A stretch of 63,325 nucleotides of DNA, filler included. It is 5 parts of 5 records of this genome, joined end to end, with 100 filler letters (N's around TTAATTAATTAA, not from the genome) between each part and the next. Parts side by side here need not be neighbours in the genome. Positions count along the whole stretch, not along the records: positions 14,710 to 34,925 come from SRR2962707_5176; 4 more parts are not named here. One strand, written 5' to 3'. Under the pieces are notes generated by a model. That model was not told the origin of the DNA and ran no database searches. It saw only the letters and a list, made by a program, of their open reading frames with translations. Every line of letters starts with the position of its first letter. Positions within the stretch are counted from its first letter, which is position 1. The position numbers and the translations under genes are program-made. Below, piece by piece: positions 1 to 63,325 of the stretch.

Positions 1-5
1 TGTAG

Positions 6-686
6 TCAGGCCTGACCTGCTGCGGCCATAACCCTGACTAGCACCTCTTCTATACTCAACCCCGTCGAATCAATGACTTGCGCATCGTCTGCAGGCTTGA
101 GCGGGGCGGCGGCGCGGTTCATATCCCGCTCATCGCGCACCCGTATCTCCTTTAAAAGGGCGTCAATATTAACATCGACCCCTGCGTCCTTCAACTGGCT
201 GTAGCGTCTTTGCGCACGCTCTTCGGCACTGGCTGTCAGGAAGATCTTCACTGGCGCGTCCGGGAACACCACCGTTCCCATGTCACGACCGTCCGCGACC
301 AGCCCGGGAGGCTTCTGGAAATCACGCTGGCGCTGCAGTAGCGCGTCGCGCACAGGCTGCATGACAGCCACCTTCGAGGCATTGTCGCCACAGGTCTCTG
401 TACGTATATCTGCGGTGACGTCAACACCGGCCATCAGTACCTTTGCCGGCTCACCTGGTGGGGTTGGCTCAAACGCCACATCGAGGCTGGCGGCGACTTT
501 TACCAGAGACGGCTCATCATCCAGGGACACGCCCTGCCGCTCCGCAGCCAATGCCGTGAGGCGATACAGCGCGCCACTGTCCAACAGGTGCCACCCCAAC
601 CGGCGGGCGAGCATCTGGGTAATGGTGCCTTTACCGGAACCGCCAGGGCCGTCCACGGTAATAACCGGTGCCTTGCTTTCAGCCAT
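6..686 (-). CDS. cmk: Cytidylate kinase
   Basis: P-loop [18 protein letters not shown] and [13 protein letters not shown] motifs; lies downstream of aroA. Confidence 0.97.
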
Positions 687-2914
687 TACTCAGCCCCTTC
701 GGCGGCGATATTGATGCCAGTCTGCTTTGCCAACTCCACAAAGCCCGGGAATGAGGTGGACACGTTGGCGCAATCGGTCACCTCGATATCCCCTTCAGCC
801 CGCAGAGAGGCGACGGAGAACGCCATAGCAATGCGGTGATCCCCATGGCTATTCACGGTTCCAGCGGCCATCGTCTGGCCACCATCAATGACAATACCGT
901 CTGGAGTCACGGTGGTTTCCACTCCAAGCGCGGTCAGGCCGTCTGCCATCACCTGGATGCGATCACTTTCCTTGACGCGAAGCTCTTCGGCGCCGCGCAG
1001 AACCGTTCTGCCCTCAGCGCAGACTGCGGCAATAAACAGCACGGGGAATTCGTCGATTGCCAACGGAACCTGATCCTCAGGGATGTCGATACCCTTGAGT
1101 TCGGCGGAACGAACGCGAAGATCAGCGACCGGCTCCCCGCCAATCACACGCTCTTCGAGGACTTCTATATTAGCCCCCATCATGCGCAGGATGTTGATCA
1201 CGCCGACTCTCGTCGGGTTCATGCCAACGTGGCGGATGGTCAAGTCGGAATCCGGGGCAATACTCGCCGCAACGAGGAAAAACGCTGACGAAGAGATATC
1301 CGCCGGCACGTCTATGGCGGTGGCGGCCAAGCGACCGCCACCGGTCACGCTGGCCGTCGCGGTATCGCGATGCACGTGATAGCCAAAGCCTTCCAACATG
1401 CGCTCAGTATGATCCCGGGTAGGAGCTGGCTCGGTAACGGAGGTTACGCCCTCGGCATAGAGACCGGCGAGTAGCAGGCAGGATTTAACCTGGGCGCTGG
1501 CCACCGGCATTTCATAATGGATACCGGTTAGCGCATGCCCACCCCGGATTTTCAAAGGCGGCCGCCCGCCCTCGGCAGTGTCAATCACCGCACCCATTGC
1601 TCGCAGCGGATCTGCCACACGCCCCATGGGACGCTTGGAGAGGCTTTCGTCGCCGGTGAGCTCGGAGTCAAACGGCTGCGCGGCCAGCAAGCCCGAGAAC
1701 AGCCGCATGGCAGTACCGGAATTGCCCAGGTACAAAGGGCCGCGCGGCGCCTGGAGACCATTGATACCGACGCCGTGAATGCGGACAAACCCCGCGTCCG
1801 GCCCTTCAATGGTCACCCCCATGTCGCGGAACGCCTGCAAGGTTGCCAGGCTGTCCTCGCCTTCAAGGAAGCCTTTCACTTCCGTGATACCGTCGGCAAG
1901 AGCACCCAGCATGATGGATCGGTGGGAAATGGATTTGTCGCCCGGCACGCGTATCTCGCCGGAAATCCGGCCGCCGGGTTGAAGACGGAACGTTACCTGT
2001 TTCTGACTGTTGTTTGTCACGTAAGCCTGTCCTGAAAGCATCTTGGAAAAATGTTCCCGCGCCGCCTTGGCGCGACTGAAAACCCGCAACAGAGTTGCAC
2101 TGTCCTGATCGGCGATGGCGGTACGGAGCTGATCCAGATCGTGGGTAAAATGATCAATGACCCGCAACACCGCATCCCGGTTGGAAAGAAAGATATCGTG
2201 CCACATCACCGGGTCGCTGGCTGCAATTCGGGTGAAGTCCCGGAAACCGCCCGCTGCGTAGCGGAAAATATCCAGATTTTCGTCCTCGCCCGCCAGGGTA
2301 TCCACCAGTGAGAAAGCAATAAGATGAGGAAGATGACTGGTGGCTGCCAGCACCTCGTCGTGATAGGCCACAGACATGGTCAGAACCGTCGCACCACAGC
2401 CTTCCCACAATGCCCTGAGCTTCTCCAGGTCGGGCTGACCAACGTTCTCCGCCGGCGTGAGTATAACCTTGTGATTGGCAAACAACTCAGGGTTGGCCGC
2501 GCGGATGCCGCTTTTTTCAGAACCGGCGATGGGGTGGCCGGGTATCACTTTCGCGGGCAGGTCGCCAAACACCTCTCGCACATCGTTGACGAAACTCGAC
2601 TTGGTGCTGCCGACGTCCGTCAACACGGCGTTTTCGCCAAGATGGGGCCTGATTTCCGCCAGCACTGCCCGCGTTGCCTTAACCGGTACCGCCAGCACCA
2701 CAAGGTCGCTGCCGGCCACAGCCTCAGCAACCGACCCGGCAGCTTCATCAATAACGCCTAATTCCGTGCCAAGCGCCAATTCGTCCGCGCGCTTGTCAGC
2801 GCCCACAACGGTAACCGCGAGGCCATTGTCGCGGATCGCTTTGGCCAGAGAACCACCAATCAGCCCAAGACCAATAACAGCAACACGCTGGAACAGTGGC
2901 TGAATCTCGGACAC
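686..2914 (-). CDS. aroA: Bifunctional prephenate dehydrogenase / EPSP synthase (TyrA-AroA fusion)
   Basis: N-terminal GLGLIGGS Rossmann fold with GHPIAGSE and SHLPH; C-terminal [14 protein letters not shown] and RVKESDR; GTG start at 2914 just after the hisC stop. Confidence 0.95.
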
Positions 2915-2915
2915 G

Positions 2916-4043
2916 TTACTCTCCCCGTCCGCTGGACGTATCCAGTGCACGGGCCAAAGCTTCGATAAACCGTGCATTTTCTTCGGGCAAGCCAATCGAC
3001 ACCCGCAGATGCCTGGGTAGGCCGTAGCCGCCAATCGGCCTGACAATCACACCCTGCTCCAGTAGCGACTGATTGATGTCAGCCGCCTGATCGCCCACAT
3101 CCACAGCAATAAAGTTGCCGGCAGACGGAATGTATTCCAGCCCCATTTCGTTAAAAGCGGACTCGAGCTGTTTCATCCCGGCTGCATTCACTTCACAGGA
3201 GCGCCGCAGATAGTCTTCATCGCTCAACACAGCCGTCGCCGCTACCAGAGCCAGAGAATCTACATTAAAAGGCTGACGTACACGATTGAGAACATTGGCA
3301 ATGTCCGGCGAGCTAACACTGTAGCCAGCTCGCAGCGATGCCAACCCCCAAGCCTTGGAGAATGTCCTGGTAACGATCAGGTTCGGATAGCGCTTGAGCA
3401 ACGACAGGCCATCCACATAGCCCTCACCCTGAAGGTATTCACAGTAGGCTTCATCCAGAACCACCAGAACCCTGGGGGGAATACGGGCCAGAAACGACTC
3501 GATCGCCTCAGCGCCATGAACCGTGCCCGTGGGGTTGTTGGGGTTGGCCACAAACACCAGCGCGGTGCGATCTGTTATCGCCTCCACCATGGCGTCGAGG
3601 TCATGGCCATAGTCCCTGGCGGGCACCGACACACCTTTGGCGCCGATCGCCTGGGTAACAAGCGGGTATACCGCAAAAGCATACTGGGAAAACACGACTT
3701 CCGAAGAGGCATCTGCAAAGCACCGTGTGATCACCTCCAGGACATCGTTGGAACCGTTGCCAAGGGTAATCTGAGCGGGCGCCACGCCGTATCGGGCCGA
3801 CAATGCCTGCTTGAGATCAAACCCATTGCCATCGGGATAGCGACAGAGCTCGTCCAGGGCTCCCTTCACCGCCGCCAGCGCCTTTGGGCTGGGCCCAAGA
3901 GGGTTTTCGTTGCTGGCCAGCTTGATGATGTTGTCGGGCTTCAGGCCCAACTCCCTGGCCAGCTCATCAATGGGCTTGCCCGGCTGGTAGGGGGATAGCG
4001 CCTGCACGCCTTTGACCGCCAGACTTTGGTAATCAATCGACAT
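2916..4043 (-). CDS. hisC: Histidinol-phosphate aminotransferase
   Basis: KLASNENPLG, NPNNPTG, DEAY and RTFSKAWGLASLR motifs. Confidence 0.95.
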   Translation of the reverse strand: MSIDYQSLAVKGVQALSPYQPGKPIDELARELGLKPDNIIKLASNENPLGPSPKALAAVKGALDELCRYPDGNGFDLKQALSARYGVAPAQITLGNGSNDVLEVITRCFADASSEVVFSQYAFAVYPLVTQAIGAKGVSVPARDYGHDLDAMVEAITDRTALVFVANPNNPTGTVHGAEAIESFLARIPPRVLVVLDEAYCEYLQGEGYVDGLSLLKRYPNLIVTRTFSKAWGLASLRAGYSVSSPDIANVLNRVRQPFNVDSLALVAATAVLSDEDYLRRSCEVNAAGMKQLESAFNEMGLEYIPSAGNFIAVDVGDQAADINQSLLEQGVIVRPIGGYGLPRHLRVSIGLPEENARFIEALARALDTSSGRGE

Positions 4044-4073
4044 TTCGACCTTCCTCAGTCATTTGCGTTTCTG

Positions 4074-5171
4074 TCACAGGACCCCAATGGGATAGGACCC
4101 CAGGCGCTTCAGCTCGACCGCCTCTTCATCGATCTCTGACAGCACCTTGCTGACCTGCGCATCTTCCACATGGCCCTCAAAATCGATGTAGAACACGTAG
4201 GCCCAGGTACCGCTGGGCGATGGACGGGTTTCGATACGGGTCAGGCTCAGACCATGTTTGTGGAACGGCTCAAGCAATTGATATAACGCACCAGGCTTGT
4301 TGCGCATGGACACCAGAATGGACGACTTATCGTTACCGCTGGCCGGCACTTCCTCACGACCGATGATCAGGAAACGGGTGGTGTTGTCCGGACGGTCTTC
4401 GATACTGGTCGCCAGCATTTCCAGGCCGTAAAGTTCCGCCGCCATGTCGCCTGCGATCGCGGCCGTGCCCGGCTCTTCCGCTGCCCGCCTCGCGGCTTCG
4501 GCATTACTACTGACCGTGACCCGCTCAATACCGTAACGATGGGTATCCAGCCACTGCCGGCACTGGGCAAACGACTGCTGATGGGAATAAATGCGGACAA
4601 TGTCCTGCCCCTGGTGCTTTGGCGACACCATCAGGTGGTGGTGTATCCGCAACTGCACTTCGCCGCAGATCTTCAGCGGCGAGGACATGAACATATCAAG
4701 GGTATGGTTGATCATGCCTTCCGTGGAATTTTCCACCGGGACCACACCATAGTGGGCCGCGCCGGATTCCACTTCACGGAACACTGCATCGATGGCGGGC
4801 AAAGGCACGCTGACCACGGAGTGCCCAAAATGCTTGAGCGCCGCCGCCTGGGTAAAGGTGCCAATCGGCCCGAGGAAAGCGATGTGCATCGGCTTTTCCA
4901 GTGCCAGGCACGCGGACATGATCTCCCGGAACAGTCGGGCCATCTCCTCGCCGGACAGCGGGCCGGGATTGCTCTCCTTTATACGCCTCAAAACCTGGGC
5001 TTCACGTTCCGGACGGTAGAAGAATACATCCTCACCCGGGTTGGCTTCCATCTTCACGCGAGCCACTTCCTGGGCGCATTCCGCGCGCTTGCTGATCAGG
5101 TCCATGATTTCCTGATCCAGGCGATCAATATCGACCCTCAACTGCCCGAGACGGGCCTGCTCATCACTCAT
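4074..5171 (-). CDS. pheA: Chorismate mutase / prephenate dehydratase
   Basis: N-terminal chorismate mutase domain, PVENSTEG, NTTRF and ACT domain (LTRIETRP). Confidence 0.96.
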   Translation of the reverse strand: MSDEQARLGQLRVDIDRLDQEIMDLISKRAECAQEVARVKMEANPGEDVFFYRPEREAQVLRRIKESNPGPLSGEEMARLFREIMSACLALEKPMHIAFLGPIGTFTQAAALKHFGHSVVSVPLPAIDAVFREVESGAAHYGVVPVENSTEGMINHTLDMFMSSPLKICGEVQLRIHHHLMVSPKHQGQDIVRIYSHQQSFAQCRQWLDTHRYGIERVTVSSNAEAARRAAEEPGTAAIAGDMAAELYGLEMLATSIEDRPDNTTRFLIIGREEVPASGNDKSSILVSMRNKPGALYQLLEPFHKHGLSLTRIETRPSPSGTWAYVFYIDFEGHVEDAQVSKVLSEIDEEAVELKRLGSYPIGVL

Positions 5172-5173
5172 GA

Positions 5174-6256
5174 TCAGCCCCGCTCCTTCGCAAACACGGT
5201 CATGTAATCAATCAACGCATCGACACCGGCTTCTGGCATGGCGTTGTAGACGCTAGCCCGCATGCCACCCACGGAGCGATGGCCCTTGAGGTTCAGCAAC
5301 CCTCTCTCATTCGCACCTTTCAGGAAAGCACTGTTGAGCGCGTCATCTGCAAGGGTGAACGGTATATTCATCCAGGATCGGAAGCGCGGGGATATCGGGT
5401 TGGCGTAGAAGTCGTTCTCATCAATAAAACCATACAGTTTGCTGGCTTTACGACGATTGACCTCACCCATAGCCGTAACACCGCCCTGCTCTTTCAGCCA
5501 TTTGAATACCAGGCCTGCGAGGTACCAGGAGTATGTCGCCGGCGTGTTGTACATGGAGTCATTATCCGCAATGACCTGATAGTTCATCATCGTCGGCGTG
5601 ATCTTGAGCGCCTTGCCCAACAGATCCTTGCGAATGATCACGACCACCAGGCCGGATGGACCGATGTTCTTCTGGGCCCCGGCGTAGATCAGGCCAAATT
5701 TCGAGATGTCCAGCGGGCGTGACAACATGGTGGACGACATATCCGCCACCAACGGCACGGAACCGCTCTCCGGCACGAAGTCGAACTCCAATCCGCCGAT
5801 GGTTTCATTGGGCGTGTAATGCAGGTAAGCCGCATCGGCGCTCGTCGCCCAGCTATCCTGATCGGGAATGCTGGCAAAGCCACTCGATTCGCTGCTTGCC
5901 ACGACATTAACCTGACCATAACGGCTGGCCTCGGCGATGGCTTTCTTCGACCAGATACCCGTGTTCACGTAGTCCGCAGACGTCTTGTCGCCCAACAGGT
6001 TCAGTGGAATGGTCGAGAACTGGCTGGACGCACCACCCTGCATGAAGAGTACGGCGTAATCATCTGAAACGCCGGCCAATTCCCGAAGGTCTTTCTCGGC
6101 AGTTTCGGCGATTTCCACGAACTCGTCACTGCGATGGCTCATCTCCATCACGGACATGCCGGTGCCGCGCCAATCCAGCATCTCTTCCCGTGCCTGTCGC
6201 AAAACAGGCTCCGGCAAGGTTGCCGGGCCTGCACAAAAATTATACGCCCTGCTCAT
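5174..6256 (-). CDS. serC: Phosphoserine aminotransferase
   Basis: [23 protein letters not shown] and [14 protein letters not shown] at 6256 overlaps the gyrA 3' end. Confidence 0.97.
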
Positions 6257-8762
6257 CACTTCCTTCCTCACCGTCGACCTCTTCGGCATCGGTTTCGGCA
6301 ATACGCTCAACACCCACGAGGCGTTCGTCTTCCTGGCTCAGTTTGATCAGGCGAACACCCTGGGTGTTCCGGCTCAGAACCGATACTTCGTCGGTACGGG
6401 TACGCACAAGTGTGCCTTTGTCCGAGATCAGCATCATTTCGTCGCCTTCAAACAGCTGCAACGCCGTGACCAGGTTGCCGTTACGCTCGGAACACTGCAT
6501 GGCGATAACGCCCTGGCTGCCCCGGCTGTAGGTCGGGAACTCGTCGAAGGTGGTGCGCTTACCGTAGCCGTTCTCACTCGCCGTCAGCAGAACCGCGTTT
6601 TCCTGCGGAATGATCAGCGACACAACATGATGTCCTTCCGGCATTCTAATGCCACGCACACCACGAGCCGTACGGCTCATCGGACGTACCGCTTCCTCGT
6701 TGAAGCGAACGGCCTTGCCCGCCGAGGAGAACAGCATGACTTCCGCATCACCCTTGGTGATGGCCGTACCAATCAGGGTGTCACCCTCGTCAAGCGACAG
6801 AGCAATCAGACCATTGCTGCGCGGACGGGAGAAATTCGGCAACGGCGTTTTCTTGACCACACCCGCCGAGGTGGCCATCAGCACGTACTGGTCTTCCGGA
6901 TAGTCACGAACCGGCAGGAAGGTGGTAATACGCTCCCCTTCTTCCAACGGCAGGATGTTGACCATCGGACGGCCGCGGGACGCGCGGCTGGCCCGGGGAA
7001 TCTCGAACACCCGCAACCAGTACACCTTGCCCCGGTTGGAGAAGCACAGAATGGTGTCGTGGGAGTTCGCTACCAGCAGTTTCTCGACGAAATCTTCGTC
7101 TTTCATGGACGTAGCGGCCTTGCCGCGACCACCACGGCGCTGGGCCTGATAATCTTCGACGGCCTGAGTCTTGGCATAACCACCGTGGGAGATGGTGACC
7201 ACCAGATCTTCCTCGTCGATCAGATCGGCGATGGTCAGGTCACGCTTGGAGCTGGTGATTTCGGTCAGACGGGTATCGCCGAACTCGGTCACCACCGCTT
7301 CCAGTTCTTCACGGATAACCTGCATCAGACGGTCCGGATCACCCAGAATTTCCAGCAGGTCGGCAATCTTCTCGAGAATGTCCTTGTACTCATTCTGGAG
7401 CTTTTCGGTCTCAAGACCGGTCAGGCGATGCAGGCGCAGGTCCAGGATCGCCTGAGCCTGTTCTGGCGACAGGTGATAAAGACCATTACGCAGGCCAAAG
7501 ATCTCCGGCAGATCATCGGGGCGGCATGCGTCTTCGCCTGCCCGCTCAAGCATCGCCAGAACGTCACCCGGTGCCCAGCCCTGAGCCATCAGCTTCTCTT
7601 TCGCCTCGGCCGCAGCCGGAGACGCCTTGATCAGCGCGATGATTTCATCGATGTTCGCCAGAGCAACCGTGAGGCCTTCCAGGATATGGCCACGTTCGCG
7701 GGCTTTACGCAGTTCGTAAATGGTACGGCGGGTAACCACTTCGCGGCGATGCCGGACAAATGCGTCCAGCATTTCCTTGAGGTTGAGGATTTTCGGCTCG
7801 CCGTTGATCAGGGCGACCATGTTGATGCCGAAAACCGTCTGCAACTGAGTGTGGGCAAAGAGGTTATTAATGACCACGTCCGGGTTTTCACCGCGACGCA
7901 GCTCAATCACTACCCGGATACCTTCCTTGTTGGACTCATCCCGCAGCTCGGAGATGCCTTCCAGTCGCTTCTCTTTTACCAGCTCCGCAATTTTCTCGAT
8001 CAGCCGCGCTTTGTTCAGCTGGTACGGCAGCTCGGTAATAATGATGGCGTCGCGGTTGGTTTTCTTGTCGTGCTCGATTTCATGGCGGGCACGGATGTAG
8101 ATGCGCCCACGGCCGGTGCGGTAGGCCTCAACAATGCCGGCGCGACCATTAATGATGCCCTGGGTGGGGAAGTCCGGCCCCGGAATATGCTCCATCAGGT
8201 CGTCGATGGTCATATCCGGATTATCAATCAATGCCAGGCAGCCGTTCACAATTTCCGTCAGGTTATGGGGCGGAATATTGGTGGCCATACCCACGGCAAT
8301 GCCTGAGGAACCGTTTACCAGCAGGTTGGGAATCCGAGTGGGCAGTACGTCCGGAATCTGTTCGGTGCCATCATAGTTGGCCACGAAATCCACAGTTTCC
8401 TTGTCCAGATCCGCCAGCAGGGAGTGGGCAATCTTCTCCATGCGGATCTCGGTGTAACGCATGGCAGCCGCATTGTCGCCGTCGATGGAACCAAAGTTAC
8501 CCTGACCATCCACCAGCGGGTAGCGCAGGGAAAACGGCTGGGCCATACGAACAATGGTGTCGTAAACGGCCGAGTCACCATGGGGGTGATACTTACCGAT
8601 GACGTCACCCACCACACGGGCGGATTTCTTGTAGGCCTTGTTCCAGTCGTTGTTGAGTTCGGACATGGCAAACAGTACGCGGCGATGCACCGGCTTGAGG
8701 CCGTCGCGCACGTCTGGAAGTGCCCGCCCCACGATGACGCTCATGGCGTAATCGAGATAGGA
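6240..8762 (-). CDS. gyrA: DNA gyrase subunit A (5' end cut off at contig end)
   Basis: [28 protein letters not shown] and GyrA box QRRGGRG. Confidence 0.98.
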
Positions 8763-8862
8763 NNNNNNNNNNNNNNNNNNNNNNNNNNNNNNNNNNNNNN
8801 NNNNNNTTAATTAATTAANNNNNNNNNNNNNNNNNNNNNNNNNNNNNNNNNNNNNNNNNNNN
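8763..8862. other. Artificial contig spacer
   Basis: N44-TTAATTAATTAA-N44, which places stops in all six frames. Confidence 0.99.
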
Positions 8863-8888
8863 AGTTCAGACGTGTGCTCTTCCGATCT
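8863..8888 (+). other. Illumina TruSeq adapter contamination
   Basis: AGTTCAGACGTGTGCTCTTCCGATCT; translates as the spurious DRKSTRLN tail on the minus strand. Confidence 0.97.
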
Positions 8889-9679
8889 TCCGACAGCCGC
8901 GTCATCAGTTCGTCCTGCAGCACCAGGGCGTGCTCGCGTGCTTCCTCGAGCTCTTCGACATAGCGGATCATGCGGTCGCCGACTTCGTGCAGCATCATCT
9001 TGTCGGCACCAGACAGCATCGGTGTATCGTCCATGAACAGCCGGATCAGCGCGTCGCGTTGCGGCGACAGGTAACGCCTCAGCGCGATGGCGCGGTGACG
9101 CAGGGTGCGCAACCGGTGACGTGGCGCTTCGTCGGTCGATGAATCGACGGCGAGGTCGAGCGCGTCAAGATCCTCGGCGAGGCCCGAGATCACCGGCTCC
9201 ATGCGGTCGGCGAGACGTTCGGCAATGTTGGCGAGGAACATGCCCGGCGTCTCGGGTCCTTGCCCGCGGGCCAGCTCGTCGCGGATATCCTGGACCGCTT
9301 GCAGGCGGCGGTAGCGGACCGAGACGATGCGGTTGCGTTCGATCCAGATGCGCAGCCCAACCATGTCCTCGGGTTCGGCGCCCGGGTTGAGGTTGACGCC
9401 ACGCAGGATGATCAGCGCGCCGTCACCCCGGGCGACCGCGCGCGGCCTTGTTTCCGCCGCGATGAGTGCCTCGGCGATGATCGGGTTGATGCCGCTTTCG
9501 TCGCGGATCCAGTTCACCGACTCTGCATAGCTGCGGTCGAGGTGTACCCACAGCGCCGGGCTGTCCGCGGTCGTCTGCCAGCGGCGGACGTCGTCCCAGC
9601 CGATTTCCCGGGACCCGCCTTTGCCGTCGAGGGCATGGGCCGTGATCAGCCCTGCTTCGCCGTCAGTCGCATCGCTCAA
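8889..9679 (-). CDS. zntB: ZntB/CorA-family divalent cation transporter (3' end cut off)
   Basis: LWVHLD, ETRPR, LRGVNLNPGAEPEDMV and LRRYLSPQRDAL; TM region missing because the adapter truncates the gene. Confidence 0.85.
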
Positions 9680-9683
9680 ACCA

Positions 9684-10418
9684 TCATTCCTGCGCCAGCG
9701 CGCGGAGCCGCCGGCGGCGGCGCATCCGCGCCAGATTCAAGGCCTCGACCGTGATCGAGAATCCGATGGCGAAGTATATGTAGTTTCTCGGGATGTGGAA
9801 ATGCAGGCCGTCGGCGACGAGCGCCGCACCGATCAGGATCAGGAAGCTGAGTGCGAGCATCTTGGTCGTCGGATGCTCCTGGATGAAGTCGCCGACCGGC
9901 CTTGCCGCGACGATCATGACGATCATGGCGATGACCACGGCGGCGACCATGATCGGCAACTGGTCGGTCAGCCCGACGGCGGTGATCACGGTATCGAGCG
10001 AGAAGATCAGGTCGAGCACCATGATCTGGGCGATGACCCCGGCGAACGACGCGTAGGCCGACTTTTCGCCGTTCTCTTCGTCGCCTTCGACCTCGTGGTG
10101 GATTTCCAAGGTGCCCTTGGCGAGCAGGAACAGGCCGCCGCCCAAGAGGATAACGTCACGCCACGACACGTCGAAGTCGGCAATCGTGAATACCGGGGCC
10201 GTCAAACCGGCAATCCAGACGATCGACGCGAGCAGGCCGATGCGCATGATCAGCGCGCCCGCCAGGCCGATTTTGCGTGCCGTGTCTCGGCGTTCCTCCG
10301 GCAGCTTGCCGGTCGCGATCGATAGGAAGATGAGATTGTCGATGCCGAGCACGATCTCGAGGATCGTCAGGGTCAGCAGACTGAGCCAAAGGTTGGGATC
10401 GGCGAACGAGAGTTCCAT
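9684..10418 (-). CDS. TerC-family membrane protein
   Basis: LEIVLGIDNLIF, DLIFSLDTVITAVG and HPTTKMLALSFLILIG. Confidence 0.92.
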   Translation of the reverse strand: MELSFADPNLWLSLLTLTILEIVLGIDNLIFLSIATGKLPEERRDTARKIGLAGALIMRIGLLASIVWIAGLTAPVFTIADFDVSWRDVILLGGGLFLLAKGTLEIHHEVEGDEENGEKSAYASFAGVIAQIMVLDLIFSLDTVITAVGLTDQLPIMVAAVVIAMIVMIVAARPVGDFIQEHPTTKMLALSFLILIGAALVADGLHFHIPRNYIYFAIGFSITVEALNLARMRRRRRLRALAQE

Positions 10419-10421
10419 GGG

Positions 10422-11780
10422 TCAGTCCTCCGTCAGTTCACCCCACAGGTCGTATTCGTCGGCGTCGGTGATCCTGGCGCGTACCATGTCACCGGGTTCG
10501 AGATGCATCGCACCGTCGAGGAACACGCAACCGTCGATGTCCGGTGCGTCGGCGTAGCTCCGCCCGATGGCGCCCTCGTCGTCGATCTCGTCGATCAGGA
10601 CGTCGAGCTCGCGCCCGACCCGCATGGCGGTGCGCCGCGCGCTGATCAGGCGCTGGGTTTCCATCAGGCGCTCCCAGCGGTTCTGTTTCTCGTCCTCGTC
10701 GACATGGCCGCCAAGTTCATTGGCCTCCGCGCCCTCGACGGCCTCGTACTTGAAGCACCCGGCGCGGTCTAGGTCGGCCTCGTCGAGCCAGTCGAGCAGT
10801 TCCTCGAACTGCGCCTCGGTTTCGCCCGGGAAGCCGACGATGAAGGTCGAGCGGATCGCGAGGTCGGGGCAGATGCCGCGCCACGCCTTGATACGCTCCA
10901 GCGTGTTCTCGGCGCGCGCCGGGCGGCGCATCGCCTTCAAGACCGGCTCGCTGGCGTGCTGAAACGGGATGTCGAGGTAAGGCAGAATCTTGCCCTCGGC
11001 CATCAGCGGGATGACCTTGTCGACGTGCGGGTAGGGATAGACGTAGTGCAGCCTGACCCAGATGCCGAGTTCGCCCAGTGCCTCGCAGAGGTCGAGCATG
11101 CGGGCAGGAATCATCCGGCCCTGCCATTCGCTCTCCGCGTACTTGATGTCCTGACCGTAGGCGCTGGTGTCCTGGCTGATGACCAGCAGTTCCCGGACGC
11201 TGGCGGCGGCGAGGCGCTCGGCCTCGTGCATGACGTGCTTCACCGGGCGACTGACCAGGTCGCCCCTGATCGCCGGAATGATGCAGAACGTGCAGCGGTT
11301 GTTGCAGCCTTCTGAAATCTTGAGATACGCGTAATGACGCGGGGTCAGGCGCAGGCCTTCTTCGGGCACCAGGTCGAGGAACGGGTCGTGGACCGGCGGC
11401 TCGGCGTCGTGCACGGCCTCGACCACGGCTTCGTACTGTTGCGGGCCGGTAACCGCGAGGACGCGCGGGTGCGCCGCGCGGATCGCGTCCGCGTCATTGC
11501 CCATGCAGCCGGTGACGATGACCCGGCCGTTGGCGCCGATCGCCTCGCCGATGGCGTCCAGGCTCTCGGCCTTCGCCGAATCGAGGAAGCCGCAGGTGTT
11601 GACGATGACCACACCGGCGTCGTCGTAGCTGCCGGATATCTCGTAACCCTCCGAGCGCAGCCTTGTCAGGATGCGTTCGGAGTCGACCAGTGCCTTGGGG
11701 CAGCCGAGGCTGACGATGCCGACTTTCGGCGGCGCCTTGGGCGCGCGTGGCGCCGAGCGGGGGGAGGGTGTGTCCGTCAT
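10422..11780 (-). CDS. rimO: Ribosomal protein S12 methylthiotransferase
   Basis: [12 protein letters not shown], radical SAM motif CNNRCTFC and C-terminal TRAM domain. Confidence 0.96.
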
Positions 11781-11890
11781 GGCGCTGATATAGTGGAGTG
11801 CTTGCGACTTGGAAAGCCTCGCCACGTCCGGGTGGCGTCTCGTCGTGGAAACTGCCAAAGTTCATCAGCGCGAAGATGGGAAGCAGAACG

Positions 11891-12808
11891 ATGAGAAATG
11901 CGGTCACGCTGCTCGACGGCAGTATGGGCCAGGAACTCTATCGGCGGAGCGGCCAGCCCGCGTCGCCGCTGTGGTCTGCGCAGATCATGCGTGACAGTCC
12001 GGAACTCGTCGTCCAACTGCACCGCGAGTACATCGCCGCCGGCGCCGAGGTGATCGGCGTCAATGCCTACACGGCGACGCCCCAGCGTCTCGCCCGCGAC
12101 GCCGACGCGTCGCTGTTCGAACCGTTGCAGGAGGCCGCGCTTGCCGCCGCCCACGAGGCCCGTGACGCGATGGCGCAGAACGGCACTGGCCGCACGGTCA
12201 GGATATCAGGCTGCCTACCGCCGCTGATCGCGAGCTACCGGGCCGACGTGGTGCCCGGTGCCGAGGAGTGCCTGACGAGCTATCGCCGAATCGTCGACGT
12301 CCAGGCCGAAGGCGTTGATCTGTTCCTGTGCGAAACCCTGTCAACGACGACCGAAATCTCGGCGGCCACGACGGCGGCGCGCGAGACCGGTAAACCCGTG
12401 TGGACGTCGATGACCGTCGATGACGCCGACGGCACCCGGATGCGGTCCGGCGAGTCGCTCGGCAGCGGTATTGCCTCGGCCCGCGAGGCCGGCGCCGATG
12501 CCGTTCTGGTCAACTGTTCGATTCCTGAAGCCGTCTGTCAGGCGATGCCCCTGCTCGCCGCCAGCGGGCTGCCCTGCGGCGGTTACGCCAACGGCTTCAC
12601 CTCAATCGCAACGCTTGAACCGGGCGGTACCGTCGACGGTCTTCAGGCGCGCACGGATCTTGGGCCAGGCGCCTACGCCGATTTCGCCATGGGCTGGGTC
12701 ACGGACGGTGCCATCATCGTCGGCGGCTGTTGCGAAGTCGGCCCGGGGCATATCGCGGCGCTCGCCGCGCGCCTCGGGAAGGCAACGCAAACAGGGGTGC
12801 GGGATTGA
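11891..12808 (+). CDS. Homocysteine S-methyltransferase family protein
   Basis: LLDGSMGQEL, PLWSA, VNCS and GGCCEVGP zinc-ligand motifs. Confidence 0.92.
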   Translation: MRNAVTLLDGSMGQELYRRSGQPASPLWSAQIMRDSPELVVQLHREYIAAGAEVIGVNAYTATPQRLARDADASLFEPLQEAALAAAHEARDAMAQNGTGRTVRISGCLPPLIASYRADVVPGAEECLTSYRRIVDVQAEGVDLFLCETLSTTTEISAATTAARETGKPVWTSMTVDDADGTRMRSGESLGSGIASAREAGADAVLVNCSIPEAVCQAMPLLAASGLPCGGYANGFTSIATLEPGGTVDGLQARTDLGPGAYADFAMGWVTDGAIIVGGCCEVGPGHIAALAARLGKATQTGVRD

Positions 12809-13341
12809 CGACCTCGACTCAATGGCGGACGACCGACGACGGATGGCGCTACGACGTCTTTCCGGTAAATGTCGATCCGGCAGAGACTGGCGAGTTCGCA
12901 TCGATCACGGCACTTTGGCAGTCGAAGTTCGACGGCCAACGCCTGCCTGCATGGCACGACTTCGATATCATGGACTTCCGGGACTGGTGGGGATACCTCG
13001 CCGTCTACGATATCATCGGTCGCGAACCGCTCGATCTCGTGTGCCGGTTGTGGGGAACGGGTCTCGTCAAGTTTCATGGGGTCGACGTCACGGGTACGAA
13101 GTTACGCGATCCCGACGGTCAGATGTACGGCGACAGTTCCATGTTCGATGATGACGACGTGGCGTTCTTCGAGCATATCATTGACGACAAAGTGATCGGC
13201 CTGTGCGACGGCACCATGACCTGGCAAAGGCGAGATTATGTCCAGCTCAGCGCACTGCGGCTGCCACTCGCCGACGATGGCGAGACGATCGACAAGATCC
13301 TCGGGGTCTCCCGGTACAGGTTGCTCGGCGACATGGAATGA
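12805..13341 (+). CDS. Stand-alone PAS-like (PAS_5-type) protein, paralog 1
   Basis: W..K....RLPAW.DF, RLWGT and RLPLADDG pattern; TTG start overlaps the upstream TGA. Confidence 0.65.
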   Translation: MTTSTQWRTTDDGWRYDVFPVNVDPAETGEFASITALWQSKFDGQRLPAWHDFDIMDFRDWWGYLAVYDIIGREPLDLVCRLWGTGLVKFHGVDVTGTKLRDPDGQMYGDSSMFDDDDVAFFEHIIDDKVIGLCDGTMTWQRRDYVQLSALRLPLADDGETIDKILGVSRYRLLGDME

Positions 13342-13342
13342 G

Positions 13343-13855
13343 ATGCAGATGGTTCATTGGCTGACCGCGGAAGGCTGGCGTTACGATGTTTATCCCATCG
13401 ATGTCGACCCGGCCGACATCAGCCGGTTTTCGTCGATCGTATCGTTGTGGCAGAACAAGTTTGACGGTCCGCGCCTGCCGGCGTGGCGCGACTTCGAACT
13501 CATGGATCTTAAGGATTGGTGGGGAATGCTTGCGGTTTACGATGTGCTGCAACGCAACGCCCTCGACGTGCGCTGCAGGCTCTGGGGCACGTTGCTGGTT
13601 ACGTTCCACGGCGTCGACATGACCAACGCGCGGCTACGCGACCCGGCGAGCGGCATGTACGGCGATTCGGAAATGTTCGATCATATTGATGTCGAGTTCA
13701 TGGAAGTGCTGCTGGATGGACCGCAGATCGGCACCTGCGAAGGCCGCGTGAAATGGCACAACCGGGATTTCCTGATGTGCCATCTGGTGCGCCTGCCGCT
13801 GGCGGACGACGGCGTGACGCCGGACAAGCTGCTATGTGCTTTCGATATCTATTGA
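13343..13855 (+). CDS. Stand-alone PAS-like (PAS_5-type) protein, paralog 2
   Basis: Aligns along its full length with the upstream ORF (GWRYDV, RLPAW, DWWG, CRLWGT, FHGVD, MYGDS, RLPLADDG). Confidence 0.65.
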   Translation: MQMVHWLTAEGWRYDVYPIDVDPADISRFSSIVSLWQNKFDGPRLPAWRDFELMDLKDWWGMLAVYDVLQRNALDVRCRLWGTLLVTFHGVDMTNARLRDPASGMYGDSEMFDHIDVEFMEVLLDGPQIGTCEGRVKWHNRDFLMCHLVRLPLADDGVTPDKLLCAFDIY

Positions 13856-13864
13856 GGGCTGAAG

Positions 13865-14609
13865 ATGACGGAATCAGTGGCGAGGCCTGAAACGATCGAA
13901 ACTTTTCGCCGCGATGGCGTTGTCTGTCTGGCGGGCGCGTTCGCCGATTGGGTCGAGCCGCTGCGTGCCGGCATGGCGCGGGTGATCGCCGACCCGACGG
14001 CCTATCCCTACACGTTCGAGAATACCAAGGCCGGCGAGGCGGGACGCTTCTTCGAAGGTTACTGCAACTGGCGCCACGTGCCCGAGTACGAGAACTTCGT
14101 GCGGAACAGCGGCGCGGCGGAGCTCTCCGCCCGGGTGATGGGCTCGGCGACGGCCCAATTCTTCCACGAACACGCCTTCGAACGCGAGCCCGGCACCCAG
14201 CACCCGACACCGTGGCACCAGGACATTTCCTACTATCCGCTGCAGGGTACGCAGACGCTCAGCATCTATGTGGCGCTCGACGCCGTGCCCGAGGAACAGG
14301 CGATCCATTTCGTGAAGGGTTCACACGCCGGACCGATCTACCGACCGCGCAATTTCCTCGAGGGCCGCGACTACGACGGCTACGAGGATATCATGGCCCG
14401 CGTCCCCGAGGCCGTGGCGGACCGTGCGGATGCGCGCATCGTCGGCTGGGCGCTCGAGCCCGGTGACGCCATACTGTTTCACTTCGCGACCCTTCATGGC
14501 GTTGCCGAGTCGCCGTTCGCCGGTCGCCGCCGCGCGTTCTCGACGCGTTGGACCGGCGACGACGTGACCTTCCTCGAGCGTCCGGGCAAAACCTCGCCGC
14601 CGTGGCCCG
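13865..14609 (+). CDS. PhyH-family Fe(II)/2-oxoglutarate dioxygenase (3' end cut off)
   Basis: TPWHQD (HxD) motif, FVKGSH, LEPGDAILFH..TLHG and RRAFSTRW. Confidence 0.9.
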
Positions 14610-14709
14610 NNNNNNNNNNNNNNNNNNNNNNNNNNNNNNNNNNNNNNNNNNNNTTAATTAATTAANNNNNNNNNNNNNNNNNNNNNNNNNNNNNNNNNNN
14701 NNNNNNNNN
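14610..14709. other. Artificial contig spacer
   Basis: N44-TTAATTAATTAA-N44. Confidence 0.99.
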
Positions 14710-15684
14710 CAGGCCGTGCGGGTTCTTCGGCACCGGAATGTAGCGGGTCAGATCCGACCCGTGCCGGCCATCCACCACCGGCACCTTGCTGTCACCCAGG
14801 GTAGTGAACTTGCCGGCTTTGATCGCCGCCTCGATGCGCGGGATATTGAACACCACCACCCAGTCGCGCTCATTGCGCATCATGCCGCCCAGGTCCGTGG
14901 CTTTCTCAGAGTTGTAACAGGTGGACGCGGCGTACTTGCCGGTATAGTCGGCGTCGGTGTTGTCCAGGTTACCGTCGACAATAACCTGGAACGCCATCTC
15001 CATCCGCTCGGCGTCGATGGCGTTGAACATCGTGTAGCTGCCATCGCCCTGGATATCGAAGGACGAACCGTCATTGGGATGCGGAATAATGAATTCGGCG
15101 TTGGCGAATACGTACTTGGTGCGCGGGACTTTCTGCAGGCGCAAACCATGGATCGCCTGCACATTGGGCACCGTCAGTATGCGATCGCATTTCATGATAT
15201 CCAGACGCACCCGGGCCACCCGGCTATTGGCCTTGTCATTGATGAACAGGTACTTGCCGTCATAACGGCCATCCGTCATGGACACGTGCGGGTGGTGGCT
15301 GTCGCCGTTGAGGTAACGAGCGCTGTCGCCAAGCACCTGTTTGCTTTCGTCGGTCAGCCCCCAGCCGGTGGCGGAGTCCACGTTGAACACCGGGATCCGC
15401 AACAGTTCACGCATGGAGGGCACACCCAGTACCCGCACCTCGCCGGAGTGGCCGCCACTCCAGAAGCCGTAATATTCATCCAGCTCACCCGGCCCCACAT
15501 GGGCCTTGGCCATGGCTTCCTTTACCGAGGAGGCCCAGGTTTCCCGCGTCATCGCCACGCCACCCAGCGTCGCGGCACCGGCCAGGGCCGCGCCCCCCAG
15601 GGTGCCGGCACCGAGGAATCCGCGCCGGGTCAGCCCCTCGCCCCGGGCGTTCCCGTTGTCGTCATTGAACCGATCGTGTGTCAT
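14710..15684 (-). CDS. nosZ: Nitrous-oxide reductase, clade I (Tat-exported; 3' end cut off)
   Basis: Tat signal TRRGFLG; FWSGGHSGE, DSHHPH, INDKAN, IHGLR and PKNPHG. Confidence 0.97.
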
Positions 15685-15722
15685 TGTCGTTTCTCCGTTG
15701 TCTGTGGCCGCTGTAACGGCCT

Positions 15723-17861
15723 TCAACCTTCTTCCAGTTGCAAGGCGGGAATACGCTCCGCCTCGGGGACGCTCCGCTTTCCTTTGCCGGCCCGTTTTTT
15801 CTTCAGGATCAGCGGCGGGCATTTGTCTTCGTTGTGATAGGTCATCTGGCAATCCAGGCAGTAGTGGCACTCGTTGACGTTGATACGCCCGTCCGGGTGA
15901 ATGGCCTGGATTTCGCATTCCTTGGCGCACAATTGGCAGGGGTTGCCGCATTCCTTGCGCCGCTTGAGCCAGTCGAACAATCTGAGTTTGCTGGGCACCG
16001 CCAAAGCCGCGCCCAGCGGACACAGGTAGCGGCAGTAAACCTTGCGGGTGAACAGGTTCATGACCAGCAAGGCCAGCGCGTACAGAACGAACCACCACTG
16101 GCGGTCAAAATGCAGCGTGAAGGCGGTTTTGAACGGTTCGATTTCAGCGAACCGCTCCGCCGTGGCCATGGAATCCAGCGAGATACCGAACAGAGCCAGC
16201 AGGATCAGATACTTCACCGCCCACAGACGCTCGTGCAGAGCGAATGGCAATTCATACTGGGGAACGCGGAGTTTGCGCGCGGCTTCATTGAGCAACTCCT
16301 GGAGCGCGCCGAAAGGGCACAGCCATCCACAGAACACACCCCGGCCCCACAACAGCACGCTGGCCGCGGTGAAAGTCCACAATACGAAGATCACCGGATC
16401 GCTGAGGAACAATCCCCAATGGAAATCGTCCATTACCGCGTGGGCGAAGGTCAGCACGTTGACCACGGACAACTGGCCCAGGGCGTACCAGCCGATGAAG
16501 ACCACGGTGAACAGCAGGTAGGCCCGCCGCAGCCAATGCAACTGGCGCGGGTGCCGGGCCAGGCGGTCCTGCAGAAACAGAATCACCAGCAACAGTGCCA
16601 AAGCGACGCCAATGACCACCACCTGAAACTGCTTCTGGTACCAGATCCGCACCCATACCGGTTTCTCCTCGGGCGCCGCCACGGGTTCCGGCCGTTGCAG
16701 ATAGGTTTCCGGCGTGGCGTAGGGCAATTCGAAGCTGGTGAAGATACCGCTGACCGGCCCGGTCTGCCGGCGCACCAGCAATTCCAGGGTCCAGGGACTG
16801 CCGGGGTCGAAACGGTGCTCCGGGCGGACGATAAAGATCGCCATTTCCGAAAACCCCGGCATGCCGGCGGCATAAACATCGGATAACCGCTGGTAGTCCA
16901 GGTCCCGGAAACTGATGATGGTGCCGTTCTGACGCAGTTGGACCCGGTCGAAGATACCGCCGCGCACATAGCCGGAGCCCTTGAACGAATAGCGCCCGTT
17001 GGCCAGCACCGCGATGGCGTATTCGCCCTCCCGCAGTTCCCCCATCAAGGTCTCGTAGCCCGCTTTGCCCAGCAGGCTGATGCCCACTTCCGGCGGGTTC
17101 AGCAAGCCGGTATACAGATCGATGAAGACGCCGCCGCGCTGATCAGGGGCAGTCTGCTCCATTCCTTCCGCCTCGGTGCCGCGAAAGGCCTCATCCACCT
17201 GCCCGCGGGTCAGATGCAGCCGGCGCAGTGCCCCCTTGCCGGCCAGTTCCTCCCAGCCCACGGCGGCTCCACGGCCACCACGGATACGCGCCGCGCGGCG
17301 CCGGCCCGATGGCGCTTCGATCAATCCCAGCGACACCGCTACTTTGCGCGCCGCGCCCATGATGGTTTCATTGACCACCATGACGGTGACTGTCGCGCCG
17401 CTTACCGCATCGACGGTCACCGTCTCGGGGTCGCGGGAACGTCCCACCACGACCCGCTGATCGGCGTCGACGCCGGCATAGTGGGCACTGAAATCATGGA
17501 GCTTCTGTTCGGGAATCCCGACCAGCAGGATAGGTTCGTGATGCTCCACCACGTAGGCGTCGAGAATGACACCCTGAGGATCCATCACGATTTGCACGTT
17601 GATGGGTTTGCCGGAATAGGCGGGGATGTTGACCACATCCTGGCTGTAAAACAGATAGCCGAGAAGATCGCCGTTGCGGGACAAAGTGCGGACCCGGAAG
17701 TCCCCTTCCGGCTCGGACCAGTCCGCTCCGGGAAACAACGCTTCCACACGCTGCCGATCCAGATCCGCCAGGGCGGGCGAACACAGCCAGGTGCCGACCA
17801 CACACAGTAAGGTCAGCCATCCCCCCTTCCAGCGGGAAAACAACGACATTGCACGCCCCAT
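15723..17861 (-). CDS. nosR: NosR flavoprotein / Fe-S membrane protein
   Basis: FMN-binding DAVSGATVT, FCGWLCPFG, YCRYLCPLG and two C-terminal 4Fe-4S motifs; directly upstream of nosZ. Confidence 0.96.
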   Translation of the reverse strand: MGRAMSLFSRWKGGWLTLLCVVGTWLCSPALADLDRQRVEALFPGADWSEPEGDFRVRTLSRNGDLLGYLFYSQDVVNIPAYSGKPINVQIVMDPQGVILDAYVVEHHEPILLVGIPEQKLHDFSAHYAGVDADQRVVVGRSRDPETVTVDAVSGATVTVMVVNETIMGAARKVAVSLGLIEAPSGRRRAARIRGGRGAAVGWEELAGKGALRRLHLTRGQVDEAFRGTEAEGMEQTAPDQRGGVFIDLYTGLLNPPEVGISLLGKAGYETLMGELREGEYAIAVLANGRYSFKGSGYVRGGIFDRVQLRQNGTIISFRDLDYQRLSDVYAAGMPGFSEMAIFIVRPEHRFDPGSPWTLELLVRRQTGPVSGIFTSFELPYATPETYLQRPEPVAAPEEKPVWVRIWYQKQFQVVVIGVALALLLVILFLQDRLARHPRQLHWLRRAYLLFTVVFIGWYALGQLSVVNVLTFAHAVMDDFHWGLFLSDPVIFVLWTFTAASVLLWGRGVFCGWLCPFGALQELLNEAARKLRVPQYELPFALHERLWAVKYLILLALFGISLDSMATAERFAEIEPFKTAFTLHFDRQWWFVLYALALLVMNLFTRKVYCRYLCPLGAALAVPSKLRLFDWLKRRKECGNPCQLCAKECEIQAIHPDGRINVNECHYCLDCQMTYHNEDKCPPLILKKKRAGKGKRSVPEAERIPALQLEEG

Positions 17862-17906
17862 AACATGTATTTGCGGAGCATGTTACATGCCGTACCGCCA
17901 GCCTGG

Positions 17907-17920
17907 CTGACATACATCAA
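17907..17920. promoter_or_regulatory. FNR/ANR/DNR-type binding box upstream of nosR
   Basis: TTGAT-GTAT-GTCAG on the minus strand versus consensus TTGAT-N4-ATCAA. Confidence 0.7.
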
Positions 17921-18017
17921 CGAGGCGAAGGAAAATCAGGATGCCGCCATCGGCCCCGACCTGATTCAGAGATAGCTACGCTACGAAGCCGCTGAGGGAA
18001 GAGACTCTTGCGGAGCG

Positions 18018-18917
18018 TCAGTCGATCAGCGGCAGCCGATGCTCCAGGCTGGCCGCGCGCACCGCATCGGGAATACGGATTTCCGTGGCCAGGGGAAGAT
18101 GATCCGACAGCAGACAGTCCTCCAGCACGCGGCTGTGGCGTACCTGCAGTTCCGGTGTGGCCAGGATATGGTCGATGTGACGATCCGGCGCCCAGCTGGG
18201 GTAGGTTTGCAAATCGCCTTCCACCAGTACCAGCCCGAGATCCGTCAACGGCGACGCGGAGAGATGCTCCGGCCGGCAGTTGAAGTCACCCATGATCAGA
18301 CTGTAACGGTACGGTCGCAGCAGGTCCGCCAGGTAGGTCAGTTGGGTATTGCGCATCTTTTCGCCCAACGCCAGATGACACACCGCCACCACCAGCGGTT
18401 CCACCGGATGGCCGAATTTGATCACGATGGCACCCCGACCAGGCAAGCCGGGAAGGATGTGGTCTTCCACCGCGTAGGGCGGCATGCGACTGAGTAACCC
18501 ATTGCTGAACTGCCCCAGACGCCCCAGATTACGATTCAACTGCTGATGCCAGAACGGGAAATCCGCCAGACTCGCCAGATGCACCAACTGATTGAGGTTG
18601 CGCGAGCGCAGACTGCCGCCATCCACTTCCTGCAGGCCTACCACATCGAAATGACGCACCACATCGGCGATCTGTTCGATGATCTCCACGCTGCGCGGAT
18701 GCGCCACCAGATGCTTCCAGCTGCCGGTCACGTAGTCCCGGAACCGGCTGGTGCCAATACCCGCCTGAATGTTGAAGCTGAGGATTTTGAGAGTGTCGCT
18801 GGGCAGCGACACCTCACGCACCCGCCGGGTGCGGCGGTGCCCTTCCCGTGCCAGCGAAAAACCCGACGGGCGGGTTTTCCAGTTTTGATAGGCGTTACGG
18901 GCGCGTTCCAGCAGCAT
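18018..18917 (-). CDS. Endonuclease/exonuclease/phosphatase family protein
   Basis: SFNIQ, LQEVD, GDFN, IDHI and SDHLP motifs. Confidence 0.9.
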   Translation of the reverse strand: MLLERARNAYQNWKTRPSGFSLAREGHRRTRRVREVSLPSDTLKILSFNIQAGIGTSRFRDYVTGSWKHLVAHPRSVEIIEQIADVVRHFDVVGLQEVDGGSLRSRNLNQLVHLASLADFPFWHQQLNRNLGRLGQFSNGLLSRMPPYAVEDHILPGLPGRGAIVIKFGHPVEPLVVAVCHLALGEKMRNTQLTYLADLLRPYRYSLIMGDFNCRPEHLSASPLTDLGLVLVEGDLQTYPSWAPDRHIDHILATPELQVRHSRVLEDCLLSDHLPLATEIRIPDAVRAASLEHRLPLID

Positions 18918-18925
18918 GGCGTTGC

Positions 18926-19567
18926 TTACTTCTCACTTTCTTTTTTAACCAGGAAATCCACCACGTCGAACATCTCGGCGTTATTCTTGAGGTTATCCCG
19001 CATCACCGCGTATTTGCCAGCCACCACCAGGGAGGGCACACCGCGGATCTGATATTCACGGGTCAGGGCGTCCGCCTCGCGAACCTTGGTGGACACGGCG
19101 AAAGAGCCGTACAGACTGTTGAACTTGTCGCGCTCCACACCGTATTTCTCGAAGAAACCGGCCAGGGCGTCGGCGTCGAACAGGCGCTCACGATGCATAT
19201 GAATGGCGTCGAACAGCGGCCGGTGAATCTCGCCGGTCAGCCCCTGGGATTCCTCGATGAAGTAGGCCCGGGCCAGCGGCTCGGCGTGCTGCATGAACAG
19301 TACCGGAGTACGCACATAGGCCGCCGCCTCCGGCTTGTTCTTCAACCAGTTGTCCACGGTGGGTTCCAGGGAATAGCAATGCGGACACATGTAGGAGAAA
19401 AACTCCCGCACTTCCACCTTGCCGGAGGGGACACTGGTGGTGCCGGGATTATCCAGCACCCGGTAATGAACGCCTTCTTTGTATTGAGGCTGCCCTTCCT
19501 GAGCCACCACGGTGGCGGACATCATCAGCCCCAGGGACATCAGCAGGGCGCTAACCATACGCAGCAT
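18926..19567 (-). CDS. dsbA: Thiol:disulfide interchange protein DsbA
   Basis: Signal peptide, EFFSYMCPHC and GVP cis-proline loop. Confidence 0.93.
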   Translation of the reverse strand: MLRMVSALLMSLGLMMSATVVAQEGQPQYKEGVHYRVLDNPGTTSVPSGKVEVREFFSYMCPHCYSLEPTVDNWLKNKPEAAAYVRTPVLFMQHAEPLARAYFIEESQGLTGEIHRPLFDAIHMHRERLFDADALAGFFEKYGVERDKFNSLYGSFAVSTKVREADALTREYQIRGVPSLVVAGKYAVMRDNLKNNAEMFDVVDFLVKKESEK

Positions 19568-19690
19568 GAAATTCTCCTTGTTGTCACAGCTTTAGCGAGA
19601 ACCGAAACCATTAAGAGTCATGAACACCCCCGTTGGTTCCCTTTTCGATGATAGGAGTCTTTTGTATCACAGTCGTGAAGGCTTGGCGCG

Positions 19691-19809
19691 CGTCATGGAC
19701 GGCCCGGAGGGTGACTGCCATGGACGGCAGTCATAAAAAATTGCCGGGAGCAATTTTAAATGTTGCTTCAGTGACGGCCCGGAGGGTGGCCGCCAGGGAG
19801 GGTGGCCAT
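19691..19809 (+). repeat. GGA-loop hairpin module, copy 1 (internal duplication; recurs at 21975-22047)
   Basis: GACGGCCCGGAGGGTG occurs twice; six GGA motifs, mostly in hairpin loops. Confidence 0.7.
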
Positions 19810-19810
19810 C

Positions 19811-19837
19811 AAAAAAGGCAGCCGAAGCTGCCTTTTT
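19811..19837. terminator. Bidirectional rho-independent terminator
   Basis: A6-GGCAGC-CGAA-GCTGCC-T5. Confidence 0.85.
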
Positions 19838-19854
19838 CCCGCGCGGGAGCGGAG

Positions 19855-20496
19855 TTATTCCTCGGTGGACAAACCGTTGAGGAAGCTGGCCACCGCCTTG
19901 ATCTCCGCGTCACTCATCTTGGCGGCCACGGTGCGCATCATTTCCTGCGGATCGTTGGTGCGTTTAACCACATTGTCACCCAGATCACCACGGCCGGCGG
20001 CGCGGAACGCCTTCAGTTGGATTTCCAGATACTGGGCGTGCTGACCGGCCAGAGCCGGGAACCCGGCCGCCTCAACGCCCTCGCCGGCGGGGCCGTGGCA
20101 GCCGGAACAGGCAGGAACGCCATCGGCGACCACACCGCCACGATAAATCCGCTCACCCTGTTCCACCAATTCAGGATCGGCCTGCCCCACCTTGATGGTC
20201 TGGGCGGAGAAGTACGCCGCCAGGTCAGCCATGTCCTGCTCGCTGAGATTGGCCACCATCGGTGCCATCAGTGCGTTCTGCCGATCGCCGGCCTTGAACG
20301 CCTGAATCTGCTCGACAAGGTATTTTTCACCCTGTCCGGCGAGGCTGGGCCATTCACCGGAAGGAGAGTTGCCGTCGGCGCCGTGACAGGCCGCGCAGGG
20401 CTGGGATTTTTCCTTGCCGGCATCAACATCACCGGCTGCCATGGCATGGGAAACCGCCGTAGCGGCTAGCAGCACGAACAGCTTAAGACACTTCAT
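19855..20496 (-). CDS. Diheme cytochrome c4
   Basis: Signal peptide and two CxxCH motifs (CAACH, CSGCH). Confidence 0.92.
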   Translation of the reverse strand: MKCLKLFVLLAATAVSHAMAAGDVDAGKEKSQPCAACHGADGNSPSGEWPSLAGQGEKYLVEQIQAFKAGDRQNALMAPMVANLSEQDMADLAAYFSAQTIKVGQADPELVEQGERIYRGGVVADGVPACSGCHGPAGEGVEAAGFPALAGQHAQYLEIQLKAFRAAGRGDLGDNVVKRTNDPQEMMRTVAAKMSDAEIKAVASFLNGLSTEE

Positions 20497-20519
20497 GGCC
20501 CTTCCTTTAAAGCAGCGTG

Positions 20520-20807
20520 TTATTTTGTCATATGCTCGATCAGAGCGCGGTATTCTTCGTCGGAGCAGTCACTGCACATACCGCCTGGCGGCATTGCCTT
20601 GAACCCCTCTTTGACGTGCTTCACCAGCGTATCCATGCCCTTCTCCATACGCGGTTTCCAGGCGGCCTGATCCCCGGTCTTGGGCGCGCCGGCGGCTCCG
20701 GTGCTATGGCAGTAGGTGCAGCTCTGGTCGTAACGCTCCTGCACCGTGGCGGCGCTGGCGCCCACGGCGATGAACATCAGGGCGAACCCCGCGAGCAAAC
20801 CCTTCAT
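20520..20807 (-). CDS. Cytochrome c5
   Basis: Signal peptide, CTYCH, GAPKTGD and AMPPGGMC..C. Confidence 0.9.
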
Positions 20808-21022
20808 GCAATACCTCCCAATGGGCTGGCGTCATGCTGGCGACAGGCGCGTCTCTAAATTTGCCTTTAAAGACAAACACCTGTAGAAATCCCGCCACGC
20901 GCCACACGCGTGACGGCGCGCATTATATACTACGGGCTCGCCTCCGTCATATCCCTTGTTTATGCATGGGTATTTGCGGAGACAGGGCGATGCCCTCCAT
21001 TGATGCTCGTAACCGGACCGCC

Positions 21023-21658
21023 ATGCCATTGCATCCCGCTCAACGCCTTTTGCACCAGGCCGCTTTCCTGAAAAGCGCGCAAACCGTCGAACAGTGCCCC
21101 CCTGACGAGGGCCTGGAAGTGGCATTCGCCGGGCGCTCCAACGCCGGCAAGTCCAGTGCCATCAACCGCCTTACCGGCCAGCGCAGTCTTGCTCGCACCT
21201 CCAAGACACCGGGCCGGACCCAGTTGTTGAACTTTTTCACCCTGGACGAGCAACGCCGGCTGGTGGATCTGCCCGGCTATGGCTACGCCAAGGTGGACAA
21301 AGCGGTACGCATGCAATGGCAGGAGCATCTGGACGACTACCTGGCGCGCCGCGAATGTCTGACCGGCCTGGTGTTGTTGATGGACATTCGCCACCCGCTC
21401 CGGGAATTCGACCAGTTGATGCTCGAATGGTCCGCCCGTTCCGGAATGCCGCTGCTGATCCTGCTGACCAAGGCGGACAAATTAAAGTTCGGCGCCGCCA
21501 AAAGCGCCTTGATGCAGGTCACCAAGACCCTCAAAGATCATCCCGCGCCACTGCGGGTGCAGCTTTTTTCCGCCACCTCCGGGCAGGGCTGTGAGCAAGC
21601 CTGGGACCAAATGGCCGAGTGGTTGCGAATCGAGGACGAAGCCCCTCCCGCGATCTGA
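21023..21658 (+). CDS. yihA: Ribosome-biogenesis GTPase YihA/EngB
   Basis: [23 protein letters not shown] and TKADK. Confidence 0.96.
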
Positions 21659-21787
21659 CCGGAACTGCCCATTTGTGTCACCCGGCGCCCAATTTTGTCG
21701 GTCCCACGATCCCATCAATACCAGACCACTTCCGGCAGTGAGCGCCAACTCTTTGAATTTTGGCTATTTTTCCCGTTTTCACGAAAC

Positions 21788-21803
21788 TGGCACAGCCCTT
21801 GCT
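21788..21803 (+). promoter_or_regulatory. Sigma54 (-24/-12) promoter
   Basis: TGGCAC-AGCCC-TTGCT with exact GG-N10-GC spacing; no credible CDS downstream. Confidence 0.8.
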
Positions 21804-21813
21804 CCGTATCGGG

Positions 21814-21998
21814 TGCAATACCGGCCCGGACCGAGGCATCGAAACGGGCACCGCCAAAACATCGCTGGGGGGCGATTCATGGTGGGGCCCAGGCCACGGT
21901 CCAGAGGAAGGGTGTGACCGCCGGAGACGGGGGTCATAAAAGAAGGGGGGATACCCGGGGCCTGATCTTCGGGTAAAAAATCGCCGGGAGCGATTTTT
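21814..21998 (+). ncRNA. Putative sigma54-dependent G-rich small RNA
   Basis: Starts at the predicted +1 of the sigma54 promoter; hairpins ATCGC-TGGGGG-GCGAT, TGACC..GGTCA and TACCCG..CGGGTA; ends at a hairpin plus T5. Confidence 0.5.
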
Positions 21999-22047
21999 GA
22001 CGTTGCGCCAGCAACGGCCCGGCTGGGTGACCGCCATGGAAGGCAGG
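21975..22047 (+). repeat. GGA-loop hairpin module, copy 2
   Basis: Same four-hairpin order as 19735-19809, with compensatory stem changes. Confidence 0.7.
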
Positions 22048-22051
22048 TTGC

Positions 22052-22203
22052 AAAAAAAATCCCTGGCAGCAATTGGGGGGGAAGGGAACGACTTCGCTGC
22101 CAGGGAGGCTTGCCGCCCCGGCCTCCTGGGGAAGAGGCCGGGGTGTCCAGAAGCTACGAACCGGCGAGGGTACTGGGGGATCGGGGGTTACCAGTCCGTA
22201 GCT
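22052..22203 (-). ncRNA. Putative sigmaE-dependent three-hairpin sRNA with C-rich loops (positional analog of ErsA/Spot 42)
   Basis: Three consecutive stem-loops with C-rich loops; the last is followed by U8; the promoter's predicted +1 coincides with the first stem base. Confidence 0.72.
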
Positions 22204-22208
22204 GTAAA

Positions 22209-22238
22209 TTAAGACGGCTCCACCTCAACGAAAGTTCC
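22209..22238 (-). promoter_or_regulatory. SigmaE/AlgU-type promoter
   Basis: GGAACTT-N16-GTCTTAA on the minus strand. Confidence 0.78.
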
Positions 22239-22269
22239 TGCCGGTTCCATCTTTTACAAATTTCATGAT

Positions 22270-22328
22270 GGGGATCACAGGCTGGCCCGAGGGCTCCCGC
22301 ACGAAGGCCACTGTGTCCCCCTTTTTTT
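22270..22328 (+). terminator. Long hairpin with T7 tail on the plus strand
   Basis: GGGGA-T-CACAG...CTGTG-TCCCC with inner TGGCC/GGCCA stem, followed by CTTTTTTT. Confidence 0.55.
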
Positions 22329-22390
22329 GGAAACGTAAATTCGGAGGCCGCTACGGCGCCGCTGTGGGAGCAATACCTTAGAGGGCCCGC

Positions 22391-22723
22391 CTACTGCTTC
22401 CAGGGCTTGCCGCGGGTGTCCTCGCGGTACTTGAGCTCCCTGTGCATGGCCGCCTTGGCCAGCATGTGCGCCGACACCGGCGCCGAAATAAACAGAAACA
22501 GAGTGATCAGAATCTCGTGGAGATGCAGGGCATGCTCGGTCCAGGAGAAGTACACCAGCGACGCCATGATGGTACCGCCCACGCCCAGCGTGGTGGCCTT
22601 GGTCGGGCCATGCAGGCGCAGGAAGAAATCCGGCAACCGTACCAGCCCCAGAGAGCCGATCAGCGCGAACACCCCGCCAATCAGCAGGAAAATCGCGGTG
22701 ATGTATTCGATTACGATGTCCAT
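22391..22723 (-). CDS. phaG: Multisubunit cation/H+ antiporter subunit G
   Basis: RLPDFFLRLHGPTKATTLG; last gene of the operon. Confidence 0.92.
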   Translation of the reverse strand: MDIVIEYITAIFLLIGGVFALIGSLGLVRLPDFFLRLHGPTKATTLGVGGTIMASLVYFSWTEHALHLHEILITLFLFISAPVSAHMLAKAAMHRELKYREDTRGKPWKQ

Positions 22724-22740
22724 TCAAGCTCCTTCGCGGC

Positions 22741-23010
22741 TTATTCGATGATGTCGCCGCGGGTCATGTACTTGGCCACGGCCACGGTGCTGACAAACCC
22801 GATCAGGGCAATCAGCATGGCCGCCTCGAAATACAACTTGCTGCCACTGGACAAACCGTAGAGCACGATCAGTGCAATGCTGTTCACATACATGGTGTCC
22901 AGCGCCAGCACCCGATCCGGCAGGCTCGGCCCTCGCAGCAGACGGTAGAGATTCAACAACTGGGCCACCACGAACAGTCCGAACGCAATGGCGATGGCCG
23001 TTTCTAACAT
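22741..23010 (-). CDS. phaF: Multisubunit cation/H+ antiporter subunit F
   Basis: GPSLPDRVLALDT; three TM segments. Confidence 0.92.
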   Translation of the reverse strand: MLETAIAIAFGLFVVAQLLNLYRLLRGPSLPDRVLALDTMYVNSIALIVLYGLSSGSKLYFEAAMLIALIGFVSTVAVAKYMTRGDIIE

Positions 23011-23492
23011 TCGAAGATCTCCTTGAGACGCCGCTCGTAGCGCTGCTTGATCTGATCAACCAGCACCGCTTCGTCTTCCACGTGCAAGGCATGCACCAGC
23101 ATACGGCTGGCGTCCGCGCTGATATCCGCGCTTACCGTCCCCGGCGTCAACGACACCGTGCTGGTAAGCAGGGTGATGGCGAAGTCGTCCTTGATATCCA
23201 GCGGCACCTCGACGAACGCCGGGCGCAATTTCTTCGGCGACCCCAGAATGCGCCGGGCCACCGACAGATTGGCGACGATGATGTCCCAGTGCACCATCAA
23301 CACGAACAGCACCAGTTTGTGAAAATTGCGCAGCCTCGGCACATTGGGCCAGAACGGCAGGGTACCCAGCGGCAGCACCGTCGCCAGCACCATGCCGAGC
23401 ACCAGGTGGCCGGCGCTGAAGCCGCTGAGCAATAACCACATCAGCAGCAGAAACACACTCAGAGTCGGGAACGGATAGAGCTTGCGGATCAT
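23004..23492 (-). CDS. phaE: Multisubunit cation/H+ antiporter subunit E
   Basis: SLTPGT, VHALH and YERRLKEIF; ATG overlaps the phaD stop. Confidence 0.92.
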   Translation of the reverse strand: MIRKLYPFPTLSVFLLLMWLLLSGFSAGHLVLGMVLATVLPLGTLPFWPNVPRLRNFHKLVLFVLMVHWDIIVANLSVARRILGSPKKLRPAFVEVPLDIKDDFAITLLTSTVSLTPGTVSADISADASRMLVHALHVEDEAVLVDQIKQRYERRLKEIFEC

Positions 23493-24979
23493 TGCGCACC
23501 TCCCGGATAGCCCAGGACCGCGTGGATATACAGATCCGGCTGCGCCCACTGGGCAGCAACCGACTGCGTGATCGCCGACAACGGCCCGCCCAACAACACC
23601 ATGGCCGGCGCCATGGCCAGCAGCAGCACCGCCGCCGCCAGCCGCCCCTTGTTGAGCACCGTGCCCGCCATCGGCTCTCCGGCCCGCCAGAACAGCGTGG
23701 AGCCGGCGCGGCTGAGGCCGACCACCGCCAGCAGGCCGCCCGCCAACAGCAGTGCCCAGTACGCGGGCGCGGGCACCGCCCGCAACAGCATCACCTTGCC
23801 AAGGAAACCGGACAAAGGCGGCAGCCCCGCCACCGCCACGGCACCAATGAAGAACAACGCGCCCAGCAGGCCTGCCGCGGGTGGACGCGGCCCCGCCATC
23901 AGGGTATCGCCAGCATCTCCCCGCCCCCGTGACACCAGATCGGCGAGCAGGAACAGGCCGGCGCATATCAAGGTAGAGTGGAGCAGATAGAACAGCGCGC
24001 CACTAATCGCCTCTTCCGTGCCCCAGGCCAACGCCGCCACCAGCGTCCCCACCGACATCACCACCAGGTAGGCCACCAGTTCCCCCAGTCGCCGGGCACC
24101 AAACACCCCCACCGTGGCCAGCCCCAGGGTCAACAGGGACACCGTCCACAGGGCCATGTCACCCAGGCCGGCCAGGGCGCCGTCACTGAATGCCAGACCA
24201 TGCACTCTCAGCAGCGCATAGATGCCCACCTTGGTCATCACCGCGAACAACGCGGCGACGCCAGCGGTAGCGCTGGCGTATGTGGCCGGCAGCCAGAAGT
24301 ACAGCGGGAACAGCGCCGCCTTCAGACCAAACACCACGCACAGCAACAAACCCGCCACTTTCACCAGGGTCAGCGCCGGCCCCTCCAGCTCGGCGGCCCG
24401 CGCGGCGAAATCCGCCATGTTCAGGGTACCGGTGGCACCGTAGATCAGTGACAGCGCCAGCAAGAACACCGCGGAACCGATCAGGTTGAGCACCACATAG
24501 TGCAACCCGGCGCGCACCCGTGCCGGCCCGCGCCCATGCAGCGCCAACCCATAGGAGGCAATCAGCAGGACCTCGAAAAATACAAACAGATTGAACAAAT
24601 CGCCGGTAAGAAAGGCCCCGTTGATACCCATCAACTGCATCTGGAACAGCGAATGGAAGTTGGGGCCCAGGCGATCGTCGCCATGGCTGGCGTAGAGCAG
24701 CGCCGGCACCGCCAGCACCGAGGTCAGCAGCACCATCAGCGCACTGAGCTGATCCAGCACCAGCACGATGCCGAACGGCGCCGGCCAATCCCCCAGCGAA
24801 TACACCTGAATGTCGCCGGTGGCGGCCTGCCGGAACAGCAGGATACTCACCGGCACCAGCGCCAGCGTCGCGGTCAGCCCGGTCACCCGGCGCAACCAAT
24901 GGCGCTCACGAACCTCGAGCAGCAACATCATTGCCGCCAGCGCGGGAATCAGAATCGGAGCCATGATCCAGTTCGACAT
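23489..24979 (-). CDS. phaD: Multisubunit cation/H+ antiporter subunit D
   Basis: WPAPFGI, TGDLFNLFVFFE and FWLP..Y. Confidence 0.94.
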   Translation of the reverse strand: MSNWIMAPILIPALAAMMLLLEVRERHWLRRVTGLTATLALVPVSILLFRQAATGDIQVYSLGDWPAPFGIVLVLDQLSALMVLLTSVLAVPALLYASHGDDRLGPNFHSLFQMQLMGINGAFLTGDLFNLFVFFEVLLIASYGLALHGRGPARVRAGLHYVVLNLIGSAVFLLALSLIYGATGTLNMADFAARAAELEGPALTLVKVAGLLLCVVFGLKAALFPLYFWLPATYASATAGVAALFAVMTKVGIYALLRVHGLAFSDGALAGLGDMALWTVSLLTLGLATVGVFGARRLGELVAYLVVMSVGTLVAALAWGTEEAISGALFYLLHSTLICAGLFLLADLVSRGRGDAGDTLMAGPRPPAAGLLGALFFIGAVAVAGLPPLSGFLGKVMLLRAVPAPAYWALLLAGGLLAVVGLSRAGSTLFWRAGEPMAGTVLNKGRLAAAVLLLAMAPAMVLLGGPLSAITQSVAAQWAQPDLYIHAVLGYPGGAQ

Positions 24980-25338
24980 CAGCGGCTCCCCTTATTCTGT
25001 TGCTCGCCGTACAGCTCATCGCGCTGTCCGTCGACGTGATCCGAGCCCAACTCCCCCTGCGCACGCAGCGCCAGCACCACCAGAAAGGCGGTCATGGCGA
25101 AACCGATGACAATGGCGGTCAACACCAGGGCCTGGGGCAAGGGGTCGGTGGGATCGGCGCTCTGCCCCACTACCGCCACCTGGTCCAGCTTGAGCCGCCC
25201 GGAAATGAACACAAACAGATTGGCGCCGTAGCTGAGCAGGGTCAGCCCCAGAATCACCGGGAAAGTTCTCGCCCGCAGCACCAGATAAACACCGCTGCCC
25301 ACCAGGACGGCAATGATGATCGCGACCAACGCTTCCAT
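24979..25338 (-). CDS. phaC: Multisubunit cation/H+ antiporter subunit C
   Basis: DPLPQALVLTAIVIGFA. Confidence 0.94.
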   Translation of the reverse strand: MEALVAIIIAVLVGSGVYLVLRARTFPVILGLTLLSYGANLFVFISGRLKLDQVAVVGQSADPTDPLPQALVLTAIVIGFAMTAFLVVLALRAQGELGSDHVDGQRDELYGEQQNKGSR

Positions 25339-28136
25339 CAGCGAACCCCTCCCTTGTCGTCCAGCAAGGACAATTTGCCCAGGTTGGCGAGAATCAGCAG
25401 CGTGGCGCCAACCACGGTCAGGAACACCCCGGTATCAAACAACATGGCGGTGGCCACCTCGAACTCGCCCACCACCGGCCAATGCACATGCCAGAAGGCG
25501 CTGGTCAGGAACGGGTGACCAAAGTACCAGGCGCCGACGCCGGTGAACCCGGCCAGCAGCACGCCCAGGGCGACCACCGGATGATAATCACCGGGAATGC
25601 GGCGGTGCATCCACGCCACCCCGGACGCCACGTACTGCAGCACCAGCGCCACCGAGGTAATCAGACCGGCGATGAAACCACCGCCGGGCAGATTGTGCCC
25701 GCGCAGGAAGATGTACACCGAGATCATCAAGGCCAGAGGCAGCAGCGGCCGCGAAATGGTGACCAGAATGAGCGGGTGGGCATCCTTGGCCCAGGGCCGC
25801 CCGAGTGAATCAGTCCGCGGCGAGTACAGCTCCAGATCCTTGAGCAGGGCATAAATGCCCATGCCGGCGATGCCCAGCACGATGATCTCGCCGAAGGTAT
25901 CGAAACCACGGAAATCCACCAGAATGACATTGACCACATTGGTGCCACCGCCGCCGGGTTTGGCGTTTTCCAGGAAGAACGGGCTGATCGAATCGACCCC
26001 GGAAGTCATCATCATGAAGGCGAGAATGCCGACACCGCCGCCCACCAACACCGACAGCACCACATCCCGGCCGATACGCGGCATGGAGGATTCACGGCGG
26101 GTGCGCACCGGCAGGAAGTACATCGCCAGCATCAGCAGCAGGATGGTGACCACTTCCACCGACAACTGAGTCAGTGCCAGGTCCGGCGCGGAGAAGCGCA
26201 CGAACATCAGCGACACCACCAGCCCCACCACGCTCAGGCACATGATCGCGGTCATCCTGTGGCGATGCAGCGCGGTGGTGAGAATCGCGGCGACGATCAA
26301 CATGCCACCGCACAGCAATGCCACGCCATCCAGCGGCAGCATCTCGCGGCCGCCGCCAGCCAGCAGTTCCCGCGTCACCGACGTCACCAGCACCAGCGCC
26401 ACCACCATCAACAACCAGGCGGTATAGCTCTGCAGGGAACCGTTACGCAGGGTGCTGCTGATGGTGGCCGCCCACCTGGCCAGGGATTGCATGCGGGCTT
26501 CGAACACCAGTTTGGCGTCGAGATTGGGCAGACGGTCATTCAGCGCGAACAACCGAAGACGCTGACTGTACACCAGCACGCCGCCCACCAGGGCCACGAT
26601 GCTCATCATCAGCGGCACATTGAAGCCGTGCCAGATGGACAGATGATACTCCGGCAGGGTGCCGCCGAGGGTGGCACGGGCGGCCACCTCCAGCAGCGCC
26701 GCCACCGTCAACGAGGGGAAGATACCCACCGCCAGACACAAGGCCACCAGCACTTCCACTGGCACCTTCATATAGCGTGGCGGCTCATGGGGCGGATATT
26801 TGGGCAGGTCGATGGGTTCGCCGTTGAAAAACACGTCATGAATGAAGCGAGCGGAATAGGCCACCGAGAACACCCCGCCAAGCACCGCGCCCAGCGGCAG
26901 AATCCAGCTCAGGCTCCCCAGCTGGCCGGAATCCAGGGTCTCGGCGAAGAACATCTCCTTGGACAAGAAGCCGTTCAACAGCGGCACCCCGGCCATGGCC
27001 GCCGACGCCACCATCGCCAGTACCGCCGTGTACGGCATGTATTTCCACAGGCCGTTGATACGCCGCATGTCGCGCGTGCCGGTCTCGTGATCGATGATCC
27101 CCGCCGCCATGAACAACGAGGCCTTGAAGGTGGCGTGGTTGATAATGTGGAACACCCCCGCCACCGCCGCCAGCTGGGCGTTGAGGCCGAACAGCATGGT
27201 GATCAAACCCAGATGGCTGATGGTGGAATAGGCCAGCAGCCCCTTGAGATCATGCTGGAACAGCGCCCAGATGGCCCCCCACAGCAACGTGGCCAGACCC
27301 GCACCGGTGACCAGGAAGAACCAAAGGTCGGTGCCGGACAGCGCCGGGTACAAACGCGCCAGCAGGAACACCCCGGCTTTCACCATGGTGGCCGAGTGCA
27401 GGTAGGCACTGACCGGGGTCGGCGCCGACATGGCGTGAGGCAGCCAGAAATGGAACGGGAATTGGGCGCTCTTGGTGAACACGCCCAACAGCACCAGACA
27501 CAGAATCAGCGGGTAAAGCGAGTGGCCGCGGATCAGATCACCGCTGGCCAGCACATCATCCAGGGAATAGGACCCCACCACCTGACCAATCACAATGGCG
27601 CCGGCGAGCAGGGCCAGCCCGCCCATACCGGTGACCGCCAACGCCATGCGCGCGCCTTTACGGGCATCGGTCTGGTGATACCAGAATCCAATCAGCAGGA
27701 AGGAGCTGAGGCTGGTCAGTTCCCAGAACACCACCAGCAGCAGCAGGTTGTTGCTGGTCACCACTCCCATCATGGCGCCCATGAACAACAGCAGGAAGGC
27801 ATAGAAACGCCCCGCCTTTTCGTTGGCGGAAAGATAGTAACGGGCGTAGAGAATGATCAACAGGCCGATGCCCAGTACCAGCAACGAAAACAACAGCGCC
27901 AGGCCATCCAGACGAAACGCCAGATTCAGGCCGAGATCCGGCATCCAGGGTACGAACTGACGTACTGTCTCACCGGAGAACACCCGGCGGCCGTGGAACC
28001 ACAAGACCCCCAGCGCCAGCAGAGGCAGTACCGCCGCCGTCCAGGACAACGCCGGACGCGAAAACCGCCATCGTTCAGCCAACGGTGGCAGCACCGCCCC
28101 AAGAAAGGGCAGCAAAACCAGAAACCCAAGATTCAT
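25338..28136 (-). CDS. phaA: Multisubunit cation/H+ antiporter fused subunit A/B (group 2 Mrp)
   Basis: KSAQFPFHFWLP, HSATMVKAG, DFRGFDT and C-terminal MrpB-like GHNLPGGGF. Confidence 0.95.
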   Translation of the reverse strand: MNLGFLVLLPFLGAVLPPLAERWRFSRPALSWTAAVLPLLALGVLWFHGRRVFSGETVRQFVPWMPDLGLNLAFRLDGLALLFSLLVLGIGLLIILYARYYLSANEKAGRFYAFLLLFMGAMMGVVTSNNLLLLVVFWELTSLSSFLLIGFWYHQTDARKGARMALAVTGMGGLALLAGAIVIGQVVGSYSLDDVLASGDLIRGHSLYPLILCLVLLGVFTKSAQFPFHFWLPHAMSAPTPVSAYLHSATMVKAGVFLLARLYPALSGTDLWFFLVTGAGLATLLWGAIWALFQHDLKGLLAYSTISHLGLITMLFGLNAQLAAVAGVFHIINHATFKASLFMAAGIIDHETGTRDMRRINGLWKYMPYTAVLAMVASAAMAGVPLLNGFLSKEMFFAETLDSGQLGSLSWILPLGAVLGGVFSVAYSARFIHDVFFNGEPIDLPKYPPHEPPRYMKVPVEVLVALCLAVGIFPSLTVAALLEVAARATLGGTLPEYHLSIWHGFNVPLMMSIVALVGGVLVYSQRLRLFALNDRLPNLDAKLVFEARMQSLARWAATISSTLRNGSLQSYTAWLLMVVALVLVTSVTRELLAGGGREMLPLDGVALLCGGMLIVAAILTTALHRHRMTAIMCLSVVGLVVSLMFVRFSAPDLALTQLSVEVVTILLLMLAMYFLPVRTRRESSMPRIGRDVVLSVLVGGGVGILAFMMMTSGVDSISPFFLENAKPGGGGTNVVNVILVDFRGFDTFGEIIVLGIAGMGIYALLKDLELYSPRTDSLGRPWAKDAHPLILVTISRPLLPLALMISVYIFLRGHNLPGGGFIAGLITSVALVLQYVASGVAWMHRRIPGDYHPVVALGVLLAGFTGVGAWYFGHPFLTSAFWHVHWPVVGEFEVATAMLFDTGVFLTVVGATLLILANLGKLSLLDDKGGVR

Positions 28137-28521
28137 AGACTATCCGTCGATTTGTCGTTTCGGGCGTGGAACACCCAAGAGTACGGGAGAACCGTCTATA
28201 ACGGGAGATTAAGCGAAAACGACCGGCGGATCGGGAAAATAGGGGCGGCGGCCGCGGCGGGGACAATCCACCGGGCTGTGGGTATGAGCGGAATCAGGCA
28301 GACAGCAGTTCATCGCTTCAATCATGACTCAGTGAATCCGCAGTATGCCATGAAATCATCACTTGAAAATACGGGACCGGTAGCGGCCATTGTCGCCATC
28401 GCCATATCTCGTACTACACTATCGGTTCGGTGGCGCCGTTGCTGACCACCGAATCACCGGCGACCGATTCATGGGCTGACGCCGGGCCCCGTTTGTAGCT
28501 GTTTGAAGCAAGGAGAATCAC

Positions 28522-28767
28522 ATGCACCGCATTCTGTTCGTTACGGCCGCCGCCGCCCTGTTCGCCACCGGTTGCGCCAGCACTCCCTCCGCGAATCTGC
28601 CGGAGGGCGCCACCGCCTGTCCGGATCCGCGTCCCACCGTTTGCACCATGGATTACAATCCGGTGAACGGTTTCAACGCCGCGGGCGAGGACCAGGGTGA
28701 ATTCGGCAACGCTTGCGGCGCCTGTGGTCAGGACGACATCAGCTACACCATTCCGGTAAGACGGTGA
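28522..28767 (+). CDS. Small lipoprotein with a Kazal-like protease-inhibitor domain
   Basis: AGGAG RBS, lipobox FATGC and C-x7-CTMDYNPVxG...GNACxAC pattern. Confidence 0.7.
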   Translation: MHRILFVTAAAALFATGCASTPSANLPEGATACPDPRPTVCTMDYNPVNGFNAAGEDQGEFGNACGACGQDDISYTIPVRR

Positions 28768-28813
28768 TCCTACTGCTCGATACATCACTGTAACCCTGGA
28801 ACGGACGCTCACC

Positions 28814-30172
28814 TTGCCCTACTCCCCTTTGCGCCTGCTGCTGGACTTCGATGATCAATACCAGCGGGATCAGCGCCAGAGCCCGGATTTTCTCCATCGC
28901 CGGGACCGACAACTGGCGCTGCAGGCGCAACAGCGGGACGGCTCCACGCCACTCCCCGAGGATTGGTTACGCACCCTGGGCGCCGACCGCGTCGGCGGCG
29001 GCCACGATCCCCGTCTGCGCACCTGGCGGCGAGCCCGTGTACTGTTCGTTCTCGGCGGCGCGGTACTCGGCGTGCTCACCATGCTCGGGCTGCTTTATTA
29101 CGATGGCAGCCAGCGCATCAACGTCACCCTGCTGCTCGGCTTCGCGGCCCTGCAACTGACTCTGGCGGTCCTGACCACGGTGCAGGCGGGAATCGGCTGG
29201 CGCCCCTGGGGGCGGCTGTTGGACCGGGCCGGCGCCACGCCTTCCGCCCTGCATGATCTGCAACCGCCGCTGGCGGCCCGGGTCGCGCACAGCGGCGGGC
29301 TCGCGTTCGCGATCGCCGCGCTGCTGACGCTGCTGGTGCAGGTGGTGGTGCGTGACCTGGCGTTCGGCTGGAGCACCACCTTGCAAACCTCCGCCCCGGC
29401 CTACCACGAACTCACCCACGCCCTGGCCTGGCCATGGCGGCAATGGCTGCCGCCGGCGGTGCCGTCGCTGGAACTGGTGGAGCAATCCCGGTTCTTCCGT
29501 ATCAGCGATCAAACGCCCGCTGATCCGGCCCGGCTCGGCGCCTGGTGGGCATTCCTGGCCATGGTCTGGCTGGTCTATGTGGTGCTGCCCCGCCTGGTGT
29601 TCCTGGCCTTGAGCCGTGCCCAGTTACGTTGGCGTGCAAAGCGGCTGTTGGCCCGGCATCCCGGTATGGCGGCCCTGCGTCAACGCTTTGAACAGCCGTG
29701 GCTGGATACCGGCGCCGGCAATGCCACCCCGGCGCCGGAACTGGATCAGGGCAAGGCGGCCGATGGCGTGCTGCCGGAAAGTGGCACGGTAATCCACTGG
29801 GCTGGCGCTGGCCTCGCCGATGACGGACTGTTCAGTGCGCTCGCCGGTGGGGAGCGTGCCCCATTGCGGCTGGCAGCAGGCGGCAGCGCCAGCCTGGAGC
29901 ATGATCGGGCGGTGCTGGAACAGGCCGGCCAGAGGCGCGAACCGGTACTGATCCTGGCCCAGGGCTGGGAACCGCCCACCGGCGAGCTGGCGGACTTTCT
30001 CGACGACGCCCGCCAACAATGGGGCGAGGACACCGTGATCGCCCTGGTTCCCCTGGCCGCCGATCCGGGCGGTGCTTTATCCGATGCCACCCTGGCCCAA
30101 TGGCGCCGGTTCGTGGACCGGCGGCAACATCCCCATCTGCGTCTGTGCCGCGCCCCGGAGGTGTCCTCATGA
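28814..30172 (+). CDS. DUF2868-like membrane protein
   Basis: Several TM helices, DLAFGWSTTL, WWAFLAM..LVY..LPR and GWEPP..EL.DFL. Confidence 0.75.
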   Translation: MPYSPLRLLLDFDDQYQRDQRQSPDFLHRRDRQLALQAQQRDGSTPLPEDWLRTLGADRVGGGHDPRLRTWRRARVLFVLGGAVLGVLTMLGLLYYDGSQRINVTLLLGFAALQLTLAVLTTVQAGIGWRPWGRLLDRAGATPSALHDLQPPLAARVAHSGGLAFAIAALLTLLVQVVVRDLAFGWSTTLQTSAPAYHELTHALAWPWRQWLPPAVPSLELVEQSRFFRISDQTPADPARLGAWWAFLAMVWLVYVVLPRLVFLALSRAQLRWRAKRLLARHPGMAALRQRFEQPWLDTGAGNATPAPELDQGKAADGVLPESGTVIHWAGAGLADDGLFSALAGGERAPLRLAAGGSASLEHDRAVLEQAGQRREPVLILAQGWEPPTGELADFLDDARQQWGEDTVIALVPLAADPGGALSDATLAQWRRFVDRRQHPHLRLCRAPEVSS

Positions 30173-31569
30173 CCACCGCTCCCCGCTTCGCCGTGGTCGG
30201 CCATCCCAACAAGGGCAAGTCGAGTATCGTCGCCACTCTTTCGCAGAACGACGCCGTCGCCATCGCCCTGGAGCCGGGCACCACCCGTGACAGCGAGCGC
30301 TACCCGCTGAGTGTGGACGGCCATCTGCTCTACGAGCTGATCGACACCCCCGGGTTCCAGCGCCCGCGCCGGGTGCTGGCCTGGTTGCAGGCGCACAGCC
30401 ATTCCGCCTCGGACCGGCCCGACACGGTACGCGCCTTCGTCAATCAGCACCGCGACGATCCGCGCTTTCACGATGAGTGCGAACTGCTGACGCCGATTCT
30501 CGACGGTGCCGGCATCATCTATGTGGTGGACGGTTCGGTGCCCTATCATCAGGAGCACGAGGCGGAAATGGAAATTCTGCGCTGGACCGGCCAACCCAGT
30601 CTGGCGTTGATCAACCGCATCGGCGAAGACGATCACGGCGAACAATGGCGCACCGCCCTGGGGCAGTACTTCCGCATCGTCCGCGACTTCAACGCGGTCA
30701 CCGCGCCGTTCGAAACCCATCTGAGTCTGTTGCGCAGTTTCGGACAGCTGGCGCCACAGTGGGAAACCGCTCTGGAGCAGGCCGTCGAACATCTCCGGGA
30801 GCAGCGCCGGCACCGCCAGAAGCGGGCCTGGGCGCTGATCGCCGATGCCCTCAGCGATATGCTCGGCCATGCCGAAAGCGCCCGCCTCGGCGAAGACGCC
30901 AGCCGTTCCGCCCTGGAGGTCCGGTTGCGGCAAAGCTGGCAGGACTGGCAACGCAAACGGGAGCTACGGCTGCGGCGTGAAGTGGAGCAGCTTTATCAGC
31001 ACCACCACCTGCAACGACAGGAACAGCACCTGGAATGGGAACCCGGGCATGACCTGTTCAGCGAACGGGAACGCCGGGCCTGGGGCGTCAGCCGGGCCTA
31101 TCTGGCCACCGCCGGTTTCGGCGCCGGCGCTCTGGGTGGCGCCGGCGTGGACGCCCTTACCGCCGGCCATACGCTGGGCGCCGGCGCGTTGATCGGCGGC
31201 GTGCTCGGCGCCGCCGGCAGTCTCTTTTATTCCAGCAAACTGGATCGTCTGAATCTGGGCCCGCTGTCCTCCGGCGGCCGCGAGGCGCGCTTCGGCCCGC
31301 TGCGCGACCCGCAATTCGGCTATGTGGTACTCGGCCGCGCCCTGCAACACTGGTATCAGATCACCGATCGCAATCACGCCGGCCGCGACCCGCTGACCCT
31401 GGACAATGCCGACAGCCACTGGCTCGATGCCCTGCCCCGCAGCCAGCGCCACGCACTACAGAAAGCCTTGCAGCAAAGCACTCGTCAGCAGGACGAGAAA
31501 CGCCGCCAAGCTCTACGCGAAGCGGTGGCTCGGGCGGGGGAAGCGTTTCTGGAGTGGCGGCGGAAGTGA
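30169..31569 (+). CDS. GTPase with DUF3482-like C-terminal domain
   Basis: G1 GHPNKGKS, G2 GTT, G3 DTPG, G4-like INRI; Gly-rich hydrophobic hairpin; ATGA overlap with the upstream gene. Confidence 0.82.
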   Translation: MTTAPRFAVVGHPNKGKSSIVATLSQNDAVAIALEPGTTRDSERYPLSVDGHLLYELIDTPGFQRPRRVLAWLQAHSHSASDRPDTVRAFVNQHRDDPRFHDECELLTPILDGAGIIYVVDGSVPYHQEHEAEMEILRWTGQPSLALINRIGEDDHGEQWRTALGQYFRIVRDFNAVTAPFETHLSLLRSFGQLAPQWETALEQAVEHLREQRRHRQKRAWALIADALSDMLGHAESARLGEDASRSALEVRLRQSWQDWQRKRELRLRREVEQLYQHHHLQRQEQHLEWEPGHDLFSERERRAWGVSRAYLATAGFGAGALGGAGVDALTAGHTLGAGALIGGVLGAAGSLFYSSKLDRLNLGPLSSGGREARFGPLRDPQFGYVVLGRALQHWYQITDRNHAGRDPLTLDNADSHWLDALPRSQRHALQKALQQSTRQQDEKRRQALREAVARAGEAFLEWRRK

Positions 31570-31607
31570 CGTGGCAGGTTGAGCCTGACTATTGCTACAA
31601 AGTGGCT

Positions 31608-31632
31608 GTAGGAGCCTGCCCTGCAGGCGAAT
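31608..31632 (+). repeat. Single GTAG-type REP element
   Basis: GTAGGA-GCCTGC-CCT-GCAGGC-GAAT between convergent genes. Confidence 0.6.
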
Positions 31633-31677
31633 TTTTGGGCGCGGCCCCCATTCGTCAGCACACGAAGAACCGCCCCG

Positions 31678-32598
31678 TCACCGCTCCGACCTCTCTCGCC
31701 GGTAGTCCCTTGGCGCCACCCCCATCACCTTCTTGAACTGGCGGGAGAAATAATAAGGGTCATCGTAGCCAAGATCGGCTGCCACCTGGGTGATGCTGAG
31801 ATCGGTGATGTCGAGCAGATAGCAGGCGCGGGTGATCTTCAAATGCTGGAACGCCTGCATCGGCGTCTGCCCGGTCTGCCGTTTGTATTCGCGAATGAAG
31901 TGATAAAGCGACAGTTCACTGGTGGCACTGACCAGTTGTTCCAGCTCGATGCGTTGATGCAGATGCGCCTGCAACCAGGCTTGGATCCGCGGCACGTCCA
32001 GCGCCACGTTGCGGGCCTGACGCTGCCGCCGCATCAATGCCATGAAAGAGAGCAGGCTCTTGAGCAGATTGGCGGCGTAAATCAAGTGATGGGGACGGAA
32101 GCGCGTCACGGTGGTCAACAGCAGCTCCAAATCCTCGGTGAGTCGCGAGTGCTGCCCAACGGTGGCGGTGAAACCGTCCGGGGAACTGAGGATTTCGTCG
32201 AAATAGGTATCCACCTCGGCGCCCCCCAGGTGCACCCAGTAGATCGTCCAGGGGTCCTGAGGGTTGGCCCGGTAACGGTGACGCTGGCCTTCCCGTAACA
32301 ACAGAACATCCCCGGCCCGCACCGGCTGGCGCCGCCCCTCCAGTTCCGCCACGCCGGACCCCGCCAGGCAATAAATCACCAGATGATCCCGCGGCGCCGC
32401 CCGCCCCATATGGTGTCCGGCGGCGGCGGGATAGAACCCGACGCCATGGGGCATGCAGTCCCGGCACAGCGGATGTTCCGCCAGCTCCGCCACCAGCGTA
32501 TGAGGGATCACCACCCGCCGGCCGGCTTTCGGCAATGGCCACTGGGAGGTCTCCACCTGAGGAGAAGGCTCACCAATCATGAGAGCAATTTTATCCAT
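31678..32598 (-). CDS. AraC-family regulator (MmsR-like)
   Basis: AraC ligand-binding domain and C-terminal HTH GYDDPYYFSRQFKK; divergent from the mmsA unit. Confidence 0.9.
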   Translation of the reverse strand: MDKIALMIGEPSPQVETSQWPLPKAGRRVVIPHTLVAELAEHPLCRDCMPHGVGFYPAAAGHHMGRAAPRDHLVIYCLAGSGVAELEGRRQPVRAGDVLLLREGQRHRYRANPQDPWTIYWVHLGGAEVDTYFDEILSSPDGFTATVGQHSRLTEDLELLLTTVTRFRPHHLIYAANLLKSLLSFMALMRRQRQARNVALDVPRIQAWLQAHLHQRIELEQLVSATSELSLYHFIREYKRQTGQTPMQAFQHLKITRACYLLDITDLSITQVAADLGYDDPYYFSRQFKKVMGVAPRDYRRERSER

Positions 32599-32702
32599 CT
32601 TTGATCAATTGCCGCCATCTTAATGGCCATCTCTCCGTGATACAAAAGTGCAATAATTTTAAAAGTAAATGGCATAACGCCCTCCCGCTCCCCACGGCGG
32701 TG

Positions 32703-32713
32703 AAGAACAACAA
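32703..32713 (+). promoter_or_regulatory. Crc/Hfq CA motif in the 5' UTR
   Basis: AAGAACAACAA (AAnAAnAA) immediately before the RBS. Confidence 0.5.
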
Positions 32714-32725
32714 CCAGGACTGAAC

Positions 32726-34036
32726 ATGTTGGTAGCCAGCTTCATTGGCCTGTTCGCCGGCCTTGCTTTATTGGTGGTGCTGACCATGCGAGGGGTCAAC
32801 ATCATCATCTCGGCGGTGCTTTGCGCCGTTCTGGTCGCCTTGTGCAGCGGCTTGTCCCTGCGCGATGCCATGCTCGACAGCTACATGGACGGCTTCACCG
32901 GTTTTTTCACCACCTGGTTCCCGGCCATTCTTCTGGGCGCCATTTTTGGTCAGTTGATGGATGACAGCGGCGCCGCCAAGGCCATTGCCAGAAAATCCCG
33001 CGACTGGTTCGGCGAAAAGCGCGCGATCATGGCCGTGGTGGGCGCATCGGCGATCCTCACCTACGGCGGCGTCAGCGTATTCGTGGTGGGCTTCAGCGTT
33101 TACCCCATCGCCTACGAGCTGTTCAAAGGCGCCAACCTGCCACACCGCTTCATTCCCGCCGCCATGGTATTCGGTTCGATCTCCTTCACCATGACATCGC
33201 CGGGCTCGCCGGAAGTACAGAATCTGATTCCCACCGAGTATTTCGGCACCACCGCCGTGGCCGGCGGGTTCATCGGTGTCCTCTGCGGCATCACCATCCT
33301 GATGATCGGCGCCTTTGCCATCAGAACCCTGGTGCGTCGCGCCATTGCCGCTGGCGAGACCTTCGATCCGCCGGCGGCCAGCCGCAATCATGGTGGCCGT
33401 GAAACGGACAGTTCGATTCCGATTATCGCCGCTCTGACCCCTCTGGTGGTCCTGGTCGGTGGCTTCAACGTGCTGGCGCTGATCTTCGAAATGCGCGCGG
33501 TGGAGGCGTTGCTGATCGCCATGGTCGCCAGTCTGGCGCTGGGTTTCACGCTGTTTCACCGTCATCTGCACCAGCGCGGCCGCACCCTGGGACTGGGGGC
33601 GGACAACGCCCTGGTAGCCACCGCCAACACCTGCGCGGTGGTGGGTTTCGGCGCGGTGGCGGCATTGACGCCGGCCTTCAAGGAAATCGTCGCGGTACTC
33701 ACTGATTTACCCGGCCTGGAGTACGCCGGGCTCGCCATGGCGGTAACGGCTATTGCCGGCATTACCGGCTCTGCCTCGGGCGGCCTGGGTATCGCCTTGC
33801 CGATTCTGGCACCCATCTATCAGGGCATGGGGCTGGACAACGGCGCCATGCACCGGATTTCCGCGTTGGCGTCGGGCGGCCTGGATTCCCTGCCGCATAA
33901 CGGCTACGTGGTCACCACCATCCGCGCCATCTGCAAGGAAACCCACCAGCGCGCCTATCCGGCGGTGTTCGTGGCCAGTGTGCTGGTACCCTCGCTGGTA
34001 CTGGCATTGGCGGTGGTACTGTATACGCTGGTATAG
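32726..34036 (+). CDS. GntP-family organic-acid permease
   Basis: Polytopic; LTYGGVSVFVV, GSASGGLGI and DSLPHNG. Confidence 0.85.
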   Translation: MLVASFIGLFAGLALLVVLTMRGVNIIISAVLCAVLVALCSGLSLRDAMLDSYMDGFTGFFTTWFPAILLGAIFGQLMDDSGAAKAIARKSRDWFGEKRAIMAVVGASAILTYGGVSVFVVGFSVYPIAYELFKGANLPHRFIPAAMVFGSISFTMTSPGSPEVQNLIPTEYFGTTAVAGGFIGVLCGITILMIGAFAIRTLVRRAIAAGETFDPPAASRNHGGRETDSSIPIIAALTPLVVLVGGFNVLALIFEMRAVEALLIAMVASLALGFTLFHRHLHQRGRTLGLGADNALVATANTCAVVGFGAVAALTPAFKEIVAVLTDLPGLEYAGLAMAVTAIAGITGSASGGLGIALPILAPIYQGMGLDNGAMHRISALASGGLDSLPHNGYVVTTIRAICKETHQRAYPAVFVASVLVPSLVLALAVVLYTLV

Positions 34037-34154
34037 AGCCGGCGCCGGGGAGGGTCGGGCAAGATCCTCCATGACCGATCAATCCCGCCCATCCGCAGCG
34101 AGGACGGGATGTGTTACACCACAGACATGTTGTTAAAAACATTTGGAGAGCGTT

Positions 34155-34925
34155 ATGTCCACCCGACTGCCTCAATTGATCAACGGTGAGTTCGCGCAAA
34201 GCGCCACCGATACCTGGATTCCCGTCACCAACCCGGCCACCCAGGAAGTGCTGTGCGAAGCCCCGGCGGCCACCGGCGAGGAAATGGAGCAAGCCATCGC
34301 CGCCGCCAAGGCCGCCTTCGAGGAATGGCGTGAGGTGCCGGTCACCGAACGGGCCCGTCTGATGATGCGCTACCAGCATTTGCTGAAGGAGCGCCACGAC
34401 GATATCGCCAAGGTGCTGGCGAAGGAGACCGGCAAGACCTTCGAGGACGCCAAGGGCGATGTCTGGCGTGGCATCGAAGTGGTCGAACAGGCCGCCAATA
34501 TCCCGTCGCTGATGATGGGCGAAACGGTGGAGAACGTGGCCCGCAGCATCGACACCCATTCCTGGATCCAGCCGCTGGGCGTGTGCGCCGGCATCACCCC
34601 GTTCAACTTCCCGGCGATGATTCCGCTGTGGATGTTCCCGATGGCGATCGCCTGCGGCAACACCTTCGTGCTCAAGCCTTCCGAGCAGGATCCGATGACC
34701 CCCAATCTGCTGGCGGAACTGTTCCTGGAAGCCGGCGCGCCGAAGAACGTGCTGCAGGTGGTGCACGGCGGCAAGCAGCAGGTGGATACCTTGCTCACCC
34801 ATCCGGAGATCAAGGCGGTGTCCTTCGTCGGTTCCGTGCCGGTGGGCCAGCATGTTTACCGCACCGCTACCGAGCATCTCAAGCGCGCCCAGTGTTTCGC
34901 CGGCGCCAAGAACCACATGGTGATC
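34155..34925 (+). CDS. mmsA: CoA-acylating methylmalonate-semialdehyde dehydrogenase (3' end cut off)
   Basis: [30 protein letters not shown] and GAKNH. Confidence 0.93.
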
Positions 34926-35025
34926 NNNNNNNNNNNNNNNNNNNNNNNNNNNNNNNNNNNNNNNNNNNNTTAATTAATTAANNNNNNNNNNNNNNNNNNN
35001 NNNNNNNNNNNNNNNNNNNNNNNNN
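34926..35025. other. Artificial contig spacer
   Basis: N44-TTAATTAATTAA-N44. Confidence 0.99.
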
Positions 35026-36148
35026 CGGTCGCATCTGCGCCGCCGCGCCCATAACAGGCTGGCCCCGGTGTCGAACCGGCAGACTCTGGTCCAACCCGCA
35101 ACACCCCCCGGTCATCCACGGTCGCAATTGAACCACCGCCGATCCCGATCGAGCTGACGGACACCGAAGGAATATGTAATGGGAAAGGCCCGATCAGCTC
35201 ATCGCAGCCATATTGGACTTCGCCATTTACGATCAGAGCAAAATCGGCAGAGGTTCCGCCAATATCCAGCGTCAGAACATGGGATTCACCGACTTGACGG
35301 GCGAGCCACGCCGCGCCAATCACCCCCGAAGCCGTGCCGGATAACAGCATCGAGACACAGCCCCGCCGTCCTTCGCCTGCGTTCATCAACCCGCCGTTCG
35401 ATTTTGTCAGCATCGCCCGCGTCGGCACGCCTTGTGATGCCAACCGGTTTTCCAAGGCGGTCAGATAGCCTGACACGCGTGGATGCACATAGCCATTCAG
35501 AATGGCGGTTGAGCTGCGTTCGTATTCGCGGATCACCGGCCAGACCTCACTAGAGGTAAAAACAAACAGCGCCGGTTCAGCGGCTTCGACCAGCGCTTTG
35601 ACCTCGGCTTCCTGTGTGCCATCGCGCCAACTGTGCAGCAACGCGACGATGACGCCCTCTGCACCGGCGGCTTTTGCCGCACGGGCCGCGGACCGCACTG
35701 CATCCTTGTCAAGTTTTTCAGAAACACTGCCATCAGCGCGCATTCGGGCAGGCACACCAAAAACCATATCGCGGGCAATCAACGGCTCTGCCCGGTGACA
35801 GAACAGTGAATACATGTCGGGCATCCGCAACCGGGCCAGCTCGATCACGTCCTCAAAGCCTGCGTTGGTGATCAGCGCCAGCTTTGCGCCTTTGCGTTGC
35901 AGGATCGTGTTGACCCCAACTGTCGTGCCATGGACAAACCGGCTCACCGTCGCGGGATCCATCCCTTCACGTTCCGCCAAAAGCGCCATTCCGGTTAGCA
36001 GTTCCGCCCCCGGATCATCGGGTGTGGTCAACACCTTAAGCGACGCGACGCGCCCTGAAACTGTCTCTAACGCGCAGAAGTCCATAAAAGTGCCGCCAAT
36101 GTCGACACCAATCTTCCAATCCGCTTTCGGCGGCGTGCTGCCATCCAT
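35026..36148 (-). CDS. Hydantoinase/oxoprolinase A subunit (3' end cut off)
   Basis: GVDIGGTF, HGTT, DIGGTSAD and VGPESAGSTPGPACYG. Confidence 0.92.
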
Positions 36149-36247
36149 GCTGAGGTCCTTTCAGGTCCAGGTCTCTATTCCCTCCCACCTGACCAGAAAG
36201 AGTTTACCGGGTCCAAGACGCATGATGACCGGACGCATAAGTCGGGC

Positions 36248-37144
36248 TTATGGCATGGTGGAAAGTCGAGCTGCACAAACTGAGCGGATCTGGTCGCGCA
36301 TGATCTCTTCTGCGCGCGACAACCCCGTACCCCGCAGTGTCAAGAGAGACAGCGGCAAGTCTGGCGCACCGCTGAGGGGACGCGTCACAACGTGATCGAA
36401 CTGCGCCCAAGGTAGCAAGGAATCCACCACGGCCACGCCTAGGCCCGCTTGGACAAACCCCACTGCCGTGATGGACACATCAATTTCCAGCTGAGGGGTA
36501 AATTTCAAACCTGCGCGGCGGGCGGCCTTGTCCAACTCATCATGTGGGCGGGTTGAACTGCGATAAGAGATGATGGTTTCCGCTGCCAAATCCTTAAAAC
36601 TGACCTCGTCCTTTTGAGCCAAGGGATGGGTCGCCAATACCAGACAGCAAAATGACGTCGTCCCAAGCCGCTCTACCGCAATATCTGCCGGAAGGTGGTC
36701 ATCCAAAGCCAGCGCAAGGGCCGAGTCCCCGGCTCTTAGCATGGCCACCAAAGACGCAATCGGAGCGACGTTGGAGCGCAAGGCAATGTCAGGGTGTAAC
36801 TCTCTGTACTGCGCCAGAATCTGCGGCAAAAGGGACATCGCCGGGGGCGCCGATGCTCCAACCCGTACCAGACCGGCACGGCCCTGCCGTAAATCCTGAG
36901 TTTTGCGCCGCAACCCTTCCAACCCGGCAAACAATCGCTCTGCTTCAGGGTACAATTCCAGCGCCTCTGCCGTGGGCCGCAACCGCCCTTTTTCTCGGTC
37001 GAACAGGGCAAAGCCCAATTCATCCTCGCAATGCATCAGGATCTGGCTCAGCGCAGGTTGAGAAATATTGAGTTGCCGCGCGGCTTCGGTCACCGTACCG
37101 GCCCGCATCACGGCGGTAAAAACTTCAAGTTGGCGTGCGCGCAT
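36248..37144 (-). CDS. LysR-family regulator
   Basis: N-terminal HTH (TVTEAARQLNISQPALS) plus substrate-binding domain. Confidence 0.93.
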   Translation of the reverse strand: MRARQLEVFTAVMRAGTVTEAARQLNISQPALSQILMHCEDELGFALFDREKGRLRPTAEALELYPEAERLFAGLEGLRRKTQDLRQGRAGLVRVGASAPPAMSLLPQILAQYRELHPDIALRSNVAPIASLVAMLRAGDSALALALDDHLPADIAVERLGTTSFCCLVLATHPLAQKDEVSFKDLAAETIISYRSSTRPHDELDKAARRAGLKFTPQLEIDVSITAVGFVQAGLGVAVVDSLLPWAQFDHVVTRPLSGAPDLPLSLLTLRGTGLSRAEEIMRDQIRSVCAARLSTMP

Positions 37145-37253
37145 AATGCCCCCATAGGTTGGACTTATGATGTACAACGTATCGCGTCTTTGACGCACAG
37201 CCCCTTGACCCTGTTTTATAGACGAAATCTAAAAATCCAAAAAGGGGTTTGCC

Positions 37254-38360
37254 GTGGATGTGATTGTACTTGGTGGTGGGTTGATGGGCACAAGTGCGGC
37301 CTTCTTCCTTGCCCGTCGAGGTAAGTCGGTCACATTGATTGATATCGGGCCAATTGGCGCAGGCGCCACTGTGGCCTCCTTTGGGAATATTCGGCGTACG
37401 GGTCGATCGCTTTACCAGCTGCCATTGGCGCACCGCGCGCTTGGCCTGTGGCGGGCGGCGGAAAAGCTGCTGGGACAGGATGTGGAGTTTCGCGCCACAG
37501 GGCATCTGCGCGTTATCCATGACACCCAAAGCCGGAGCGACATGCGCCGTTTTTCTCAAGAGGCCAAACCATGGGGTTTCGACCTTGAAGAGCTTGACGC
37601 TACGGAGCTGCGGCATCGCTTTCCGGGTCTTGGTCCCCGGGCCATAGGCGCATCCTTTTCGCCGCAGGACGGATCGGCCAACCCGCGCCTTGTTGCCCCT
37701 GCCTTTGCCCAAGCCGCTGCGCGTTTGGGGGTGGACATTCACCCTCATACTCAAGTCCGATCCATCGACAAAACAAGCGAAGGCTTTGCCGTGGACACCA
37801 ACCTTGGCCGGTTCGAAAGCGCAACACTGCTGAATTGTGCGGGGGCTTGGGGCAAAGGCATCGCCGCGCATTTTGGCGAAGATGTTCCGCTGACAACCCA
37901 CGGCCCCCAAATGGGTGTGACCGAACCTTTGCCCTATCGCATCAAACCCGTGCTCGGAGAATGGACGCAGGGCATCGGCGGTTACCTGCGCCAGGTCGAA
38001 CGCGGCAACATCGTCTTTGGCGGCGGTGTTACTCGCTTGCCCGTACCCCCTGATCCTGGTCACGCTAAAGTGGCCCCGACCTCCATGGCCCAACAAATTA
38101 AAGCCCTGGTACGTATTCTGCCAGCGCTTCGAAACGTGGCCGTGATCCGGCAATGGTCGGGCTGCGAAGGGTATATGGCCGATGATCTGCCTGTGATGGG
38201 CGCATCGGGCACCACGCCGGGGCTGTTCCACGCCTTCGGCTTTTGTGGCCATGGCTTTCAGCTTGGTCCCGGTGTGGGCGATGCAATGGCGGAATTGATC
38301 TCTGACAGCACTTGTGAGACCCCGCTTGATGCCTTTGACATTCGCAGGTTTGCAGCATGA
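37254..38360 (+). CDS. FAD-dependent oxidoreductase (DAO/SoxB/OoxB-like)
   Basis: VLGGGLMG dinucleotide motif and FGFCGHGFQLGP. Confidence 0.9.
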   Translation: MDVIVLGGGLMGTSAAFFLARRGKSVTLIDIGPIGAGATVASFGNIRRTGRSLYQLPLAHRALGLWRAAEKLLGQDVEFRATGHLRVIHDTQSRSDMRRFSQEAKPWGFDLEELDATELRHRFPGLGPRAIGASFSPQDGSANPRLVAPAFAQAAARLGVDIHPHTQVRSIDKTSEGFAVDTNLGRFESATLLNCAGAWGKGIAAHFGEDVPLTTHGPQMGVTEPLPYRIKPVLGEWTQGIGGYLRQVERGNIVFGGGVTRLPVPPDPGHAKVAPTSMAQQIKALVRILPALRNVAVIRQWSGCEGYMADDLPVMGASGTTPGLFHAFGFCGHGFQLGPGVGDAMAELISDSTCETPLDAFDIRRFAA

Positions 38361-38365
38361 CACGG

Positions 38366-39691
38366 TCAAAACTTCGACACACTGCCCCATTGCGATTGGC
38401 TGAACCGGGACAGGCGATATTGCACGGTCTCGGTGATCGGTGGGCGCCCAAGCACCAGATCCGCCACCAGATGTCCTATACCGGGGCCGATGCCAAATCC
38501 ATGGCCCGACAAGCCCGCGGCCAAGGTCAGTCCCGGGATACCGATGTCATTGTCGATCACGGGCACGCCGTCCGGGGTGCTGTCGATATATCCCGCCCAA
38601 CTGGCCTGAACCGGCACGGCCTCAAGCGCCGGCAACAGCTGTCGTGCCCGGGCCAGCGTCTTGTTCACGGTTTTAACCGACGGGCGCGGATCAAGGATTC
38701 GCGCACGCTCCATCGGCGTTACGCTGTCCAAGCCCCATTTCGCTGTACTCTCAAAGCCTGCCTGCCAAGCCTGCAACCCGCCCGGAGTCAGCGATCGCCA
38801 GCGTTTTGTGAACATCGGCAGGAAATGTTTGCTTTCACGGATCATCCGGGGCGTCAGATCAACATTGCTTTTGCCCGAAATGGCCAATGTGTGCCCGCCA
38901 TCGCCGCGTCGGGTCAACGACACTGCGGCGGTATGCAAGGCGAATGGCAACCCTTCAGCGCCAGGAGCCACCGACAAGATCGAACTGCGGACCGAGGCTT
39001 GCGGAAAGAAAATCCCGGATTGATGCAAAAAGCTTCCGGCCCATGCGCCACCGGCCATGACCACTTGCGCAGTGCGGATGACTCCGCGTTCGGTCACCAC
39101 AGCACATACAGCACCGGCCTCGGTTTCAATGCCACGGGCCGCGCAGCCCTGAACCACAACACCGCCATGCTGGATCACACCTTGTGCAATCAACGGCGCG
39201 GCGCTGGCCGGGTCCGCGATGCCATCGCTGGGCGACCAGACACCCCCGGCCCAGTTTTGCCCCGTGGCCGCGCCTTTTTCGGTGGCCTCTGCCGCGCTCA
39301 ACATACGGGTGTCAACACCCTCGCCCCGCGCAAACCTGCCCCAAGTATCCCAGCCGTCAATCTCGGCTGCGTCGTTGGAAAGGTAGAGCAAACCACAGCG
39401 GCGAAAACCAAGATCAGCGCCAATATCCTGTGCCATCTCTTCCCACAGCGACAGGCTGCGGGTCGACAAGGGAAGTTCACGGGCGTCCCGGTTCTGCTGT
39501 CGGCACCAACCCCAGTTTCGACTGGACTGTTCGCCGCCAATAACGCCCTTTTCAAGCAACACCACCTTCATGCCAGCCCGAGACAACCAGTAGGCTGTGC
39601 TAACCCCGGCAATTCCCGCACCGATCACCACACAGTCGGCGACATCGGGAAATTCCTCATTTGTGTTAATCTTCATCAGGGGGGCAGGCAT
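38366..39691 (-). CDS. FAD-dependent oxidoreductase (D-amino acid oxidase family)
   Basis: IGAGIAG, EQSSRNWGW and GLSGHGFGIGPG. Confidence 0.9.
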   Translation of the reverse strand: MPAPLMKINTNEEFPDVADCVVIGAGIAGVSTAYWLSRAGMKVVLLEKGVIGGEQSSRNWGWCRQQNRDARELPLSTRSLSLWEEMAQDIGADLGFRRCGLLYLSNDAAEIDGWDTWGRFARGEGVDTRMLSAAEATEKGAATGQNWAGGVWSPSDGIADPASAAPLIAQGVIQHGGVVVQGCAARGIETEAGAVCAVVTERGVIRTAQVVMAGGAWAGSFLHQSGIFFPQASVRSSILSVAPGAEGLPFALHTAAVSLTRRGDGGHTLAISGKSNVDLTPRMIRESKHFLPMFTKRWRSLTPGGLQAWQAGFESTAKWGLDSVTPMERARILDPRPSVKTVNKTLARARQLLPALEAVPVQASWAGYIDSTPDGVPVIDNDIGIPGLTLAAGLSGHGFGIGPGIGHLVADLVLGRPPITETVQYRLSRFSQSQWGSVSKF

Positions 39692-39850
39692 TGTATTCTC
39701 CGCGCTTTTCTCAGAAACTAAACCAAGTCACCCAGCCGCTTCTGCCGGATCAATGCACCGCAACGGCATATCCTGTCGAATGCTGTTGACCTTATCGGTC
39801 TACTGACGTTCAGAGCAATTTGTTAGCCGAAAGATCGAAAAGGACTGAAC

Positions 39851-40345
39851 ATGACTCCTCGCCACAAGTTGGATCGGATCGACTTGAAAATTCTCACAGA
39901 GCTTCAGGGCAACGGGCGCATCACAAATGCTGAGTTGGCCGAGCGTGTGAACCTGTCTCCATCACCTTGCCTGATGCGGGTCAAAAAGCTGCAAAAGTCT
40001 GGGTATATCACTGGGTATGCGGCACAAATTGACGTGGGCATGTTGGGCGAGACCCTTGTCGTCTTTACCGAATTCACCCTGACAAATCACCGTCAGATCG
40101 ACTTTGCCCGCTTTCAGGAAGCCCTGGAAAAGCTCGATTGCTGTGTCGAATGTTATCTGGTGTCGGGCGGCTATGACTATCTGGCGAAATTCGTGACATC
40201 ATCAATCGCAGACTATCAGAATATCATCGAAGCCCTCATCGACCGCAATGTCGGTATCGACAAATACTTCAGCTTCGTCGTGATGAAGACCCCCTTTGCC
40301 AAGACACAGATCCCCCTGACCCACCTGTTCGGGGATCAGGACTGA
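39851..40345 (+). CDS. Lrp/AsnC-family regulator
   Basis: LDRIDLKIL, VNLSPSPCL.RVKKL and SGGYDYL. Confidence 0.94.
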   Translation: MTPRHKLDRIDLKILTELQGNGRITNAELAERVNLSPSPCLMRVKKLQKSGYITGYAAQIDVGMLGETLVVFTEFTLTNHRQIDFARFQEALEKLDCCVECYLVSGGYDYLAKFVTSSIADYQNIIEALIDRNVGIDKYFSFVVMKTPFAKTQIPLTHLFGDQD

Positions 40346-40351
40346 GGCCAG

Positions 40352-42022
40352 TTATCTGTTGGCAAATTGCGCCACCAAGTCTTGATCCTGCTCAAGCCCG
40401 GACAGCCATCCGGTATCCAATTTAGGGATCGAAGAGATCAGCAGGCGCGAATAAGGATGGGTCGCCCGTGTCGAGATGTCCGCAGCCGGCAAGGCCTCAA
40501 CAACTTTGCCTTTCAGCATCACCAGCACATCGTCACAAATCGCTTCAACAGTCGAAAGATCATGGCTGATGAACATGTAGCTTAGGTTAAGTTCACGTTG
40601 TAGTTCCTTCAGCAATTCAAGGATCGCCGCCGCCACAACAGTGTCCAGAGCCGAGGTGATTTCATCACACAGGATCAGGTCCGGATCGGCCGCCAACGCG
40701 CGGGCAAGGTTGACCCGCTGTTTTTGCCCACCTGACAATTCACCTGGCAAGCGGTGGCGCATATTCGCGGGCAAATGGACCATGTCCAACAGCTCAATCA
40801 CCCGGGTTTCACGCGCCTTGCCTCGCAAACCGCGATACAAGGTCAAAGGACGCCCAATGATCGACCCGATAGAATGGCCGGGATTCAACGCCGTATCAGC
40901 CAGCTGGAACACGATCTGCATACGGCGTAACTGGTCTTTCGATCGGTTCTTGAGGTCGCCCTCCAGCTCCGTACCGTTAAACCTGACGTGCCCCGCAAAG
41001 GGTGGCAGAATGCCTGCAACGGCCCGCGCTAACGTCGATTTACCGGACCCGGATTCACCGATGACACCCAAGTTGCGACCCGGCTCAAGACGGAAAGACA
41101 CATTGTCGAGGATTTTCACATTGGGTTGACCATTGCGAATGCGACCATAGCCCGCGCACAGGTCCGTGACCTCGAGAATGGGCTTGATGATTTCCGCTTC
41201 GTCGGTTTCGACCTCTGCGACTCTTGGTGCCGGTTCAAAGGCCGCCAAAAGCTCTTGTGTGTAAGGATGGGTCGGGGACGTCAAAATTTGTTCAGCGGTC
41301 CCTTCTTCCTGAATTTCTCCGTTACGTAGCACGATGATACGGTCCGCAATCTGTGCCACAACGGCCAGATCGTGGCTGACATAGACGCCAGAAATATCCC
41401 CCTGCTTCATAACGGATTTAAAGGCCCGTAGCACCTCAATCTGTGTGGTGACATCCAGCGCTGTCGTTGGCTCATCGAAGATCACCAAGGACGGGCTGCC
41501 GATCAGCGCCATTGCCGCCGAGAGCCGCTGAAGTTGGCCACCGGAGACCTGATGCGGATAGCGTTCGCCGATTGTATCTGGTTCAGGCAGCGCCAGAGCC
41601 TTGAACAGCTCCACCGCCTTGGCCTCTGCGTCGCTGCGCGACATCAGTTTGTGAATGGCAGAGATTTCGATCACTTGGTCCATGATCCGTTTGGACGGGT
41701 TGAACGCCGCCGCCGCCGATTGCGGCACATAGGACACCTGCGTGCCGCGCACCTTTGCGCGGGCTTTGTTGGTCATCGCGGTGATGTCATCGTTGCCGAT
41801 CTCGATTGTACCGCCAGTGATCTCACAGCCCGTGCGGGTGTGCCCCATCAATGACAAAGCAATGGTCGTTTTTCCTGACCCGGATTCTCCGATCAGAGCC
41901 AGAATTTCACCCGGCGCTATATCAAAGCTGATCCGTTTGATGATCTGAACCTTACGACCTGAATCCGTGGTTGCCCCGACTTCAAGGTCGTGAACGCGCA
42001 CCAGTGAGCTATTTGTCATCAT
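40352..42022 (-). CDS. Dpp/Opp-type ABC transporter ATPase with two nucleotide-binding domains
   Basis: Two GESGSGK Walker A motifs and two SGGQ signatures. Confidence 0.94.
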   Translation of the reverse strand: MMTNSSLVRVHDLEVGATTDSGRKVQIIKRISFDIAPGEILALIGESGSGKTTIALSLMGHTRTGCEITGGTIEIGNDDITAMTNKARAKVRGTQVSYVPQSAAAAFNPSKRIMDQVIEISAIHKLMSRSDAEAKAVELFKALALPEPDTIGERYPHQVSGGQLQRLSAAMALIGSPSLVIFDEPTTALDVTTQIEVLRAFKSVMKQGDISGVYVSHDLAVVAQIADRIIVLRNGEIQEEGTAEQILTSPTHPYTQELLAAFEPAPRVAEVETDEAEIIKPILEVTDLCAGYGRIRNGQPNVKILDNVSFRLEPGRNLGVIGESGSGKSTLARAVAGILPPFAGHVRFNGTELEGDLKNRSKDQLRRMQIVFQLADTALNPGHSIGSIIGRPLTLYRGLRGKARETRVIELLDMVHLPANMRHRLPGELSGGQKQRVNLARALAADPDLILCDEITSALDTVVAAAILELLKELQRELNLSYMFISHDLSTVEAICDDVLVMLKGKVVEALPAADISTRATHPYSRLLISSIPKLDTGWLSGLEQDQDLVAQFANR

Positions 42023-42885
42023 TTGTTCCTGTCACGAATTCGGGTGGGCAGATTGTCTATGAACATGTTGACCGAGATGGTCAGCGACGCGATGGCGACG
42101 GATGGAAAGATCACAGCCGGGGCACCAAGGCTCAGGCCTTCGATATTCTCGCGGACCAATGCGCCCCAGTCGGCATAAGGCGGCTGAACGCCCAAGCCCA
42201 AGAAGGACAATCCGGACAGAACCAGCACGATAAAGACAAATCGAAGACCGAGATCCGCCAAGACCGGTCCCAGAATATTCGGAAAAATCTCTCGTATTAT
42301 CAAATAAGGCGTGCCCTCGCCCCGTGCTCGGGCGACCGTCACGAAATCCATCGTATTGATGTTAACAGCCAAGGCGCGCGCGAAGCGGTAAGAGCCGGGC
42401 ATGTAGATGGCTGTCAGTGTCAGGATCAGCACCGGGATCGATGACCCGACGGCCGCGACCACAACGAGACCAAACAGCAACGAGGGAATACCGTTGAACG
42501 CATCCAATAGCCGCGACAGGATCATGTCGAACCAACCTCCGGCAACGGCGGCGATCATGCCCAGCAACACACCAAACGTAACGGCAAGCGTCACCGACGC
42601 AAGGGCGATCCCAACCGTATAACGCGCGCCCATCAGGATGCGTGAAAAGATATCACGCCCCAAATAATCGGTGCCCATCCAGAATTTAGAAGTGACACCA
42701 CCAAAATAATCCCAGTCGACAATTTTGCCCGGAGGATGGGGGGCCAACGCCGGGCCAATCAACGCGACCAGCGCCCAGAACAGGATCACTGCAAGGCCGA
42801 TCCGTCCGACCCAGTTGAAACTGAATTTTCTCCCCGAAGGCATGGGCGCTTCGGCTTTTACAGAGTTGTCGGACACGGATGTCAT
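42019..42885 (-). CDS. Dpp/Opp-type ABC permease (C subunit)
   Basis: GTDYLGRD and LSFLGLGVQPP. Confidence 0.93.
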   Translation of the reverse strand: MTSVSDNSVKAEAPMPSGRKFSFNWVGRIGLAVILFWALVALIGPALAPHPPGKIVDWDYFGGVTSKFWMGTDYLGRDIFSRILMGARYTVGIALASVTLAVTFGVLLGMIAAVAGGWFDMILSRLLDAFNGIPSLLFGLVVVAAVGSSIPVLILTLTAIYMPGSYRFARALAVNINTMDFVTVARARGEGTPYLIIREIFPNILGPVLADLGLRFVFIVLVLSGLSFLGLGVQPPYADWGALVRENIEGLSLGAPAVIFPSVAIASLTISVNMFIDNLPTRIRDRNK

Positions 42886-43841
42886 TAGCGCAACCTCGGG
42901 TTAGACAAGATGGCGATCAGATCGGCCAACGTGATAAGAGACAAATAGCTGACGCAAAAGATCATCCCACAGGACTGGATCAATGGTAGGTCGCGGGTCG
43001 CCACCGCGTCGACCATCAGCTTGGCAACCCCAGGGTAGTTAAAGATCGTCTCGACGATAATTACGCCGCCAACCAAATAGCTCAGCGACAGGGCCACCGC
43101 ATTTGCAATCGGGCCAAGCGCATTTGGTAAGGCGTGCACCAGCACCATACGCGACAGCGACGCCCCTTTGAGCAAGGCCATTTCAACATACGGTGTGTTG
43201 ATCGTGTCAATCACTGCGGCGCGGGTCATACGGATCATCTGGGCCGAGACAACAAACGACAGGGTAATCACCGGCATGGCATAGGCTCGCAACATCGCAG
43301 AGAAAGAGTCGACATTGGCACCATAGCTTAGCGCCGGCAACCAGCCTAGCCATACAGCAAAAATCAGAACAGCCAGGGTTGCCACCATAAACTCAGGCAC
43401 CGAGATCACAGAGATTGTCAGCAATGACACCACCCTGTCAAAGATTGACCCCCGCCACATCGCGGCCAGGATCCCAAGGCTCAAAGCGACAGGCACCGAC
43501 AAAAGCGTTGTCACAGCCGCCAATCGCAAGGAATTCGCAAGGCGTCCGCCAATCAAATCCGCAACTGCGATGTTGTTCACATAAGAAATCCCCATCTCAC
43601 CACGCAGCAATCCCAACAACCAGCCAATAAACCGGCTTAGGGCTGGTTCGTCCAACCCCATGGATTTGCGCAGACCAGCCACAGCCTCGGGGGTCGCAGC
43701 CTGCCCCAACAAGATTTCGGCCACATCACCGGGCAGCATTTCCGTAGCAAAGAAAACCGCGAAAGATACGATAACCAAAGTCACCAACGCGATCCCAAGC
43801 CTTTGTCCGACTAGAATCCAAGGTAAGAGCGATTGTGGCAA
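42885..43841 (-). CDS. Dpp/Opp-type ABC permease (B subunit)
   Basis: LPGD, HALPNAL, VETIFNYPG and NPRLR. Confidence 0.93.
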   Translation of the reverse strand: MPQSLLPWILVGQRLGIALVTLVIVSFAVFFATEMLPGDVAEILLGQAATPEAVAGLRKSMGLDEPALSRFIGWLLGLLRGEMGISYVNNIAVADLIGGRLANSLRLAAVTTLLSVPVALSLGILAAMWRGSIFDRVVSLLTISVISVPEFMVATLAVLIFAVWLGWLPALSYGANVDSFSAMLRAYAMPVITLSFVVSAQMIRMTRAAVIDTINTPYVEMALLKGASLSRMVLVHALPNALGPIANAVALSLSYLVGGVIIVETIFNYPGVAKLMVDAVATRDLPLIQSCGMIFCVSYLSLITLADLIAILSNPRLR

Positions 43842-43877
43842 GTAAGCACCTCGTGGGGTTCGGCAAACGGAAAAATA

Positions 43878-43900
43878 GGCCGCGCGAACACCGCGCGGCC
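43878..43900 (-). terminator. Intra-operon hairpin after the substrate-binding protein gene
   Basis: GGCCGCGCG-N5-CGCGCGGCC followed by a U-tract on the minus strand. Confidence 0.6.
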
Positions 43901-43919
43901 CGGTTGTTTTTGGGTCGGA

Positions 43920-45530
43920 TCAGGCGTCGAGCCAGACATACTCTGCGAAAGCATAGCCCATCATGCCACCCAGCGGGTTAGCTTTCAGACCACCGAGGTT
44001 TTTCGTGACAGCATCAACGTTGGAAATATAGGCAGGAATGATTGTACCGGCCTCGTTTGCCACCATCTCTTGCATTTCCCAATAGATCGACGTGCGTTTC
44101 TCTTCGTCAAGCGCGCCACGTGCTTCGATCATCATCTTATCGAATTTCTCGGACTTGTATTGGCTTTCGTTCCAAGGCGCTTGCGACGTGTAGAGCAATG
44201 AGAACAGGATGTCCGGTGTTGGACGCGGGTTGATGTTGCCGAAGTGGATCGGCGCTTTCAACCAGTAGTTCGACCAATATCCATCAGACGGCACGCGATC
44301 GACTTTCAAGTTCATGCCAATTTCGGAACCAGCCTGCTGAACCAATGTTGCCATATCAACCGAAGACGACGCAGCATCAGAGGCGACAATCGGAATTTCC
44401 ACACCCAAAAGACCGGCTTTTTCAAAGTGGTACTTGGCTTTTTCCGGATCATAGGCACGTGGTGCCAGGTTCGGGTTGTGATAGCGGCTTGCTGACGAAA
44501 CAGGTTGGTCGTTGCCGATTTGGGCCAGGCCACGCAGAACAGATTTCTGGATCGCTTCGCGGTTGATCAAGGATTTCATGCCGTCGACGAAATCCATTTT
44601 CATACCCGGCTCATTGTCGAGACGAATATTCAGGTTCGTGTAGTTACCCGCTGTCGAGATTGAGGTGCGTACACTGTCTTGCCCCTCCAACATCCGCATT
44701 GAGCGTGGGTTGACCGAGGCCGCCATGTGAATGTCGCCGGACAAAAGCGCGTTTACACGGGCATTGTTGTCTGGGATCGCGAAGAACTCAAAGCTGTCAA
44801 GATAGGCGCCTTGAGCTTTGAAATAGTTCGGGTTTTTCACCGCGACGGAGCGCACGCCAGGTTCAAAGACCTCGCAAATAAATGCGCCTGTACCGTTGGC
44901 TTTTGTAAAGTCCGTGGTGCCATCGGCAATGATCATGAAGTGGTGCAGCGCCAGGATCGTTGGTAAGTCGGCGTTTGGTGCGCTCAAAACGATTTTGACT
45001 GTCAGATCGTCCATTTTGGAGATTTCGGACATCTGCTTGGCAATCGAGTTCACCTTGGAACCGACACCTTCGTCCAGGTGACGCATCATTGAGTACACGA
45101 CATCGTCGGCGCTCAGTGTTTTGCCGTCGTGGAAAAGAACGCCCGACTTCAGTTTTACTTCCCATGTTTGGGCATCGTCGGACGAAATGCTTTCGGCCAA
45201 TTCCATCTCGACCTGTCCGGCTTCGTTCAAGAAGGTCAGACGGTTGTAGAAGGCACAGCACCGAACATAGTCGGTCGACAAGGACGCCTTGGCCGGGTCC
45301 AGCGTGTCGGCAGTCGAAGATGACCAACCTGCTGCTTTAAGCGTCCCACCAGAAACTGGCGTGGCCGCGACGGCGGCTTTTGCGTTCATCAGCAGCGAAC
45401 CACCGGCGGTCGCGGCGACGCCCGACGCCATCAGCATTTTAAGTAAATCGCGGCGCGACGCCCCACGACGGATCATGTTCTCGATCGCCGCATCATCGCG
45501 GCCTGTCCAGTTTGTTGGAACTTTTGTCAC
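43920..45530 (-). CDS. ABC transporter substrate-binding protein, family 5 (Tat signal)
   Basis: SRRDLLK Tat motif, LAES, FHDGKTLSADDVVYS and GTGAF. Confidence 0.92.
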   Translation of the reverse strand: MTKVPTNWTGRDDAAIENMIRRGASRRDLLKMLMASGVAATAGGSLLMNAKAAVAATPVSGGTLKAAGWSSSTADTLDPAKASLSTDYVRCCAFYNRLTFLNEAGQVEMELAESISSDDAQTWEVKLKSGVLFHDGKTLSADDVVYSMMRHLDEGVGSKVNSIAKQMSEISKMDDLTVKIVLSAPNADLPTILALHHFMIIADGTTDFTKANGTGAFICEVFEPGVRSVAVKNPNYFKAQGAYLDSFEFFAIPDNNARVNALLSGDIHMAASVNPRSMRMLEGQDSVRTSISTAGNYTNLNIRLDNEPGMKMDFVDGMKSLINREAIQKSVLRGLAQIGNDQPVSSASRYHNPNLAPRAYDPEKAKYHFEKAGLLGVEIPIVASDAASSSVDMATLVQQAGSEIGMNLKVDRVPSDGYWSNYWLKAPIHFGNINPRPTPDILFSLLYTSQAPWNESQYKSEKFDKMMIEARGALDEEKRTSIYWEMQEMVANEAGTIIPAYISNVDAVTKNLGGLKANPLGGMMGYAFAEYVWLDA

Positions 45531-45596
45531 TTTATTTTCCCCTGTTGTCGTTGCTAGGACCCTTTTCCGACCTTGTGTCGGTTCGGGCTGGTGGTT

Positions 45597-46328
45597 TCAG
45601 ACGCCAAAAGCCGCGTCAGCCGCTTTGGCCAATTCGCTCAGCGCGTAAAAATGGAAATCTGGTTCGGTAAAGGCTGCCGGTTCGATGGTGCCGCCATAGC
45701 CGCCTTGTGCGTTGCGGCGCTGGATCCAAGCGTTGGTCATACCCAGTTCGCGCGAAATACCGATATCGTGGTACTGGCTTTGCGCTGTATGCAGAATGTC
45801 AGCCTTCGTGCCGCCATCCTGTTCGACAAAGGCAAACACCTTGTGAAAATACGCGGGATCGGGTTTCTCGGTTCCTGTGTCATCCACTGTAAAGCCCGCC
45901 CAAAACGGGTTTCCCAGTTTCTCGGAATATTTCTCAAAGGCCCATCGCTGAGCGTTGGTCATGGCAATCAGTTTGTAGTGTTTCTTAAGCTGCGCCATCG
46001 CCTCGACACTGTCGACAAAGGGCTTTGCCTCGCCCATCGCATCGATCATATGTTGACGATATGCGGGCGTATCCGGCAAGCCAAAGGCTTTGGCGATCTC
46101 ACCGTAGCAGCGGCCTAGATCATCAGGAAAGTGCGCGGCGTCCGGCGCGTAACGGGCGTTACGATAGATCTCCAGCGCGGCCTCGGCATTTACATCAATA
46201 CCTTCTTTTTCGGCGATCTCAGCCAAGCCATCCGCAATTGCCCCTTCGAAGTCGATCAAAGTGCCAACAACGTCAAAAGTCATATAAGCAAAGGCAGTCA
46301 GCGGCTTTGGAGCTGTCGTCGTGACCAT
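45597..46328 (-). CDS. HAD-IA hydrolase (haloacid dehalogenase-like)
   Basis: FDVVGTL, TN, KPDP and HTAQSQYHD. Confidence 0.88.
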   Translation of the reverse strand: MVTTTAPKPLTAFAYMTFDVVGTLIDFEGAIADGLAEIAEKEGIDVNAEAALEIYRNARYAPDAAHFPDDLGRCYGEIAKAFGLPDTPAYRQHMIDAMGEAKPFVDSVEAMAQLKKHYKLIAMTNAQRWAFEKYSEKLGNPFWAGFTVDDTGTEKPDPAYFHKVFAFVEQDGGTKADILHTAQSQYHDIGISRELGMTNAWIQRRNAQGGYGGTIEPAAFTEPDFHFYALSELAKAADAAFGV

Positions 46329-46573
46329 GTTTTTTTGTCCTCGCGATGGTTCGCATTTGATTTGTCTTTGGGCTGAACCCAACAGAACTTGGCTAGCGTT
46401 TGGCTTGTAGCACCTACCGGTGCCGATGCTATGGGGCCCTGTACCGCCCCCTTCGTTAGGGTTAGTTTCGCCTGAATCACCCTGTGCAAAACGCCGAATT
46501 CACAGGGTCACGCGGCAGATTCTTCTGAATTCCCCAAAACCGCGGCATTTCGCTTGGTGTGACAGTTCTGCAT

Positions 46574-47494
46574 TCAATAACCTCGATTTTGATCAACCAG
46601 GCCCGGAAGTCGGGTGTTTTCACGGGTGGCGCGGATCACGGATAAAGCTTGGTTCGCCCCGGCAAGATGGTCGGTATTGGCGGCAACATGTGGCGTAATC
46701 ACGATGCGCGGATCCCGCCAGGCCCAGTGATCAGCAGGCAGCGGTTCCGGGTCGGTCACGTCAAGCATCGTCGAAATTAATTGCCCCTCATCCAAGGCGT
46801 CGCGCATCGCTTGCATGTCAAGCTGCGCCCCACGACCGGCATGGACCAATTTCGCCGCCCCGGGCAATCGCGCAAACAGATCGGCATTCAAAATACCGCG
46901 CGTTTCATCAGTTAAAGGCAGAAGACACACCAGAATGTCACTTTGCCCCAGAAAGGTATCTAAATCTTGTTGACCAAAAACCGGGACACGGACGTCCGAG
47001 CTCGCTGCGCGCCCTGAACGCGACCAGCCGCTTACCTTAAACCCCATGTCGCTGAGCGTTGTCGCGACCAAAGTTCCGATCCGGCCCATGCCCATAATGC
47101 CGACGCGTGCGTCCTGAGCATGTGGCACGAACTGCGGTTGCCACACCCCTTGCTGAGCCTGCGCCAGATAGACCGGCATTTCACGGTGCAGCATCAGGGT
47201 CGCCATAACCACCCAGTCCCGCACCTTCTCATCGATACCCGGATCAATTGTCCGCACGAGCGCCACCCCTTTAGGGAGCGGTGGCATCTGGTCCACGCCC
47301 GCGCCAGCACTGATCACAACCTGAAGATTGGGATAGCGCAGCAGGTCTTGCGGCGGAATCCAACACATAAGATGCGTGATTGCAGCGGGGTCGCTGACGG
47401 CCTCTTCGCCTACAACCAGCACTTCATCAGCGTCCTCGAACACAGTGGTCCAAACGGCCGCGCGCTCTTCGCTGGAAAGAAACAACAAAGCCAT
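46574..47494 (-). CDS. D-2-hydroxyacid dehydrogenase (GhrA-like)
   Basis: GAGVD, GMGRIG, LPLTDET, GRG and TPHVA. Confidence 0.88.
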   Translation of the reverse strand: MALLFLSSEERAAVWTTVFEDADEVLVVGEEAVSDPAAITHLMCWIPPQDLLRYPNLQVVISAGAGVDQMPPLPKGVALVRTIDPGIDEKVRDWVVMATLMLHREMPVYLAQAQQGVWQPQFVPHAQDARVGIMGMGRIGTLVATTLSDMGFKVSGWSRSGRAASSDVRVPVFGQQDLDTFLGQSDILVCLLPLTDETRGILNADLFARLPGAAKLVHAGRGAQLDMQAMRDALDEGQLISTMLDVTDPEPLPADHWAWRDPRIVITPHVAANTDHLAGANQALSVIRATRENTRLPGLVDQNRGY

Positions 47495-48879
47495 TAGCGC
47501 ATCACAGCGCGAATTTCGGGATCATCCAACGTAATGTCCAGGACTTTTCGGGTCCGGGCGACGATCTCGTCAATCTCTTCCTCGGTGCAGCAAAGGGGCG
47601 GCGCATAGCCAAGGATGCCCTGTGGAAACGACCGGACAATCAATCCCTGATCCCATGCGCGATCAAGCAACCGCGTTGCAAGCTGCATCTCGGACGGAAG
47701 CCCCGTCTTTTTCTCCTTGTCGGTCACCAGTTCAACTGCCGCTAACATGCCGCGTCCGCGTACGTCGCCAACCAAGGGGTGATCCCGCAAACCATTCAGC
47801 CCAGCCATCAAACGTTTCCCGGCGCGGATGCCGTTTTCGAAAAGTCCGCCTTCGTACAGCGCCAGAACTTCCAACGCGACAGCGGCAGAAACCGGATGCG
47901 CAGAATAGGTAAACCCATGACCAACTGCCTTGGCACCCGCACTTTCTGCAATGGTCTCATAGACATGATCGGACATCATCACGGCCCCCATTGGCACATA
48001 GCCCGAGGTCAGCCCCTTGGCGCAGGTCAAAAGGTCAGGCACGATGTCCTCTTCTGCGCAGGCAAATATCGGGCCCGTGCGGCCAAAGGCGGTGATCACC
48101 TCATCCGCCACGAAAAGAATACCCAGCTCGGTGCACAGATCGCGCATCGCCTTGATCCAGCCCTTGGGCGGCACCAACACCCCGCCAGAGCCCTGAATGG
48201 GTTCCACGTAAAAGGCCGCGACCCGATCTTCGCCGATCTCGGCCACTTTGGCCCGCAATTCGGCGACCGACGCGTCGATCACGGCTTGCGGATCATCACC
48301 CAACGGGTTGCGATACAGGTAATGCGACGAAATTTTATGCTGCCACGCATAAGGCACACCAAAACCGTCATGGAATCCCGGCAATGCCGTTAACCCGGCA
48401 CCCATCGACGTCGATCCGTGATAGCCTTGCTCGACCGAGATAAACTGATCACGGTCAGGCCGACCCTTTGCGTGCCAATAATAACGCACAAATCGGATTG
48501 TGCTGTCGACCGCGTCGGACCCGCCCAGCGTGAAAAAGGCGTGGTTTAGATCACCGGGCGCACGTTCGGCCAGCTCAGACGCCAATCGGATCGGCGGCTC
48601 AGATCCCAGATCAAAATATCCAGTGGCATAGGGCAGTCGGCGCATTTGTTCGGCGGCGGCTTCAACGATGCTTTCGTGACCATAGCCCGCGTTGACGCAC
48701 CAAAGGCCCGCAAAACCGTCCAGCAGTTCACGCCCTTCACTATCGGTTATTGTGGCCCCTTTCGCCGAACGCAGCACACGTACACCGCGCGCCTCGTGGC
48801 CTCGAAAAGAGGACACTGGATGAACAAAGTGCCGACGGTCCAGCTCGACAAGAGAATTGGTCAACATATCTGTCTCCAT
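47494..48879 (-). CDS. Class III (omega) aminotransferase
   Basis: DGFAGLWCVNAGYG, EPIQGSGG, DEVITAFGRTG and AKGLTSGY. Confidence 0.93.
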   Translation of the reverse strand: METDMLTNSLVELDRRHFVHPVSSFRGHEARGVRVLRSAKGATITDSEGRELLDGFAGLWCVNAGYGHESIVEAAAEQMRRLPYATGYFDLGSEPPIRLASELAERAPGDLNHAFFTLGGSDAVDSTIRFVRYYWHAKGRPDRDQFISVEQGYHGSTSMGAGLTALPGFHDGFGVPYAWQHKISSHYLYRNPLGDDPQAVIDASVAELRAKVAEIGEDRVAAFYVEPIQGSGGVLVPPKGWIKAMRDLCTELGILFVADEVITAFGRTGPIFACAEEDIVPDLLTCAKGLTSGYVPMGAVMMSDHVYETIAESAGAKAVGHGFTYSAHPVSAAVALEVLALYEGGLFENGIRAGKRLMAGLNGLRDHPLVGDVRGRGMLAAVELVTDKEKKTGLPSEMQLATRLLDRAWDQGLIVRSFPQGILGYAPPLCCTEEEIDEIVARTRKVLDITLDDPEIRAVMR

Positions 48880-48884
48880 TCAAG

Positions 48885-49730
48885 TTATAACAGCGCCTGA
48901 GAGGCAAGCGCGAAGGTTTTAAATGCCGAAGGGTCCTGAACCCGCGCGGCCCGTTTCATCACAATGCCGCCACCTGCGGACAGCAGCCCCACTTGCGTCG
49001 CGGTTTCGCTAAGCCCGGCATCCGCAAGCAGATCGACGCGCAAGAATTGCCCCGCGCATAGATGCGATGCCTGAGCCAAAAGCGCAGTGGCTTCGTCCGC
49101 ATTTGACGCCACAATGGGCCCCACCACCCGGCCCCGGCCAAATTCGCGCAACAACGCAAATCCATCGCCGCAGCGTAGTAAACTGCCTTGCTCGGCAATC
49201 GTTTCCAGCAGTCCCGCTCGCGACAAACCCGAGGATTTCAAATCAATCGCCGCAAGCGCGGACATATCCGGTACTGCGCCCATTTCGACGGGAAGATCCG
49301 GTGTTACATCTTGCGCGATGCCCTGTTGCTGAAGCACTTTGCCAGTGTCAACAAAACCCATTTTTTCATATAGCGGCAAACCGTCTGCGGTTGCGACAAG
49401 CCGCAATTCGCGCGTGCCCCCAAGAGCAATGATTTCATCCATCAACGCCCGCCCTAGACCACGCCCACGCAAGCGTGCATCAACGATAATCATGTTCATT
49501 GTCGCAACGTCGCCAAAGATTGTGCAAAGCGCGGTCCCAACAACCTCGCCATCTTTCAGCGCCACGACGCCCTTGGATACGGACAGGTTTAACACCCAAT
49601 CTTCGGCGCGATGCGGCCAGCCCGCCTCGATCGACAGGCGCAGTGCACCGTCCAAATGGGCCGCCTCAAACGAGGTAATATGAATGTCATCCTGGGACGA
49701 TGAGGCCAGTGTGGCTTTGGAAGCAGTCAT
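48885..49730 (-). CDS. GNAT acetyltransferase (YitH-like, two domains)
   Basis: WPHR, RGRGLGRALM, LYEKMGF and RxFGRGxVVGP. Confidence 0.88.
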   Translation of the reverse strand: MTASKATLASSSQDDIHITSFEAAHLDGALRLSIEAGWPHRAEDWVLNLSVSKGVVALKDGEVVGTALCTIFGDVATMNMIIVDARLRGRGLGRALMDEIIALGGTRELRLVATADGLPLYEKMGFVDTGKVLQQQGIAQDVTPDLPVEMGAVPDMSALAAIDLKSSGLSRAGLLETIAEQGSLLRCGDGFALLREFGRGRVVGPIVASNADEATALLAQASHLCAGQFLRVDLLADAGLSETATQVGLLSAGGGIVMKRAARVQDPSAFKTFALASQALL

Positions 49731-49864
49731 GAGAAATCCATCTTGTTTGAGCCTAATTTAGGCACATGGCGGCGGCAGTTTTGTTTTGATGTCCGCTCGT
49801 TGCAGCAGTTTCTTGCTCGATGACTCCACGCCGCCGCAGAAAATGCCGCACGCGCCTATTCGGC

Positions 49865-50977
49865 TTAGGCCGACAGCCGACGCCCCAATGACAGGATCAT
49901 TTCAACCGTACCGGCCAACTCATCCTCGGTCAGATACTCCTCGGGTCGATGTGCCCGCGCGATGTCACCCGGACCGCAAATAACCGACGCAATTCCCGCT
50001 TGCTGGAACAAGCCCGCTTCGGTACCGAAACTGACGGCACCCAAAGGATCTCTCCCCGAAATTTGGGCAGCCAATGCCGCCAATGGGTGATCCGCTTCCA
50101 ATGATAAGGCCGGATAGGACGACAGCCATTCACTGCGCACCGACGCTCCAAGCGCATTCAGAACCGGGGCCAGTACGGCCTTGGGATCAACACCGGCAAT
50201 CGCCCGCGCTTCGATACAGGCCTCTGCATAGTCAGGGATGATGTTCAGTGCCTGCCCGCCCTTTATGGTGCCGATCTGAAGGCTTGAATATGGCGGAGCA
50301 AAACGAGTGTCTTGCGCACCATCGCGCAGCACCTCGGCAAGGGTGTTCGCCGCGTTCAGCGCAGGCAGTAACGCGTGAATGGCGTTTTCACCTTGATCGG
50401 GGCGCGAACTGTGGCCGGATTTGCCCTGTGCCATCAGGCGCATGGCCGCCTTGCCCTTATGCGCCAACACCGGGGTCAGACCTGTCGGCTCCCCGACAAT
50501 ACAGCCAAGAGGAGTGGCGCAAAGCTCCGGCAGGGCGGCAATCATATGCGGCACCCCGCGACAGCCCGCCTCTTCGTCGTAGGACAAGGCAATATGAATT
50601 GGGGCAGACAGCGGCATGGCAACCAGTTCAGGCACAGCGGCCAGCACGGCGGCCACATAGCCTTTCATGTCGCAACTGCCGCGCCCGATCAGGCGGCCAT
50701 CGACGCGGCGCAACACGAAGGGATCACCCAGCCATTCAGGTTCAGTGGCCGGAACCACATCAACATGACCAGACAGTACATAACCTGGCTTGGAAGCATC
50801 TCCGATGGTGGCAAACAAGTTAGACCGGTCGCCTTCCGGCCCTTTCAGAAGGTGAAAGGGCACTCCGTGCTCCGTCAGATACTCGGCAACAAACTCCATA
50901 AGTGCTTCGTTAGATGTCCCCACCACGCTGGGGAACCCAACAAGGCGGTCTAGCAGCTCAACTCCAGAACACTGCAT
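49865..50977 (-). CDS. ArgE-like M20 deacetylase
   Basis: SGHVDVVP, GRGSCDMKG, YDEE, GEPT and FGTEAG. Confidence 0.9.
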   Translation of the reverse strand: MQCSGVELLDRLVGFPSVVGTSNEALMEFVAEYLTEHGVPFHLLKGPEGDRSNLFATIGDASKPGYVLSGHVDVVPATEPEWLGDPFVLRRVDGRLIGRGSCDMKGYVAAVLAAVPELVAMPLSAPIHIALSYDEEAGCRGVPHMIAALPELCATPLGCIVGEPTGLTPVLAHKGKAAMRLMAQGKSGHSSRPDQGENAIHALLPALNAANTLAEVLRDGAQDTRFAPPYSSLQIGTIKGGQALNIIPDYAEACIEARAIAGVDPKAVLAPVLNALGASVRSEWLSSYPALSLEADHPLAALAAQISGRDPLGAVSFGTEAGLFQQAGIASVICGPGDIARAHRPEEYLTEDELAGTVEMILSLGRRLSA

Positions 50978-51363
50978 TACTTTGCCTCCGCTACTGGCGC
51001 CGCGATGACATAAATCTTGCGCAACGTTTCCAGCGTTTGCCATTGGCCAACAAAGCCCGGCTTCAAGATAAAGCTGTCACCCGCGCCAAACAGATGTGTT
51101 TCGCCTCCGTCTTCGCGGATCTCAACGCGCCCGGACAAGATGTGGCAAAACTCAAATGTGTCGCCCTTAATAGAAATCGTCGTGCCGGGGGTGGCTTCCC
51201 AAACACCTGTCCGAATTTGCCCCCACTGTGCCGCCTCGGCCAGCGCTTCGTCCAACGCCCATGTGCGAAAGGTCGGCGCGCCCGCAACTAGACGGTCTGG
51301 CGCCGCAACATCTTGGCGCGGCGCAAATTCAGGGGCGGTATCAATTGGAATAACAAGGGCCAT
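50977..51363 (-). CDS. Cupin (DUF861/EutQ-like)
   Basis: GVWEATPG, EFCHILSG, GDSF and W...ETLRKIYV. Confidence 0.85.
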   Translation of the reverse strand: MALVIPIDTAPEFAPRQDVAAPDRLVAGAPTFRTWALDEALAEAAQWGQIRTGVWEATPGTTISIKGDTFEFCHILSGRVEIREDGGETHLFGAGDSFILKPGFVGQWQTLETLRKIYVIAAPVAEAK

Positions 51364-51583
51364 TGGAAAGGCTTTCTATAGCGGCGCCACAGGGCGCGGT
51401 GATCTGTTGCGACAGGATGCGCCAGCCTGTCCAGTGTTCCTGTCCGAAGATTCCGTCCCAGCGGCAGGTCATGCCGGATGCCCCGCGATAAACGCAATTT
51501 AATGCTCGCAAAACCACATAACCCGGCAAACCTTTGGTGCAAATCAGGCGAACATCAGGGCAACACAAGCACCGGAGAGACCC

Positions 51584-52249
51584 ATGACCTTCCGCCCTAA
51601 ATTCATCACATTCGACTGCCACGGCACGATGATCTTTTTCGACATGGCAGGTGCGGCGCGCGCGCATTATGCAGATCAATTGTCCCCGGCCCAGATGGAT
51701 AAATTCATCGCCAATTTTTCGGCCTATCGGGTGGATGAGGTTCTGGGGGCCTGGAAGCCCTATGCAGAAGTTGTTCACAACGCTCTGGAGCGCACCTGCA
51801 AACTGAATGGTGTTGCCTTCGATCCGGCTGTCGCGGCTGATATCTACGACCGCGTCCCAACATGGGGTCCACATGCGGACGTTCCGGCCGGTTTGGCAAA
51901 AATCGCCGACAAAATTCCACTGGTCGCCCTAACCAATTCCATGAACGTGCAAATCCCCCACAATATCGCAAAGCTTGGCGCTCCGATCGCCCATGTCTAC
52001 ACGGCCGAAAGTGCCCAAGCCTACAAACCCAGAATGCAGGCGTTTGAGTATATGTTCGACATGCTTGGTTGTGGGCCCGAGGATGTGCTGCATGTCTCGT
52101 CAAGCTTTCGCTATGACCTGATGACCGCACACGATATGGGCATCAAGAACAAAGTCTGGGTCAATCGTGGCCACGAGCCTGCAAACCCCTATTATGGCTA
52201 TACAGAGATCAAGGACATTTCAGGTCTGGCCGCAGTTGTCGGCTTGTGA
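51584..52249 (+). CDS. Haloacid dehalogenase type II-like HAD hydrolase
   Basis: ITFDCHGTM, AYKP and HVSSSFRYDL. Confidence 0.88.
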   Translation: MTFRPKFITFDCHGTMIFFDMAGAARAHYADQLSPAQMDKFIANFSAYRVDEVLGAWKPYAEVVHNALERTCKLNGVAFDPAVAADIYDRVPTWGPHADVPAGLAKIADKIPLVALTNSMNVQIPHNIAKLGAPIAHVYTAESAQAYKPRMQAFEYMFDMLGCGPEDVLHVSSSFRYDLMTAHDMGIKNKVWVNRGHEPANPYYGYTEIKDISGLAAVVGL

Positions 52250-52265
52250 CGCCTCGGAGGACGCA

Positions 52266-53555
52266 ATGAAATACTCTTCCTACTGGCATGACACAGCCCC
52301 CGTTTTTTCCAACGCTCAGACAGGCCCGGTGACGGGCAAATTCGATGTCGCGGTCATTGGTGGAGGCTTTACCGGGCTGACCGCGGCACGACGTCTGGCG
52401 CGCGCGGGGGCCCGTGTCGCGCTCCTTGAGGCCAGTCACGTTGGCGCTGGCGGTTCTGGTCGCAATGGCGGGCATCTCAACAACGGCATGGCGCACGGCT
52501 ATGCTGAGGCAAAGTCTCATCTTGGTGCCGAGCGCGCCCATGCGCTCTACAAGGCGTATGACAGCTCGATAGATATGATCGAGGACGTCATCGCAGAAGA
52601 AGGAATAGACTGTATCTTCCGCCGCTCAGGAAAGCTCAAACTGGCGTCCAAGGCCTCTCACGTCGACGGGTTGCGGCGCAGTTTTGAGGTGATTCACAAC
52701 GAAGTAGACCCCGAGACGCGCTGGCTTACCAAAGCGGATCTTGTGGGCGAAATCGGGTCAGATCAGTTCCACGGCGCGATCCTTTACGGCAAATCGGCGA
52801 TGATGCACATGGGCCGCTATGTCAACGGTCTTGCCGAGGCAGCGCATCGCCACGGCGCATTGATCTGGGAAGACGCGCCAGTTGTCGCGCGTGACCGCTC
52901 AGGTACGGGCTGGTCACTCAAAACGCCCAAAGGCACGCTCAACGCCGACCGCATCATCGTCGCAACGGGTGCCTATTCAGGCAGCGTTGCCAAAGCCCCC
53001 CTGGCCTATTTCCGCAAACGGATCATTTCGGTCGGCTCGTTTATTGTCGCGACAAGGCCCCTTTCCGACACCGAGATTGCCGCTACGATGCCCGGCAACC
53101 GGACCTGTGTCACGTCTATGAACATTGGCAACTATTTCCGCATGTCGCCCGATAATCGCCTGATCTTTGGGGGCCGCGCGAGATTTTCGGCAACCTCCAA
53201 TCAGCAATCCGACGCGTTGTCGGGACAAGTGCTACAGCGTTCAATGGTCCAGATGTTCCCGCATTTGGCGGATGTCGATCTTGATTATTGTTGGGGCGGT
53301 CTCGTTGGGATGACCAAGGACCGCTTTCCCCGTGCAGGCGAAGCAGACGGGATGATCTATGGCATGGGATATTCTGGTCACGGCGCACAAATGTCTACGC
53401 TGATCGGTCAGTCTTTGGCGGACATGGCGATGGGTCAAACGGACACAAACCCATTACAAGGATTGGACTGGCCCGCAATTCCTTTGCACACCGGCAAACC
53501 TTGGTTTTTGCCGCTGGTTGGCCTGTGGTTCTCTCTAAAAGATCGGTTATCCTGA
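52266..53555 (+). CDS. FAD-dependent amine oxidoreductase (PuuB-like)
   Basis: SYW, IGGGFTG, SGRNGG, YFR, LIFGG and GYSGHG. Confidence 0.88.
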   Translation: MKYSSYWHDTAPVFSNAQTGPVTGKFDVAVIGGGFTGLTAARRLARAGARVALLEASHVGAGGSGRNGGHLNNGMAHGYAEAKSHLGAERAHALYKAYDSSIDMIEDVIAEEGIDCIFRRSGKLKLASKASHVDGLRRSFEVIHNEVDPETRWLTKADLVGEIGSDQFHGAILYGKSAMMHMGRYVNGLAEAAHRHGALIWEDAPVVARDRSGTGWSLKTPKGTLNADRIIVATGAYSGSVAKAPLAYFRKRIISVGSFIVATRPLSDTEIAATMPGNRTCVTSMNIGNYFRMSPDNRLIFGGRARFSATSNQQSDALSGQVLQRSMVQMFPHLADVDLDYCWGGLVGMTKDRFPRAGEADGMIYGMGYSGHGAQMSTLIGQSLADMAMGQTDTNPLQGLDWPAIPLHTGKPWFLPLVGLWFSLKDRLS

Positions 53556-53577
53556 TCCAACACGCACAGGGCGGCGT

Positions 53578-54552
53578 CTAGCCAAAGGAATGTGCCGCCA
53601 GCCCATAAAGACGCGCGCCGCTTTCGGCGCGCCGCTGTGGTCCGATACGCATTTCCGTGCAGGTGTCGAAAACGCCCAATCCAGCCGCAGACAGAAACGC
53701 TTTGAAGTGCTCGCTTTGCTGCGGTGTGTCCACCCTCACAAACTGGCCTTCGTGTTGCTTAAGCAGCGGAGCACAGAGCTGCATCGCCATTTGATCGTCT
53801 TCTGCGACCACCGGGCCAATCACCACACCCTTGCCAAACGGACGGACCAAAGCAAAACCGCGGACTTCGCCGTCACGCATTGCGACAACCCCAGTAGACT
53901 CGCGTAGCAAGGCTGCCTTCACAATCTGACGGTCTGCCCCATAAGCCCGCGTGTCCAGAGCGTCGATCACGCTGTGATCTGTGGGCGTCAGAGGGCGCAC
54001 ATCTACCCCAGCGGTTGGCGAGGGCGCATTGGCTAGGCGCGCAATGCCCTGCTGCTGCCAGATCGTTGCGACAGTTTCAAAACCTGCATCCCGGTACAAT
54101 CGGAACCCGGACCGTGTGGCCGACAAGCGCAAATCGCAGCCCTTGCAATCGTTTAGGATGCGCCGCAAAAGCCGACGCCCCACCCCTTGTGTCTGAAGAC
54201 GGGGGGTGGTGACCATCATGCCAAACATGGCAAAGTCACCTCCTGACGGAAAATACATCGCCGATCCAAGGGGACGGCCGATCTCATCGAGCGCAATATA
54301 TCCTGTACCAAGTGACAGAAAAAGATCGAGATCCGGTGCACGGTGCGGCCAGAACACGGCCACTGTCAGTTCATGCAACAACACGCGATCCTCGGCCAGC
54401 AGAGGTCGGATTTCAGCTTCGTAACTATCCAGTTTCAGGCGGGCACCATCTTCCGGAGACGATTTTGACATAAAGGATTCGTAACGGGCCAGGCTGTCCC
54501 CGTCGCCGTGTTCGCCTTCGACTTTGTGCCCGCTGTCACCCTGCATTCGCAT
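53578..54552 (-). CDS. GNAT acetyltransferase (YitH-like), paralog of 48885-49730
   Basis: WPHR, LQTQGVGRRL, LYRDAGF and RPFGKGVVIGP. Confidence 0.86.
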   Translation of the reverse strand: MRMQGDSGHKVEGEHGDGDSLARYESFMSKSSPEDGARLKLDSYEAEIRPLLAEDRVLLHELTVAVFWPHRAPDLDLFLSLGTGYIALDEIGRPLGSAMYFPSGGDFAMFGMMVTTPRLQTQGVGRRLLRRILNDCKGCDLRLSATRSGFRLYRDAGFETVATIWQQQGIARLANAPSPTAGVDVRPLTPTDHSVIDALDTRAYGADRQIVKAALLRESTGVVAMRDGEVRGFALVRPFGKGVVIGPVVAEDDQMAMQLCAPLLKQHEGQFVRVDTPQQSEHFKAFLSAAGLGVFDTCTEMRIGPQRRAESGARLYGLAAHSFG

Positions 54553-55084
54553 TCAATCCTGTTGTTTATTGCGGAATCTTCAGGTCCTACCTGTCCGCAT
54601 GTCCTGTATTTTGCCCTGACTTAACCAAATTATTCTACCGAATGCCAAGGCATCGCAACATATTCTGCCGCCTGAGACGGCGATCAAACCGCTCAAACCC
54701 CACCCTAAACCGTCAGCCCGTGATTAAGACGAAATCAAAACATTGTCGATCAGGCCAAAGAGATCTTCCAAAGATGGCTAGTAAGTACTGAATTTTTTAC
54801 GAGCCATGGGACGGTAAAGTCCAAGACCTCAGCGTCTTCGCGCCAAAATCTGGCGAGCGCTTCTTTGTTCAAAGCTTTCGTCCCACCTCTGCGGAACTAT
54901 CCACAAAAGACCGGGAATTTGCGCATCTCAGAAACAAAGAAGGGAATTGGATGCAGACGGCAGGGCCTCCCCCCCGGTTTCCCGGAAACTCTGCATAACA
55001 CTCCGATCAAAAGACCGTGCTACGGCCGGGAGAAAATCACCGCGTCACGCCTGCACCTTGGAGGATAGTCATGATCCGCACAGG

Positions 55085-55225
55085 AATCAAATTAGTCGCC
55101 GACAGAACAGCGATGGACAAAACGATCTAACGGCGACTGATGGTGAAACGCTGACCGATCTTGAACGCGCGGCCCGGTTCTTGTTTCTTCAATGCATGGC
55201 AATTGGCGGTCATGTAAGTCATTGA
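55085..55225 (+). pseudogene. Remnant of a D12-class (Dam-like) N6-adenine DNA methyltransferase
   Basis: ETLTDLERAARFLFLQ..AIGG resembles the phage-methylase segment LTD..RAARFxYLQ..AFGG; no catalytic motifs; stops inside the palindrome. Confidence 0.6.
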
Positions 55226-55405
55226 ACTAAATATCCATCCGCCTTCTTCCGTTGTCTTCGGGCCTCTTCCGTTTTCCCCGTAGAGTAATGCTTAAACCGA
55301 CAATAAAGCTGTAGGTTTAAGCACTTCTTTACACTGAAAACGGAAGAGGCCCGAAGAGAGCGGAAGAAAGCGGATGGCATTGCGTTTCAATGACTTACGT
55401 GACCG
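55207..55405. repeat. ~200-bp imperfect palindrome
   Basis: Arms of about 95 bp with a 22-bp perfect block TCTTCGGGCCTCTTCCGTTTTC / GAAAACGGAAGAGGCCCGAAGA and a short central loop near 55306. Confidence 0.92.
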
Positions 55406-55588
55406 TTAGGCCGTATTTTGCCGCGTGATTTAGTTTTTACACAACAGGACAGAATAGCCCCAAAACGGCGTAAACGCGCGTCTGAGGCGGCTTATGGCGC
55501 GCGTTGGGGCTAATCGGCTAACCCTTTGTGAAAAAGCGTTGAATACCATTTTATGGGGCATTTACGGGCCGTTTTTGACCCGCCAAAT

Positions 55589-55688
55589 NNNNNNNNNNNN
55601 NNNNNNNNNNNNNNNNNNNNNNNNNNNNNNNNTTAATTAATTAANNNNNNNNNNNNNNNNNNNNNNNNNNNNNNNNNNNNNNNNNNNN
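55589..55688. other. Artificial contig spacer
   Basis: N44-TTAATTAATTAA-N44. Confidence 0.99.
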
Positions 55689-55713
55689 TGCTGCTGCTGC
55701 TGCTGCTGCTGCT
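55689..55713. repeat. (TGC)8 microsatellite at contig start
   Basis: Direct reading; encodes poly-Ala in the GH54 frame. Confidence 0.9.
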
Positions 55714-57074
55714 ACCACTACTGCTGCAGCAGGCACGGTGCACAGGGCGGCTGCGAGCGTGTGCGACATCATCAACGATGCCCCTGAAAACACAACATGC
55801 GTAGCAGCGCACAGCCTGGTCCGGGCTCTGTACTCGTCGTACGACGGACCGTTGTACCAGGTCCGTGCCGTGGCTGTTGCTGTAAGGAACATGATTTTTG
55901 ACGCAGGTGGACTGAGCGAACGGTTTGTGTGTGCGCCACAGGTCCTACGAACGTCAGACAATCGCACACTTGACGTGAGCGTCGTGGAACCCGGTGGGTT
56001 TGCAGACTCCGCGGCACAAGATGAGCACTGTGCAGACGCCGGCTGCGTCGTGTGGCGTATTTACGATCAATCTCCGTTCCAGAATCACTTGGATGTTGCC
56101 CCGCCCGGTGGCAACTGGCCACACAAAGACATACCCGTGAATGCAACAAGGGCAAGTGTTTTAAGACGCGCGTGCCGCTGTACGTGATTGAGAGAATGCC
56201 GTATTGTGCCACGTTTGAACTTCTGCGTCACTTGGTAGGAGTCTCTGTATGTCGGCGGTCACCGGGTGTATGGAGCATGGTTTGAGCTGAACATGGGCTA
56301 CCGCCGGGACGGTGCCAATGGCACTGCGCTTGGGAATGACCCAGAAACAATATATGCTGTTGTCAATGGCCGACACTACAACGCGGACTGTTGCTTCGAT
56401 TATGGAAACGCCGAGTTTAACGACTTGGACACCGGGAAAGGCGCAATGGAGGTGGGCGTTGTTGAAGAGGTTTGAACTGGGAATTTGTGTCGCGTTTCGT
56501 GACTCACACAAGTTTTCCTGTCTGGCAGGCCATCTATTTTGGAAATCTCACAACATCTGGCCAAGGTTCCGGACACGGGCCGTGGGTGATGGCTGATCTT
56601 GAAAAGGGCCTCTGGCCTGGAAACGAAAGTTTCAACGAAGCGAATATTCCAATGGACTTCGACTTTGTAACGGCAGTGTTGAAGGGTAGAACCGATGGAT
56701 TTGTTTTGAAGGGCGGAAACGCACAAGCCGGCTCGCTGATAAAGCTGTTCGTTGAAATTTGGTATTGTGTGCTGATCCGCCGTCTGTCGCGCGCAGCAAT
56801 GAAGTATTTTTTGTGTATTTTGGTTGACTGCAGGTTCGACGGCCCGCGGCCGGCTCACTATCAACCCATGAACAAGACAGGATCCATCATTCTTGGAATC
56901 GGCGGCGACAACAGTCCGCGCGGAGTCGGAACCTTCTACGAGGGCATTATGGCGACAGGAGTGGCATCGGATGACACAGATGCTGCTGTCCAAGCAAACA
57001 TAGTTGAAGCCAGATACGGCCACTCCACACAATTTACGCGAAGCGCAGAAAAACATGCGAGCATAAGTTTTTAA
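55689..57074 (+). CDS. Eukaryotic alpha-L-arabinofuranosidase B (GH54 catalytic domain), 5 exons, 5' end cut off
   Basis: CVAAHS..RALY..Y.GPLYQ, IYDQS, CCFDYGNAE, MEAIYFG, GPWVMADLE and GIGGDNS..GTFYEG; introns 55861-55941, 56152-56238, 56452-56528 and 56747-56833 restore one reading frame. Confidence 0.92.
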
Positions 57075-57709
57075 CGAAGGGTCTCGGTTACTTTCTCGAA
57101 GCACGACTTTTCGCCATGTCGTGCTTGGAGCTTATTGGGCCTTTCTTGAAGCCTCCCGGTGGCTCTCGCTTTGCCTGTCCACCTCGACGCTTCCGCTGAA
57201 AGAAGCATCATCATGCACGCACGCACGAACAGACGAACAAACACATTAATTGCAAAGACATCACAATCGACCTGCAGCAAAGCTTTGCCACGTGGCAGTC
57301 GCTGTCCAAGTGCTTACTTTCACCCAAGCCAAGCTCACACTCGTCGCCATACGATCTTCGCGGGTTGCATCGTGGCCTGATTTTGCGGGCAGCGTCATGT
57401 ACCTAGCCGCGACGAACAAGCCGGGACAAAAGAGTCGAAGCCCAACCAGATGAGTTGGCACACAAACGCAACAAACAAACAAGCAGCAGCCTCGAATGGA
57501 GCGTACCGCTTTCCGTCATGAGAGACGACTTTGTTGTCATAATAGCGAACTTTTGATTTGTTGTCTTTTGGCACAACCTGAGAAATGTGTGGATTGTGCG
57601 CATCGCGATGCTCTTGCATGTGGTACCTTCAGCAACGCGTAAGCCCATCTTGGAGTGAGAGCACGCCGCCAACCCACGAAAAGGCACCGAACGTTTCGGC
57701 GAGTGCCAG

Positions 57710-57998
57710 TCAAACAGACCTTTCCAAGACCATTCGCGTGATGCGCTCCTGTGTCTCCGCGTCAAATTCTCCTTCCTCGCCTTCCATGTCGTCCTCGTCT
57801 ATCATTCCTCCATCCAATTTGTTTGGCAAGAGCTCCAAGCCACCCGAGCCGACCGCTCCGTCCATGTCATCAATAATGTCGAGGAGGGTTTCAGCAGCGG
57901 CTTGAACATCTCCGTTGCACGCGCGCAAAATACGACGACAAGTGCGACCGCCAAGCTCAGGGAAAACTTTTCGAAGTTGCTCGAATTCTGCTTGGTAC
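57710..57998 (-). CDS. Terminal exon encoding a CUE ubiquitin-binding domain
   Basis: After an AG acceptor: YQAEFEQLRKVFPELGGRTCRRILRACNGDVQAAAETLL, with the FP and di-Leu motifs of CUE. Confidence 0.65.
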
Positions 57999-58157
57999 CT
58001 TTTAAAGCAGAGTAACCGTCAACCATTGGAATATAAACGCAAGCAGGCAGTACAATGGTGTCGAAGAGAGACGGACTCGAATGAGACCACAGCATTGTCG
58101 CCGTTCTGCGCTGCGTCGCGTGGCAATCTTGAGTGGTCAAGCAGACTTGCAAGTGAG

Positions 58158-61100
58158 CTATGCGCGTCGTCTCGCACTTGATTTGCGCGATTTTGTTGGC
58201 GTTGTGCGTACTCGGTTTGCTGAAGCTGCGCAACGGAAGCACCGAGCTGGACAATAAACGCAGACACCGACCTGTCGGGTGCGTTGGCCGCTACCTGCTC
58301 GCGCGCACACAGGGTTTACATTTCGCAATAAAGAACAAACAAGGACAAAAACAATCCAAGAACGCAGCAAGCAGCGCACCTCAGGTGGCAAAAATGCCCG
58401 AACATCGGCACAGACTGCGGCAAGAGAACGCCGATTGCTACTTTTGGCCCCCCTGCCTTGGCTAGCACTAGTGTGGTATTGCTCCGCAACTCCGGTGAGG
58501 TACACCTGAACAGCGACATCTACAGCATCGCTGCTGGTGAGTGCACCGTACCTGGCGAGGTGGCGTTTGTACAACCGGCTAAAAGTGGCTGCTTCCGGTG
58601 TCAGCGACTCGCCATTTGGAGCCTTGGGGTTCTCATCAGCGGACAATTCGGTCTGGTCGAGTCGCGAAGCAAAAGAGGGGGATGGGGAGGCAAAAGGTGT
58701 GCGACGTGTTCGCGCTCGATCGGATCCGGCGCGCTCCACATGGCCTCGCTGGTTGCCTTTACCACCACTCAAACTGCGAACTGCACCTGGAGTCAAAAGT
58801 CCTGGCGCACCGCGATCTTTATCATCGGACACTGGACGAGTTGGACGTGGAGGGGTTGCCATGCGGCTTGTTTGCTGTTGCGCGCGGTGTCGATCCTTGT
58901 CTGCCTCTCTTTCAGCACGTTCTCTTCTGAGAGCTTCGTGAAGTTCATTTTCCCGGTCAATTGCGACTTTTTGCTGAAACGCTGCTTCGTCTAATAGTGC
59001 CGAGTGCACGTCTTGCAGCTCATCGAACCTGAAGAAGCGGCATTCGCACAAAGAAACGCACGAGATGCCACATTTTCATTTTTTCCGCAACGACGGACGA
59101 CAGATCGCTCAGACACTGAATCAACGGCTGTGAAAAACGCACTGTCGCTGCACATCGCTCAGAAGTTCTCGTTGGAGCTCCAGTTGGCGAGCGGCCCGCT
59201 GTTGCGCCTTGGCGATTTCCGTCTCCAGCTCTCGCCTGTGGCGCTGTCGTTGAGCTTGCAGTTTATTGCGCAAAATAGCAAGTTGTGACTCCAAGTCGTC
59301 AAGCTCCTCCTTGTGCTTTGCCGTCTGTTCTCCACGGTCAGTGCACGTGGCGCATACATGGTCTTTCGGAAAGTCGTCCGCAGAGACTGGGACACCACTG
59401 CTGAATCGCGGATCGTTTTCATTGCTCAAGGCTGACCGATGAACGCTGGCTTCAGCTGAGGCTGCCGCTGCATCTTTCTTCGACGCTGGCCTTGGCTTTG
59501 CTGTCGTAACATTGAAATATGCGAAAGGGTCAGGTTTTGCTTCTTGGACCTTTTTGCGCGGTCGGTTCTTCTGTCGCGAAGGCGCAGGCGCTGGAGCCCC
59601 AGACACTGTAGTCCATTCACTATCGCCATCATCACCAGCACCATCGTCGATTTGCTTTTGTGCGAGGGCAGTATCTTGAACAAGCTCGTCTTTCTGCGAG
59701 TCTTGACCTTGGCCAGAACCTCCACTCGGGGCCTGTGACGACTTTTTCTTGCGGTTTCTTTTGCGAATTGACCTGGCCCTTTTGGAATTTGCCTGGCCCA
59801 CCACACTAGTATTTTGGTCAGGACCACAGCTGCTCATTGCTGATGACACAGCTGTAATTGCTCTCCATAAAGGGCGCAGCACGTCCAGTGTCAAGTTCAA
59901 AAGCCATTGTGGTGGACTAAGGAAAGGAAGGGCCACAATGGCAAGTTGCAGGCCGAGTGACCACACCACACTTGCAAAGCGCCATGCGAGACCATGCGTA
60001 CCTAATCAGGAACCACCACCAAGAGGCATGTCAGTGCCGATTGAATCAGCTGATCACGTGTATCAATCGGCACTGACAAAGTGCAGCACATACCCAAGAG
60101 CGTCCGGATCACACACACTGAGATGAAACACAGTGATGCTGCTACGGCAACTGGAGCCGGGCCATCCGGCCTGAAGTAAAAATGTCTGAACTCGACAGCT
60201 CGTTGAATCACCGCATCCACCTCCGCTTGCGTCACCGCCGTGTACCTGCGTCAATCGCACCATGGTTGTATTAAAACCTGTTTTTGGTCTGTGTCACGCG
60301 GCGTGCTGCAAAAACGGGCAAGCACATTGAAACGCACCATCCACCACAATAAACCACCACCGGAGCAAGCAGCAACGACACAGCCAGCGTTCGCCAGCTT
60401 GGATAGCCACCTTCCGCGAGCGCGCTCAAACCCAAGGCTACCATCACAATGAGAACCACTGTGGAGAGCCCATGCCATGACGAGCGAGACTTTCGACTTC
60501 CAAATTGAACTCGCAGCCGAGCAACAGCATCCGTGATTGGCCACGTTCCACCGAGGAACACGAAGACAATGGAGGACAGTGGAAGCATCATCACGCTCGC
60601 ATCAACCATGCACAGCCACCCGGATGCGGCACCCAAAGCAATGGCCGCGGTGGGTTGAGTGGAATCAGCGACGGAAGCACTCTCGTCATCTGCCCACGGC
60701 CACAGAACGATGGCAATTGAAAGGGCAGTCACAGCTGCACGTAGTTGAGCAAACGACTTCAGGTAGGAGACATATGTACGGATCAGCTCGCCCTTGTGCT
60801 CCACGCCCAGGACGTCAAGGAGCCAAACTGAGAGCCCAAGCTCACCAGCATCTGACAAACGCTGACCGTTTTGGTGAACAACGTTGACAGCAGTTCTTCC
60901 GTCGGCTTCCGACGGCACCTTTCCCGTGCTGCTGCCGCTTGATGCGCCTGCGAGCCCGTTTGAATCGCGAGCACCGACTGCCGGACGGGAGCCCGGGTTC
61001 CCATGAATTTGACCTGTCGGGGGCATTGCATCTGGCAAGACGGCCCGCACCTCCACATGCACATTAGAAGATGGCGCTATGGCAAGGTCAAGCGTCCACC

Positions 61101-63274
61101 GGGCCGACCGCACTTCTGCTTCAGTAAATGACTGTTTCAAGTGTAAAAGTCTCGTCTGAAAGCGCTCGAGTGCATCTTTGAGTCCAGCAGAGCGCACTGG
61201 CAGCTCTTCCGGCGGAATAGAGCCGCGCTTTCGCGCGAGATCTTCGACAGCCTGCAGCGACGGGATCAATGTTTAGAGGCACTACGAAATCAACACCAAG
61301 AGACACATTATCCAGCAATGCGGACCTCGTGAAAAGCGACTGTGACGGCATGCTGAAGCGCTGTGTACGCCGAACCAGGAAATCGTGATTCTGGAACCTC
61401 AAAGTGAACCTCTGTCGCCTCAGTCTGACCGTGGCCAGATAGCCGGAGCTGTTCGTTCAGATTTACGCCTGCAGGAAGTTTCGTGCTCGGAGGCAGTAGC
61501 GCCACTAACCCTCGCACAGGGGTGACGACGCTCGTGGCTGCAAAGCACAACAAAGCCAACGCACAAACGTCATGCCAACGTTTGCAAGCACGGCTGCGCA
61601 GCAAGGCCGCTAGGAACAAACCTGATACTTGAGGGGCACGGCCATCTACTGGGGCAAGATGAAGTTCAATCTGCACGGCTTCATCGCGGCCGCAATGCAC
61701 AGGCCGCTCCATTTGCCAATGTCCCGTCACCTCGTGAGCATGATCGTTTGATACATCCTGCTGACTAGCTGCGCTTACCCGCGTCATAACCACAGCGTCG
61801 CACCGCGACAGCGTTTGCTCAGTCCCGCGTGACTGCAAGAAGTACAGCACACACCGGTGTGTCACACCACGTGACAACAGACACGTTGAACCAAAAAACA
61901 ACAGACACGTTGAACCAAAAACCAACTGACCAGAAGCAGCGCATCCATACGGTTCGCATTTGCTTTGCCAATGTAACCTTGCAATCCAAATCCCCATTGC
62001 AGTGCATCTGGAGGCCATGAGCCGGGCTGTGGGCGCATGTGATGCCGTTCGAAGAACAAAGTGAACAACGTCGAGCCTATTCGCGAGAACGGAAAACATG
62101 AAATGGGAGGCGGCGTCCAGCAAGGGAACGCAAGCAGGCAATGTTGTACTAAAATGTACCATCGGCGCCTTCAGTTGCGGTCGTTAAGGTTGTTCGAGAT
62201 TCACCCACAACTGCAAACACAGATGTGGCCCCGGCGATCAAGGTTTTACTACGATCCCCCACTTGTCCACTGTTTTGTTCGAGATCGTGTTGATCAGTGC
62301 GCCTTTGATCCAGCGCTGTTTTGACCAGTTCCTCGATTCCTAGTCTCAGCTCTGGTGCAACAGCAGGCGGTGGATCCTGAGCAATTGGGGCATTGTTTTG
62401 TGTCGGTTTCCTCGTCGGCTGCTCCAAATCTCCGACAAGCAACGACTCCTACAGGAAAAACGGGTCACACGTGAAGGTCGGTGCCACAAAGGTCGATTTT
62501 CAGTTGGCAGCGGGTGTATTAGGCCTGACCTTAGTTGGGGGTACGCCAACCGAAGCGTCGGCCGCGGTGGCAGTGAACCCTTCCTCTTGCGACACTCGAC
62601 TCCACAGCGCTTGTACGCACGATGCCTGGCAACAAAGACGTCGAGTCACAGAATGACCTCAAGCGAGCCGACCGCACAATGTAGTCACAGCAAATTGAAG
62701 AGCGAACCTCTGGCAACAGAAGCGTTTTGCAAAAAAAGGTGATTCGTTGATTCACTGGCTCCTTATTAAATAGCCGGAGCTCTAGTGACAACCCGTCAAC
62801 CGCAACCGAAAACAGGGACGAGGGCCACGAGTGCGCTTCGTGGCGCGAGTGGAGCTCGGTAAATTGGCGGGCACCTGTGAAATCGGTTCTGTTGATTTCA
62901 TCTTCTGTGAACGCCACGAACTTGGACACAAGCTGTCGCAGCAACACTTCCTGGGCACTTTTACTGCCAGCGTCAATGCCGAGTTCCTGTAAGGCGTCAG
63001 TTGCCTCACGCACGAGGCCGCGGCCTGCCCTCATGCACACATGGTGCATGAAGACAATCGGAATAGGGTCGTCCGTGTCTTTGCTCACGGTGAACTTCGC
63101 CACGTACGCGCAGTCGGCCGGTGCGTTGACGTCATCCACCGCCAACAGCTCGCCAACAGCAAACTGTCCTTCCTTGGTGCTGAGCGCCGGCTCAGAAACG
63201 CCCATCAGTACGCAGAGCAACAGTGGCAGCACCGCACGCAGCGATTGACGCAGGGACGGAGTTGCAGACGCCAT
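58158..63274 (-). CDS. Multi-exon eukaryotic gene(s) of unknown function (signal peptide, TM segments, coiled coils); exon bounds unresolved
   Basis: Successive minus-strand ORFs: MASATPSL..LLLCVLMG signal at 63274, hydrophobic helices at about 59900-60800, coiled coil at about 58900-59320. Confidence 0.45.
61874..61921. repeat. 24-bp perfect tandem duplication, probably intronic
   Basis: ACAACAGACACGTTGAACCAAAAA twice. Confidence 0.85.
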
Positions 63275-63301
63275 CGTGCGTTCTCTCTGGTGTCTGAACG
63301 A

Positions 63302-63325
63302 ACACACACACACACACACACACAC
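63302..63325. repeat. (AC)12 microsatellite at contig end
   Basis: Direct reading. Confidence 0.95.

Follow-up and report, generated by a model that had tools for sequence, protein, structure and literature searches.

A conserved sigma-54 promoter facing an ErsA-like small RNA gene: a possible RNA antagonist in the gap between engB and mnhG

Why should a sigma-54 promoter face a sigmaE-type promoter across a gap that encodes no protein? The arrangement is found in an oil-degrading marine bacterium, between engB and the mnh antiporter genes, the last of which, mnhG, lies upstream of a minus-strand small RNA (sRNA) and on the same strand. Our coordinates are positions along the window, that is the whole 63,325-nt stretch of DNA that was analysed, of which positions 14,710-34,925 come from SRR2962707_5176 (Table 1). 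The gap had been described as ORF-free and indeed contains no conserved ORF: after the predicted plus-strand start, the sole ATG frame spans 12 codons, and its ATG is missing in one relative (L002). With a confidence that stays slightly short of even, we read the gap as a pair of converging non-coding RNA genes, each under its own alternative sigma factor, in which the sigma-54-driven RNA would antagonize the sRNA.

Table 1. Features in and around the gap between engB and mnhG (window coordinates).
Feature	Position	Strand	Remarks
engB/yihA-type ribosome-biogenesis GTPase gene	20834..21658	+	Pfam MMR_HSR1, E 7e-18; convergent with the sRNA
Candidate upstream activator site	21677..21690	+	111 nt before the -24 element; the window keeps the GTCA half-site only
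IHF-like site	21746..21760 (approximate)	-	One mismatch to WATCARNNNNTTR, read by eye
Sigma-54 (-24/-12) promoter TGGCACAGCCCTTGC	21788..21802	+	Exact consensus TGGCAC-N5-TTGC
Predicted sigma-54-driven G-rich non-coding RNA	21814..21975	+	Start inferred from the promoter
Single-stranded purine/G tract AGAAGGGGGGAUA	21941..21953	+	Unpaired in the consensus fold
REP-like dispersed repeat	21975..22052	.	Inserted in the A-tract between both RNA genes
ErsA-like sRNA, orthologue of sRNA4758272	22203->22053	-	Three stem-loops, C-rich loops, U-tail terminator
SigmaE/AlgU-type promoter GGAACTT-N17-TCTTA	22209..22238	-	Conserved in 21/21 aligned sequences
Plus-strand intrinsic terminator beyond the sRNA gene	22270..22328	+	Hairpin of about -28 kcal/mol followed by U7
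mnhG, Na+/H+ antiporter subunit G	22391..22723	-	Pfam PhaG_MnhG_YufB, E 8e-27

The minus-strand RNA is real, and both the sRNA and its 5' end are established. It is not a new RNA: this ErsA-like sRNA has already been published, as sRNA4758272, from dRNA-seq of Alcanivorax dieselolei B-5 (Wei et al., 2022, PMC9788540). The text of that paper places it in the intergenic region between B5T_04289 and B5T_04290, that is the gap between the GTP-binding protein gene and mnhG, and reports that it is conserved throughout Alcanivorax and occurs twice in some species. Four invariant C-runs are spread over the three loops of the 151-nt RNA, 22 of its 32 base pairs covary among 36 sequences, and its fold has a z-score of -5.0. 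R1, a covariance model built from Alcanivoracaceae sRNAs, scores it at 164 bits. The sRNA is present in all 19 genomes of the genus, the window copy being 97% identical to that in G006, and 19 genome-contig loci carry two tandem copies. It would be of the Hfq type, and its C-runs presumably bind to target mRNAs at G-rich ribosome-binding regions.

The sigmaE consensus claimed for its promoter was confirmed, reading from 22238 to 22209 on the minus strand, and this sigmaE/AlgU-type promoter would drive the sRNA. A GGAACTT-N16/17-TC..A motif also precedes Rfam-ErsA matches in other families, and an anti-sigma RseA/MucA domain is encoded in four of four genomes tested. No exact GAACTT-N15-18-TCNNA occurs ahead of the candidate rpoE gene in G001.

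Synteny, the type of promoter and covariance-model matches that are reciprocal but below threshold mark the sRNA as a divergent relative of Pseudomonas ErsA. The Rfam model Pseudomon-1 (RF01719) scores it at 18.9 bits, below the gathering score of 50, and scores a same-family copy in G020 at 37.6 bits; under stricter filters the model matched nothing in G001 or G003. In the reciprocal search, R1 matched the ErsA position in 6 of 11 Rfam-ErsA loci at 11-25 bits (best 24.8), with E-values of 5e-5 to 0.085 that, from a 34-kb search, are roughly calibrated. In almost every related locus the sRNA has the C-terminus of engB (tblastn) as its neighbour, four Rfam-ErsA matches (L075, L077, L079 and L081) are followed downstream by engB coding sequence, and ersA itself is described as sitting in the polA-engB gap (PMC8575079). 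As in Pseudomonas aeruginosa ErsA, the position beside and convergent with engB and the sigmaE/sigma22-type promoter motif are accompanied by three stem-loops, a Rho-independent terminator and a C-rich loop in the terminator hairpin. The two RNAs differ in the domain used for targets: ErsA is described with a long U-rich unstructured domain (PMC8575079), whereas here the fold has a C-rich first loop and, between SL1 and SL2, a 9-nt linker (UUCUGGACA). They also differ in the neighbour on the other side (polA for ErsA, mnhG here) and in the facing sigma-54 promoter, which occurs at none of 12 Rfam-ErsA loci. Anti-hemB (RF02837) and sX13 (RF02232), small RNAs with C-rich loops from other proteobacterial classes, match the sRNA weakly (22.8 and 13.8 bits, far below their gathering scores). 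The sRNA would be a divergent member of the ErsA lineage found beside engB across Pseudomonadales, and this assignment would bring sRNA4758272 of Alcanivorax into that lineage.

At the opposite end of the gap, the consensus sigma-54 promoter that had been reported is exact, with its -24 GG and -12 GC ten bases apart. An exact core is not rare evidence when taken alone, because the window holds 2 exact matches and 10 with at most one mismatch against 8.25 expected. Its conservation is what speaks for it. The block CACGAAACTGGCACAGCCCTTGCTCC is invariant in five of five window-type sequences, whereas its flanks vary. The check on relatives that the preliminary description had proposed came out in favour of the motif: a convergent GG-N10-GC promoter (up to two mismatches allowed, GG and GC intact) is present at 20 of 20 of their loci, always convergent and 41-249 nt from the sRNA 3' end, although these related genomes are not independent observations. 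Among genome-contig loci, 21 of 28 with a single sRNA copy carry such a promoter, and we judged it absent from all 19 two-copy Alcanivorax loci, setting aside one 2-mismatch motif inside engB, in L036. Both promoters are thus conserved and exceed chance expectation. With rpoN present in four of four genomes tested, the sigma-54 promoter is credible on sequence grounds, and the plus-strand RNA would depend on RpoN.

The upstream region adds to this picture. Of 24 unique sigma-54-positive loci, 13 have a GTCA-N6-CGAC box that precedes the promoter by 112-114 or 136-137 nt, a count that omits the boxes of L016 and L017, which had been anchored on a spurious motif. This palindromic box would be the activator site; the window has GTCACCCGGCGCCC at the equivalent place, and its box is not intact. 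In 10 of the 24 unique upstream regions, an exact IHF consensus (as given in PMC3045617) precedes the promoter by 42 or 64-65 nt.

The RNA that would start from this promoter folds better than expected. Its minimum free energy is -75.4 kcal/mol (z -3.13; 0 of 200 shuffles as good), compared with a z-score of -2.12 for the opposite strand, and the alifold energies are -69.1 for the plus and -53.6 for the minus strand. Substitutions preserve pairs through G-U on the plus strand only, where the minus strand acquires A-C mismatches. Structural support is nonetheless thin, because the window-type set comprises only five distinct sequences that are about 90% alike, and only 1 of 48 pairs in the consensus fold shows a double change. 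The hairpin ATCGC-TGGGGG-GCGAT, pointed out before, is present at 21861-21876. Most leader types have A/G tracts comparable to the single-stranded one in Table 1 ahead of their final hairpin. Sigma-54-positive and sigma-54-negative loci are not told apart by the length of G-runs in the last 120 nt. The plus-strand RNA would carry a recurring module in which a single-stranded purine/G tract is followed by a hairpin and then by an A-tract that abuts the sRNA 3' end.

These folds bear on whether the G-rich stretch could be the mirror image of a second, now decayed minus-strand copy that stood in tandem with the C-rich sRNA. The two-copy loci provide a precedent, and the minus strand of 21861-21876 does form a hairpin with a C-rich loop. 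Yet R1, run with its filters off, detects no second copy, and its best minus-strand fragment in 21814-21975 scores 3.2 bits; local alignments of the stretch to the sRNA, in either orientation, fall below shuffles (285 and 293 of 300 equal or exceed their scores); the copies have no sigmaE-type promoter between them; and it is the plus strand that folds better. We regard this origin as highly improbable. The same alignment scores give no support to the idea that the G-rich RNA arose by duplication, whether inverted or direct.

A further reading does without a functional RNA altogether: the sigma-54 site would hold a poised or roadblocking RNA polymerase that insulates engB from the sRNA, and the G-tract would be the complement of a pyrimidine-rich termination sequence on the minus strand. 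The element lies exactly between two convergent genes, C/U-rich sequence follows each minus-strand hairpin 3' of the sRNA U-tract, and a plus-strand transcript is not known; the dRNA-seq paper on A. dieselolei names a single sRNA for this gap in its main text, where no other sRNA name begins with sRNA4757 or sRNA4758 (PMC9788540). The conserved positions of the IHF-like site and the upstream box, however, fit an activatable promoter, the substitutions just described keep plus-strand pairs at the expense of the minus strand, and a terminator tail hardly accounts for the structured expansion of 160 nt in the window's sub-clade. An insulating site of this kind therefore seems to us unlikely.

Would the plus-strand RNA recognize the sRNA? 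The preliminary description had built its case on four 7-mers complementary to the C-rich loops. All four were found where it had placed them in both RNAs; as a signal, they did not hold up. The two RNAs share 7 complementary positions compared with 6.9 +/- 3.3 in dinucleotide shuffles, and 520 of 1000 shuffles reach 7. Pairing energies, computed as a windowed, accessibility-corrected score, fared no better on the same comparison, with 112 of 150 shuffles reaching the best site and 85 of 150 the three-loop sum (RNAduplex on the full-length RNAs gave meaningless long duplexes, -112.8 versus -113.2 for shuffles). This outcome goes against the preliminary description, which had named energies equalled by shuffled controls as a ground for refutation. 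Against real genomic windows, by contrast, the plus-strand RNA does stand out: its 7-mer value is reached by 26 of 981 windows, its best site by 2 of 150 and its three-loop sum by 0 of 150. Because shuffles match the RNA and genomic windows do not, the signal lies in G-rich composition and not in the arrangement of particular words, and any G-rich RNA would pair with the sRNA loops equally well. The best accessibility-corrected duplex joins AGGGGGGA to UUCCCCCCC of stem-loop 3; across the loops, the G-tract is predicted to pair at -13.8 (this duplex), -13.0 and -6.8 kcal/mol, values better than those of genomic windows and no better than those of dinucleotide shuffles. Co-variation between the partners is not informative, because the sRNA loops are invariant. 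The regulatory interpretation offered earlier thus survives in its genetic elements, namely two conserved promoters and a detected sRNA with C-rich loops, and loses its claim to sequence-specific complementarity.

The enrichment over genomic background recurs in relatives. We examined 12 of 27 leader sequences, one per distinct type, leaving out L032, L036, L037 and L070, which have 2-mismatch motifs in engB or lack engB. Nine of the 12 pair with their cognate sRNA in the top tenth of background windows, the observed value being reached by 0 of 30 windows in five types and by 2-3 of 30 in four. The other three (L006, L059 and L060) show no enrichment, and L059 and L060 have perfect sigma-54 promoters and no G-tract pairing at all.

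That composition alone explains the pairing, and that the L059 and L060 leaders keep the promoter though they lack G-tracts, would suit an RNA that is an independent regulator and merely shares an sRNA-prone gap, acting in trans on pyrimidine-rich mRNA sites or binding CsrA through GGA motifs. CsrA is encoded in four of four genomes tested, the window RNA contains four GGA motifs, two of them largely unpaired, and several short leaders contain AGGA or GGAUGGA motifs. Four is few, however, next to the nine in CsrR1 and six in CsrR2 described in PMC9788540, whose prediction picked out these two alone from 549 sRNAs, and no Rfam Csr/Rsm family matches the RNA; many unpaired GGA motifs together with such a family match, the hallmarks of a CsrA-titrating sRNA, are not found here. 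Moreover, mere co-residence does not explain why the promoter is convergent and close to the sRNA 3' end at every one of the relatives' loci, and the short leaders (32-63 nt) lack a terminator that belongs to them. An independent role is accordingly rather unlikely in our estimation, though less so than an insulating polymerase.

Where the plus-strand transcript would end decides in what form it could meet the sRNA. The REP-like repeat occurs in dozens of copies per related genome, some in tandem, with a second copy in the window at 19734-19802; at this locus it is missing in L003 and L004. In the window, the first REP hairpin and the T5 that follows it (21966-21996) could terminate the plus-strand RNA. 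In relatives that lack the repeat, no hairpin with a U-tract lies between the sigma-54 promoter and the sRNA gene, so that the transcript would be cis-antisense to the sRNA; on this transcription model, it probably runs into the sRNA gene. The plus-strand terminator beyond that gene is conserved in the window and L001-L004 and clear only in the window's sub-clade; on the minus strand, only a weak U-tract follows the hairpin there. An automatic terminator scan flagged none of the three hairpins discussed, whose assignment rests on separate folds. The idea of an sRNA sponge, as first put forward, is therefore retained in part: the better plus-strand fold and the conserved single-stranded G-tract fit it, whereas the REP-less relatives do not support a purely trans-acting sponge.

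Among Logan contigs, one of 20.8 kb (X2) spans the whole stretch, a 240-nt contig (X10) covers 22062-22301 plus a piece of the repeat, X17 covers the repeat only, and X1 breaks inside the conserved sRNA. Such contig ends fall in repeat, A-tract, hairpin or strain-shared sequence and have no bearing on RNA starts, ends or strand, or on whether the plus-strand RNA is absent.

We favour, with confidence just under the halfway mark, a sigma-54-driven antagonist of the sRNA that acts as a cis-antisense RNA, as a G-tract sponge or as both; the pairing and any effect on the sRNA are modelled here and would take the following form. An enhancer-dependent sigma-54 promoter, equipped with the IHF-like site and the palindromic upstream box, would drive the plus-strand RNA once its activator fires, and the RNA would then antagonize the sRNA in two ways, singly or together. 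In the first, the G-tract, which comprises four G-rich segments in the lineage of the window, would fill the C-rich loops as a target mimic. In the second, open to lineages without the REP-like insertion, antisense transcription would proceed through the sRNA gene to the terminator near 22330, so that a perfect duplex would form, polymerases would collide, or both. The REP-like insertion of the window may supply an earlier terminator and leave a purely trans-acting form of about 180 nt. A more specific history, which we consider unlikely though worth stating, is that Alloalcanivorax acquired a dedicated anti-sRNA when an enhancer-dependent sigma-54 promoter was captured beside an ErsA-family envelope-stress sRNA, allowing a second, unrelated signal to cancel sigmaE output at the RNA level; this RNA would have been cis-antisense at first and later, in the window's lineage, a 160-nt multi-G-tract sponge, uncoupled from the sRNA gene by the REP-like insertion. 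On that history, the evolutionary route by which an antisense RNA becomes a trans-acting sponge would be open to view, and base pairing would link two alternative sigma regulons.

If the favoured reading is true, the locus would provide a concrete, testable case of cross-talk between two alternative sigma regulons that is achieved wholly by RNA. It may also bear on what relieves ErsA-mediated repression, for which a 2026 NAR paper lists candidate mechanisms, an RNA antagonist not among them. The locus series offers natural variants: loci with two sRNA copies and no sigma-54 promoter, and loci whose leader is short, long and G-rich, or long with the REP insertion.

Sponges of sRNAs and cis-encoded antagonists are already known; our literature search returned no RNA under sigma-54/enhancer control that is directed against a sigmaE-type sRNA. 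The main text of the sRNA4758272 paper mentions neither the facing sigma-54 promoter nor a plus-strand RNA, and ErsA, RpoE and RpoN have 0 occurrences each in it (PMC9788540). The cis-encoded antisense type of antagonist, with overlapping transcripts from opposite strands, is represented by the CJnc180/CJnc190 pair of Campylobacter jejuni. In that pair, RNase III processing was shown experimentally, whereas the overlap proposed here is inferred, and the abstract of that study contains no sigma-54 or sigmaE logic (PMC8687705). GlmY/GlmZ of Enterobacteriaceae, controlled by GlrR (QseF), resemble the locus in their regulation: as described in PMC3045617 and PMC6075780, the sRNA gene depends on sigma-54 and IHF and has activator sites upstream, the RNA it encodes counteracts the fate of another sRNA, and there is a link between the system and both envelope homeostasis and rpoE. 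GlmY, however, is a protein decoy that does not act by base pairing (PMC3045617), and the GlrR box TGTCN10GACA occurs in 0 of the 24 upstream regions here. RosA, the sponge of RoxS and FsrA in Bacillus subtilis, and RsaI of Staphylococcus aureus offer a parallel in the RNA itself. They belong to Firmicutes, compared with an Hfq-type proteobacterial locus here; RosA is controlled by sigmaA/CcpA and encoded elsewhere, in contrast to an RNA convergent with its partner; and RosA pairing was shown experimentally where ours is predicted (PMC8216469). Like both, as they are described in PMC8216469, the plus-strand RNA would stand alone and have several G-rich regions, in part single-stranded, that are complementary to the C-rich regions of an sRNA, forming a sponge under its own transcriptional control.

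The two facing promoters lie in the 732-bp gap between engB and mnhG, in a window of 59% G+C; across this gap the closest genome, G001, shows 99% identity. The sigma-54 core, the sigmaE-type promoter and the G-loop hairpin of the preliminary description were all found in place (see table), as were its four 7-mers complementary to C-rich sRNA loops. No sigma-70-like promoter was found within 21500-22500, and Rfam at gathering thresholds gave no match in the entire window.

Coordinates of features in and around the engB-mnhG gap
Feature	Position	Strand	Remark
REP-like repeat, further copy	19734-19802		
engB/yihA-type GTPase gene	20834-21658	+	one border of gap
Second exact TGGCAC-N5-TTGC	21147-21161	-	opposite strand within engB coding region
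Sigma-54 core TGGCACAGCCCTTGC	21788-21802	+	
Predicted plus-strand RNA, as folded	~21814-21975	+	inferred start to A-tract
Hairpin ATCGC-TGGGGG-GCGAT	21861-21876		
AAAAGAAGGGGGGAUA	21938-21953		single-stranded, between two hairpins in consensus fold
First REP hairpin + T5	21966-21996		
REP-like repeat	21975-22052		dozens of copies per related genome
Linker GGCGGCAAGCC	22104-22126	-	single-stranded, between stem-loops 2 and 3
SigmaE-type promoter GGAACTT-N17-TCTTA	22238-22209	-	
AAATTTGTAAAAG block	22240-22262	-	~25 nt upstream of sigmaE-type -35
Canonical plus-strand terminator	22270-22328	+	hairpin about -28 kcal/mol + U7, past sRNA gene; window's sub-clade
mnhG, last gene of mnh Na+/H+ antiporter operon	22391-22723	-	other border of gap

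On the minus strand, a 215-bp block comprising the sRNA and its promoter is shared by all 19 of the genus's 19 genomes and extends to other genera within the family; blastn matched the entire plus-strand region in only 4 of these 19. In a 21-sequence alignment the sRNA is near-invariant, and the sigmaE-type promoter proposed for it is conserved at both the -35 (GGAAC(T)TT) and the -10 (GTC(T/C)TA). The AAATTTGTAAAAG block, present in 20 of the 21 sequences, may serve as an UP-element or bind a regulator. RNAalifold of 36 sequences from named and unnamed loci yields three stem-loops, with double compensatory changes at 22 of 32 pairs and with loops (CCCCGAUCCCCC, UCCCC and CCUUCCCCC) that are invariant or almost so; for the copy in the window the folding energy is -70.1 kcal/mol, at a z score of -5.0. 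The linker GGCGGCAAGCC is as conserved as the C-loops (GCAAGC in 36/36 sequences) and could be a protein contact, perhaps for Hfq, or a second seed.

This minus-strand RNA is the sRNA already published as sRNA4758272 of Alcanivorax dieselolei B-5, which was found by dRNA-seq between B5T_04289 (ribosome-biogenesis GTP-binding protein) and B5T_04290 (Na+/H+ antiporter subunit G) and is conserved across Alcanivorax, some species having two copies (PMC9788540, Wei et al., 2022, section 2.8). Taken as a contig 1 coordinate of the relative's genome G006, "4758272" corresponds to position 1652 of its locus L004, aligned to window 22203, seven bases past the -10 element. The start that had been predicted at 22203 coincides with this position, provided that the number in the name is the 5' end in G006 numbering. 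The main text of PMC9788540 mentions ErsA, RpoE, RpoN and sigma-54 nowhere.

At relaxed Rfam thresholds the sRNA weakly matches anti-hemB (22.8 bits), Pseudomon-1/ErsA (18.9 bits) and sX13 (13.8 bits). P. aeruginosa ErsA depends on sigma22 (PMC13613067), and its gene sits in the polA-engB gap (PMC8575079). Searching 121 genomes of the order with the ErsA model RF01719 gave matches in 12, two of them above cut-off; one match (37.6 bits) falls on one of two tandem copies of the sRNA in G020, a genome of the window's own family. The matched loci likewise carry a GGAACTT-N16-TC..A promoter, and at several of them the engB coding sequence is convergent on the RNA. Conversely, of 11 Rfam-ErsA loci searched with R1, our covariance model from the Alcanivoracaceae alignment, six match where ErsA lies (L085, 24.8 bits; L076, 23.6 bits; also L080, L075, L084 and L083), with rough E-values; four gave no match and one a match elsewhere. 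From sequence and position we conclude that the sRNA is probably a divergent ErsA relative in the same chromosomal niche, below Rfam's membership criterion. Unlike ErsA, it has no U-rich target-binding domain.

Scanning genome_contigs with an sRNA-derived pattern returned records nearly all from Alcanivorax, Alloalcanivorax and Alcanivoracaceae: 51 matches, four of which (L039, L044, L063 and L073) are chance hits in unrelated phyla, leaving 47 genuine loci. Nineteen loci (L027-L031, L036, L038, L041-L043, L045, L047, L053, L056, L058, L062, L065, L068 and L072) carry two copies. These tandem copies in Alcanivorax species, 415-560 nt apart and systematically different in stem-loop 1 (GCUACGG vs GCGACGG), are sibling sRNAs. 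Locus L080, from another family (G036), holds at least two or three ErsA-type copies inside 700 bp (Rfam matches at 1433-1545 and 1676-1788, R1 at 1156-1254). Together with the Alcanivorax pairs, this indicates that tandem multiplication of ErsA-type sRNAs is recurrent in the order.

The exact core of the sigma-54 promoter and 11 flanking bases do not vary among the window-type sequences, of which five are distinct (the window, L001=L049, L002=L071, L003=L061 and L004; the leaders of L001, from G001, and L049 are identical), and a motif search found a GG-N10-GC promoter directed at the sRNA in 20/20 relatives' loci. There it reads TGGCAC, CGGCAC, TGGCAT or AGGCAT, N5, TTGC, 41-249 nt from the sRNA 3' end. 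A facing promoter is present at 21 of the 28 single-copy loci, leaving uncounted three more 2-mismatch motifs that lie inside engB or where engB is missing. The two-copy loci have none, the sole exception being a 2-mismatch motif within engB, and neither do the Rfam-ErsA loci (0/12). Among 24 unique upstream regions, ten have the exact IHF consensus WATCARNNNNTTR (PMC3045617) 42 or 64-65 nt upstream, 13 have a palindromic GTCA-N6-CGAC box 112-114 or 136-137 nt upstream, and none has a GlrR-type box; the window has an IHF-like site with one mismatch and only the GTCA half of the box, at 111 nt. rpoN was found in 4/4 genomes tested. Promoter, IHF-like site and upstream box have the predicted architecture of an activatable sigma-54 promoter; that the site is instead silent, or acts as a roadblock, appears unlikely. 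The second exact motif, within engB, also occurs in L001-L004 and is probably retained through coding constraint.

Folded from its inferred start to the A-tract, the plus strand reaches -75.4 kcal/mol (z -3.13; 0/200 shuffles), and its complement -63.5 (z -2.12; 6/200). The consensus folds of the five window-type sequences give -69.1 for the plus strand vs -53.6 for the minus, and at 11 single-side changes plus-strand pairs are retained as G-U where the minus-strand equivalents are A-C mismatches. These models, from five sequences ~90% alike, weakly favor the plus strand. A module of purine/G tract, then hairpin, then A-tract complementary to the sRNA U-tail recurs among dissimilar leaders (the stretches between promoter and sRNA 3' end).

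In the window a REP-like element is inserted in this A-tract and appears to be flanked by A-runs. Such elements (~75-100 bp) consist of an A/T-closed hairpin, a T-run and a second GC-rich hairpin, and some form tandem arrays of period ~75 bp in related genomes. L003 and L004 lack the repeat, and their plus-strand hairpin and A-tract abut the sRNA terminator complement; neither they nor any short-leader type has a plus-strand hairpin with U-tract ahead of the sRNA gene. Read most simply, these arrangements suggest a sigma-54 transcript that would ancestrally be antisense to the entire sRNA gene. In the window, the first REP hairpin and T5 may now end the predicted RNA at ~180 nt.

The preliminary description had read the complementary 7-mers as a sponge-like pairing. 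Against dinucleotide shuffles they do not stand out: seven positions vs a mean of 6.9, equaled or exceeded by 520/1000. Nor does pairing energy; the best accessibility-corrected site, AGGGGGGA with UUCCCCCCC of stem-loop 3 (-13.8 kcal/mol), was attained by 112/150 shuffles, and the three-loop sum (-33.5) by 85/150. Against genomic windows, by contrast, the RNA does stand out: the 7-mer count was attained by 26/981, the best energy by 2/150 and the sum by 0/150 (mean -11.2, sd 6.0). We compared twelve other leader types, each with its own sRNA, against 30 windows from its own locus: the observed pairing was attained by none for L003, L009, L011, L014 and L020, by 2-3 for L005, L007, L012 and L064, and by five for L006, and L059 and L060 showed no leader-sRNA pairing. 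Therefore, G-richness directed at the C-loops is common in the lineage, but not universal. Its significance would lie in composition and conservation rather than in specific words. The suspicion that the matches reflect an old duplication drew no support, there being no sign that the G-rich RNA originated by copying of the sRNA; a test of whether it mirrors a decayed second sRNA copy was equally negative.

The predicted plus-strand RNA could alternatively bind CsrA, which is present in the genomes tested, and it carries four GGA motifs. These are few beside those of the published CsrR1 and CsrR2, however, and CsrA binding leaves the fixed convergent placement unexplained. A sigma-54 RNA that faces a sigmaE-type or ErsA-type sRNA was not found described, in Alcanivorax or elsewhere, by our literature search, which covered few subscription journals. 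The arrangement predicted here is drawn from comparative sequence evidence, and its effect on the sRNA would be putative. Known systems include G-rich sponges of C-rich sRNAs, namely RosA and RsaI (PMC8216469), cis-encoded sRNA antagonists such as CJnc180/190 (PMC8687705), and, in GlmY, a sigma-54/IHF-dependent sRNA that affects another sRNA's fate (PMC3045617).
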